Below are positions 1 through 64,000 of a stretch of DNA of 64,000 nucleotides, piece by piece. The notes under the pieces were generated by a model that searched no databases, had not been told where the DNA came from, and saw only the letters and a list, made by a program, of their open reading frames with translations. Position 1 is the stretch's first letter; each line of letters begins with the position of its first letter. The DNA lies in the NCBI GenBank assembly GCA_951406725.2, contig OX597815.1:124992001-125056000 (forward strand), given 5' to 3'. The translations under genes were made by a program, and so were the position numbers. Source of the DNA: Octopus vulgaris. Its lineage: Eukaryota.

Positions 1-42
<42 letters not shown>
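1..42. repeat. (AT)n microsatellite
   Basis: Direct: perfect AT dinucleotide run at the window start. Confidence 0.98.
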
Positions 43-45
<3 letters not shown>

Positions 46-167
46 AGAGTATTGTAGTTTGGTTGAAGCATTGTGTATTGTTCGTAAAAAATAATGTCTT
101 GAATGACACAACAATGCCCTATAATACAAACAATGGACGAAAATAACTGTTGTAATTTAATCAGCCA

Positions 168-212
168 TAGTCTGATATATCTCGGAATATAAAAATTCCT
201 TCCTCAGATATC
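168..212 (-). ncRNA. Degenerate minimal hammerhead ribozyme motif in an inverted pLTR-like segment upstream of a PLE RT
   Basis: Minus strand reads CTGAGGA-A-GGAAT-ttttat-ATTCC-GAGA-TAT-ATC. Core and stem II are present, GAAA is mutated to GAGA, and stem I is poor. Confidence 0.5.
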
Positions 213-429
213 CCTAGGAATTGATCGAGTCACTGCTATAATCGGTTTTGCAAGATTTAAAAAAAAATTTTCGGAAGTGTCTCTGCAGTGGTCTCACGAG
301 GCTCCTTCCGGAATTCCTCATGAGAAGTGCGTGATGGCGCCCATATTTCAACATAAAGCATTGACAAAACTAAAAAAACAAAAACCTTTACTTAGCATCA
401 TATAAAGGGAAAGAAATATGCGTGATATC

Positions 430-1470
430 TTGTGAAATATATGATAGACACTAGAACATTTAAGCAATGACAGACTATATTCTGAAGTGACAGATACAAC
501 CACGACCAGGATTGAGAACCGAATTAACACTGCATAGACTGACATTTGTAGACGGAGACAACTACATAACAAATACAAGAACAACTTCATCCCAAAGAAC
601 AGCAGATTATCCAGATTCTATCACCTCATTAAAATACACAAGGATAGCAACACGATCCGGATTAGAACCATCGTCTCCAGTGTAGAAGGACTTCTATATA
701 AAATATCCTGGCTACTTTCTCACATCCTGAAACCCATACTCTTCACCTTTCCTGGACACGTCAAGAACTCTGATGAAGTCATCAAAAGACTGCGCCGACT
801 TCCCCCAGACCAACTCAGGCAAAACAGATATGCATTTAGTTTTGGCGTTGTCTCAATGTACATAATGGTACCAGCACACTCGGCGGTCAACCTATTGACT
901 GACTGCATAGTAGCGTCCGACATCCACTGCTTCGGACTTACCGCAGCTGATATACATCAACTTTTGTCCGCCATCATGGACAATACCTACTTCTCTTTCC
1001 ATGACCACACATACAAACAGACAACAGGCCTCTCCTGGGATCCAGTCTCTCAGGCCTACTAGCCATCACCCATATGAACCATCTGGAACGTCGAGCACTC
1101 AACATCTGCCGCTCATGCGCCTTATTCACCAGGTACGTAGATAACATCCTCATATTCACACCCTTCCCGTGGAGTGGCTGACAGAATATTCACGACGTTC
1201 AACAACATGGACATGAGCATACAGTTCACTATAGAACATCATGACAACACTGGATCACTATCGCTACTTGACTTCCAACTGAAAATAACGGAAGAAGGAG
1301 AGTTCCACACCGAGTTCTACAGGAAAGCGGCCAGTAGAGATATGTTTGTCCAGTACAGTTCAGCACTTCCACAAAAAGAACCGGAAAAAGGAAAAAGACT
1401 TCAATTCAATCCCAAGTGCCTCAATTGGTCGCACGCCACAGGGTTCAACAGAACCTACTGAAGCAACGGA
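430..1470 (+). mobile_element. Penelope-like element reverse transcriptase remnant (frameshifted)
   Basis: Frame from 601 reads SRFYHLIKIHK..IRTIVSS..LLSHILKP..HVKNS..SFGVVSMY (SFDV.SLY motif), then NTYFSF....YKQTTGL, frameshifted RYVDNIL (YVDD motif), FTIE..LSLLD..FYRK. These are typical PLE RT motifs. Confidence 0.85.
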
Positions 1471-2809
1471 ATCTACATCTGCAGCACTATCACGGGTGAT
1501 GGCGGGTTAAGGCGTTGGAACAGCCAAGCACACTCACGGGAAATGCCTGACACATCGGTAAAGCGAACCGCCAACGATGACAAGAACTTCGCCGTTAGCG
1601 ACCCAGCCCCTCCAAACAGCTCAAACACCACGGGATGGAAGAAATGGTTCACTGACACGGTCCCGATACTTAAGGATTTTGTTCTATTCGCCTATGGAAC
1701 TCGTATATTGATTTCGATAATTAATTAAATTTTATCGTGCCCCACGGTATTGCCTAATATGTAACACATACACTGTAACTTTGTCACATTAGGCTTTTGT
1801 AATAGTTCTTGTTTATATGCTGCTAAGCATTCCCAAACGGTTCAGTGTGTGTACGTATTTATGTGAGTGTGAAGTTGTTTGCTGTTGTGAGCCTTTATTA
1901 TGTATGTGTGTGAGTGTATTTAGGTTGCGTGCACGCACGCACACACACGTATGCACAAGAAACTAATGGTTATTATGGTACTGGCGGTGGCAGAGGTAAC
2001 AGCATTGATTGTTATGGTGGTAGTGTAGTGGTAGAGGAGGAGGAGATGGCGGCGGTGATATTGGTGCTGATAATGATAAATAGAGAAAGATAGAGAGGAA
2101 GAACTGAATGAGATAACTAAACTGCAGTGACGTCACACAGCTTATCACTTCTACAATTCCTCTCTCTTTGTCTCTGTTTTTCTTCATTCCTTATTTTCAA
2201 ATCCAATGTCACCACCGCCCTCTCTACCATCATCATTACGTTAACAACCAATAGTTTCTGTCTTAGAATTCAAGTTACTTTCCTTTGCGTAAATCTCAAT
2301 TCACGAAGGTAGGAACACGAGTATTAAAACATTGAAGGGTAGGTATTCTTGTGTGTTGTCTATAATTAACTCAATGCATCTTTTCTTACAGAAGCCATAC
2401 AATGTTGTTTTTTCACCACCGTGTCGAAATGCAGTGGTGGGGGTAATACCTTGATGAAATTTTGGTGCGCTTTGTGTAGTGTCTTCTACAGAAGTGTGAA
2501 ATAATCGAGTCATTTTCGGTTATATCTTGAGGTGGTTCCAGGGCTGCATTGTTTCTTTTGTTCATTTGATATTTTATAGGTACCGCCAGCTTTTGGATTG
2601 CAAAAGCGTAATCTTCGAGTTGTCACGTGATGTAACGGTCAAAAGTTCAAGAGAGGCTGCATTTACGGAAAATCTTTTTTTTTTTTTGTATGCATGTATA
2701 TAAGTATGTGTACGTGTTTGTGTTTGCATGTACACAAAAATCTTATAAACATTCACTGCCGGCATTTCAAAATTTGAAATAATTTCCAACGGTTTGTAAT
2801 GGTTTTTAT

Positions 2810-3190
2810 TCAACCACGGTCATGCTGTAACACTGTCTGTAAAAGGTTAGTCGATCAAATCATCCTCAGTGCTTCTTTCAATATGGTACTTATATTAGCA
2901 ATCTCTTTACTGAACTATTAAGTTACGGCACATAAAGGGACGCAACATAAACAGCACCAGGTTTTAGACTGGTGTAACCATTAATATATACACACACTCG
3001 CACATAAGCACACATTAGAACACTCTCATACATAATATATTATGGTGAGCTTCCGCATAGTTTCGGTTTGCCAAATTCCGCTCAGAAATTATTAGCCAAC
3101 AAGAGTCTTTAAAAGACACTTGCTTAAAGTAGTGCGCAGAGGGTTCGAACCAATGAGCATGTCACTGCGAATCCTACTTCTTATTAACCA
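2810..3190 (-). mobile_element. Old tRNA-derived SINE (family of 48157-48549)
   Basis: Diverged match to the 48157-48549 SINE (ctttactgaactattaagttacgg; tttcggtttgccaaattcc). Confidence 0.6.
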
Positions 3191-3949
3191 TAAAGCCTCG
3201 AAATTTACTTTCCTTTCCGCTAAAACTTATTTCACATGCCCTGATAGATGCATGTAATCACATACAGACATGAGTAAATACCCATGCACACAGATAAACA
3301 AACGCGCGCACGCTTATGCCCTTAGATATACGCAGGCACATATGAAAATATTTGATCTCGGAGGAAGACTCTAAGACAAAAAGCGAAAAAGACGACAAAT
3401 AAATACAGTTTAACCCAATACTGTCTTGTTGCCATGAACCTGAACATATGGCACCTTATACGTTGTCATAGTCGGCGTGTTTATCGTTAAATTTCACAGG
3501 GGCAGAAGAGATAGAGAAGTTATTTACTCCCTTGAGATATCAGAAATGCGATGTAAAACATCTGGTTTAAAAGTGTATTTTACATTATAATAAAACATGC
3601 ATATGCTTAAATCCTTCCACTGCACCATGTAATAGATTTTTCTTAGTAAAGCTGAAATGTTTAAGTTGAAGATATGACGAATCGCAGAATCAACCAAACA
3701 CTTCAGATGCTATTAAAACATAGATAGCAAGTTTCCGTTGCATATGTCAGTATAAACGTTTACACCTATTTGTTAATGGTTTTAAGATTATTAATTACTG
3801 TCATTGTAGCAATATCTTTGCTGTAATATACAAATATGCTTCCTGTGAGTCGATTGCGAAAACCAATTACGATTTTTTGATGAAGCTATTTCAATTTACA
3901 AGCGACTTTCGAAAGGCATTCACATTAATACATATTTGTTTATCCCCAC

Positions 3950-4362
3950 TCAAATGTCGATGTTCTGTTAGAACAAATTTTCTGCGGTAGTTACCATGAG
4001 AAAATCTCTCATTTTGGCTTTTAGTGCAAAATGCACACTTGTTTATCTCGCTAGCAGGGAAATAAATCACTGCCATCACCAGCGCCGAGACCACAAGATC
4101 ACGTGCCTTTATCAGTTATGGACGCTCGCTTGCTAGAGATACTTTGAAAAAGCTATCTCTTGCGGTCGAGCGTCCATCCTTGATAAAAGCAAAGAAGATC
4201 GAAATCACGTCATCTTGTGGTCTCGGTGCTGGTGATGGCAGGGTTTTATCTCCCCACTTGCAATATAAACAAGAGTGCATTTTGCACCAAAAGCCAAAAT
4301 GAAAGATTTTCTCATGGTATCTACTGCAGTATACTTTATTTTAACAAAACATCCACGTTTAA
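3950..4362. mobile_element. Foldback/MITE-like long imperfect palindrome
   Basis: Arms 3950-4114 and 4206-4362 are reverse complements (ccatcaccagcgccgagaccacaagat / atcttgtggtctcggtgctggtgatgg). The centre also pairs (atggacgctcg / cgagcgtccat). Confidence 0.8.
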
Positions 4363-4391
4363 ATAATACCTCTCGGTATAAATACTGCCTA

Positions 4392-4629
4392 AAGCGGCGA
4401 GCTGGCAGAAACGTTAGCACGCCGGGCGAAATGCGTAGCCGTATTTCGTTTGCCGTTACGTTCTGAGTTCAAATTCCGCCGAGGTCGACTTTGTCTTTCA
4501 TCCTTTCGAGGTCGATAAATTAAGTACCAGTTACGCATTGGGGCCGATATAATCGACTTAATCCGTCTGTCTGTCCTTGTTTGTCTCCTCTGTGTTTAGC
4601 CCCTTGTGGGTAATAAAGAAATGGGTATT
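4392..4629 (+). mobile_element. tRNA-related SINE (ggcgagctggcagaa... family) with target-site duplication
   Basis: B-box-like GAGTTCAAATTCC; many copies in the window; flanked by direct repeat aatactgcct (4381-4390 / 4630-4639). Confidence 0.85.
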
Positions 4630-6092
4630 AATACTGCCTCTGTCGCTAATAGATAAATTTCTTTATGTCACTCCGTAAGCATAAGATTTCGTAATTAAGA
4701 AAGCAATGATTACAGCTTAATCTGGTGGACGTTGAAGAACAGAAATAAATACAAAACAATTTCGCGATGCAGTTTCGATTCGATTTTGAATAGTCTTTGC
4801 TTTTCATACTTCGCAAATTCACATGGATTTAGTTTCTACTATTTTACAAGTGTACTCTTGTAGTTCAGTGACTATATCGATGATAAATATTCCTAAGACA
4901 TTTTATAATTTATCTATAAACATTTTAAGCATGACGTCTTAAGGTTTAATTGATTCAAACCTTGTTTTATTTACCAAGCTTTTGTGAAAATCATAATTAT
5001 TCCAGTGCTCGACGTTAATGGGCTCATCAGGAAGGAGACACCCATTGAGCGAAATATGAGTACCTATTTCGTAATCCAACTGAAATCATCGAAACTACTT
5101 CATCTAAGGGTGCTAGTATTGTGGTGTAGTTAAGATGTTTGCTTTGTAACTACATAATTTCGCTTTCGATCTTATTGTACGGCTATGTCTTTTGCCCGAG
5201 CTTCGGATCAACCAAAGCCTTCTGAGTAAAATATTATAAACATTTGTGTAGAAACAAGTACTTATTTCTGAAAAACAGTTGCATTGTCCGAGTAGGTACG
5301 CTGTCATACTCTCTCAACTAATGGATGAATATTTGTCAGGTTACGAGGGCTCTGGCTATTTTATCAACACACAGAGTATAGCTCTAAAATGAGGCCCTGA
5401 CATCGAGGTTATATGCAGTTAAGTGTTCATCCTATTATAAAGATGAATCACTGAAACAGTTAAATTAAAGTAAAAATATTCTGAATATGCTCTACTTAAT
5501 CCTTAAAATTCTCTCTTCGTTTACCTAACAACACTACTTTCGACTTTTATCTATTAGTCCTAACATTAACTCAGTATCACTCCTCACTTGAATTCCTTCC
5601 TCGTTTTGTAGCTTACAACCAAAGTGACAACAGCACTTTTATCATTCACACTCAAGTGAAAGGCAATGGCTCGGAACTTTACATAATTCACTTCACTCAC
5701 AATTCAACTTAATGATTTCTTCAATATATTTCTCTATTGACTAATTATTGGTGATACAGACGTACACTAGTTTCCTTGCATACAGGATTCATCCCTACTC
5801 CTACTTGACTGATTTTTTCTCTTACCGTAAAATTGACACTACCGATGTTCTTTGAATAATCAAAAAAAAAAAACCTATGAAATAGAAAACCAAGGTATCT
5901 ACCTCATGTTTTAAATAGCAACGAATTTGAGTTTACCATTCTTCCTTTTAATGTTCGAGAAAATAAATACAATTAACCTAAATATGATGTGAAAAATTTT
6001 CGGAGAAAGAGAAAAAATTCGCTGAAGCAAGTCAGACACTCGGATTTACTACTGCTCCATTCTTCTGCTGTATTTGTTATGCTTTCCTCACA

Positions 6093-6446
6093 GCCGGGTT
6101 CAATCCCACTGCGTGGCACCATGGGCAAGTGTCTTCTACTATAGCTTCGGGCCGACCATAGCCTTGTGAGTGGATTTGGTAGACGGAAACTGAAAGCAGC
6201 CCATCGTATATGTGTGTGTGTGTGTGTGTACGTTTGTGTGTCTGTGTTTGTCATCCCAACATCGCTTGACAACCGATGCTGGTATTTACGTCCCCGTCAC
6301 TTAGCAGTTTGGCAAGAGAGACCGATAGAATAAGTACTAGGCTTACAAAGAATAAATCCTGGGGTCGATTTTTTCGACTAAAGGCGGTGCTCCAGCATGG
6401 CCGCAGTCAAATGACTGAAACAAAAAAAAAAAAGAATAAAAGAAAA
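6093..6446 (+). mobile_element. tRNA-derived SINE, 5'-truncated
   Basis: GGGTTCAATCCC B-box and shared body caagtgtcttctactatagc...gagtggatttggtagacggaaactgaaag. Copies at 25195, 29221, 33098, 48157 and 58406. Confidence 0.85.
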
Positions 6447-7218
6447 GAAGCAGATATTGATATACCTGTTCTATTCCCTATGAGTGATGTGTTGTCTGCC
6501 TGAAACATACTTACTGAACGCTGTTGAAATCCCGATGAGCATCCAAACCGAACTAACAGTAACATCAGCATCAAGGTAACAAGCATCGCAGAATTTCAAA
6601 ATTGGGTCAACCAGCGCAGCGTTTTGTAATATATATACCATATGTTTAAACGACAATATGCTATGTTTATAAATAACGCCACAAATGTGGAATACATACA
6701 TGTAAAGAGCATTGTAGGAAACCCTAAATATATGTCCCTAGGTCTTCGTAAATATGTAACATTTACAATTGAGGTCTACATTGGTAAGATTCCAGTTAGA
6801 CACAAGCTGAAAGCCTATATACCTAGCTGAACAAATAAATGTGTAAGATAACTTCATAAAAGTCTAGTTGGGTTTTCTTGAGAAAACAATGCCTGCCTAT
6901 CCTGGCATATGTACAGTCAACTAAACTCATTAATGTTAGTTTAAATACGAATCATGTGATAAGTCAATTTATTCAGAGTGAAATAATGGGGGAGGAGTAA
7001 AAAAAACCCAAAAAGAAGTAAATATGTCAAGAAAAAGAAATACAAGAAAAGCATTCATTTATGAGAGAAGTAATCATTGCATGTTTATAATTTTAAATGA
7101 TTATTTTATTCAAATTTTAGAATGATTAACAAACTGTGAGCAAATCCCAAACAATATATGAAGTTTAAAAAAAAAAAACATTTTTCTCTTCTCTTCAGAA
7201 TAACCAGATGTGTATATA

Positions 7219-7274
<56 letters not shown>

Positions 7275-7723
7275 CAAACATGATCGAAGAGAAATGAATC
7301 ATAGAGACTAGTGGCATATATTTGAACAACGTAGTTGAATATTGATAAAACAACGTACCAAACAGCATAAATTCCCAATTTTATTAAAATAATTTCCACC
7401 TTCAGAGAAAGTATCATAATTGCCAAATGGCAATTAAGATCAACTCAGGGAGGTATGTGGGTATTTATATTTGTTCCAAGCAGCGACTAATGATACTTTG
7501 GTTCCATTACGACATTAAAGAAAGCAATAAAAACAACAACAATCACAATATAATTAAATATTATTAGAAACTGTATTAAAAAAGTTATAATATTTTATGT
7601 ACTACAAAATTATAAGCAATTTATTGCACATAGATTTTAACAGCAAAATCTTATATGGACCCACTAGGGCCATATGGACCCCGGTTCACAATCACTGATT
7701 TATATGAATAATTTGAATAAGTT

Positions 7724-7935
7724 AAGGCGCCGCACTAGCAGAATCGTTAGCGCTCCGGATAAAATACGTTGCAGCATTTCTTCTGGCTTTAAGTTCTGAG
7801 TTCAAATAGCGCTGACATCATCGTTGTCTTTCTTCCATAAGGGGGCCAATAAAATAAGTACCTATGGAGCACTGGGGTAATTGATTACCCACCTTCTCCC
7901 AGAATTTTACACATTGTACTTATAGTAGGAAGAAA
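7724..7935 (+). mobile_element. Diverged SINE (family of 4392)
   Basis: gcagaatcgttagc...ttctgagttcaaat shared with the 4392 family. Confidence 0.6.
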
Positions 7936-8430
7936 TATTAAAATAAGTTGACATAGTGAAGAATTAATCAAGAAATTTGAAGAATAAACGTATAAAGACT
8001 ATTATTTGCATTTCGCTTCAATTCCATACTACAGCAAAGCACCTAAACCTACGAGGGAGTATCATCACATGTCAGATGAGACAGCTAAATCTTTCGAATT
8101 ACGTCATGTCAGCTTCAAAAGACATCTTTTGAATATTTTTATTTAATATAGATGCATGGAAGAAGACGGGAGAGTCGCGGCTGTAATTAGCTGGATCAGG
8201 TGTAATCTGCAACTAAATAACAATTGCACTAAGACTATCCTACAGATACATTACACTGAATTAGGCGATAGAGCCTATAGGTCACACACACACACACACA
8301 CACACATGTTCAATATCAAGAGTCAAGCTATGGTAGAAAACACTTGCCGAAAGTGCCACATCATTTGGCTAAAGTGATGTGGTTGGGATGCAAGTTTCTT
8401 GCCTCACAGCCATGTGTACGCCTATATATA

Positions 8431-8626
8431 CAAGGAGGTGGTGAAAAGTTCCTGGATTTGAGTGAAAGAAAATACAGGGGGATCCAACATATTCCCCTCT
8501 CGGATTCAAACACTTATTGCAGCAGTACTTCAGTTTTTCTAAGCCCTGTAAAAGAACGTGGGAGGTTAGGCCTCTAACCGGGCCTTTTGAGAGACCCTAA
8601 AGCCAGGAACTTTTCAGCACCCCTCG
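8431..8626. mobile_element. Tc1/mariner-type MITE
   Basis: TIRs (ggtggtgaaaagttcctgg / ccaggaacttttcagcaccc); second copy at 24918-25126. Confidence 0.75.
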
Positions 8627-8637
8627 CGTGTGTATAT

Positions 8638-8638
<1 letters not shown>

Positions 8639-8720
<82 letters not shown>
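8639..8720. repeat. (GT)n microsatellite
   Basis: Direct: long GT run. Confidence 0.95.
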
Positions 8721-8723
<3 letters not shown>

Positions 8724-9187
8724 ATGCACCATTGTTATTATTCTTGAGTTGCTTTTCTTTTCCGTAACCTAGTGATTCAACAAACAGAACGATAAAATAA
8801 CTAAAATAAATATAGCTAATACCATATATTTCACACGCACGTTTGCCTTCCAATTAGAAGTTTTCGTAAACGAAAGCAGGATCTTTCGAATTGAATGATG
8901 ACATCCGTCACTCAGTGACTGACAAGCAAGAAAGAAACGACGATCTGACGATGAGAACGATTGAAACTGCTACTAATCTAGAAATAGCAGTTGACACATT
9001 TATTCTTCAGAACACTTTTTCATCTCCACGCAGTCATACAAGCTACCCAACTAAATTACTAATTACACACTAGTCTCTTACGGAATCGGGTCACAACATT
9101 AATCTTATCTTCCGAAGTTATTCTCTTGGTTTCTTTTCTTGGACCCCTCGTGCTAAATGATATTGATTTGAAAATGACAGACTACTC

Positions 9188-9562
9188 TTACCTCCGCTAA
9201 AAGGTTATGTTTTCATCGGCGTTGGCTTGTCCGTCTGTGTGCAAAATAACTCAAAACGTGAGCGGTATTTGATGAAACTTGCCGAAAAAGTTGGTAATGA
9301 CACAAGGAACAGATGATGATGATCCGGGAATTTTTATGGATGCTTGAAGGATTTTTCATTTGTTATATTTACTTTACATGAAGTATTACAATGTTACGTT
9401 CTTTGATTATGTCCCTTGAAAACACGTTCATCGTTTCCACATAACCTATGGTGGCGTTGCTGTTTCCAGAGTTTATTTTCGTTTCTCAATAGTAATTTTA
9501 CTCGCATATCTATCTTAAAATGAGCTGCTTGGCGGAGGTCTGCGCTCTCCGAGTTTTTATAG
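9188..9562 (+). mobile_element. Helentron/HINE-like non-autonomous rolling-circle element
   Basis: Subterminal inverted repeat acctccgcta / tggcggaggt plus 3' short hairpin gcgctctccgagt; related copy at 22039-23040. Confidence 0.6.
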
Positions 9563-12477
9563 ATTTTGGACCCTTTCATCATTGTTAAATTAATCTCAGT
9601 ATTTGATCCCATAAAATTACCACTAATTAGTCAGATACACCAGGGTATTCGTCGGTTTCTTACAAGAATTATTTTATCTGTGGTACAATATTTTTTTCTC
9701 TCTGTTCGTTAACTAATATGGGTTATATATGTATGCTATTTCTTGCTAATTCTAACCTTCACAAAACATTTAGCAAAACAGTATTAACAAAATAAAAACA
9801 TACGATTGAAACCCTATATATTTTCTTTTTCAAATCCCTTTAGAAACAACGGATTTGTCTTTAATCTATTTCAAGGCACATTTAAGAAAGGAAAAAACAA
9901 AAATATACATTTAATGGTCTGTACTCTTTGTTTCAGAGGATCAAACGAAAGTCGCTTGTGTGTTGCATATATTAGATAGAAACTATAACAGCAGATAAAT
10001 ACCATTTCATTCTTACATAGCCAATGCCTATTATATCTTTTAACTAATTTGAGACAGCCTTGATAGAACCTGCAAAGTAAAGAACTGAATAGTTGTAACT
10101 AGAATTGCACGATAATTTTGCTTTTATGTTTGAAGGTTTGCATTCCAGAATTTCAGAAATTCGTCTCTTGTTCTTGCTGATTATACTTATCGTCGTTGAT
10201 CATAAGGCAGCTTACTTATCAAATGAACAGGAAGAGTGTAATGATTATTATTCTACTTTATCAGTAGCAATCCAATGTTTGAACTGTTAGATATTTCATC
10301 TCTTATATTTTAAAAGTTTATCGCTAGTTTCACGGTTGCCGAAGCAGACATTCTAAAATTAAACTTAATTTTAATCAATCGTTTGTTTATTTGTTTTAAA
10401 GTTTATTTTTGGTAAATATTGGTAGAAACTTATGTCTTTAATGTTCGAATATGCTTTAAACTAGCAATGACCGCCACAAGACTGCTCATTACATAAAGTA
10501 TTGTAGTACATAATCCCTAAATGAGATTAACAATACCTTATAGTATAGTTATTTTTCTTTATAGTCTGTTCGAATCTCACTGCGACAGACTTTTGTCAAT
10601 AAAATGTCAATAAAATAAGTATCGATCTGTACAGGGGTTGACATATGATTGATTATTGCTCTCCTTCGCAAATTGCCTTTTTAGAAATCGAAATCAGCAG
10701 TTTGATTTATTCAAAAAGTCTTTTGAATAAAATATCTTCATAACATTTTTTCTTGAAACAGAGTTAACATTTACCGATTGCTCCCACCTACTTGTGTATG
10801 TTTTAATTTATATCTTTAACTGTGTTACGGAGTTTTAATAAAACAGTTTTTTTGTTTTTACGATTAGTTATGAAGGAAGGCAATGTCTGACCCTCTGAGA
10901 CTGGTGGGAGAAAGGGAGGTAGCTTTCCTTTAACCTAGGGCAGAGACGCGGCCCAGATGCTTGCAACAGAGTGAAATTCTCTCCGAAGAGCACCTAAGTG
11001 CTAGCGTTGGTGTTAATTCCACAACGTTGCTGCATTGACTCATTAACAGCTTACCTCTTTCTCTACAGTTTACAGTGCTCTTCAGCCCAATGCTATTATG
11101 AAATGTAAACATTTTAAAGTATACATTAAAAAAATTCAGAAATTTTAATGAAAATTTCGGTAAAAATAAACAAAATAAAATAAAAGTACAATTTCAAGCT
11201 GTCTGGTGATATATTTTAGCTAAAAGAATTGTAACAGAATTGCCAGCCACAATTAAACAGAAATTTGGCACATTTTCTTTTAGATTAAGAAAAAAAACAC
11301 AACTTCCTCCCCTTCATCTTCTCCAAGTAGCGTTATCCCAGTTTTGCTCTACCTACGATTCTTTCCCATTTCAGAATTTCGGAAGAAAGAGGGTGGGAAT
11401 ACAAGCGATCTTATCAGATTTGGAGGAGTTAGCTTTTTTTAAGAGACAATGCTAGTCTTAATTGAATAAATTTAACCAAATAAATTAATATTTTGAAAAA
11501 ATGTTCAGTGAATTTATGTTTGTAGAAATATCGTTATCTCTTTATTTACTTATTTAGTTATCTTTTTTTTTCTAAATGAAAACAATAGTGAGGCGAACAA
11601 GACAGAAAGCAGTCTCACCAAAACCAGATGTGCCGAAATGTAGACAATAATGCATAGCTAACAAAAAGATAAACAGCAAAACCTTAAAAATACGGGTGTA
11701 CAAACCATTGTTTGCCACTCAGCACTAAGACCGTATTCACTTACTAAAATAACACCCAGCAAGTAATTGTGAGGTCATAACTGATTAAAGGGACGGGAAG
11801 ATATGTGAATCTCGCCAACACACTCACAGATGACGGATGCTGGCTGGTACTTAAAAGACCTATTAACTACCATTGTACTCTGACAAACTGAAGGTCGTAG
11901 AAGCGCAGAGTCAGCGTAACCATTATTATTATGATAGTAACGCTTAAGTGTTACGTGTTGTTAAGCAGATAGTATTTTCTAATGAATATTGTTGAGAATA
12001 TCTAGAATGGTTTTTATCAGTATCAAAAGAAAGGTGCTTTATCTATAAAGCTAACCAGGCGTGGAGTAGAATAGGTCTCAAGACGATAATGCAGCCATAA
12101 AGCATGAAATGTCCATTAAATTAGCCATCTGCATTCACTAAAAGGTGAGCAAGTGTGATTTATAAATATTTTCAGTTCATTCTATGTGAAAGAGTTTCAT
12201 ATAGAAAGAATTAACTCCACCACAATTGAACTTTTGTAAACTTAAAGAAAATTAATATCCGCAGCCGTCACTCGCAAGCGAGCTCCTCTTCAGCCATCCA
12301 TTTTTGATCCAGTGGAACACTGAGGTTATGATAGTTGGAGGAAGAGAGCACTCAGCTAGTACTCATTTTCAGCTGAGTGTATTGGGACAGCGTGAAATAA
12401 AGTATTTCGCTCGAGAACGCAAGGAGTCGTTCGGTTCAGGAATCGAATCCACAGCCTTAGAACTAGATTTTTAAAAC

Positions 12478-12939
12478 CGCAGTGGGTCTTTTCAATCTCA
12501 GTCACAGATTTTTTAATTATTATTATTTTTTTTTAGCTAAGCAGTTTGAAACTTCGGATACTTGTTTAATGTGCCACATAGAATACGGTTTACTTTTAAC
12601 GTTTCTGACAAAACTTTTTATTTTAGAAGTTATTTCGTGTTAAAGTTGTCGCATTTTGGTAATTTTAACCAGTCAATGACGTGTATTCAGCTGAAGAAAG
12701 TTACTGCTGTTTGCGAAAGTAATGGAAGAGCAACAACTTCCGGGTCATCGGGTCATGAGAGAGAGGTGGGAGAAAAGTATAATAGATAAGAAAAGTGGGT
12801 GAGAAAAACAAAGTTCTTTTATAGGGAATTCGTATGTGTGTGTGTGTACTTTTTTCCATCTTATCCATTGTATCCTCTCATTTATATAATGTTAGCGTGT
12901 GACATTGAGAGAGATTTGGCTGTTATTTCCAGCAAATTG

Positions 12940-12971
<32 letters not shown>

Positions 12972-13437
12972 ACGGAGAGGGTGGTGGTGTGTTGATCTGA
13001 ACGACAGCTTATATAAACTCACCAATCCCCTACCACTGCATATTAGTTTATTAAACCCTCTCTTCCTTACTTCCATTCGGGGTTTTATCAGCTTTACATA
13101 TGCATGTGTGTGATGGACAGCATGAACTGTCGTCAACTTCACATTACACACATATGTATGCAGCGTCCAAAACAGATGACCCAGATGCTGTTGCTATTCC
13201 GTTTCTTTCGCAAATAGCAGTAACTTTCTTCAGCTGAATGCACATCATTGATTGGTTAAAATTACCTAAATACAACTTTAACACGAAATAACTTCTAAAA
13301 TACAAACTTTTGTCAAAAACGTTAAGAGTAAACTGTGTTCTACGTCACACATTCAACCTGTATCCGAAGTTTCAAACTGTTTAGTTTTTAAAAAATTAAT
13401 AAAAAAATCTGTGACTGAGATTGAAAAGATCAATAGT
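12478..13437. mobile_element. Non-autonomous DNA transposon with ~240-bp terminal inverted repeats
   Basis: 12481-12720 is the reverse complement of ~13200-13436 (tcttttcaatctcagtcacagatttt / aaaatctgtgactgagattgaaaaga; cagctgaagaaagttactgct / agcagtaactttcttcagctg). Confidence 0.8.
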
Positions 13438-16053
13438 AGTTGATCTTGTTAGCATTAACAGCTTTATTAGGAATCGATTATAACTTTTTACCTTCGACAT
13501 TTTTCTTCTCTTTCGCTTTTCATTTTTCGTTTCTTTACATTTAGTTTTTTAACTTGTGTGTCTATCTACCACCTCACATTGATTTTGTCAGCGACACAGA
13601 CCTCAATCTCACACAATGGACTTGATCTGTCAGTTGGAGGTAAAGCGATTTAACACCTCGTCGTCGTGTTTGATTGATCATGATATATGCGAGTTAAAGA
13701 ACAGATCACATAACATCGGGATCAATTATTCATTTGCCGTTTGTGAAATATAATGAAATGCGATTCAGTCAAGACTAATCCCATCAATTTAGTTGATAGC
13801 ACAATATCGATCAATACTTTACTTTCCCATCTCAGATATGTGTAATAGAGTAAATCACTTCTGTTTTCTTTCACAGCTACCCCTGGAATTATGTTATCAG
13901 TGTTATTTGCTTCAGGAGAGTGATCCAAGTTATACTCATAAGATTTGAGTCCATCATAGCAGATCACAAAAACACTCATTGACTATATATTAGAATGCTG
14001 TTGTAATCTGCGCATTAAATGACAAAAATTTACATTTAAGTAAATATTGTTACTGTTGTTTAGCCTCACGTCCTGACCTTGATCGAGTAGTCGCACAATC
14101 AAAGATATTCCAGTCATAACTATCCCGTATTTTTCCTGTGTGCGGGAAATCTAGAACAATATTATCTAATTTGTTGTTTTCTAAGACGGCGAGGTGTGAT
14201 TTGAAAGATATTTGGTTGCTATTTCTAATAGATCGAGAAACCACGCATAGCCTCCAAGTAAAACTGCCATAGATAAACTGCATTATTGGAGGTTATCAAA
14301 GCTTTGGAGAAAGTGTAATATCAACAACAGAATATGAATCGCTGACATTCTAATCGATAAAGTGACGCCCTACCAATTCTTTAAATTAGGTAGTTTAAGA
14401 ACTTCTAAACTGTCAGCCATAAACTTGGCCTAGTTTATTAACATAATCGATTTAAAATAATGTAGCTCAAGATATAACAGTCTTACGAGTAAGTTCGGAT
14501 CATAATACGGTTTCGATTCTCAATACCAACAATTGTAATGTGAAATAGTTTTAGCCAGAAACTGAAAACAAAGTGCAAATATACGATATTGTCAGAGACG
14601 GATAATGGTACTTGTAATCGGGAACAGTCATCTGGGGCTTCAAGTCTTGTCTTTGAGTTCTTCGAAATAAAATGAAACAATAAAAATAGAATTGAGATGA
14701 ATATTTTATTCTTGTATTTAATAATTTGTAATAAAAAGTATATTACTACATTTACATGCTTTACTACTTGTGGAAAATATTCAAAATACACACTTGTAAG
14801 CGTATCGAAATTCAGTTAAACTTTCTTGAAGATATTAGTCTTTCCGTTGACTGTGGTCCTAACTTGGCGTGAAATGGGCATTCAGTATTCATTTTGTCAG
14901 CTGAGTAGACTAAAGCAACATGAAGTGTCTTGTCCAATGATGCAATGTGCTATTGAAACCTAATCAGGAGCTCAGTTGCTTAAACACTAGGCCAGGCACT
15001 TTCTAGAAACTGTAAACCAGTAGCAAAAACAACTCACTGGCAGTTTACCCCTTGTTCTACGGCAATTACCAATGAAAATAGTTTCTCATGAACGAGCCAG
15101 TGTGTGAATGCTTATGTAGTTGCCTTGACCTGTCAGAGTAACCAGATTACATTCAATACGCCTTGCCAACCTAAAAAGACATGACACATCTGATAAGGGA
15201 GACCTAGATATTCTAAAAAAACAGGATAGTCACAAATGTAATATGCCTATTATGTCATATTTGTGAGATGAAGAGGCAGGCCCAAAGACCACCTCGGGTG
15301 ACGACAATTCTAGCTACGCCCCTGGGGATAGTCAAATTTCTAATGCATATCCATCGTAAATAACTGCTGCTATCATCGTTGTTAATACTCATGAGCTATC
15401 TGATCAGGTAGATTTATGATGAAAAGATATTCAGTTAAGGTCGTCTCATATTTTTAGATAGCACATTTGATTATACATTAGTAGTTATATTTTTTTATTA
15501 AGGCGATGGAATTAGGGCTGACTTAGGTCTAAATAACTATTCTCAATAGTATTAATTTTTATATAGAACTGTTTCTCTAGTAAAAGTTATGTGTTCCCCT
15601 TTAAGTTACCTCAAGAGTAGAAAATTTAAACGGCTCATACTTAATGTTACTTTCATTAAGGTAATTAATATGTCGACCCTGAATAATCAATGATTAAGAT
15701 TTTACACGTTATTTTACATAGGTCACTATCAATGCATGTTACACCTATCTTATCTTTTATTAGATCAGCCTTCACGTGACAAATTAATCCCTATATACAT
15801 ACATGTGGTTGTGCATGAGCGTAACCAGATTTCAATCTAGGAGTTCTCCATTACTAAAATGATCCGCTATCTTCTGTCTAATTTACGGAGAGAAAAAACA
15901 CATAAAATTGAAATATAATGTTAGATAATCATATTTTCCTGGAGTTACGGTTGTAGACTGGGTTTCCGAACTTGAACTCTCACAGGCTGTGTATAAATCC
16001 ACAATAGTTATATATAGAATCCGAAGATCATGGGCAGACTTTATGCCTAACAT

Positions 16054-16056
<3 letters not shown>

Positions 16057-16116
<60 letters not shown>
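16057..16116. repeat. (GA)n microsatellite
   Basis: Direct. Confidence 0.95.
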
Positions 16117-16119
<3 letters not shown>

Positions 16120-18876
16120 TGGTGCAGTGAAAAGAACAAAATTGTCTAAACAATGCACTCTGTTTCAGTAATAACTAATCTTAGGAATACAAACATATAA
16201 TTATGGAAACAGTGTTGTTTACACATCTAGAGTGAAAGTTTTAACATTTAATATCGACTAATAAGCATTATGCAACCTAACGGAAAGAAACTTACGTTGT
16301 AAGATATTTTCGTCTTTATAGCTCTTCCGCTTCATTCGTTGCATTTATCCTTCTAGACTAATGTCTGGACTTCCATAATTCTAACCAACTCTTTCTCTCC
16401 TATTTCTGCAACCTCATCTGACATAAATTATGATAACAAGCTGTCATTAACACTAAGATGACACACTACCATGATGTCTTCCAACTGTGTCAGAAATCCT
16501 TGTTCTTTGTCAGCTTACTCATAATCCAGAACATTTGCTCATCTATGTATTTTTCTCGATTTCTAAAATTATAACTTAATTTCAAGACAAAAAACATGAT
16601 ACATTTTTTCATTTCTCTTTCTGCATCTTCTTCCAACACGAAAGAATACGCTTGTTCTTTTCTGTATTTTTTCTACCTCCGTCTTCTCCCTCTTATGCTC
16701 CTTTTATATTATATTCAACTTCATCTTTTCCCTTGTCTTTTCTCATAGTTTCTTGATTGTTATTGTTATTTCTTGCTTCCTTTTTCTTCTTCCTCCTTTC
16801 TTTTCTTATTCAACATATTCTGCTTCCTCCTCTTCTGGTTGCTGTTATTATTATTGTTTTTTTTCTTTGCCTTTTCGCTTTTCTTGTTTCATCCTCTTTT
16901 AGTTTTTCTTGTATTATTTGTTCCTTTTCTTTTCTTTCTCTATATTCTTGTTCTCCTCCTCTCAGCTGTAATCATATCCATTTATCCTTCTATACTTATT
17001 ATTTTTATGTATATTATTATATATTTAATTTTATATATCTGTTTCATTTATTAATTCAATTTTAACATTTAATTTCACTATATCTATATATATATTATTT
17101 CATTAATTGAAGTTATTTATTGATATTCTAAGTTTATTTTATTTATTACATTTTATTTTTTTAAAAGATATCAGTGGTGTGTGAGAGACTAGAGTACTGG
17201 TTCGTGTGTCCCTGGCTCTTTAGATTCTGATATTAATCCTGGTCAAGGTCGACTTTCTTTTATCTCTAAAGCATAGATAAATAGACACCGGCTTTTAATG
17301 AGGTGTAGCCCTGAACAGTCCTAAGAGAGCGGTCCTTATCGAGTAAACATATTTCATGCAGATGGCAAATTAGCAGAGTTGTTAGAGCATCGAACAAAAT
17401 GCCGCGAGGCATTTATTCCATCAACTTGAGTTCTGAGTTCAACTTTGTTTTTCATCCTTCTTATTTTCTTCTATAAATAAAGAACCAGTTGTCAGAGGGT
17501 TGGATAGGATGCTTTCTAGTACTTGTTCCTGGTCTTTGCGTTCTGAGTTCAACCCTGCCCCGCGGCCTACTTTGGAAGGTGGGGTATATTTAAATCGTTG
17601 TCAGGTTTAATACCACTACCTGTTCCTTGGGTTCCTTTAGTGGAGTTTACTCGATTTCGAACAATCGATCCTAGTTTCTGGTTTGAGACTACCGTCCTTT
17701 CTCCCTCTTACCAGGCTGAAGGCCATATAAAGGGCCATGGATACCTCCCTTCCCTTCTGACTATGAAATAAAAGGTGGTCGGTCGAATGATCACCTATGA
17801 TTCTTAGATCCATTTTTTATACATGCCATATGCAGTGATTATCACTGAGGTGCAGTGAGACGATTTGGGCAAGTTGTATTTTCTTCAAGAAATAATTTGT
17901 TCCTATATATACTAACAAAAGTGTAACCTGTCATATGTCAAGTAATGTTGAGATCATACTTTTCCCCCTGTTAGTAGTATAACTTAATGTTTCATGTGCA
18001 AGTCATTTATATTTAAACAGTATTATGTATGCATGTTGCTGTCGCGTAGCCCTAATTCATTTCTGATTGGACACATGTATTATCGGTCGAACAACTGTAG
18101 AACTATAGATCATTAACGAGTAATTTACAGAATAAGTAAAAGTAAATGGATTTCCACCAGTTGGGTATTCAGTTGCTTCATCGACTGAATTACCTACTCT
18201 TTGAATTACAGTATATGAGGTTGAGTATTCTACTAACTTGTGTATCCTCAACGTAAACCATAGATATGTCTGTCATCCATCCGATGAGCTTCTATAGAGT
18301 TTACGTCTTTCCAATAGTAAAATACACTTGTAGAAGATATTATTAATGCGATCGAACCCTAGCTTCTGATTGCGCTGCTTGAACGGATTCCTGTGTGTCT
18401 TTGTCGCCATCCAATTCTACTCGGTATGAAACTGAAGTGGAAGCTTGAATCATTATCAATCTTATCTGATTACACAATCATAGGCGCCGCTGCTATGGAA
18501 ACGTTGCAGTTACTCTAGAGCTTGGTGATCCTGACTTTCGATCTTCTAGGATTCCTCCACTCAGCCTCGATGTAAGAAGCACCGTTGATTCAGTTATGCT
18601 CTTCCGCTACCTTTTCGCAGTCAGCTATGCTGCAGTCTCATGACTTCGCTGTACCCCTGGCAGGGTGGCTAAACAGGTGTTATGCCTTACCAGAGGGCAA
18701 CCCGTAACTATGTAAAGGCACATGGGTCACTCTGAGGTATTTTCATAATACCCGCATACTTAGACTCAGCAGAGACAAAATCGAAATGCACCAAAATGAA
18801 ACTAAATTTAAAAAATAGCATAAAGCAATACAGAATCACTTACATGGCATTTTATTAAACACTTCTGAGCAGTAAT

Positions 18877-19109
18877 TACCTTATCTTTCCGCGTACAAGA
18901 CATGCTCTCGCATAAGACACGCCTCTATTTTACATATATCTTTTGGAAAAAAAAACAAATTTAGTATGTTATGTCATATAACTAGTGAAAGATATTTAAA
19001 AATGGTTTTGTAAGGGGAAAATGTATGATTATGTACATATAAATACAATATTTTGACATTTAAAATTGGAAAAAAAAGATGTGTGGATTATTAGCCGGCA
19101 GTTACGGTA
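18877..19109. mobile_element. Probable pogo/Tc2-like MITE
   Basis: Ends TACC(T)TA...TACGGTA with imperfect TIRs. Confidence 0.4.
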
Positions 19110-21052
19110 GTTGTCACCCTTTGCAAGTGTCTCCAAGAGAAGTTTGGAAAAGCGGAACAAGTATGCTTTCGGGTCATGGAAGAGAGGAGTCCTCTTAAAA
19201 TTCAAAAGAGCTGTAATTCTTTTCTGCTGCTATTTTTAGGAGAGAGGCTTGGCAGATTGTCACAGACTCCTTCTTGGCTTTCTGTATACTGGACTAATGT
19301 ATCGGCGGAACACCCCTCCCCGGCTCGTACAGACCCCTTTTCTTAGTTGTAGAGATTCTATGTTGCTTACTCACTCATATCCTCGAGAAAGACACTAATG
19401 TCATAGAATCTTATTTTCTTCTCGATACATCCTCCTAAATGAAGCTGATAATGATTTCATATGCATTCACTCTATTTTATTTCCTAGTTATGATTATTTC
19501 ACTTCACTTATTCAATGTGTCCCGCGCCTCTTCTCCAAACTATCAAACATCACCTACAACTTTAGTTGTTGAACAATTATCTCCCCTATAATTTTAACTA
19601 TGTCAACTTCTGCCAGACGTTTACTCCTGAACAAAGATCGAAACACGTAGATGTATCATAATAAGCATACTTACGTGAGAGCCACCAGATCTAAGGTGGG
19701 AAATGTATTCCATTGTATCTATTAAACTTACAGATCAACAGCACAATACATTTCAGTGTCATTTAATCATTAAGCAAAACTTTCCAATGTGAATTTATTT
19801 CAAAATTAGGAAAATATGTTTTAATAAATTTTAATAATTAAGTATTCTTTCAAAACATTTTGGTTTTTATTGGCATCAACAAATAATGTTAACGCACCAG
19901 CGGTTTTATTAGATAAAATTCAACGACGGATATAACTAAAACGACAACCGGATTCAATGAATACACCAAATAGCCAGTCTTTACAATGAAGCAAAAGTTA
20001 CTTATATAGGAACGACATAGTATTCACTAACTTGCATATTAACAGATTTCATACTTTAAAACATGATGGTGTGAGCAGTTTTTAATTTAATAACTGGCAG
20101 TACAGGAAGGATTTGTGATGAAATATTCACGTCGGGAGTGTCTGCATGAAAACATAATCAAATTATCTGATGTCCTCGTCTAACTTTGGCCAGAAGCCTT
20201 TCAAATGAGAAAGCATAAATAACATTCTCATCACATTTTGGCTAACTCTTTTCAGACATGTTAGTGCATGAGCATGTATGACTGAGACAAACTGAGATAA
20301 AAGTTATTTGTATTTTTTTGTTTGTTTGTTTGTTTTGATTCAATCGAAAAGTGAAAACAGATGTTTCAGATTTTAGGCAAGCAAAGCCAAGAAATAGTGA
20401 TAAGAAAGAGTTATTACGAGTAAAAGAAAAACCTTGCACTTCCCTTTTAATCTGGATTTTAAGTAAAGCCTAAATAGAGGAAGTTAGATTTAAATCTGTC
20501 AATATAAGTAAATTACAAAAATTGTTTCGCTGACTCATAAGATTCATTCAGTAAACTTTATAGTATAAACTGATACAAGTAGATAAAAGTAGATAATGTT
20601 GTCATATCAAGAGATTGGTTTAACCTTTTTATCGATAGCAACCCGCTTCTGATGGATATTTCAAATGCAAAAGGACTTGGTAATTGTGTCTCTCACAAAA
20701 ACGTAATGGCGGAAGATGTGTTCACAAGTTATAGGCTGCTATGCTATTTAACACTCATCTTGTTTATCATACAATTTATTAATCATGTAGGGCATTTCAA
20801 AAAAGCTTCGAACTCAATAAATCATTTGCATATCGTCGCACGTAATGAACATGTTTCGTTGGTTGAGTATATCTTTAAATTACCTTTCTTTACAAAGGAG
20901 AGTAACGGCAAAGTGTGACAACTGCTGTAACTATCACCTAATAATCCACATATTTTTCTTATTTTCTTTTCTAATTTTTTAAATATATCAAACAATCAAG
21001 AAAGCATCCTTGTATTGTTGGAAAGATTTTGTCTGATGTGTGTGTGTGGGGG

Positions 21053-21114
<62 letters not shown>

Positions 21115-21843
21115 CGTTTAGGCATTGCAATATGAATAATCTGTTATTAGAAATCACTAAACATGTGCTTCAGAATAAAGCGTAAGGTGAGTACAGAGCG
21201 TAAACTGAAATTGAGGGATTGATAAGAGAAAAGAAATTATGTAATCAACTTCATCGGCATATTATTGTTTATGCTATTAGGTGCAGTGCACTCAAAGCTA
21301 AGTGCTTGTGAAGCACACTGTAGTTTCCTCGGACCTAGAGAGAGAGAGTGGGGAAATGGTAAAAACATAATATTGAAAGTGAACAGTAAAAGCAACATTT
21401 GATATTGAAATATATTAGAACTGAACTTTTCATTAATTTATTATCATTTTAAATTGATCGAAAAGGTTGTTTAGAGTTTTTGTTACACGTAGTAAATACA
21501 CTTACCTGACGACAGTTCCATTTGAGACCGCGACCTGTTCACTGACTTCAACATTTGGTGAAGTGAATCTTACGGTTTAGTGTGTTTCTTAAAACACCTT
21601 CCACGCTGCAATTGTTTTCGTTCCACCACACGATCTCAGATCAAGTCACTCGCTATGCAAGTACATCTCCGTAATATATATATATATATATATATAAGCC
21701 ATTTAAGAAAGACACGATCTCAGATCAGGTCACTTGCTATGGAAGTACATCTCCGTAATATATATATATATTATTCTTAAACAAGAATATTATTGTCAAT
21801 GACTTCGAAGATTCATTCACTTATGCAATCGTCATAAGTACAA

Positions 21844-21897
<54 letters not shown>

Positions 21898-22146
21898 GAA
21901 TATGTGTGTACAGTAATGCCTCGATATACGAGTGGATTTTTCTTGGAGGCCGCTCGTAAAGCGAAAACTCGTAAAGCAGAGCAACGATTCCCAATAGTAG
22001 CGATGTTATAAATCGTAATTCGTTCCCAGAAAAAATATTTACTTCCGCCAAGGAAGTAGGTCACGTTTTCGTCGGCGTTGGTTTGTCCGTCTGTGTCCAA
22101 AATGACTCAAAAAGTTGTGAACGGTATTTGGTGAAACTTGCAGGAA

Positions 22147-22356
22147 AAGTTAGTTAGTTAGTTAGTTAGTTAATTTGGCTCAAAAGCAAATAGCAAGGCC
22201 ATGTAGGGGGACATGGAGTTAAGTACAGGGTGGTGTTCATGTAAAGAGTTCAGGCCACTTGAGGTCAAGGGAGGCTTTGAACAAAGCGGTCGTCGGCATC
22301 TTCACCATCTCGTCTGGCAGCTTGTTCCACGGATCCGCAACCCGGACGGAGAAAGC
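22147..22356 (-). mobile_element. CR1-clade LINE 3' fragment with (TAAC)n tail
   Basis: Minus strand translates AFSVRVADPWNKLPDEMVKMPTTALFKASLD (CR1 C-terminal motif), followed by a short-repeat tail. Confidence 0.8.
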
Positions 22357-22545
22357 TCTGGATCCCTAGATGATCAACCCCAACAAATACCAGATAAACC
22401 ACCCACACGTGGATATGTCTCTGAAAACAATAATCCTGTGCTTGAAAGGGCTACGGTTTCCCAGAGCTGACTGTGTATCTCTTCCAGGTGGTGCTATTAA
22501 ATTAGACATGGACTGAGTCAACTTCGGCTGAAAGTAATCTGATCG
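22357..22545 (+). mobile_element. CR1-clade LINE 3' fragment (second family)
   Basis: QQIPDKPPTRGYVSENNN and 3'UTR caggtggtgctattaaattagacatgg match the 34974-36362 element. Confidence 0.75.
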
Positions 22546-23489
22546 ACGCTGTAACCTTTTAATCAAAGCATGACAACATAGGTAGAGGATGAATGACATC
22601 ATAACATTTCTGATGGTCTCAAGTATAAAAAAAAAATTATTAAAGACTTATATAGAACTACATTCAGAGTATATCTATAAGCTGTTGTGTTTAGACCTGG
22701 TTTCTATCTTCAAACTGTTCCGTTTTGTAGATGCATTTTTTTTTTAATAAAGCACTCCGAAATTAGAAAAATCAAAAATCTGCAACAATCTCGGTCCCAT
22801 AAGTATTGGATAATGGATTTTCAACTGTGTAAAGAAACTGATTATGGTGATCGTAGTTTTTACGGTGATTGTAGTGAAAGCAGAGTCAGTGTTGAGGATG
22901 ACGATGGTCGAGATGAGTATGGGAGGCTATGTTTTTGCCGGCGTTGGTTTGGGAAATTGGCCGATTTTCAGCATGCATGTATAGGGGTGGAAATAAGCTG
23001 CTTGGCAGAGGTCTGCGCTCTCCGAGTGCTTTTCTAGTTTACCGATAAAATTTATAATACCTGAAAATAAATCGCAGTAAAACAATAGTAGAATGTAAAG
23101 AATATTTTATGTAAAGTAATAAGAATGTCAATATCATTTATAATAAAAAATATTATAATCATTATCGTTTTCTGAATCACTTTCACTCACGCTAGACTCG
23201 CGCACACCATCACTTGTAGAAGCGATCGCCGATTCACAAGCACTTGTAGACGGGCTTATAGATTTCGTTTTGAAAAACAAGTCGATAGTTGTTTGCTAGG
23301 AAGTTTTTTTTCGTTATCTATAAATTTCTCGGCAACAAGCAGAAGCATTTGCACTCCGTTCAAAATTTGGATCTTGTGCTTGAAAATATAAAACTCGTAA
23401 ACCCGGGGTCTCGTAAAGCGGGTCCACATAGAGTGAGGTATTACTGTATGCAGATTTATACATATACATACACATACATATGTGCACAC

Positions 23490-23609
<120 letters not shown>

Positions 23610-24917
23610 TGCGTAGTAACAGAAACAGGTGATGACACTCTGCCGTTCGCATAATCTCCGAGGCATGTAATGATAACTGAATGGCTCACAGCTGTGTGGC
23701 AAGGAAAACCGGATAAAACTCGAAATTGCATCTCTCTAGAACAGCTTCCTGTTGTTCGTATAATGTTCTGCCAGAGAGCCATTCCGAGCATATTTTTCCC
23801 TGGTTTATATACTGTAACTGGAAACAGATCTCAACTCAATACAGTGTCTTGACAACTGAAGTGGCCCTTGTCGCATTTTCCAAATGGCAAATTATATTAC
23901 AATATGAAGTGTGAATAGGAGGTCGCATAGTTTATTCTTTTACTTTGTTACATGTTTCAGTCATTCAACTACGGTCATGCTGGAGCAGAATCTCGAAAAT
24001 TCTAGCTTAATGAAATTGATACTCATAGTTATTTTGAAGTCTGGTAATTATGCAAACGGTCGTTTTTTGGGGGTTTTTTTTGCAGTATTGCTAGGTTACT
24101 TGAACGTACGAAGACTTACAACGTTATTTCTCAAGCGGTTAGAGACAAACACAAAGATAGACATACGCGCACTTGTACACATGCGCGCGCGCGTGTGCAT
24201 TTATGTATACATGTACGCAACAGGCTTCCGCGCAGTTTCCGTCTATTGAATTTGCATTGTTCGGTGTCATTGCAGAAGACTTGTCAAAAGTATTGTGCAG
24301 TGGAATTGAACCTGAAGTCACATGATGAAGCGAAGTCCTTAACCACACAGTCATAAGCAATAATTATTTCTAATTTAGGTAGAAAAACTAGTAATTCTGA
24401 GATGGGTGGGGAGGAGGTAATCGTTATAACCAACTCCGGTACTTGACAGGTACACTATATCATCGACCCCCAGGTGTATGAAAGGCAAAGTTGACCTTGG
24501 CCGAATTTGAAGTTACGACGAAAATACCGCAAGGCATTTTCCCGACGCTCTAATTATTCTGCCATCTCGTCACCTTGGAAGGATAAAATGCAAAGCTAAC
24601 CTCTGTGAGATTTGATCTCTGAGTGCGACGAATCAGAACAATGCCTGACGTTCTAACGATTCTGCTAATTCGTACTCATTGTCAGTTATAGCTAACAATA
24701 GATTCTGATTTAGACACAAAGCCAACAATTTCGAGATGAGGTGATTAGTTGAAACCATCAGCTTCTCCCCAAACTTGGTGATACCTTATCGACCCCTACA
24801 AACGATGAAAGGCAAAGTTGACCAGGGTAGGAAAGGGATCAGAACTTACTGAGCGGGAGGAAATACCGCAAGGCATTTATTTCGGAGTTCTAATGATTCT
24901 GCCAGCATATAGCCTTA

Positions 24918-25126
24918 CGAGGGTGTGTTGAAAAGTTCTTGGCTTTGGGTGAAAGAAAATACAGGAGGATCAATAAATTATGATTTGTTGATCATATTCC
25001 CCTCTCAGATTCACACACTTATTGCAACAGTCCTTCAGTCTTCCGGTAAAAGAACTCGGCAGGCTGGGCCTCTAACCAGGTCTTTCGCGATACCCTTAAA
25101 GCTAGGAACTTTTCAGCACCCCTTCG
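24918..25126. mobile_element. Tc1/mariner-type MITE (copy of 8431)
   Basis: TA-cgagggtgtgttgaaaagtt...aacttttcagcaccccttcg-TA. Confidence 0.8.
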
Positions 25127-25194
25127 TATAGCCATTTCTTATAAAATAAAATACAGAAATTTAAACTATAAAAACTATACAAAAATTAAACTGT

Positions 25195-25405
25195 GGCGCA
25201 AGAGTAGCTGTGTGGTAAGAAGCTTGCTTCCCAACCACATGGTTCCGAGTTCAGTCCTACTGCGTGGCATCTTGAGCAAGTGTCTTCTACTATAGCCTAG
25301 GGCAGACCAAAGCCTTGTGAGTGAATTTGGTAGACGGAAAGTGAAAGAAGCTCGTTGTATATATATATATATGTGTGTGTGTGTTTGTGGTCTGTGTTTG
25401 TCACC
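25195..25405 (+). mobile_element. tRNA-derived SINE
   Basis: A-box tagctgtgtggtaag, B-box-like gagttcagtcc, shared family body. Confidence 0.8.
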
Positions 25406-25654
25406 TCACTTTCTCAGTGGTACACCTAAGGAAAAATTACCTTAATTTTTTTTAGGAGTCCGACTCACTTGATGCGGCCCACCTGATGATGAGTCATGCC
25501 TCATGCAGTCCGCCTGATTATGATAACGTCTCATCTGACCTACGTCTTGATAAAGGTTGTCCATGCCTGCTCTTAATCGTCATATTTCTATACCACATAA
25601 CATTACCGATTCCCGTTACTTAACGTAAATAAACATCATGTGTAATATCCTTTT

Positions 25655-25856
25655 CTACTCTAGGCACAAGGCCGAACATTTTAGGGACGGGTGCTAGTCG
25701 ATTACATTGACCCCAGTGCTCAACTGGCACTTATATGTTATCGACTCCGAAAAGATGAAAGGCAAAGTCAACCCCGGTGCAATTTGAACTCGAAGCGTAG
25801 CGAAATACCGCTAAGCACTTCGTCCAGCGTGCTAACGATTCTGCCAGCTCGCCACA
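25655..25856 (-). mobile_element. SINE (family of 4392)
   Basis: Reverse complement of ggcgagctggcagaatcgttagcacg. Confidence 0.75.
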
Positions 25857-26901
25857 TTAAAGTATCATATATATCATGTACATATAAGTACCGTGTACAA
25901 TACACTTAGAATCAACAACGAGACTGTATCATTACTATGTCTCAACAACATCGAGTTAAAATGCTTGCATGGATATAACTTGAACAGTAATATTCTGGCT
26001 GATTTAGAAGCACTACAAGAAGACGAAATCTTCAAGCAATCTCACTCATCTTAAAGAAATACCAAACACACTCACAGATTCTTTGATTCATGTTCTCATA
26101 ACGATAATTTCCTTTACTTGTAAGCATTTTCCTTTTAACTAACGACTGAACGTGAAGGCGAGTGGCCTAGGAGTTTGTGTGTTACACTCGTGATCGTAAG
26201 ATAACAGTTTGGATTCTCAGACCGGGCGGTGAATGTTGTTCTTGATAAAAAGACTTCATTTCACGTTACACCAGTCCACTCAATTGTAAATGAATGCCAG
26301 CAATAGCTCGGAAGTAGACCCTACGATGGACCGGCATCCTTTTCAAGAGACAGTGTTGTAATTTCAGTCACAAATATACCATGGAAACCGGTTTAAGCTA
26401 ATGATGGAACCAGGTGTCAGGGTAAGTTACAGATTAGTATTATTTTTTTTACCAAGTATTTACTTTTGAGGTTCAGAATTAGTAGAATGACAGGAAAACT
26501 ATACATAAAGACACTCTCTGCATGGAATCTTAATACTAACATTGCTTAATGTAATAAACCATGTGATTTTAGATAACTAAAATGTATACCCTTAGTGAAC
26601 CAAATGACTAAATGTAATCCCAAAAAGTAAGGGAGATAACTTAAAAATGATGCTAATCAGTTGAAATAAATTAAATTTGAAATGTAGTGGTGCAGTTATT
26701 CTGATCAGTACGGTATACTCGGTGCATAGTTCAGCTTTATTAAACCTAGCAATTACTAAAAGTTTACATTATTAAATATGTAATTGTAATTAAATAAAAT
26801 CTTTTGGCTTACTAAGCTTTGGCCTACTTTGTATTAAATTTTCATGCTGCTGGTGTCCCTTTGTATTTACTACAGCCACCTTTGTATGTTAATTATGTTC
26901 A

Positions 26902-26944
<43 letters not shown>

Positions 26945-27217
26945 CTGGACTTCCCCTATTTATTCTAAGGTTTTGCCATAATATTTAGACTATGCTTCAC
27001 TAAAGATCAGATAAGACCGAAACATGTTCAGCGCTGAATTGACTCACTACCAATTTTTGGATTGCGTTTTTTTTAAAGCCAGAATCAGTCATTAAAAAAA
27101 AGATTACTGATTTCATCCCTATTTCTATACATTTACGTTACTTGTGGCTTTTAGAAAAGCCCGAACATAGCTACTTACTGTATACTTAATAAATCTAAAG
27201 TTTTGTTTCTTAACAGC

Positions 27218-27256
<39 letters not shown>

Positions 27257-27312
27257 ACATTATTGGTGAATTGAAGAAATGGAGCTGAACGCAGATTGAA
27301 CAGAAATCGTTT

Positions 27313-27406
27313 TATTTCATTCTACACGTGTTTCGAAAGGCACAAATTACCAAAATCCGATGGAATAATGGGACCATATTGTGTCTTTCTCTTCAGGAAG
27401 AAAATA
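27313..27406 (-). ncRNA. Type I hammerhead ribozyme (inverted copy)
   Basis: Exact reverse complement of 27686-27779. Confidence 0.8.
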
Positions 27407-27685
27407 GGAAATCCGTTGGAAAAACAAAAACAGAACAGAGGCGGAGCAAAAACAAATCGAACTATGCTCCTAAGAGCCCATGGCGAAACATTGATAAAGA
27501 GATAATTTAATTAATGAACTAATAACATTCCCGTTTCATCATGTCATAAAATTAGGAACGAAAATTTAGATATAATAGATATTCCACAATTCCAACCTCA
27601 GAGTTTCGCCATGGGCTCTTAGGAGCATAGTTCGATTTGTTTTTGCTCCGCCTCTGTTCTGTTTTTGTTTTTCCAACGGATTTCC

Positions 27686-27779
27686 TATTTTCTTCCTGAA
27701 GAGAAAGACACAATATGGTCCCATTATTCCATCGGATTTTGGTAATTTGTGCCTTTCGAAACACGTGTAGAATGAAATA
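27686..27779 (+). ncRNA. Type I hammerhead ribozyme with palindromic stem III
   Basis: Stem I TTTC-TTC / GAA-T-GAAA; core CTGAAGA 27696-27702; stem II GAAAGACACAA / TTGTGCCTTTC; GAAAC 27758-27762; loop ACGT; cleavage triplet GTA 27767-27769. Confidence 0.82.
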
Positions 27780-27986
27780 AAACGATTTCTGTTCAATCTG
27801 CGTTCAGCTCCATTTCTTCAATTCACCAATAATGTTCTAATTTCAATTATCCGCACCAACGCACGGTTGCAACACCATATGGTTGTACCTCCAACCGTGC
27901 TGTTTTACTGCTGTGATTTTTGCTACTAAGGTATCGGTTAAACTTTTGATTAATCTACTACAAGATTATTCATCTTTCTATTTCAC

Positions 27987-28053
<67 letters not shown>

Positions 28054-28454
28054 AAAAGAATGGATGATAATAGTCATCATAGCTGGTGTGGTGGGTGTTT
28101 TGCATGATGCAATGCACGGGTAATGAATAAAATGCCATATTATTGAAACATGTGTAGCACGGATTGTACTATGGTCCGTTCTTTTATCGTATCTATTTGC
28201 CACATACCATATGTGACTTATGTTACTACTGAGGTTGGAATTGTGGAATATCTATTATATCTAAATTTTCGTTCCTAATTTTATGACATGATGAAACGGG
28301 AATGTTATTAGTTCATTAATTAAATTATCTCTTTATCAATGTTCCTTCAGTGTAGACCGCTATCGAATCACATGCTGGAAGCTCCTGAATTACTAACCAT
28401 GATCGACGTGATCCAAACTAGTTCACACACACACACATCTGTACCTCTTTCATA

Positions 28455-28505
<51 letters not shown>

Positions 28506-28644
28506 GTAGGCTTGTTTAATATATGTGTATATAGATATTAGGATATATACATGTTTGTATGTGTGCATATGTGCAAGTGTATAAATGTAGACTCATAAAC
28601 GTGTGCGTGTGTGCATGTATATGTATATTTATATGTGTATATGC

Positions 28645-28690
<46 letters not shown>

Positions 28691-28919
28691 ACGATAGATT
28701 TTCTTACATCATGGTCTGATAATAACAAGAACAATGTCACCAACATAAAGAGCAGTAAAAATAACCTCACCAAGGATCTGGGAAGACAGTTTCTGAGAAT
28801 AGGAAACTTCTTTTATAAAAACAAAATCCATTAATTTATGGTATTTTTTCCAATATTTCAGCTAAAAATCCTTCCTTCTAAAAAAAGAAATCTCTTCATT
28901 TTATCTAAGTAGAAATATT

Positions 28920-29133
28920 GGTTTCAAACTTTGGTACAAGGCCAGCAATTTCGAAGGAGGTCTATGTCAATTACATTGACCCCAGTGTTCGACTCGTGCT
29001 TATTTTATCGAACTTAAAAGTATGAAAAGTAAAGTCGACACCAGCGGAATTTGAACTCATAACGTAAGGCGAACGAAATCCGCTAAGCGTTTTACCCGGC
29101 GTGCTAACGATTCTGCCAGCTTGCCACCTCCGC
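28920..29133 (-). mobile_element. SINE (family of 4392)
   Basis: gtgctaacgattctgccagcttgcc is the reverse complement of the family 5' end. Confidence 0.75.
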
Positions 29134-29220
29134 TATAAGTAGAAATATTTTCTGAAAATATTAACAAACATATAATCTTATTACTATACACAAGAGGCAA
29201 ACAGAATATAACACAATATA

Positions 29221-29422
29221 GGCGCAAGCGGCGCTGTGTGGTAAGAAGCTTGTTTCTCAACCACATGGCACCTTGGGCAAGTGACTTCTACTATAGCCTC
29301 GGGCCGACCAAAGCCTTGTGAGTGGATTTGGTAGACAGAGGCCTGTCGTTTATTTGTATGTATGTATGTATGTATGTATGTATGTATGTATGTATGTATG
29401 TATGTATGTATGTATGTATGTA

Positions 29423-29453
<31 letters not shown>

Positions 29454-29600
29454 TTGTGTGTTTGTGTGTGCGTGTGTATCTTTGTTCGTAGCCCAGCTTT
29501 ACAACAGGTGCTGCTCTGTTTACGTCGGCTTAACGTAGCGGTTCGCCAAAAGCGACCGATAGAATAAGTACCAGGCTTTATAAAATTAAGTACGCAGTCA
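29221..29600 (+). mobile_element. tRNA-derived SINE with internal (TATG)n/(TG)n
   Basis: Shared head and body with the 6093/58406 copies. Confidence 0.8.
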
Positions 29601-31213
29601 AATTATTCAAATAAATAAAAAAAAACTTTTTAAAAACACAGTAATGTCTTTTGTTTCGGAAATGTCATGAGCGATATGCCTATTAATTCATTTAATTCTG
29701 CAAATGATCCTTACTAAACTTCGATAAGCTGAACACCAGAGCATAAAACCCGCTAGTAAAATATATTTCTTCTGACAACACATGCAAAAATGTATACACT
29801 ATACGAAAGACTCGAAGTAACGTGTAATCTTTTTTATCCTCTCCTTACTTTTGTTATGAGTGTCAAACTTGTGATAACATACTTCAATATATTTTCAGTA
29901 AAACTATAATACAAAAATATTTGTGAAAACGTACTTTTGTATTTTTACTTTCACATAAGTTCATAGAATAAAACTATTTATCCAGTATTTTTCATATTTC
30001 TATAACCTTTTAACTAGCCATTAATATGAGGAGGGACAATGTCCAACACTTCACTTGTGCAAGCTCTCTCAGAGTGGTTTAATCATCAGTAAATTGATTT
30101 CTGTCTAGAAGGTAAAAAAAAATGCAGGAATAACAGAAGCTTACAGTTCTATGCAGAATAGGAATATTGTACGGGAATTTTAGATTAGGATCTATGAAAT
30201 GAGACGCAGGATGGCAAAACAAGAGGAAGGGATATGTTTGTGCCAAATAGGCGTGGGTGGATAGAGAATGCCCCAAGCTCGATCAAAGAAGCGGAGACTG
30301 TTGTGGTAGCAGTAAAAATATGTACGAAGAAGAAATAGCACACGAGTGAGCATAAGAGTTGTCACGTGTTGGTGTGTGAATCTTTGTCAATCCTTGAGTG
30401 GTTTTTCTCTGCATGTGGTCTGAGATACTTGTATATGTGGAGCAGCAAAGCCATTTGAAATGAGTGAGACATTTTAATGTGTCGTTTATTTAGTCTGTTC
30501 TGAGTTCAAATCCCGTCGAGGCCCTTTGCTAGTCACTGGATGACCTTTCTCTGCAACACAATGTGTGTGAGTGTTGTTACAACAGCAGCAGCGTCATCTC
30601 AAACATGAGAGAAGTACTTCAATGTGTCTTTTTTATATTTTACGCCTTTTACATGCTGAGTTCAAATTCCACCGACTTCAACTTTACCTTTCAACCTTCC
30701 GGCCTTAACAAAATAAGGTATCATCTATACACTAAGGTTGTTGGAATCGATTATACCTCTTTCCTCAAAATGGGGTCATGGGCACTTATTTAAAAAAATC
30801 AATGTTGTAGCCAGCAGAAAAATTCTTTGACTTGCAACAATTAATTGCGTCTCTTTATCTCTCAAGTTCTAATCCCACCGAGGTTAGATATCCTTTTCAT
30901 CCTTCCGCTGTAGGTAAAATAAGCACCAGTAGATTTACTCGACCATATAATCTCCCCAAAGAATTCGTAGCATTTTTATAGTCAGCAGAGATTTTCTTCA
31001 GTTCTTAAAGTCTCAATTGATTTCGCTTTCTGAGTTCACTTGATACGAAAAACCTAATCCTTTTTTTTTTTTTTTCGATCTAACTTTATTTTGGGGAACT
31101 CTTAGAACTCTTAGACATACGGAGGGTATTAACAGCAATAAACACCTTCGAGAGAAGTCGAATTTAACTATGCAAGCTAACGACTGGTTTTCATTTTCAT
31201 AATTATTATTTTC

Positions 31214-31246
<33 letters not shown>

Positions 31247-31257
31247 CATTATTATTC

Positions 31258-31485
31258 AGGCGCGAGCTGCCACAATGGTTAGTACGCCGGGCGAAATGCT
31301 TAGCGGTATTTCATCCGTCGCTACGTTCTGAGTTCAAATTCCGCCGAGGTCGACTTTGCCTTTTATCCTTTCGGGGTCGAGAAATTAAGTACCAGTTGTG
31401 TACTGAGTACTGAGGTCAATCCAGTTGACTGGCCCCCGCTACCCCAAAATTTCAGGCTTTTTGCCTATCGTAGAAAGGATTATTG
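31258..31485 (+). mobile_element. SINE (family of 4392)
   Basis: ggcgaaatgcttagcggtatttc...ctgagttcaaattccgccgaggtcgactttgcc. Confidence 0.85.
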
Positions 31486-31854
31486 TTATAATCTATAATA
31501 TTAATACGCCAACTTGCTGTTTTTGCACGTCCGTACCTGTGGTGTGTGTTACACTTACCTCAAAGGAAGAAGTGAGTGGGAAAGAGGAGGAAGTGAGAGA
31601 GAGAGAGAGAGAGAAAAGTGAGTGGTGACAGCGTTCGTTTTTTTGTTTGTTTTTAAATGTTTATCACATCACAAGAAAAGTTGATACATAGAATCATACA
31701 CATATTGTTAAATTAAAAGCGGGAGAGAGGAGGAATACAGAGGAAGTAAGACAAAAAGAGAGAAAGTGAGAGAGACAGTAGTTACATAGATCAAAAGAAA
31801 GTTGATACGTAGACACTTGGATGTCACTTTTACTTTTCATTACCACACGAGGAT

Positions 31855-32610
31855 AAAATTAACTCGCAAGTGGCTGAGTACTCCACAGACATGCATACCA
31901 TTAAGGTAGTTCTCAGGGAGATTCAGCCTCACACAGAATATGACAAGGCTGGCCCCTTTGAATTACAGCTACAACTCATTTTGGCCAGCTGAGTGGACTT
32001 GAGCAAAATAAACTTTCAAGTGGCTGGAAGAAAGCAAGAAAAGATCCTATACAGGGGCAAGAAAATCTTTTTAGTCCTTAGGGTCACTATGGGTGTTAAT
32101 CCGGTCCTAATAGCGGCATATGTGGGTTTCACAGATCTCGAGGCCAAGACCCCAGATAAACACCGATGTGCAGGCTGTTGTTATCAAACTGAGCGTGAGT
32201 CGAGGGCGAATACACGACGGAATAACAATTATTTCGTCTTAGCTTTCACCGCTTATACTAAACTCATGACATTTTTGCCTTACGATATGGAACATTTCCT
32301 TTTCTTTCACTCTTTTTAAAAAATGGCACTTCGTCTTTTTGACAACGAGGCTCCTCTTTATCTGATCAACGGAACAGTCTGCTCGTAAAATTAACGCGCA
32401 AGTGGCTGAGTACTCCAGAGACATGCCTGGGAGATTCAGCCTCACACAGAATGTGACAAGGCTGGCCCTTTTGAATTACAACTACAACTCATTTTTGCCA
32501 GCTGAGTGTAGTAGAATACCTTGCTCAAGAACACAAGCGCCGCAGGGAATCGTACTCATGACTCACGATCGTGGCCCGAATAACCTAACCACTGAGCCAC
32601 GCACCTTCAC
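31855..32610 (-). mobile_element. Two copies of a third SINE family (31855-32000 and 32370-32610)
   Basis: Direct repeats gcaagtggctgagtactcca...ggagattcagcctcacacagaat. The second copy has a tRNA-like head on the minus strand (gagtacgattccc B-box-like). Confidence 0.6.
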
Positions 32611-33097
32611 TCTCTTAACCATAGAGAAAAGGAATGAAGCGATAGAGACAGAGAAAGGAAAGCCTCAGTCATTTACAATGACAATTAAGACTGAAATACG
32701 AAAATACGATCGATCTTTTCTAGTTTCTTTACTTTTAACAATGAAGAAGAGGGAAAGACATTAAGTAATGAATAGAGGGAAAGTCTTTCAGGTGTTTAAG
32801 TTTTCGTTCTGGGAGTTCTAGAACGATCGAGTGTTAGTTCTCTCTTATTCGTCTTCTTTCATAGTTCTTCATGTTTTTTAGTTGTGGGGAAATACCATGT
32901 TTTTTTTTTCAGGCACGTTTAACGTTTTCTCTACAGACTTACAGACAAGCCCGCCTCTCATCATTTTTTTTTTCATACAAAAACTAATGCAAATCTCGAA
33001 CGGGGTATAACTGTGAAAAAAAGCCCAGAAAATGGGTAATTTGGGGGAGAAAAGTTGTCAACTGTTGACAACACGAAATTCAACTCTATACTTTAAA

Positions 33098-33390
33098 GAG
33101 TGTCTTCTACTATAGCCTCGGGCCTACCAAAGCCTCGTGAGTGAATTTGGTAGACGGAAACTGAAAGAAGCCCGTCATGTGTGTGTGTGTTTGTTCCCTC
33201 CACCACCATTGCTCTACAACCAATGTTGGTGTGTTTGCACCCCCGTAACTTAGCTGTTCGGCAGAAAAGACTGATAGAATAAGCACCAGGTTTACAGGGA
33301 ATAAGTACAGGGGTCGATTTCTTCAACTAAAAAGTGGTGCTCCAACATGGCCATCGTCAAATGACTGAAACAAGTAAAAGAATAAAAGAA
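33098..33390 (+). mobile_element. tRNA-derived SINE body, 5'-truncated
   Basis: agtgtcttctactatagcctcggg...aaatgactgaaacaagtaaaagaataaaagaat. Confidence 0.8.
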
Positions 33391-34388
33391 TACCAGAAGA
33401 ATGTTCCGTTCCACTAAACCAAGAAGGTTCTTTGAATATGGGCAATATAATTTAAGTAACGTTTACGTAACTGAGATATTTTGGTTGGATTATATAGTTA
33501 TCGGTTTTACACTTCTTTCTGTAACTGTCACAATATAGAAACATTTCTCATGCTTTTGTAAATATATATATTTTTTTTAATAACAACACTCTTTACAACT
33601 TAATTCTAGCCCTAAACAAGGCAGTTTCTATGCAGTCGCCCGAGTAGCCACGCTAGTTCACATTCTATTACCTGAAGAAAGAAATAAACATTCAGCTACA
33701 CTTAGATTTGTTTGGCATATATTAACCTTAACTTGAAGGCTAAATATTTTAATTTAAAAAGCTTAAATTTTAAAGGGAAATGACTTTGTTAACAAAACTA
33801 AGAATTATCTCCCTTAGAATTTTTTTTTCTTCATTACTTATACATTTTCTTCCCAGATACATTCTCAAAAGATATACGACGAATGTTATTGAGTGTGTGC
33901 GCGCACGTGTTTGTTTGTCTGTCTGTGTGCGTATGTGTGTGTGTTTGTGTGTGTGTGTGCCTCTTTGCGTTTGCGTACGCACGTTCTTCTATGTGTTTAT
34001 ATGTTAAAGAGCTTGAGACAAAGCAGTTTTTTTTCTCTGTACTATTTGACCAAACAAAACAAGATACTATAATTCTCAGAAACATCTCTTTCGGAATTTG
34101 GTCAATATGATTTTAGGAGACGTTGTTGAAAAACTCTCTAAACACAAAAGAAACAAGTTGAAGAGAATACGTTTCAAAATATATCTAAACAACTCCACCT
34201 AATTTCTAATCGAATTTTATACATTTATCGGACCATACTCATACATATTACAACCCACTATCATCACCACACACAAACAGAACAGTAAATATTCAATTTG
34301 TGAAGTAGAGCTTATTCCTGCATTTGAAGTACCTGATTTACTACGTCACTGGTCTAAATATGTGTCAACAGAATGAATCCTCAATCTC

Positions 34389-34456
<68 letters not shown>

Positions 34457-34522
34457 CCGCTGCCTGACCCGTTAAAATCCTCAACGCACCCACCACCAGT
34501 TTTCAACATACATTGATAAACA

Positions 34523-34901
34523 GTTTGGCCATGGGCTCTTAGGAGCCTCGTTCGATTTGTTTTGCTCCGCCTCTGTTCTGTTTTTGTTTATTCCAACGGA
34601 TTTCCTATTTCTTCCTGAAGAGAAAGACACAATATGGTCTCATTATTCATTCGGAATTTGGTAAATTGTGCCTTTCGAAACACGTGTAGAATGCAATAAA
34701 ACGATTTCTGTTCAATCTTCGTTCAACTCCATTTCTTCAATTCACTAATAATATTAAAATTCAATTATCCGCACCAACGCACGGTTGCAACACCATATGC
34801 TTGTACCTCCAACCGTGCTGTCTTCTGCTGTGATTTTTGCTACCAAGGTATCGGTTAAACTTTTGATTAATCTGCAACAAGATTATTCATCTTTCTATTT
34901 C

Positions 34902-34904
<3 letters not shown>
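34523..34904 (+). mobile_element. Third copy of the 27603-27987 HHR element
   Basis: Co-linear with 27603-27987, same start point, ends at (TA)n. Confidence 0.85.
34606..34698 (+). ncRNA. Type I hammerhead ribozyme (third copy)
   Basis: CTGAAGA 34615-34621, GAAAC 34677-34681, ACGT, GTA 34686-34688. Core and stems II/III are identical to the 27686 copy, while loop II differs. Confidence 0.8.
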
Positions 34905-34973
<69 letters not shown>

Positions 34974-36362
34974 ACTTAGATAACTTAGATATGTTTCGAC
35001 CAAAGATTGGTCCAGGCCATGTCTAACTTAATAGCACCACCTGATAGGATTATTCGAATCCTGTTTAAGTCAAGTTTTGTTCAAGTAGTGAGTCCATGTT
35101 GGGTGAGTTGTATCAAGTTTTGTTCAAGTAGTGAGTTCTTGTTGGGTGAGTTGTATCCAATTATGGGTGGCTTATCTGGTATTCTTTGAAGGAATCTATC
35201 CAGACTCCGTTTAAAGTTGATGGGATCCTCTTCCTCTTTGATCCCCCTCGGGACAATGTTAAATAGGGCAGGACCTATTGAGGAAAAGAAATTATGTTGC
35301 AGTGTACATGTTTGTTGTGATCTTGAATTGGGCAGGGGACGTATGGCCCGTGGTCCCAGTCTTGGATGAACCTTGAAGCTAATGTTAAGGTCGTTTGGGC
35401 AAAGTTGGCGGTATATTCTCCACATCGTACAAATGATGTACCGCTCACGGCGACGCTGGAGGGAGTAAAGTTTCAAGGCTTTAAGGCGATCCCAATAATC
35501 GAGAGCAGCCATGCCTTCAATTCGTTTAGTGAGTGCCCTCTGGGGTGACTCAATTCTGGAGATGTTTTGTCTTGTATGGGGAGACCACAGTGGGCAGCAG
35601 TATTCAAGGTGTGGCCGTACAAAGGAGGAGAAAAGTGGTATGATGACACCTTGTTCTCTGGACCGGAAAGTTCTTAAGATCCAGGAACTCATCCTACGAG
35701 CTATATCGACCTTCTTGTTGATGTGTGCACTCCAACTGAGATCGTCATCAACAATTACACCCAGGTTTCTGATATTGTTAGAGGCTGTGAGCGGTTCCCC
35801 TGAAGGAAGAGAGTATGGTTGTTTTAGTGAGGAATTACTTCCAAAATGCATCAGCTCAAATTTTCCCTCATTCAGTTGCATTTTGTTTCTGTCTGCCCAT
35901 TGACTCATAGCATATAGATCAGACTGGAGTTGAGTTCGGTCTGCTTCTTCATTGACGATTTGCTGGAGCTTAGTGTCATCAGCAAATATTTTCCTTTGCA
36001 GTAATGTACGACACTGGAAAGGTCGTTTATGTAAATTATGAAGAGTAACGGACCCAAAACAGTCCTCTGGGGAACACCGCTGGTGACTTTTGCTGGGCTT
36101 GAGTGGACTCCATCAACTACAACATGTTGTGTTCTATTCGCCAGGAAATACTTAATCCAGTGTAGAACTTTTCCACGGATTCCAACATTTGCCAATTTTG
36201 AGAGTAGGATATTATGATCTACCCTGTCGAACGCTTTACTGAAGTCAAGATATATGACGTCAGAGTTCGAACCTGTTCCCAAGGCTTTGAGTACATCTTC
36301 AATGTGGTGTAAGAGCTGTGTTAGACAGTCCCTGCCACAGCGAAAGCCATGCTGATTTGCAT
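34974..36362 (-). mobile_element. CR1-clade LINE, 5'-truncated, RT with one frameshift
   Basis: QHGFR, YLDFSKAFDRVDH, SGVPQ(R)TVLGPLLF..YIND, KIFADDTKL after the frameshift, VRPHLEYC..LWSP, LYSLQRRRER. 3' hairpin gaccaatctttggtc and (TATCTAAG)n tail. Confidence 0.93.
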
Positions 36363-36479
36363 TTAGGAGTATTAAAGGGAAAATGTCTTTTGAATTGTTA
36401 AATATTTTGTAAAAGACCTGTTCGTAATCTCGGAGTGAAATAGTTTTTTCTATAGCTATTGTTTTCGAGTGCATTCAAC

Positions 36480-36763
36480 ATATCTCACTTCCAACGATAT
36501 GGCTGCTATTTCTGGCACGCCCTGTTACCACGTAACAGCATTTGCCATAAAGGGCCCGAAATACCTGTTACATGGTAGCAGATCGTACAAGAAATAGCAG
36601 CCAAATATTTCCTTTGTGGGGAAAGGAGCCGTTTACGCGTGATTTCGTTGTCACATTCGCTGAAAGCATGAAAAATAACCTGAAAAAGAAAAAAAAACAC
36701 GAAACAAAACTCCGTTGCAGTGAAACTCCAGAGTTTTCCCGGTGACCCAACAGGTCACGGGTA

Positions 36764-36768
<5 letters not shown>
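36480..36768 (+). mobile_element. Possible Helitron 3' end
   Basis: GC hairpin gtgacc-caaca-ggtcac about 8 nt before a CTAR-like terminus (gtctat). Confidence 0.35.
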
Positions 36769-36809
<41 letters not shown>

Positions 36810-36811
<2 letters not shown>

Positions 36812-39560
36812 GGGGGCAGGTGGCGTTCTTTAGCTATGATGAGAGCAACCCACCTAGAAGGAAAACTGATGTAAAACCAGGTTTGTGGTTGCTGACAGTC
36901 CCCTTAGCTGATGTGCACTCTCAGCATCTACTTACTCATAAGGCTGTCTTTTGAGCAACTAGACTAGGAGAAAGCCACCTGATCGTGAATCTGCGATCGA
37001 TTTAGCATCTGAGACGTGGCACACTGTGTATCAGTACAAGTAAATGCTTTTTTGATGGAGAGAGTGTGCATTGTGCTGCATTAGCAATGACCACTATAAA
37101 CAAAACCATGTGCAGGTAGGGATAGCGACGGGAACAGGCGGTGGATGTTACTGCAAGTTCTTAGCTTGAACTACGTTGGTGATGAAATGTTGATGGTCGC
37201 TTTACACAACATCTGCAAGTAATTACGTGATCGTGTCCTCCTTTCACAACAAAGTAGCCCTGTTTAAGATGACACTTCATTCTTCCTATGGTGGAGAGAT
37301 CAAGAAAATGTGACCTAAAAATTGCTTACTCGCATTGCTCCTTGTAATTAGGTGCAAATCACTGGGCATCCAAACCAGCACCAGAAAATCAAGCAAATCG
37401 AAAACAAAAAAAACTTTTTATTGCATCTTGAAATGTGAGAACCCTTAAGGACAACAAGAAAAACACAGAATGTATGACCGCTTTCGTTGCCCGTGTCTTG
37501 AAGGGGAAAAAAAACATTGGAATAGCAGCTCTTTCAGAAACCAGATTAGCAGACTGCGGTCAGCAACAGGAAGTTGATGGTGGATACACATTTTTCTAGA
37601 TAGGTAAGCCTCAGGAAGTAAAGAAAGATGTAGGTGCTGGGTTTGTTACTTGGAATGACTTGGTGCAACGTCTTGAATCTCTGTCTGTTGGCATTAGTGA
37701 AAGACTCATGTCATTGCGCATTTGCATTGGTAAAAATAAATATACAACTGTTTTTAGCTGCTATGTTCCAACTATGAGCTCAAATGAAGTAGTCAAAGAG
37801 CAGTTCTACTCTGGGCTACGTATCCAGTTGAGAGGTGTCTCCATCCATGATAAACTTCTCCTTATTGATTTCAATGCACGCGTAGGTTTTGATACATCCA
37901 TATGGGGTGACGTCATAAGGAAGCATGAGGTTGGCAAGGCCCACTCAGACGCTTTGTAGTGAGTATGGACTTTTGATTACCAATACTTTTGATTCCAACT
38001 CCTCAACCACCACAAAACTACCTGGAAGCATCCCCGATCAAACCATTATCACCACGTTGATTAAATAATTGTGAGATCTTCCATTGGGGAGTATTGATCT
38101 AACCATAGACTGACACGACCTATTCGTAGCATTTGCACTCGACCAATTCGAAAAGTGGATGTGACAAAGCTGAAGAACAATGACAATTTAACCTCATTTC
38201 AAACAGCCTGTGACAACAAATTTGCTAGCATCTTGAATCAGTGTGGCCTGCTTTTAAAAATGCTCTATTTCAGTCATCTTGTGAAACACTTGGATATGTT
38301 AACAGTAAGCACCAATATTGGTTCGACTCAAATGATCCAAACGTTTCTCCTCTTTTGGACAATATGCGCAAGTGCGACTGTAAATGGATGTCAAATAAAA
38401 ATAATGCCACAAAACGTAGCGAGTTTTAAAAGACCAGAAATACATGCTAATATCAACTGAGGCAAACGAAACAGACATGGTGGCGAAAGAAGGCGCAAGA
38501 GTTGCAGGATGCTGCGGACAGATGTGACTCCGAGTCATCCTATCAGAATTTAATGGGTGTTTTGGGGCCTGTGTCTGGTAGCTCAGCTCCTGTACTTTCA
38601 ATTGAGAGTAATCTTCTGACAAATAAAAAGCAGATCACGAAGCGCTGGGCAGAGCATTTTTTCAAATGTTCTGAATACGGACACAATTGTTAGTGAAGAA
38701 CTGATCAACAACCTACCACAGAGGCCTGTCCTTAAAGAATTGGCAGCTGTTCCATCAAATGCTGAGATTAAAAAAAAAGTCTATAAAGCAGCTCACGAAT
38801 GGAAAGTCGTCTGGGAATGATGGCATATCCGAGGAGATATGTATATGTGGTAGCAATCGCCAGCTGAACAAATTATGTGAGAATCAGGATCAGTCCCACA
38901 GGAGTTTAAAGACGTTTCTATTGTCCATCTTTATGAACACAAAAGCAACAACTGTGAATGTGACAACCATATCGATATCTCCCTTTAGTGTGTTGCCAGG
39001 AAGATCCTTAGAAGGATTATCTTAAACAGACTAAATTATGCCCTCGCCAGCTTAGTGTTGCTTGAATCTCAATGTGGTTTTCAGCCTGGTAGAGGCACAG
39101 TGGATATAATTTTCAGCCAAAGGCAACTGCTGAAAGGGGCTTGTTAGCACAACTGAGACCTTTCTGTCACTTTTGTAGATCTAACTAAAGCTGTCAACAT
39201 CTTATCTAGGGATGCTCTTTGGGTTGCGCTTTGAAAGTTGGGTGTTGCCGAAAAGATGCTCAATGTCATCATTTCTTTCCATCAAGGAATGATAGCTTCT
39301 GTTAGATCTAGTGTCCGATTCATTCACAGTCTCAAATGGGACAAAAGAGGGCTGTGTTCTTGCACAGCTCTTATTTGCTTTGTATTTCTCCGTCATGTTA
39401 GAAACAACATTTGAGGGTGTTAAAGAAGGAGTTTGAGTACAGAACTGGCGGTAACTTGTTCTACCAACAGCACTTCAAAGCAAAAACTAAGACTTTGGTG
39501 TAAACAATTCAAAATTTGTTCTTCGCAGACGACTGTGCACTTGTAGCACACACTCTTAAC
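36810..39560 (+). mobile_element. RTE-clade LINE, decayed (5'UTR, APE, RT)
   Basis: APE: NVRTL, ALSETRLA, GYTFF, SERLMSLR, YVPT, DFNARVG, TWKHPRS. RT: ESQCGF, FVDLTKA, GTKEGCVLA, LFADDCALVAH. Many stops and frameshifts. Confidence 0.9.
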
Positions 39561-39562
39561 AT

Positions 39563-39808
39563 TATCCCGAAAAAGATCAAAGAGGAAAAGGGTCCCATCA
39601 CCATAAAACGGAGTCTGGACTGATTTCTTCAAGGAATACCGGATAAGCCACCGAAACCTAGATTCAACTCACTCAACAAGAACTCACTACTTGAATGGAC
39701 CATAAAAAAAACTTGACTTAAACAGGATATATCCTATCAGGTGGTGCTATTAAGTTAGACATGTCCTGGACCAATCTTTGGTCGAAACATATCTAAATTC
39801 TATCTAAG

Positions 39809-39810
<2 letters not shown>
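39563..39810 (+). mobile_element. CR1 3' fragment (same family as 34974)
   Basis: Matches IKEE.DP..KRSLD.FLQ.IPDKPP and has the same 3'UTR and tail. Confidence 0.85.
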
Positions 39811-39853
<43 letters not shown>

Positions 39854-40202
39854 CACATACGTACATATCGATGTATACCTATATATAAGTACATACAGAC
39901 ATATATATAAGTACATACAGACATACATACATGTACATAGATAAATACACACATACATGTAAGTACATATATAAATACATACATATAAGTACACATATTT
40001 ATATAGACATACATGTACATAGATAAATACACACATACATGTAAGTACATATATATATACATACATATAAGTACACATATTTATATAGACATATATGTAC
40101 ATATATACACATATATGTAAGCATACATATATATATATATGTACATGCATATATATATATATATGTTTTCTTTTATTCTCTCTCTGTTTATTTCCTCGTG
40201 CT

Positions 40203-40240
40203 CCGTTCTGTTGAAGAGCGTAGGCTCGAAACGTAAAAGA
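40203..40240 (+). ncRNA. Minimal hammerhead-like motif with CTGTTGA core
   Basis: CTGTTGA-A-GAGC-gtag-GCTC-GAAAC-GTA-AAAGA; the A6 position of the core is T. Confidence 0.55.
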
Positions 40241-40667
40241 CTTCCTCACCTTCTAGAGCGTCAAACTAATACACCTGTTTGTTGTTTATACACCTGTCTT
40301 CGTTTTTTTGTTTTTCTGTAAATTTCAACCATATATATATATACATATATATACACACAAATATAAGAGAGTGACCACTATATGGTTGACTCTTGCGCTA
40401 AAAATAGATCCACTATGGTATTAGCCACTAAAAAATTGTTTCCACGGAGAATCAGCCCAACATTTAACGTAAACGAGGAAGAAGAGTTTTAATACTTTCA
40501 GTCTTTCCCAGTAGCTTTTATAATATATATATATATATACATCTGTGTGTTTGTGTATGTGTGTGTAAACAAATACATATAAATGGAACAGATAAGTGAA
40601 GTGAGAGAACATGTTTACTCCATTCGTTTACAGCTGTTTCCCACTATATAAATAGTATATATGTATG

Positions 40668-40737
<70 letters not shown>

Positions 40738-40986
40738 TAACATCAACATTCGCACGTATATAGAATATACATATAAAAATGTATGCACAACCATATGTAC
40801 AGGTGTGTTGAGACATTTACCTAGCAGACTAATTTTCAGATCGATTCATGGTAGTTCAAAACATCAACTTTTTATCACTCTCTCTAATATATATCCACAA
40901 ACACACATACAGATTACTGTAAGTAAAAGATTTATTCAATCACCACTATACATACAATATACATATATACCTGCATACATGCAGAT

Positions 40987-41023
<37 letters not shown>

Positions 41024-41040
41024 TACCTGCATACATGCAG

Positions 41041-41088
<48 letters not shown>

Positions 41089-41199
41089 CATAGATATACA
41101 CACACACATTATATATATATATATATATATATATATTTGGTTTAAAAAAATTTTAAAAACAGGGCGTGTCATGTAAACGTTCAAGAAGATTGGAAGAAG

Positions 41200-41237
41200 T
41201 CTTTAACGTTTCAAACCTACGCTGTTCTAAGGAAAGA
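41200..41237 (-). ncRNA. Degenerate minimal hammerhead-like motif at the PLE 3' end
   Basis: TCTTT-ccttaga-a-CAGC-gtag-GTTT-GAAAC-GTT-AAAGA. Stem I is perfect but the core is decayed; same family as 40203 and 63126. Confidence 0.45.
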
Positions 41238-41850
41238 ACAGATAAGGAGAAATAAATAAAGAGAAAAGAATAAGTGTGTCTCAATTAGACGGACGCCGCA
41301 TACTGAAATGACCGGAAAAGGAAGAAGTAGGATTGAGGCGTGGGTGCTAAGGAGGACAATAGTGAGATGACGTTTGTGTGTCTGTGTGTGTGTGTGTGTG
41401 TGTGCGTGGGCGAACAAATCCGTGAGTGTACGTGTGTGAAGTAATGTGTACATATATACTGTGTATGTGCGTGTATATGCGTAAGACTACTTGATGTTTG
41501 TGTATAAGGTTATCTGATGTATATATGTATAAGGTTATCAGACGTGTGTATGTGAAGCTATTGTATGCGTGTAGCGTGTGAGTACATATGTATGTGACCT
41601 TGTTTTCTGTTTACCTGGGTGTATGAGGCCACCATACATGTATGTGTGTGATGCTATTGAGGGTATGTACATTGTGTTTATGTGTGAGTATGTGTGCGTG
41701 CAAGTATAGATGTATGTCCTTGTTTTCAGTTAGTGAGTGTCTGTGAGGCTGTCGGACAAAGTGTGTATATATGAAGCTAATTTGTGCATGTATGTTTCGC
41801 ATATTTAAGCGTGTGTATACGTGTATATTGGCACGTATATATGAGTGTGA

Positions 41851-42250
41851 AGGCAAGCAGGCAGAATCGTTAGAATGCTGCGCGAAATGCTTAGGAGTAT
41901 TTTGTCTGCCGTTACGTTCTGAGTTCAAATACCGCCGAGGTCGACTTTGCTTTCATCCTTTCGAGGTCGATAAATTAAGTACCAGTTACACACTGGGGTC
42001 GATATAATTGACTTAATCCGTCTGTCTGTCCTTGTTTGTCTTCTCTGTGTTTAGCCCCTTGTGGGTAGTAAAGAAATAGGTATTTTGTCTGCTGTTACGT
42101 TCTGAGTTCAAATTCCACCGAGGTCGACTTTGCCTTTCATCCTTTCGGGGTCGAATAAGTGCCAGTTACGCACTGGATTCGACTTAATCCCTTTGTCTGC
42201 CCTTGTTTGTCCCTTCTATGTTTAGCCCCTTGTGGGCAATAAAGAAATGA
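41851..42250 (+). mobile_element. SINE (family of 4392) with tandem duplication of its 3' part
   Basis: gtattttgtctgc.gttacgttctgagttcaaat...tttagccccttgtggg occurs twice. Confidence 0.85.
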
Positions 42251-43513
42251 GTGTTGGTATATGTGTGTTTTTATGCGCCAGGAGGGAGTTGTGTTGTTCT
42301 GGAACAGAGGTGATAAAAGAGATTGGTGTTGGGAACTCTGTGATGAATATATGGGTGCTAGAGTGTGGCGGGATGTATTATCTGGTTGAACAGAAATGGT
42401 GTTGTGTTCTAAGATAAACGATCTAGGTATGTGTGGGGTAGAAGTCGAGGAGGTCAGTAGGAAGGTAAGAGATTTGTGATGTATTTAAATGTCTGTGGAG
42501 GAAAGGGATTAGCTGAAGAGGGATGGAAGATTTAGACAGCGAGGTACATCCTGCTCTAGACGAAGGCGGGATTCCGAGTGGCCTCTGTACAATGCTATTT
42601 CCAACGCAGACAGATGTTGCAGTGAATGATCAGTCGAGCAGAAATGAGTATCATTGCCGAGTATGATGTTTTGAATTTGTTCGGCGAAACGGTCAGCTAA
42701 CGCCGGCCAGTTTGTCTAATATGTGGTGAGTGGCAAAGAGAGCACAAATTACCAAAGGTTCAAATGAAGGAGTTTGTGATGTTGTAGGGACAGTGGTGCT
42801 GGAGAAAAAGGGACAGGTGCATCAGCATGGACGAAGGTAAGGGAAAGGATGAGTGTCAGGAGGTGGGGAGGAAGCTACAAAGCAGTAAGTTGCATAGGTT
42901 ACAGGTGCGTTTGAAGGAGGGGAGGAAGGGGCTAGGAAAGCTGTGGGAGGTAGAGGAGTCGGATAGGAGTTAGTGGAAAGCGTGTTAAATGGTGCGTCAG
43001 GTAGATCAGGCGAGGAGAAAGGATGCGGGTAGAGGTGAGGTGAGAGTGGATAAAGAGGACGGAATGGAAGTTTGCGAGGTGGGTTTGTAGTGGATGGATG
43101 TGGTAACGAGAGGAGTAGCTGATGGCAAAGGAAATATCTAGGAAGTTAACAGATGTTAGACACAGAGCAGGATAATTCAAGGGTGGGGTGGAAGGATTAG
43201 AGAAAAGAGAGGAAGGAATCGAGATGATCGCGCCGACACGTTTCATCGATGTGCCGACCGCATACAGTGAGAATATTTGGGCCACAACACAGACAATGAG
43301 CAGGTTCGCATAGTTGGTCCCCATTCTCGTGCTAGGCTAAGAATCGGGACAGAAATCAAGGAAATATTTGAAATCAATGAGGCCTTCATTATGTGATGTA
43401 CAGAGAATTGGTGTCAAGGGTGAATAAGAGACGGAATGGTCCTAAAGGAAATGAGAAGGAATTAGAGATGTAGAGTATGGTTGGTGTCATGAATTTGTGA
43501 GGGGACAAAGATC

Positions 43514-43550
<37 letters not shown>

Positions 43551-43903
43551 TCAATGTAGATATTCAAATACATCCAGACGACTCTGTAGAAATCGAACCC
43601 AGCTAAATTACTCAGTTTTTACCACAATAATCCATATATGTTGTTCATTTCCTGTGACATCCAATTTGTAACAAACACCAATTAAATTCATCACTGAGAA
43701 TCAGAGCAAAAAATTCTAACCATGAAAAGAATACAATGGTACCTAATTTTTCTTTTGGTATGGTATTGTTGTGCAGCTGAAGGATCGATTAACTATGCGT
43801 ATTAGAATGTGCAATGCTTGGGTTCTGTCAGGCTATTTGAAACGCATGAAAGTCAAATAAATCGTTGATAACTCATCATCATGCTTTGTTTTATGTATGT
43901 GTC

Positions 43904-43959
<56 letters not shown>

Positions 43960-44122
43960 CAGAGCGGGGAGGGAGATATGTATATAGAGAGGCATATGTA
44001 CATATATATATGCACACATCTGTATATACAAACATACATACATATACACAGGTACACCCATATATATATATATATATTATATATATACACACACACACAT
44101 ACAGCCACAAGAATGGATAGGT

Positions 44123-44213
44123 TTTTAGTACAATCGTTTCATACAAGGACAGGCTTTATTAAAAGTTGCAAAAATTACAGCATATAAACGTGTCCCGTAC
44201 TCATCAGCTAAAA
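44123..44213 (-). ncRNA. Type I hammerhead ribozyme (inverted copy)
   Basis: Exact reverse complement of 44616-44706. Confidence 0.78.
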
Positions 44214-44269
44214 TACATGTGAGTTCTCTAGACATCCTAGTGGTTGAGGCTATATTATTATGGTTGAGG

Positions 44270-44329
44270 TTATTAGCATTATAGAGAGGGTGAATTAGGA
44301 TTAATTCACCCTCTCTATAATGCTAATAA
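44270..44329. repeat. Perfect 28-bp hairpin with 4-nt loop
   Basis: ttattagcattatagagagggtgaatta-ggat-taattcaccctctctataatgctaataa. Confidence 0.95.
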
Positions 44330-44615
44330 GCAGGAATTGAAACCCACCTCGTTGTAATTAACAATGGATAAATTTGTCTTCTGTGAGTATGTAATCCCTC
44401 ATCATATCTCTGGAAATTCATATGTGCACTATGGATTAGGTCACCTTCTCTGTGATGCTATTAAAACTTTTTTAAAATTCTGTGATAAGACTGTACATCA
44501 TCTTTAATGAACTTTAATGAACTTTAGAAATCTGTTTATATTATGTTACTTAATTATCTACATTACTTCATGAGTATAGCCTCAACCACTAGGATGTCTA
44601 GAGAACTCACATGTA

Positions 44616-44706
44616 TTTTAGCTGATGAGTACGGGACACGTTTATATGCTGTAATTTTTGCAACTTTTAATAAAGCCTGTCCTTGTATGAAACGATTGTA
44701 CTAAAA
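44616..44706 (+). ncRNA. Type I hammerhead ribozyme
   Basis: Stem I TTTTAG / CTAAAA; core CTGATGA 44622-44628; stem II GTAC-GGGACA / TGTCCT-T-GTAT; GAAAC 44689-44693; loop GATT; GTA 44698-44700. Confidence 0.8.
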
Positions 44707-44855
44707 ACCTATCCATTCTTGTTGCTTCTTTCTCGCTTATAATCACCCCACATTACTGTATTGTTAAATCAGTATAGTTTTTTTTTTGGTGCATCTAAGT
44801 TAGGTACCATATTCAAGTTAATTCATTTAAATTAACTTGAATCTTTATTGCTTTT

Positions 44856-44890
<35 letters not shown>

Positions 44891-45175
44891 GCATACATAC
44901 ACATAAGAATATATATGTACATGCAAGCATATATATGTGCATAAATGTGAGTGCATACACATATATATACATATATGCTTACATATATACATATATATGC
45001 ATACATGTGTGTGTGTGTGTATCTTAGCCAATATTAAACAGTGCAAGTACATTGCAATATTTCAAATGCATATTAAATGCAAAGTTTCTAATATGATGTT
45101 CAGATAACATCAAATTTAATTTGTTACCTATCCAAGAATGTATAGAGGACACAGTGTGATGCATGGTTGCATAAG

Positions 45176-45207
<32 letters not shown>

Positions 45208-45491
45208 TATGTATGTATGTATGCATCATCGTCATTTTAATGGCCAAGCTTCAGTGGGTCAGACGGAATTCAATGACGTAGATATACCTGTCATCAACAA
45301 TCACCTTCTCCAGACTTGTTCTGACAGAAAATTAATAAAACCATTTGTATGACTGTAGCATTTATTTTGTAACTATCACTTGACATCAAGACAGAAATAC
45401 ACACACACACACACACACACACGCACGTGTAATGAATTTTTTTTTCATTATTTACATTTGATGGATATTTGTCCCCGTCTTGTTTGTTGTT

Positions 45492-45541
45492 AACACAACG
45501 TTTCGGCTGATATACCCCCACCCCAGCCTTCATCAGGTGTC
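45492..45541 (-). ncRNA. Minimal type I hammerhead ribozyme
   Basis: GACAC-CTGATGA-A-GGCTG-loop-CAGCC-GAAAC-GTT-GTGTT. Stems I and II pair, and stem III is the loop-less palindrome ACGT. Confidence 0.82.
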
Positions 45542-45723
45542 TTAGGGAAATTTCAAACCTGTGTTCTCATTCCTAAGTTATTTTTCAATGTTATTATTAT
45601 TATTCAGGTCACTGCCTGGAATTGAACTCGGAATCTTGGGGTTAGTAGCCCGCGCGCTGAACCGTAGTGGTTAAGAAAGCGGGCTACTAACCCCAAGATT
45701 CCGAGTTCAATTCCAGGCAGTGA

Positions 45724-45771
<48 letters not shown>

Positions 45772-45843
45772 TAATAATAATAACAATGACAATAACATCG
45801 AAAAATATCTAGGAATGAGAACCAAGGTTCGAAATTTCCCCAA

Positions 45844-45889
45844 GACACCTGATGAAAGCTGGAGGGTATATCAGCCGAAACGTTGTGTT
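45844..45889 (+). ncRNA. Minimal type I hammerhead ribozyme
   Basis: GACAC-CTGATGA(45849-55)-A-AGCTG-gagggtatat-CAGCC-GAAAC(45877-81)-GTT-GTGTT; G10.1 is changed to A in this copy. Confidence 0.75.
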
Positions 45890-46108
45890 AATAATAAACA
45901 AGATGATGACAAATATCCGTCAAATGTAAATAATGTACTTAATTCCTCATCTCTTAAATATAGAACTGAATCTTTTTCAGTTTTCATCAACCAAATTCAC
46001 TCACAAGACTTTGATTATTACTGAAGACACTTGCCAAGGTGCTATGTTGTAGGGACTGAGCCCACAACCATGTGGTTGAGACGCAAAGTTCTTAACCTCA
46101 AAGCTACA

Positions 46109-48130
46109 CATCATCATCACTGTCGTTTAACGACCGCTTCCCATGCTGGTATGGATTGGACGGTTTGATTGAGGACAGGCAATCCGGGATGCTGCACCAG
46201 ACTCCAATCTGATCTAGCAAGGTTTCTACAGTGGGATGCCCTTCCTAACGCCAACCATTTCGAGAGTGTAGTGGATGCTTTTTGCATACTACTGACATGT
46301 GAGCCAGTCAGGTGGCACTGGCATCGACCACGCTTGAATGGTGCTTTTTATGTGCCATCGGCACGGAAGCCAGTCAGGCTTCATTGGCATGGATCACGCT
46401 CATATGGTGCTTTTTATGTTCCACCGGCACGGAAGCCAGTCCGACGGCACTGGCATCGACCACGCTCGAAAGGTGTGCCACTCGGCATAGGTGCCAGTCA
46501 AGCGGTACTGGCATCGACCACGACAGCAGTTTTCCTTGACCCAATAGGTCTTCTCAAGTGCAGCACATTGTCCGACGATTGAAAGGAACTCTTAAATGGG
46601 CCAGTTATGTGACACTGACATAGGCCATAGCTATGATCTCACTTAGCTTGCTGGGTTTTCTCAAACACAGCATATCTCCAAAGGTCTTAGTCGCTTGTCA
46701 TTGCCTCAGTGAGACCCAACGTTCAAAGGTCGTGCTTCAACACCTCATCATAGGTCTTCCTGGGTCTACCTCTTCCACAGTTAGAAATCGGCACTTCTTT
46801 ACACAGCTGTCTTCATCCATACGTAACACATAACCATACCAGTGCAGTCATCTTTCTTGCACACCACACCTGATGCATCTTATGCCCAACTTTTCTCTCA
46901 GGGTGCTTACACTCTGTCGTATATGTACACTGACATTACACATCTAGCGGAGCATACTAGCTTCATTTCTTTCAAGCCTATGCATGTCCTCAGCAGTCAC
47001 AACACGTGTTTCTCTACCGTGTAGCATGGCCGTTCGCACACATGCGTCATATAGTCTACCTTTCATTCTGAGCAAGAGGCCCTTTGTTACCAGCAGAGGT
47101 AGGTGCTGCCTGAACTTTGCTCAGGTTATTCTTATTCTAGCAGCTATGCTCATAGAACATCAACCCCCACTGCTGACTTGGAACGGAAGCTATCAACTAC
47201 TTCTAGTTTTTGCCCCTGGCATGTGATGGAAGCAGTTTTCTGCACATTTTCAGTGTTTATTGCTCCTGTGCATCTGCCACACACAAAAACTATCTTCCCA
47301 GTTAACTACTCTTTGATATTGCTGCACTTCTTATGTGTCCATAGCTTACCCCGGGTACCTCCTATGGAGTTTCTACTTAAACCGTTCCTACAGATCGAGC
47401 AGAGCTCTACTACTGAAAGGATTTGTGGTTTGTCTGCCTTCCTACTTACTAAGACTTTGGCTTTTTGCTAGATTGACTCTAAGGCCCTTCGATTCTAGAC
47501 TTTGCTTTTCTAGATCTGGTAGTAACGCAGCTATTAGAGCAAGGTCATCAACATAGAGGAGCTCCCAGGGACTTCCTCTGTCATTGCCTGAAGGACTATG
47601 ATGAATAAGAGGAGCTGAGGACTGATCCTTGTTGGACCATTACTCTTAACTGGAATTCTTCACTATACTCGTTGCCAAACTTCACCTTACTGACAACGTC
47701 CCTGTGCATAGCTTGTACAGCTCTCACTAACCACTCACCTATATTAGTTTCCACATTGACCACCAGATAAAGGATCAGGGAACCCTGTCAAAGGTTTTCT
47801 CCATGTCAACGAAAGCCAAGTACAGAGGTGTATCTTTGGCTTGAAATTTCTCCTGCAGCTGTCTTACCAGAAAGTGGTGCTTCTCCCTGGAACAAACCCA
47901 AACTGCATATCGTCTAAACTAATTCTCTCCCAAATTAGTCGGGCTATGACCCTCTCAGTGACTTTTATCACCTGATCCAACAATTTGATACCTCTGTAAT
48001 TATTCCTGTCTAATGCATCACCTTTTCCTTTATAGCAGTTGACTATGGTGCTGCTAAACCAGTCATTGAGTATGACTCCTTCATGTATCATCTGGGTGAC
48101 TAGACTATAGCCTACACTGCCATTATATTC
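46109..48130 (-). mobile_element. RTE-like LINE remnant with (ATG)n tail; ~60-bp tandem repeats at 46290-46520
   Basis: YKGKGD...NYRGIKLL, MQFGFVPGRSTT, QGSVLS.LLFIIVL, ELLYVDDLAL. Confidence 0.85.
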
Positions 48131-48156
48131 AATAGGCCTCATAATCATACTGTTAT

Positions 48157-48549
48157 ACTCTTTTATTTGTTTCAGTCATTTGACTGTGGCCATGCTGGGG
48201 CACTGCCTTTAGTCAAGCAAATCTACCCCAGGACTTATTCTTTATAGGCCTAGTACTTATTCTATCAGTCTCTTTTGCTGAACCACTAAGTTACGGAGAC
48301 GTAAACACACCAGCATCGGTTGTCAAGCGATGTTGGGGGATGACAAACACAGACACACAAACATATACACACACATACACATATATATGACGGGCTTCTT
48401 TCAGTTTCCATGTACCAAATCCACTCACAAGGCTTTGGTTGGCCCGAGGCTATAGTAGAAGACGCTTGCCCAAGGTGCTACACAGTGGGACAGAACCTGG
48501 AACCATGTGGTTGGTAAGCAAGCTACTTACCACACAGCCACTCCTGCGC
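48157..48549 (-). mobile_element. Full-length tRNA-derived SINE
   Basis: Reverse complement of gcgcaggagtggctgtgtggtaagtagcttg...aaatgactgaaacaaataaaagag. Confidence 0.9.
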
Positions 48550-48859
48550 TTATGATTTAGTTTCTAAAATAATTCATTTACTTTTTTACTATTTCACTCA
48601 TTGCTTAAAGTACCTAGGTAACTAATCTCCTTCTGCAAAGGATACAGTTCTCTGCTTCAGATAACACTCCCAGAAAATCTAGCACCCATTTCTCACAGCT
48701 ACATAAATCAGACGTATAGAATTATGAGTCCTGCCAATAAACAACAAAATATGTGCAGTTAAATATGGACATAAATAAATCTATCCATTAATTTGTCTTC
48801 ATATTGTGCAAGTTGGTGTTAGTAAATAAATAAATCTAAGGTAATTTTACAATATAAAG

Positions 48860-48930
48860 AAATGAAACAATAACAAAAAGCCAACAACAACAAAAAAACA
48901 TATCTTTATAAATTGTAAACAGAATTTATT
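48860..48930 (-). promoter_or_regulatory. Candidate polyadenylation site of the minus-strand gene
   Basis: AATAAA on the minus strand (48930-48925), followed ~25-30 nt later by a GT/T-rich downstream element (tgtttttttgttgttgttggctttttgtt). It closes a repeat-poor ~2.7 kb stretch after the stop codon. Confidence 0.5.
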
Positions 48931-51200
48931 CTCATCACTTGGGACAAGAAAAGTAGAAATAGAAATATTAAAACAACAGTGCATTCTGCTCCAGTGATTA
49001 GGACACTGCTACCACCAAGAAGAACGAGTCAGAATCAATATAATAAAGATAAAACAGTGTTTCTTTGTGTTTTTCGGTTTTCCATTTTGCTTTGCATCAT
49101 CTGAGCTTTTCAGATATTCTGGAGTAAGAACTTTTAATTTTAAAATTCTAACTACAAACGGTTGTGTTCAATTTTAGGTTTTTGCATTTAAACAAACTAC
49201 CCTCATATTTGAGATATTTTTCTGTAAGTTACCTGATGTCAACACATTTTGTTATTCTTATTCTGACAAAGTGTTTTTGTATAATTTTTTAATCTAATTT
49301 TGTAATGTTATTTTATTGAGTTATGGTATTTAAAATGAAAGATGAAAATTTTTCTCTTTTTTTTTTTCAATAAATTCAGAATGCAACAATTTTGATACTC
49401 AAAGATATCCTTACATACTGTTGTCCTATTAATCCAAATTTAACTTGGTAGACATTTTGTAACATTTAACAACAATTTCCAAACGTGATCAGGAATTTCA
49501 GACCAAAATATGAAAATGATCATTCATAATAAAATATATACAAAAGAGAAAACAATAAATTCCCAATCACTAGAAGGAAAATCTTATATGTATATCATCT
49601 AAAAATGGAAGGTACTTTATAGATACACACACACATACATATGTATATATATATATGTAAATACATATAGGCATATATATGATGTATATTTATATATGTG
49701 TAAATATATATAAACATGTACACACACACACATAGAGAGTGGGAGAGGGATTGGTGAAGTTTTCTTTTGAATTGCAAACAAACAAGTACATAGTATATCA
49801 TGTAAAGTTTGTATATTTTATTTGAATTCAATGCTTCTTGAAATCTTATTCTATATTTCATGTTATTAGTTATTTAAATGATTTAAGAAGTAACATGACA
49901 ATATATAAGCAAAAATTATCATAAAAACATAAGCAGTCATTGAGATTTAATCAGTGGTTGAAAAACTATTAGAAAATGCATCTATTCAATTGTCATAAAA
50001 AGAACATCTGCTCACATGCAACAACGGTTGATATTTTCATGTCTTTAATATATGTGTGAAAAAAAACAAGGAAGGTTTCTGTGGTACAGTTTTTAGTACT
50101 GATGCATAACTGAATACTATCTTTTGCTTAAAAATGTGACAGTGTAATGCCAAAATCTGGCAAATCCATTATATGGGAAATAAACTATTTCTGCCAGTTG
50201 GTATTTGGAATTCTTCCATAAATATCAATGGAACTGCTTACAAGGATTCACCAATTGTAATCTTTTGTTCAAAACTGTAAAAAGCAGTTATAGTATTATA
50301 TTGATTCTTGCAGCATATGTATGTATACATTCAGATATTCAGACAGCTCACCAATTCATATCCAAAATATTTTTATCTTATTGTCAGTTGGAAAGGCAGT
50401 ACCTGTGAACCTTTACAGAGCTGTCAAAACTCCCTAAACTAGAGACCTATCTCAAATGCTTGCAACAGACAGGACTCTGCTAAAGTCACCCAGGGACCAG
50501 GAGGTGCTGTGAAAATGGGTGAGGGGTTAATTACATTTTGAGCTTAAAAGATGTTGCTGTAAACTATTACTAAATCAATTGGTCTACTGTAGAACACATG
50601 CCCTGCTATATTAATGGCCTAAAAAGGTGTGATGCTTTGCTTTTGGAGAAGTAGAAACTTTTATTCCAGTCTTCAGCATTTTTGGACAAAAGACTGAAAT
50701 TGTAAAATTTTACAAATGCAAACATTGATGTTTATTGAGAAATTTCCAAATACCAACCAATTAGAATATTTTATTTCCCTAACAATGGCACGACCATACT
50801 CCAGAAGAGAATACTTATTGGGAAAAATAAGTTCAGTTATTCTTCAACAGTAAAACTCTCGTAACAACAAACATTTTCCTTTCTTTTGAGTTTTACACAT
50901 ATGAAACTGAAAAGATGAAAATAAGCTTTTGTATGTAAATATATTATGTCACATGTTCTGTGTAAGACAATGAAATAGATGAATATGGAATGCATTTTCT
51001 AATGTTTTTAGGCAACTAACCAAATCTTAAAGTCTAATCATATACTGATGTGTTTACCAATATCTTTGCTTATATACTGTCATGCCACTTCACTTCTTCA
51101 GTTATTTGCATAATTGGTAATGTGAAACACAAGTAATAATACAAGAAGCTTCAAAGATACATCATTGTTGAATTACAAGATACAACTAGAATATGTGTTC

Positions 51201-51238
<38 letters not shown>

Positions 51239-51593
51239 ATCTTGCAAGGGAATGGGTGAGTGGTGTCTTTTTATGATAAAGTTTCTATATATAAACCACG
51301 ATTTCCAAACTAGACAAATCTCGGTGAAGTGAACTGTGAAGAAACTAAAATGGGAAAAAAATACAAACAAAAAATGCTTACAAATACCATTTTACCATTT
51401 TTTTGTTGTTTTGTTTTTGTAATAACAACTCATAATCATTTAGAGAGGATAAATTACAAACAATATGGAATCACAGTAATAATACTTAACAGATGGTTGT
51501 AACACGATGTCACTTATATTTGATGTTGCTGAGACTAGACTTCAAATATCAAGTCCCATGGCTTATGTTATTGCTAGGTGACTGCTGCCAACT

Positions 51594-52045
51594 TTAAGCA
51601 AGTTTCATATCTTTTCCAAGACTGTTAGAAGACTGCATTTTGTATTTGACCGGACCGTGCATTTTGTCATTGTCATCTTGTGATCCTGAAGCAGCGGCCA
51701 TGATAGAGTCATCAACACTACTAGATGTAGGAGGCATTTTTGGTGTCATGTCTGTCATCTCTAAGTTATCTACAATTGTTCGCTCACGATTTTTAATGAT
51801 TGCTACAGAAATATCACTCAGACTACTTTCTCCATTGAACACTGAAGACCGTAAAGATGGAAGTTCGCTGGTCTCAGAATTGCAACGCCGTTCTTTTTTA
51901 GCTTTATCAGATTTGCGGGCACTCTTTGGTGGTCGACTGGATGGTTTATTATTAGACTTTTCCCCTGGACTGTCAGCATCCTCATCAATGGTTGGAAGAG
52001 GTTTGGCAGATGCATCATTTTCGTCATCTGGAACTGAAATATCAT
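51594..52045 (-). CDS. Terminal coding exon of an unidentified host gene (S/D/K-rich, likely disordered C-terminus)
   Basis: Acceptor cttttctttgtgcag at 52046-52047, open frame DDISVPDDEND...KDMKLA*, phase 1 matching the upstream exon. Confidence 0.8.
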
Positions 52046-52582
52046 CTGCACAAAGAAAAGTGTAAAAATTCCATTTAATTTTCATCTGAATATATATATA
52101 CATACATGTTTTGTTTGTATATGAGCTGCTTTGTGTCGGACACTGGAAAGATATTCAATCACTCTATGTAGCGTTTGGGTGTCAGTTTGGTGTCTGACAG
52201 CTTACCTCATGGACAGGTAGAAGCTCTTTAACTTTGGTTGGTAATCTACTAGGAGAAGGAAATCTCCAAAATAAAACCTGAGGCCTTGGAAGTTCCCAGT
52301 TTTGTCAATTCTCATGTCACACCGGTGAAAGTCTTCTTGGGCCAATAGGTGGGGGTAATGCAGTGTGCGCTACACCCACTCGGAATTATTCATCTGCACA
52401 GGTACTTCTTGTACACTGAATCTTAATAAAATCATTGAATTGGTTGGTAGAAACCTAAAAATGCACTTGCAACTCTCTCTCTCTCCCCCTCTCTCTCCCT
52501 CTCAATCTCACACACACATTTTATCTTTGAAAGTCTACATAAAGTAGACTGCCACTGTTTAATATTATAATAATAATAATAA

Positions 52583-52625
<43 letters not shown>

Positions 52626-52628
<3 letters not shown>

Positions 52629-53140
52629 GCCCAGATGCAGTACCAGGCAGTGGCTCTCATGGATTCTTATCTTAACTGATTGGAAGTACTATCATGTATA
52701 TTGTTTTGTCTTGGTATAAAAGATGGGCTACAGTAAATATTCTGTTCAATACCACAGATTTGCTTGTTAGTTTGATGATATGTGCATTTTTGATCATGAG
52801 CAGAAGTAGTGGGGGAGCATCATAGCCATGTATTCAGTGGGGGTCTTTGGGGTTTGGATAATTCACCTTTGAAAACGTAGGTGTTTCGTTCAACAAACAA
52901 CCCTTATTCAGAGACCTTTTGAGTAGGATGGGCTATTTGACCTGAAGAAAATTCTAACTGGGCCCCACCTGCAAGGCCATGTGCTGGTTATCTTGATATG
53001 AGATCACCATGTCGTGCACTTAAGGTTGTGATACATGTGCCAGGTGTACCCTTTTCGGACAGGTAACCATGATGGGAACACTGGGCTTTGTATATTTTAT
53101 CCCAGTGTCACTTTGATGGCATGCACTGTTCTCTCACTCA
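52626..53140. mobile_element. Interspersed repeat inserted in an (AAT)n tract
   Basis: Higher-GC ~515-bp block bounded on both sides by (AAT)n; family not identified. Confidence 0.5.
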
Positions 53141-53141
53141 A

Positions 53142-53205
<64 letters not shown>

Positions 53206-53709
53206 TATCACAGATGATGATGGTGGTGATGGTGATGATGGTGGTGATGGTGATGATGGTGGTGATGATAATAATGATAGTAATAGTGCTGATAATCTAT
53301 CTATCTATCTACACACACGTACACACACACACACTCACAGAGTTCAGCCAACACAAACCTCACCTTGGCTCTTTAGATGTTAACCAAATATGAAAGTATT
53401 ATTTGACAGGCAAGAATTCTGGCGTTGATGACAGCCAGCCAGCCAACCACCCAGCCAGTCAACGAGAGAGACAGACAGACACTACTGTGATGGTGATAAT
53501 GATAAAAACAAAAATAACAATAATAAGATACTGCTGTGACTACACATAAAACAATATCATTGCTGCTGCTGATGATGATGATGGTGATAATGATAATGAT
53601 GATAGTAATAGTGGTGATGATGATAGTAATAGTGGTGATAATGATAATAGTGATAATAAAGGTGATGATAATAACAATAATAAGCCGACTACGGCTGCTA
53701 TAATGGTAC

Positions 53710-54195
53710 GATTATAATTGTAACGGCAATGATGGCCGTCTCCCCACGAGCCAATCAAAGCTCAAAAATGATAACATTATCGTAGCACCAAAATGTTTTT
53801 GGAAACTAAAAGGAAAACTAAATCAGTATACCAAATCGCTTGTCCTATGGTTAATCTGGAAGCGCGTCCCCCAGGGAAGAGCCAGCCTGAGATCAAAAAG
53901 TCATCAACTGGCACAAACTCTTCTCCAAATACGGACATGGATGGTCACTTGAACGGGAAATTCCCCAACTCGAGCCCTTCAAGTTCACCACCACAACCAC
54001 CACAGAAAGAAAAATGAAGCGGAACAAATGGACCCGAGAAGAGTATAAAGAAGTAATATACGCTTATTACTATGCATTAGGTCGGCCATCTCAAGAGAGA
54101 CACACTGCAAACTCTTACAGTATATGGAGAACATGGAATCAAGACAGTAGGCCCTATTTGGACGAGAACAAATTGGCAAATGTAAGGAGGGATAT
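53710..54195 (+). mobile_element. 5' part of an R4/Dong-like non-LTR element
   Basis: RNKWTREEYKEVIYAYY...P...Y.IW...DENKLANVRRDI resembles the N-terminus of R4/Dong ORFs (recognised by eye). Confidence 0.5.
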
Positions 54196-54812
54196 TTGGC
54201 CAGTCCAATTGTGGTTGTTTTGTAAACTAGTTCAAATTGGATCAGGCCTCGACCTCCTTGGGCTCTGGGAAGGTAAAGGCAATCTACGTCTGCCTTTGGG
54301 TGGTGCATCCTATTACAACTCAGCAGCTTGCATATTTTCCTATCTATATTCTTTACTTCATTCATATTCCAGTTCAACACATTGTAGCTATAAGTAACAA
54401 CTGGAACTGCTAAGGAATTTATAGCTAACACCTTGTTACGTGCATTTAGTTCAGATTTCAGGACTGCACGAACTCTCCTATAACATTCCTTCCTGATCTT
54501 CTCTTTCATGCTTGCATGCTGAATACCAGAGCCTTCATTTATCCCTAAATATTTGTATGTTTGTTCTTGCTCAAGCTCTCTTATGACTGTGTCAACATCT
54601 AACACGACTGAATTTGTGGTCTTCACTTTCCTTTTCTGGAAAGTGGCCTTGGCACACTTCTCAAGCCCAAACTCCATCCCGATGTCATCGCTGAATGCTT
54701 TCACAGTGCGCAATAGGCCTTCAAGTTCATTATCGTCTTTACCATAGAGTTTTAAGTCATCCATATAAAATAGATGGCTTATTTTTTTATTGGCAATTTT
54801 ATACCCATACCC
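54196..54812 (-). mobile_element. R4/Dong-like RT fragment
   Basis: ISHLFYMDDLKLY, FSDDIGMEFGLEKCA, YKYLGI, LNARNKVLAINSLAVPV, LYLPRAQGGRGL. Confidence 0.85.
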
Positions 54813-57800
54813 TGATGTGAGAACTATTACTACCCATGTATTTTAATTTAACTTTAAAAAAAAAAAAAATGATCTAGTGAGTTTAGTTTAATGGCCTACC
54901 AATGTATACTATGAGTTGTTTGCCCTAGGAGTCGGGAAGACACTCGGCAAGTTTGAAAGAAGAAAAAAAAAGATAATAATAATAATAATAATAATAATAG
55001 AAATAGAAATATCTATCCACTCTAACCAACATATTGAATTCTATATAGATGTTTGCATTATGTAAATATATGTAAAATATACATAAATGAATATTTAACA
55101 ATATATTCAATACTATATATATATATGTCGTCATCATCATCATTTAACGTCCGTCTGCCATGCTAGCATGGGTGGGATCAGCTTTGTATTCATATGGCAA
55201 CTTAGATTTCTACTTTTAATTTAAATAGTTCTTCTTATATTGTCACAAAATATTTGGTGTTTGAAAGTAACACCAAATATTTTATGGCATTCATTGAACA
55301 TAAAAATTTTCAGAACCACCAAATTAGGTAGCTATATACGGTATCTTGTCTTATATTTTATTGTCATCACTTCTCTTTGGCCATAAAATGAAGCTAACAG
55401 TTTTTATTCTTCAGCAATTCAAATGCATTCCTTTGATTATAAACAATCCAAGTAATTTTTAATTAAAATAACTTGTGAAGAAAATATTCAAACATCCTTC
55501 CTTAAAAACAATAACAGTAGTTAATATAAAAATATGATAATAGTTACTTATTTTGACTACATGTAAAACTGAATCTGAAAGAAACAATACACTTATTTTA
55601 TCAACTCCAGAGGAATAAAAATCGATTTTAACAGGTGTTGAACCAGGACATAAAAGCATAACTAAACACTGATTTCTAATATAGAGACAAAAGATCACAA
55701 ATTTGGTGGGACAGATCTATTGAATATTAAATTAAATATTGGTATTTAATTTAGTGGCCAAAGCTGGTGTCTTGTCAATGGCACCAGTGCTGGTAGCATG
55801 TAAAAAGCATCCACTACATTCTTAGAGTTGTTGGCGCTAGGAAGAGCATCCAGCCATAGAAACTATGCCAAACCAGACTGGAACCTAGTGTAGCTCCCTA
55901 GCTTACCAGTATTCAGTCAAACTGTCTAACCCATGCCAGCATGGAAAATGGAAGTTAAATGATGATGATGATGATGAGTATTCTATTTTATCAACCCAGG
56001 AAAATGAGGGACAAAGTTGACCTCAGCTGAAGTTGAACTTAAGAGGCAAAGAACCAGAACAAATACTGCAATCATCATCATCATCATCATCATCAATCCA
56101 ATGTTCAATTTTTTCATACTTCCTTGGTTGATACGGAATTCACTGAGGCTGATTTTCTACAGCCAGGTACCCTTACTGTTACCCTCCTCACCTGTTTCCA
56201 AGCAAGATATTATTTCCCCCATCACCTGACATGGTTTTGCATCATGGGAAACCAGAAACAAATGACACCACATATGTGATAGGAGTTTTTTAAAGTATTG
56301 CACACAATGTGAAGACAAGAAGGCACATGCATGATTGGTTTCTTTCTGTTTCTGTCAACCAAATCAACTCACAAAACTTTGATTGTAATATAGAGTAGTA
56401 GAGACTTGCCTAGGTGCCACACTATGGGACTGAACCTGAAACCATTAGGTAGGGCAGTATGCCAATACAACAAAATATTCAGTGAATTTGACCCTGCTAT
56501 TTCTAATAACTCTACTACATTAGTACGTGATCACTTTAGACGTAGGACAAATTCATTGAAATGGAATATTGCAAGCAGTTATTCTGACTCGCTAAGAAAA
56601 AAAAAGGTTAAAAGGCAAGGAACATGAAGATATAAGACCAGTGCTCAACTATTTTTACTAACATTCTGTGTTGTATTTTACATATAACACAGAAAGTGTC
56701 AAAAAAATTATCTCCCATGAAAGATAAGGTATATAATTTACTTTAAATGGTTCATTAAAAAAATAATTCATATCAATTTCTGATATTAATTTGATATGTC
56801 CGAAGTTATTTCCCTTGCCTTTTAGCAGTAACAGAGAAATACAAATCAATGATTGAATATTTTAAGCTCAAACCAACAGGAAACTTCAATTAATAGAGTT
56901 TATAAGATCGCTTGATCTGCCAAAATTAGACGTCAAATATTTCTCAAATCTCAGCCTACTATCTATAAAGAAATAACATATTGGATAATTTGTCCTAGAA
57001 ACACTGTCTAAACAAAAAGAAGTGGTGATTATGGCTGGAGTAGCTTGAGCATAGATCTACAGCTAAAAAAATAAAAAATACAAATTCTCTCATTTCAAAT
57101 TGCCAATGAAGTTGTCTCCCTTGAAGTAAAAGTGACATAAGATTAATTCTGAATGATGTTAACTGCTAATAATCTAACGTAAAATGATACCAGTCAGAGG
57201 TGAAAAGTATCAACGTATTCATATATTTTTTTTATTTGATTTTATATTTAAAAAGAAAATTATAAATTAAATGACACCTTCTGATATTTTTTTAATCAAG
57301 GGACAGAGCTTATTATAAGACCACTGGGAGAATATAGGTGATTTTTTTTAATTGCTTAGTAGAAACTACTATAGTTTGTTTTGCGTTTCTTTTGTTAAAA
57401 ATCGATGTGATTAAAGTTTCCACTTTATCTATCATATTCGAAGCAATTTATCTGATATCCCTTTGAATGTAGATTGAATATTTAATTTTTTTTAAATGAT
57501 AAAAACAATTACTTCAAACATGGGCACAAGACCAGAAATTTGAGAGACAGATGTTAGTTGTTTAACTCACCCTAATTCTATCGTTTTAACTTCTACTTTT
57601 CCATTTTTGCAGGGATCAAGCGGGAGCCAGTGAAGCACAGTTGAAGCCCTTCCTGTCGTCAATCCTCACTTGCTTCCAAACAAGGTACTATTTCCAAAAT
57701 GATTGGACAGGCATCCATGGAAGGTTGGAAATGAACAACACTTGTGTAACAGTGAGGCACATTTACAACTATTGTACTATGACGTCAAAAGAAGGAGAGA

Positions 57801-58270
57801 AACACACACACACACATACACACAGATGATGGGTTTCTATCAGTTTGTCTACCAAATACATTTACAATGGTTTGGTCAGCCTGAGAATATGGTAGGAGAC
57901 AATTGCCCAAGATTCCACATAGTAGGAGTGAATTCACACCAAATGGTTGTGAAGCAAATGTCTTACAAAAGAAGGAGATATTTGATAAGATAGTCCAAGA
58001 TACACTATTTTTTAAAAAAAGGACAGTGGTTGGATCACAGACATACAATGTTCTCTTTAAGCTGTGCGCTTGTGCATTGTGTACATGTATATTTTACAAC
58101 AAATGCACAAATAATTATTTCAAACACACGAAGTTTTTGAAGATAAAATCGTTGATATAGCATTTGAGTGATGGATGCTCACATGGATGAGTACATACTT
58201 TGCAAAAACTAACAAAATTTGCACACAAACAAATATCTATGCATACCAATGGCAAAACAATATAAAAAAA

Positions 58271-58389
58271 AATTGAACGGCCAAGCGATCTTAGGTGCCA
58301 GACTCAAAGTACATGTAATGCACCTTAACCGGAACATTGAGCATGCTGGTCCACGAATGTGGGCGTGGGTTCGAATCCCACTTCTGACA
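58271..58389 (+). pseudogene. tRNA-Leu(CAA) pseudogene retaining its intron
   Basis: ggccaagcgatcttaggtgccagactCAA (anticodon 58305-58307), ~35-nt insert, then ctggtccacgaatgtgggcgtgggttcgaatcccacttctgaca. The 5' acceptor strand is missing. Confidence 0.8.
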
Positions 58390-58405
58390 GATAGCATTTC
58401 AATTT

Positions 58406-58795
58406 AGGTGTAGGAGTGGCTGTGTGGTAAGTAGCTTGCTCACCAGCTACATGGTTCTGGGTTCAGTTTCACTGTGTGGCACCTTGGCCAAGTGTCTTCT
58501 ACTATAGCCTCGGGTCAACCAAAGCTTGTGAGTGAATTTGGTAGACAGAAACTGAAAGAAACCTGTCATATATATGTATATATATGTACATGTTTGTGTG
58601 TCTGGGTTTGTCCCCCCCAACATCGCTTGACAATCGATCCTGGTGTGTTTATGTCTCCGTAACTTAGCGGTTCGGGAAAAGAGACCAATAGAATAAGTAC
58701 TAGGCTTACAAAGAATAAGTCCTGGGGTCGATTTGCTCGACTAAAGGCGGTGCTCCAGCATGGCCACAGTCACATGACTGAAACAAGTAAAAGAG
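58406..58795 (+). mobile_element. Full-length tRNA-derived SINE
   Basis: Same family as 48157-48549. Confidence 0.9.
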
Positions 58796-59315
58796 TAGGG
58801 TAAACATTGATGCTAAAAATTTCTGACATGCTCAATCCTTTGGAAAGCACTGCTCCAATACTTCAATATTAGATGAACAGTAGAGGATAAATGGAACTAT
58901 TAATATAGAGTGGTGAGTTGGATGAGGTGCAGACAAAATGACAAGGAGTATTTATTTAGTTACAAGGACTCTTCTGAGTTAAGACATCAACAGAGATAAC
59001 TTTGCCATTCATCTTTCTTGGATTGACAGAACAGTGCTAACCAGGTTTCTGGGTCGACTGAATTTTGTGTGGTAGACTAAATTTATTGTCTGGTTTAACA
59101 CTACCACCTAAACTCTGAATGTATTTAGTGTGACAAGTATTTGTGCTGGGTCTCCATTTTCAAACACAGATATCCTAAAAATGATCATAGGCATAACGTT
59201 TGTCCCGCTGACTAAGCCTTTGTTTTAATGAACTACATTCTCCCCACCTACCAAGTGTGACCTTGTGAAAATGTCAGAAATCAGAATTAGAATTGAGTAG
59301 AATTAAAATTATAGA

Positions 59316-59595
59316 CTGTTGTGTCTGGGGAGAGTCATTTTCTTTTTGTGCCTTATAATGTAACACACTCACTGGTAAAATTTCCATTTATTTCTTATTT
59401 TTATTTTCCTAAAATTTTCGTTGCGTCTTGCAACCATTTTAATAGTCTTGAAAAGGTTGCAAGACGCAACGAAAAATTTTACAAAAATAAAAATAAATAG
59501 AAATTTTACCGGTGAGTGTGTTACATTATAAGGCACAAAAAGAAAATGACTCTCCCCAGACACAACAGAATATGCTTCAACACACGAACTCATAT
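59316..59595. mobile_element. Head-to-head palindromic pLTR-like element with a degenerate HHR-like motif
   Basis: Arms 59316-59435 and 59455-59568 are reverse complements. The + arm has TTGAAAA-G-GTTGC-aagac-GCAAC-GAAA-AATTTTA and a ~25-nt tail. Confidence 0.65.
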
Positions 59596-59942
59596 AAAGA
59601 ATCTTGCAAACCAAATACAAAAACGAAATAAAATTATAGAGTAATCTCCCTTGTAAATGCACGAGGATGAAATTCAGAAAAATATATTTAATTAGACAAG
59701 AGGGGTTAGTCAATACCATAGACCCCAGCAATTGACGGTTATTTTACCTTATCGATGAAAGGAAAAGGTGACATTGACAGGGTTTGAACTTGTAGAGTGT
59801 CATAACAAAAATTGTAAGGTATTTGCCTTTTGAGCTATAATCAGTGTGCAGGGATTTTATAAAAAAAAAAAAGAGAAAAAACAAAAAAAACTTCTGAAAC
59901 TATATCATTAACTTGTGATTAAAATATTGAAATATAAATTAC

Positions 59943-60102
59943 CTGGTAATTTTGTGGCTCTGAAAGATGCATTTGTAATGGCAGATTTTGACATGGTTAC
60001 TGAGGAAGATGGGGCTGGAGAAAGTGCTACACCAATTCCCATTGCCGTGTCTGGTTGACCAGAAGGACTATATTTCAAACAGTTACGAACAGCATTTGTG
60101 AC
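59943..60102 (-). CDS. Internal coding exon (160 bp) of the same host gene
   Basis: Acceptor ttctttcag, donor CAG|gtaatt, frame VTNAVRNCLKYSPSGQPD...ATKLP. Ends in phase 1 and joins the terminal exon as GAT (Asp). Confidence 0.8.
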
Positions 60103-60672
60103 CTGAAAGAAATTAAGTATTCCAATTATTGAAAATATATACATGTGTGCGAGTGTGCGTGTATATATATATATATTTATATCATTCCAAACCATGAAAC
60201 TTGTATACAACCAGCTACAGGCAAATAATAACATGCACTATAATAGAACCTAGCAAAACCAAGCTTATTGAGCAAAGTACCTTTTGAAAAGTGACTGACA
60301 AGAGACAGCTATACCATGGGATGCACCACAACCAGTTGTACAGTATCTTACCCATGAGGGATTGATGCAAGATGGGTCAAAGCAATCAATGTAATTAATA
60401 AAGAATCTCTTTTACTCATTTGTTATCATATATGCGCTTGCCAGAACCTCTTCCGTCCCAGCCAGAACAAAGGCTTTCGTTTGTTTTTCTCGTTTGTTTT
60501 CTTGTTTATTTTGATTTCTCGTATTGTATTTTATTTCTCGTTTTATATTTTCTTGTACATGTATTTTTATCTTGTATTTTATTGTGCAGTTTTATTGTTA
60601 CGTCCTGTTTCTGTTACATTTTTTTCGTGCTTGTTTCACCCCTCTGCGAGGTTATTTTATTTTAATTCACTC

Positions 60673-60755
60673 GCAGGAAGGACTAGTATTGACGAGTCGT
60701 GTCCTGTCTTGCCTTCGAAACACGCTAAGTCTACTAGCGACAGCTGATGAAGGGG
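60673..60755 (+). ncRNA. Hammerhead-like pseudoknotted RNA motif, copy 1
   Basis: CTAGTA-TTGACGA-GTCGT...-GAAAC-acgctaa-GTC-TACTAG; the 5' flank pairs with loop II; second CTGATGA at 60744. Confidence 0.55.
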
Positions 60756-61498
60756 ATTTTTCCTTGTGTAGTATGTCCTGTACCTTGTTTTTCTGTTGTA
60801 AATAATGTTTTTCCCGTTTTCGTTCTCGTCCTGTTCCACGTCTCTGTCTTTCTGTTGTAAAAAAATGGCTTTTTCCGTTTTCGTTTCTGTTGAGTTCTAC
60901 GTCTTTTTGTGGTGTCCTGTACGTATATTTATTTATGTATGCATGTATATATACATTTAGATGTAGGTACGTACATATATGTTTGTATGTATGCATATAT
61001 TTTATTTATTACACTATTGTCTGACAGCGCTTCGCGTCGGGTTCGTTCGATTCTTCGCTTCATTCCATTTCTTATCCTCCCAGTATTGTTTTATATAATT
61101 ATGACACGAAATTCTCTCCCTTTGCTTTACCTTCCCCTCTCTCTCTCCCTCTTCTCTCTCTCAGCTGCGTGTCTTCCTCTATCTATCTCTCTCTCTCTCT
61201 CACTCCTCCTCCCTTTTGTCACTGCTAATCCTTTTTGCACATTGCTTTCAAACCGTACAGTCATGTTTCCATGCGCTTGCCAGAACCTCTTCCGTCCCAG
61301 CCAGAACAAAGGCCTTCATTTGTTTTCTTGTTTATTTTGATTTCTCGTATTGTATTTTATTTCTCGTTTTGTATTTTCTTGTACATGTATTTTTATCTTG
61401 TATTTTATTGTGCAGTTTTATTGTTATGTCCTGATTGTGTTACATTTTTTTCGTGCTTGTTTTACCCCTCTGCGAGGTTATTTTATTTTAATTCTCTC

Positions 61499-61581
61499 GC
61501 AGGAAGGCCTAGTATTGACGAGTCATGGCCTGTCTTGCCTTCGAAACACACTAAGTCTACTAATGACAGCTGATGAAGGGG
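61499..61581 (+). ncRNA. Hammerhead-like pseudoknotted RNA motif, copy 2
   Basis: Same motif with compensatory substitutions relative to copy 1. Confidence 0.55.
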
Positions 61582-61879
61582 ATTTTTCCTTGTGTAGTAT
61601 GTCCTGTACCTTGTTTTTCTGTTGTAAATAATGTTTTTCCCGTTTTCGTTCTCGTCCTGTTCCACGTCTCTGTCTTTCTGTTGTAAAAAAATGGCTTTTT
61701 CCGTTTTCGTTTCTGTTGAGTTCTATGTCTTTTTGTGGTGTCCTGTACGTATATTTATTTATATATGCATGTATATATACATGTAGATGTAGGTACGTAC
61801 ATATATGTTTGTATGTATGCATATATTTTATTTATTACACTATATATCATATATATATATAAATATATCATCATATATA

Positions 61880-62774
61880 CGAGGTATGATCGATAAGTAT
61901 CCGGACTGTTGCCATAGTAATGAAGCTTCAGCACACAGAGTAAAGATGCTTGACACAGATTGACCTCAGACTCTGCCGTGCATGCACACTAAGTTTTAAC
62001 GTTCTAGCTCACTTTCACTGCTTACAACAGTGCTTGGAAGGATCGTGTGTAGCATGTGATCGTCACATTGACCATGACAGAGAAAGTGGTCATGGTGATA
62101 CTTACTGAGAGCCTTATGCAAAGTTGCAGAAAGTATAGGGAGAGGAGTGTATGAGCAGTACACAAGTGTATGAGTGATTCAGACGTTTCCAAGATGGCCG
62201 GGAAAATGTCGATAGAGATGAACGTTCTGGGAGACCCAAAATTAGCGGAAATGAGAACAACATTGCAGAGGTGCGTGCAGCTACAAGGTGAAATCATTGA
62301 ATCACCATCTATTAGTTAGCAGAGGATGTACAGATTAGTTACAGTCCAGTTCAGTCCATTATCACTGAAGATTTGGATATGAGATGCATGTCTATCAAGT
62401 TTGTGCCAAAACTGCTTTTAGCTGACCAAAAGGACACTTGGGTTTCAGTTGTACAAGACCTCCTTGATTGTGTCGAGAATGATGAAAACTTTTTGAAAAC
62501 ATTGCATGGACCTCTGAGCAGGTTTTGCCAAGCTTTTGGTGAAATTTGATGCAGCTACTCTGCTCAACTTATTCTGTCATGGTCAACACAACGATCACAT
62601 GATACACATGTTCCTTCCAAGCACAGTTGTAAACAGTAGAAGTGAGACAGAACATTAAAACTTAATGCACATGCAGAGCAGAGTCCAAGGTCAATCTGTG
62701 CCAAGCTGCTTTATTCTGCATACTTTAGCTTTGTTACTAAAGTAAAAGTCCGGATTCTTATTGATCAGATCATG
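61880..62774 (+). mobile_element. mariner transposon, internally deleted and decayed
   Basis: TIR cgaggtatgatcgataagtatccggact / agtccggattcttattgatcagatcatg. Transposase remnants FRRFQDGRENVD.DERSGRP and IITEDLDMR...KFVPKLL. Confidence 0.88.
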
Positions 62775-63125
62775 TGTGTGTATATATATATATACATATA
62801 TAAAATCCCACCCCACACAACTCCACACACTAGCACTGACCATTTCCCAGCACCCACACCACACACCATCATCCACACACTTACACATTACAGATGCACA
62901 CACACAGGCAAAATCCACACACATCAAAGTCACTAGCCCCTATCTACACACACACATACTCATATACACACACATGCCTGCACACCTTCGTTTTGGGATC
63001 ATCAATACTTTATTATCTCCCCTTCTTTCTATCTCTTCTGTCAAATCTTTTTTTCCAACCAGTCACCATGCTTGACTGCTAAATCCACAAGTTTTTTTTA
63101 TTCTCTCTGTTTATTTTCTCTTATT

Positions 63126-63163
63126 CCTCTCTGTTGAAGAGCATAGGCTCGAAATGTAAAACA
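63126..63163 (+). ncRNA. Degenerate minimal hammerhead-like motif (family of 40203)
   Basis: CTGTTGA-A-GAGC-atag-GCTC-GAAAT-GTA; downstream flank is homologous to 40240-40330. Confidence 0.45.
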
Positions 63164-63248
63164 CTTTCTCACCATCCCAAGCATCAAACTATTACACTTG
63201 CTTGTTCATACACCTGTCTCCATCTTTTGTTTTTCTGTAAATTTCAAA

Positions 63249-63337
<89 letters not shown>

Positions 63338-63699
63338 CACACACACACATATATATATCTGTAGTAGTGAATGTATAAGCATGTTAACCAGAGAATAACA
63401 GATACTGGCATAGGTAGGATGGTATTTGGATGAATTTAACAGCAGAAGGATCTTTTGTTTCAAACTTCAAGGTAATGATTTTTTTTAAAATCTGAGGTCA
63501 TATTCCTGTGAGGCTTTCTAAACTAGAAGTGTAGGTGTGGAGAAGTGTTACACCAGAGCCTGCTAATTGAAAAATAAAGATTTAAATAGCTTGTAGTGTC
63601 AGTAATAACATAATAAATTCTGGTCTTTAGTTTTAAGGGTTTCATCTGTCTATCAAATGGTTCAATTCTCAGCTGAAATAGATTCTTTCTTACAAACTG

Positions 63700-63731
<32 letters not shown>

Positions 63732-63753
63732 TGTATGTATGTATGTATATATA

Positions 63754-63794
<41 letters not shown>

Positions 63795-64000
63795 AATCTT
63801 CAACAATTGTTGAAAAAGCTCTCCTGATCTTGGAATGACACTGAAACAAACCTCTGCATGCAAGACAATAATAAGAGAACTCTTATCTAAGTACCTTATA
63901 AACATGTGTTCATTATTCTTCAATATGCTGTATATTTATTTGTTCCATACAAGTTCACCATTGAAAAATAAAAGATGGTAACACATCAGGTGAAGATGGT

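Follow-up and report, generated by a model that had tools for sequence, protein, structure and literature searches.

A likely self-cleaving hammerhead with S-G-C strand order and a predicted split core in a Penelope-like tandem repeat of Octopus vulgaris

Introduction

The window considered here is a 64,000-nt stretch of the 2.8-Gb genome of Octopus vulgaris (contig OX597815.1, positions 124,992,001–125,056,000 of the forward strand). Near its end, two segments with an identity of about 95% lie in tandem at a spacing of 826 nt. They carry hammerhead-like motifs in an order that raises the question of which strands could build the catalytic fold and where the RNA would be cut. An earlier note had combined three helices, A, B and C, with a TTGACGA core and a cut at 60731, and had offered a pseudoknotted hammerhead-like RNA of unusual topology as one of three options. 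This option agrees with the present analysis. The motifs, their order and their coordinates were found as described there, as were the six differences between the copies (60682, 60699, 60702, 60724, 60737 and 60738, when 60673–60755 is compared with the copy 826 nt downstream).

The motif is likely a self-cleaving hammerhead, and this assignment, made from sequence comparison, is held with good confidence. It would have a non-circular S-G-C order, a core predicted to be split at A9/G10.1 and a four-way junction rejoining this core, and it resides in an ORF-less Penelope-like tandem repeat.

The Locus and Its Two Copies

The insertion and its surroundings comprise the following features:
60432–61841, forward strand: ORF-less Penelope-like repeat insertion in a TA-rich target; a 5'-truncated copy, then head-to-tail a full 826-nt monomer; fixed 3' end, variable 5' ends
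60432–61015, forward strand: first copy, 5'-truncated (monomer positions about 256–826), 94.9% identity to the monomer
61016–61841, forward strand: second copy, the full monomer
60639–60755, forward strand: ribozyme copy 1, all six helices intact, sixth stem II pair lost via A60682
61465–61581, forward strand: ribozyme copy 2, decayed (triplet GGC, stem III 2/5 pairs, tie helix 5/6)
59943–60102, reverse strand: likely host exon of 160 nt with AG...GT ends and an open frame, called from splice signals only

Judging by this exon, the repeat probably lies within an intron, antisense to the host gene, so that the host transcript would not be cut by the ribozyme. The ORF of the exon has no Pfam match.

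The core bases are complete in copy 1, where the sixth pair of stem II is the sole pair lost. In copy 2 the triplet GUC is changed to GGC, which leaves the hammerhead core incomplete. Copy 1 is predicted to be cleavage-competent; copy 2 is predicted to be inactive owing to the GGC triplet and to a stem III reduced to 2/5 pairs. Scanned against Rfam with E up to 5, the window gave 138 matches, 0 of them hammerheads, and those near the locus were only microRNA-like, on TA repeats.

S-G-C Order and Crossing Stems

The strands of the core and of the helix tying stems I and II are arranged as follows:
60683–60688, forward strand: 5' strand of the tie helix (stem I-II tie, 'I' stem, earlier helix C), with the covarying pair 60687/60733
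60698–60708, forward strand: block S; stem III strand 60698–60702, C17 = 60703, stem I strand 60704–60708, predicted cut 60703/60704
60711–60724, forward strand: block G; stem II strand 60711–60716, G12-A13-A14 60717–60719, stem III strand 60720–60724
60732–60737, forward strand: 3' strand of the tie helix, from the family alignment
60739–60750, forward strand: stem I strand 60739–60743 and core CUGAUGA 60744–60750

The whole motif (60639–60755) thus contains GUC at 60701–60703, GAAA at 60717–60720 and CUGAUGA at 60744–60750, and T60702 corresponds to U16.1. Stem III (60698–60702/60720–60724) and stem I (60704–60708/60739–60743) have a crossing order, and the linker between stems I and II is 2 nt long. 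The hammerhead core bases (C3 U4 G5 A6 N7 G8 A9, G12 A13 A14, A15.1-U16.1, H17) are all found in copy 1 and in the family, flanked by stems I–III, which covary, stem II through an upstream strand. The family alignment comprises 68 distinct full-length copies, 25 of which form subfamily B. G12-A13-A14-A15.1, U4, G8 and A9 are invariant in 68/68 copies, while position 17 is C in 62, U in 6 and G in 0.

The S, G, C order with crossing stems and the short stem I-II linker with a tie helix are the features of type-SGC hammerheads, but the uninterrupted block C of that type is not found. The window ribozyme is therefore rated as a predicted hammerhead that acts like type-SGC and fails its unbroken-block-C feature.

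For a wider comparison, 15 family consensuses were built, of which 12 could be parsed and 3 could not; the parser selects the best-pairing registers. Stem I pairs 1–5 are Watson-Crick and stem III pairs 1–4 are paired in 12/12 parsed consensuses, with several pair types per position in both stems. On 18 real copies, 95% of the cells of stems I and III are paired (III 92%, I 98%), with 44 both-sided changes. The pairing score was reached by 0/500 shuffles, and slid registers gave 20–46%. The tie helix has 6 bp in the window motif (60683–60688/60732–60737) and contains a pair that has changed on both sides in a genuinely compensatory way (T-A in 42 copies, C-G in 24); the parser found it with at least 4 bp in 10/12 families and with fewer than 4 bp in 2/12. 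These comparisons show that stems I and III cross and covary, that the predicted upstream strand completes stem II and that the tie helix connects stems I and II at their far ends.

Search patterns in the S-G-C order returned 111 matches (control 3), 2,213 (control 18) and 1,870 (control 95); they required GTH and fixed two of the bases that follow the core. Three additional families were found unselected, in the flanks of fetched loci.

The Type I Reading and Helices A and B

An alternative is a type I hammerhead that has TTGACGA as its core, combines helices A, B and C, and is cut at 60731. Its motifs are present in subfamily A, where helices A and B could also be formed, and helix A appears in the MFE fold once the upstream flank is omitted. 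The key pair of helix A, 60682/60702, is nevertheless a C:U mismatch in 63/68 copies (C:T 63, T:T 2, gap:T 1, A:T 1, C:G 1). A:T and C:G are the window copies only, and the 'double transversion' from A60682:T60702 to C:G, which had been taken as a compensatory change between the copies, resolves into two private mutations from an unpaired C:U. As T60702 is U16.1, the change there in copy 2 destroys the cleavage triplet. Position 60738, also assigned to a compensatory pair, is a C/T polymorphism of the family (60699/60738: G:C 34, G:T 30, A:T 2). G60699A and G60724A are CpG decay, a possibility that the note had raised for the helix-B changes, and they break stem III.

Covariation of helices A and B was sought in the 18-copy alignment, where A is 69% and B 72% paired (together 71%) versus 92% for stem III and 98% for stem I; the comparison for A is rough, its 5' strand being out of register in the sister-family rows. 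Helix A is formable in the window family, and an analogue of −7 kcal/mol or lower occurs in only 4/12 family consensuses. Thus helix C stands, whereas A and B are poorly kept across families, and the proposed gap-free three-way junction of A, B and C falls with them.

The proposed type I core also fails in subfamily B, where TTGACGA is lost (G at 60694 in 0/25 copies, a gap at 60689 in 23). The CTGATGA that had been regarded as a second core is present, and it is the true core rather than a secondary one. The cut is now predicted after C60703 instead of at 60731, and insertion junctions cluster after the 60703-equivalent positions. A type I hammerhead (C-G-S, with CUGAnGA upstream of GAAA) was rejected, since TTGACGA is missing in subfamily B and the pattern CTGANGA..GAAAC has no match at this locus; the type I reading as a whole is hardly credible. 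Helix A may still serve as an off-state in the window family.

A Predicted Split Core and Its Four-Way Junction

In the S-G-C fold preferred here, stem II would be completed by a strand located far upstream of CUGAUGA, and two further helices would bridge the gap:
60639–60643, forward strand: 5' strand of Pext, CCCCT, pairing with 60751–60755 (family alignment, parsed consensuses, folding)
60644–60676, forward strand: hairpin P0, stem 60644–60650/60670–60676, contiguous with Pext and stem II, in the MFE fold
60677–60682, forward strand: upstream strand of stem II, predicted G10.1 = G60677, not following CUGAUGA
60751–60755, forward strand: 3' strand of Pext, AGGGG, directly following A9

Pairs 1–4 of the upstream stem II are Watson-Crick in 12/12 parsed consensuses, and pairs 2–4 show three or four pair types. 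Within the window family, C at 60682 pairs with G60711 of stem II (65/68 copies paired at this position). The P0 pair 60646/60674 is G-C in 42, A-T in 17 and G-T in 7 copies, and compensatory pairs in P0 and the tie helix distinguish subfamily A from subfamily B. Pext has at least 4 bp in 10/12 families, without gaps in 9, and was not recovered in 2/12. In most families Pext, P0, stem II and the core adjoin without an unpaired base. The joint score of stem II, P0 and Pext exceeds all 500 upstream dinucleotide shuffles in 6/12 families; it is equalled by 1–6 of 500 shuffles in five families and by 26/500 in one. One stem II sequence is common to 6/12 families, so the families amount to only about 7 independent lineages. 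In nested MFE folds only Pext, P0 and stem II appear, and stems I and III do not; the z-scores of these folds are just −1.2 to −1.5.

Pext stacked on P0, and stem II stacked on the A9-G12 core, could rebuild a normal active site. The purine-rich family (L128–L157) is the most compact form, with a GAAA loop on P0 and one stem III-tie strand without a linker. A splice-acceptor reading of the YAG before 60677 was rejected, since its AG belongs to hairpin P0 and other families do not have it.

The junction is imperfect in a subgroup of about 10 window-family copies with TT after A9. This subgroup (loci L188, L190, L191, L196, L197, L199, L208 and L209) has still been amplified, so that the first junction pair would be dispensable.

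The same region could be read as an ordinary type-SGC hammerhead. Here the G-run after CUGAUGA would provide G10.1 past one bulged base, together with all of stem II or its first pair, and the upstream strand, P0 and Pext would be accessory elements or a switch. The G at A9+2, a potential G10.1, is present in 11/12 families and pairs with C11.1 in 11/12 consensuses. In the window clade GGGG could pair with CUUC (2 G-C, 2 G-U), and the type I hammerheads at 45500 and 45849 likewise have one extra base after A9. However, the second pair of this downstream register is Watson-Crick in only 2/12 parsed consensuses, and the run gives 1–2 bp in 5/6 families outside the window clade. The same G forms the second pair of Pext and is replaced by T in one family and in the 10-copy subgroup of the window family. 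Covariation between the upstream strand and stem II is seen in each of the parsed families. A stem II strand within 0–2 nt after CUGAnGA was not found, although a single downstream G10.1 would be compatible with the data. The ordinary type-SGC reading is considered unlikely, and the split core is retained.

The split core leaves a geometrical question concerning the tie helix, which is joined to stem III by linkers of 9 and 7 nt in the window motif and of 4 and 0 nt in one family. A kink-turn (3-nt bulge with tandem G-A/A-G pairs between stem III and the tie helix) is absent in both window subfamilies; its standard pattern occurs in 3/12 consensuses and the reversed pattern in 1. A swapped dimer of tandem transcripts is a possible folding unit.

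Insertion 5' Junctions and the Predicted Cut

Insertions would be expected to start frequently at the cut if this is where the template RNA ends. In sister families, 16/95 copies have their 5' junction at −2 to +12 of the predicted cut. The flanking hazard predicts 1.5 (an 11-fold excess, Poisson p about 6e-12), and no other 15-nt window contains more than 5. Among 89 sister-family copies, no junction lies at −17 to −3 and no peak occurs at the 3' edge of the fold. The copies were anchored by a 30-nt motif near the 3' end, and the first 100 of 3,411 matches, all from one contig, were used; three identical duplicates were dropped, and copies that agreed fully over their last 300 nt were counted as one. 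The window family has a weak excess, with 5 of 100 copies listed having junctions within about 10 nt, versus 13 events per 2611 copy-bases upstream. Most junctions are located 5–12 nt past the predicted cut and not on it, an offset from which we infer end loss during integration.

The motif could also be a conserved hammerhead-derived RNA that is non-catalytic or protein-dependent and acts as a signal for binding or processing; the pile-up would then be due to a nuclease, a transcription start or a stop of the reverse transcriptase (RT). Self-cleavage is here predicted from sequence, and the 5–12-nt offset of the junctions would suit such an RNA. In the Anolis Poseidon study, in the part drawn on here, the hammerhead needed protein for cleavage, its cut site was not marked by the ends of RNA-seq reads, and it was dispensable for insertion in vitro (PMC11167929). 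Against this, the catalytic bases are conserved across very divergent families. Moreover, the peak is located 5' of the stem II strand, at a point at which copying of the partner strands would already be complete, and the 3' edge of the fold has no peak. We consider a non-catalytic or protein-dependent role very unlikely, and the pile-up in the sister families is taken as indirect evidence of the predicted cleavage.

The Repeat Family and Its Mobilization

The window segment belongs to a dispersed repeat, with 117 exact matches to a 20-nt core pattern. Its copies have a fixed 3' end and variable 5' ends, are arranged head-to-tail, are often inverted or provided with a tail of about 82 nt, and lie at (TA)n sites. 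Partial tandems, fixed 3' end, 5' truncation, inversions, tail and microsatellite targets together agree with a non-autonomous Penelope-like element; the traits of these copies are those given as Penelope-like by Craig et al. 2021 in the sections drawn on here (PMC8557442). Many insertions (L006, L007, L010, L011, L013, L016 and others) extend about 82 nt past the usual 3' end, versus the 30–40-nt tails described for Penelope-like elements.

The window family yielded no element ORF. In all 30 copies located by their monomer start, what precedes this start is a monomer end and in no case an ORF. Cleavage of tandem transcripts after C60703 would release monomers. A Penelope-type RT acting in trans could then start about 310 nt downstream and often stop near the cut end, and longer insertions could be derived from uncut, multimeric or circularised RNA.

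A search for the Naiad RT motif gave 12 places, all with stops; the split-core architecture lies 2.2–3.1 kb downstream of 3 of these 12 loci, all decayed. One repeat family is close to the published Octopus Naiad consensuses. No sequence homology of the window repeat to a Naiad ORF was found, the Naiad sequences being compared by eye only.

A GIY-YIG search gave 148 matches, and 29 of 30 loci resemble elements with a C-terminal endonuclease. The split motif was absent from the 3' ends of these 30 loci, and BLAST matches to the monomer among them are only separate copies, in 2 loci. Loci L324, L329 and their relatives have many apparently intact 781-aa frames with RT and C-terminal GIY-YIG, without the split motif; at their 3' ends they carry a minimal type I-like motif (U at 3, A at 8) and a CCAAT-rich tandem array. 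We take the element with the many identical 781-aa frames to be Neptune-like, from its linker motif.

Other Features of the Window

Several further features were observed in the window:
538–1062, forward strand: 174-aa frame
35081–36474, reverse strand: LINE-like RT fragment, by eye
45500–45536, reverse strand: type I hammerhead core with an extra A after A9
45849–45881, forward strand: type I hammerhead core with an extra A after A9
53985–54842, reverse strand: LINE-like RT fragment, by eye
61852–62802: 236-nt inverted arms (78%) around a decayed frame, directly after the 3' end of the repeat

The frame at 538–1062 presumably represents a Penelope-type RT fragment, which it resembles by motif; it has no Pfam match. 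The two type I cores, both canonical and in opposite orientation, belong to another Penelope-like family. The element with inverted arms has the look of what we assume to be a Tc1/mariner fossil.

Implications

The CUGAnGA block could be one that is openable at A9/G10.1, with a Holliday-like four-way junction closing the gap, and it would then constitute a fourth hammerhead building block. Cephalopod Naiads, together with the non-autonomous elements derived from them, would have in this form the ribozyme that they seemed to lack, and the form would be a circular permutant of the type-CSG hammerhead of nematode Naiads. This wider reading is held with fair confidence.

If it is true, a single retrotransposon clade contains a whole lineage of reverse-order hammerheads cutting in vivo, recorded by the pile-up of insertion ends, and the hammerhead topology goes beyond the six block orders thought possible. 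It would also be, by the literature searched, the first reverse-order hammerhead in an animal genome, present in thousands of copies. A testable answer is offered to the question of why Naiad retrotransposons appeared ribozyme-less, and an abundant class would have been missed by standard descriptors and Rfam. For engineers, A9/G10.1 would be a natural insertion point inside the core.

Comparison with Known Systems

The literature searched, which covered few subscription papers, gave no account of an animal hammerhead with a split core or a reverse order. Perreault et al. 2011, in the part drawn on here, report core insertions only of single or two bases (PMC3088659). Eckert et al. 2023 state that none of the known hammerhead alignments has a break of more than 1–2 nt between CUGAnGA and the stems (PMC10085705), a point against the split core. 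In the same source, a type-SGC hammerhead with a short stem I-II linker (about 3 nt) and a tie helix cleaves in vitro, and a similar puzzle of tie-helix geometry is noted. Type-SGC (HRIMA-1 and a variant) shares with the window ribozyme the S-G-C order, three crossing stems, a 2–3-nt link, the tie helix and the core bases (PMC10085705). The published type-SGC examples in that portion have an unbroken block C and are metatranscriptome RNAs, none from genomes of known organisms (PMC10085705), whereas the window ribozyme has an upstream stem II strand, P0 and Pext at A9/G10.1, a tie helix joined to stem III on both strands and an animal repeat as its host. Type-CSG, as described there, shares the reverse cyclic order and the place of the tie helix, but its circle is opened elsewhere and it has no four-way junction (PMC10085705).

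Animal non-LTR retrozymes, as far as covered by the parts of the sources used (Cervera and de la Pena 2020, PMC7229834; Li et al., bioRxiv 10.64898/2026.07.22.740005), share non-coding tandems, one hammerhead per monomer and a Penelope-like link. They carry type I hammerheads in monomers of about 200–400 nt, whereas the window repeat measures about 830 nt and carries, once per monomer, a scrambled, split ribozyme of another type.

Naiads, whose ORF combines an N-terminal GIY-YIG with a C-terminal RT, share (TA)n targets, partial tandems and 3' tails with the ORF-less window repeat. In the sections of Craig et al. 2021 drawn on here, Naiads are without a canonical hammerhead, and Naiad_Ovul and Naiad_Esco are marked 'HHR_half_core' (PMC8557442). 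By eye, no split motif was seen at the ends of Naiad-1_Skow or of Naiad_Omin and Naiad_Adux, both listed as incomplete (PMC8557442). In the ostracod Naiad-3_Dst and the preceding entry of File S5, the S, G and C blocks seemingly stand in order, hundreds of bases apart; stems I and III of the ostracod Naiads are plausible and stem II is unclear by eye (PMC8557442). Naiad_Esco has the same block order as the window motif; its stems I and III and its tie helix are perfect, its stem II and Pext imperfect (PMC8557442, File S5). The 3' ends of nematode Naiads (Naiad_Hpol and the preceding File S5 entry, which is Naiad_Hcon by the order of File S1) are by eye of type CSG, with an unbroken core and long tie helices (PMC8557442). 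This arrangement would make them, as judged by eye, a circular permutant of the window design. The 3' ends of Naiad_Ovul and Naiad_Obim, inspected by eye in File S5, have the same architecture as the window motif (PMC8557442).
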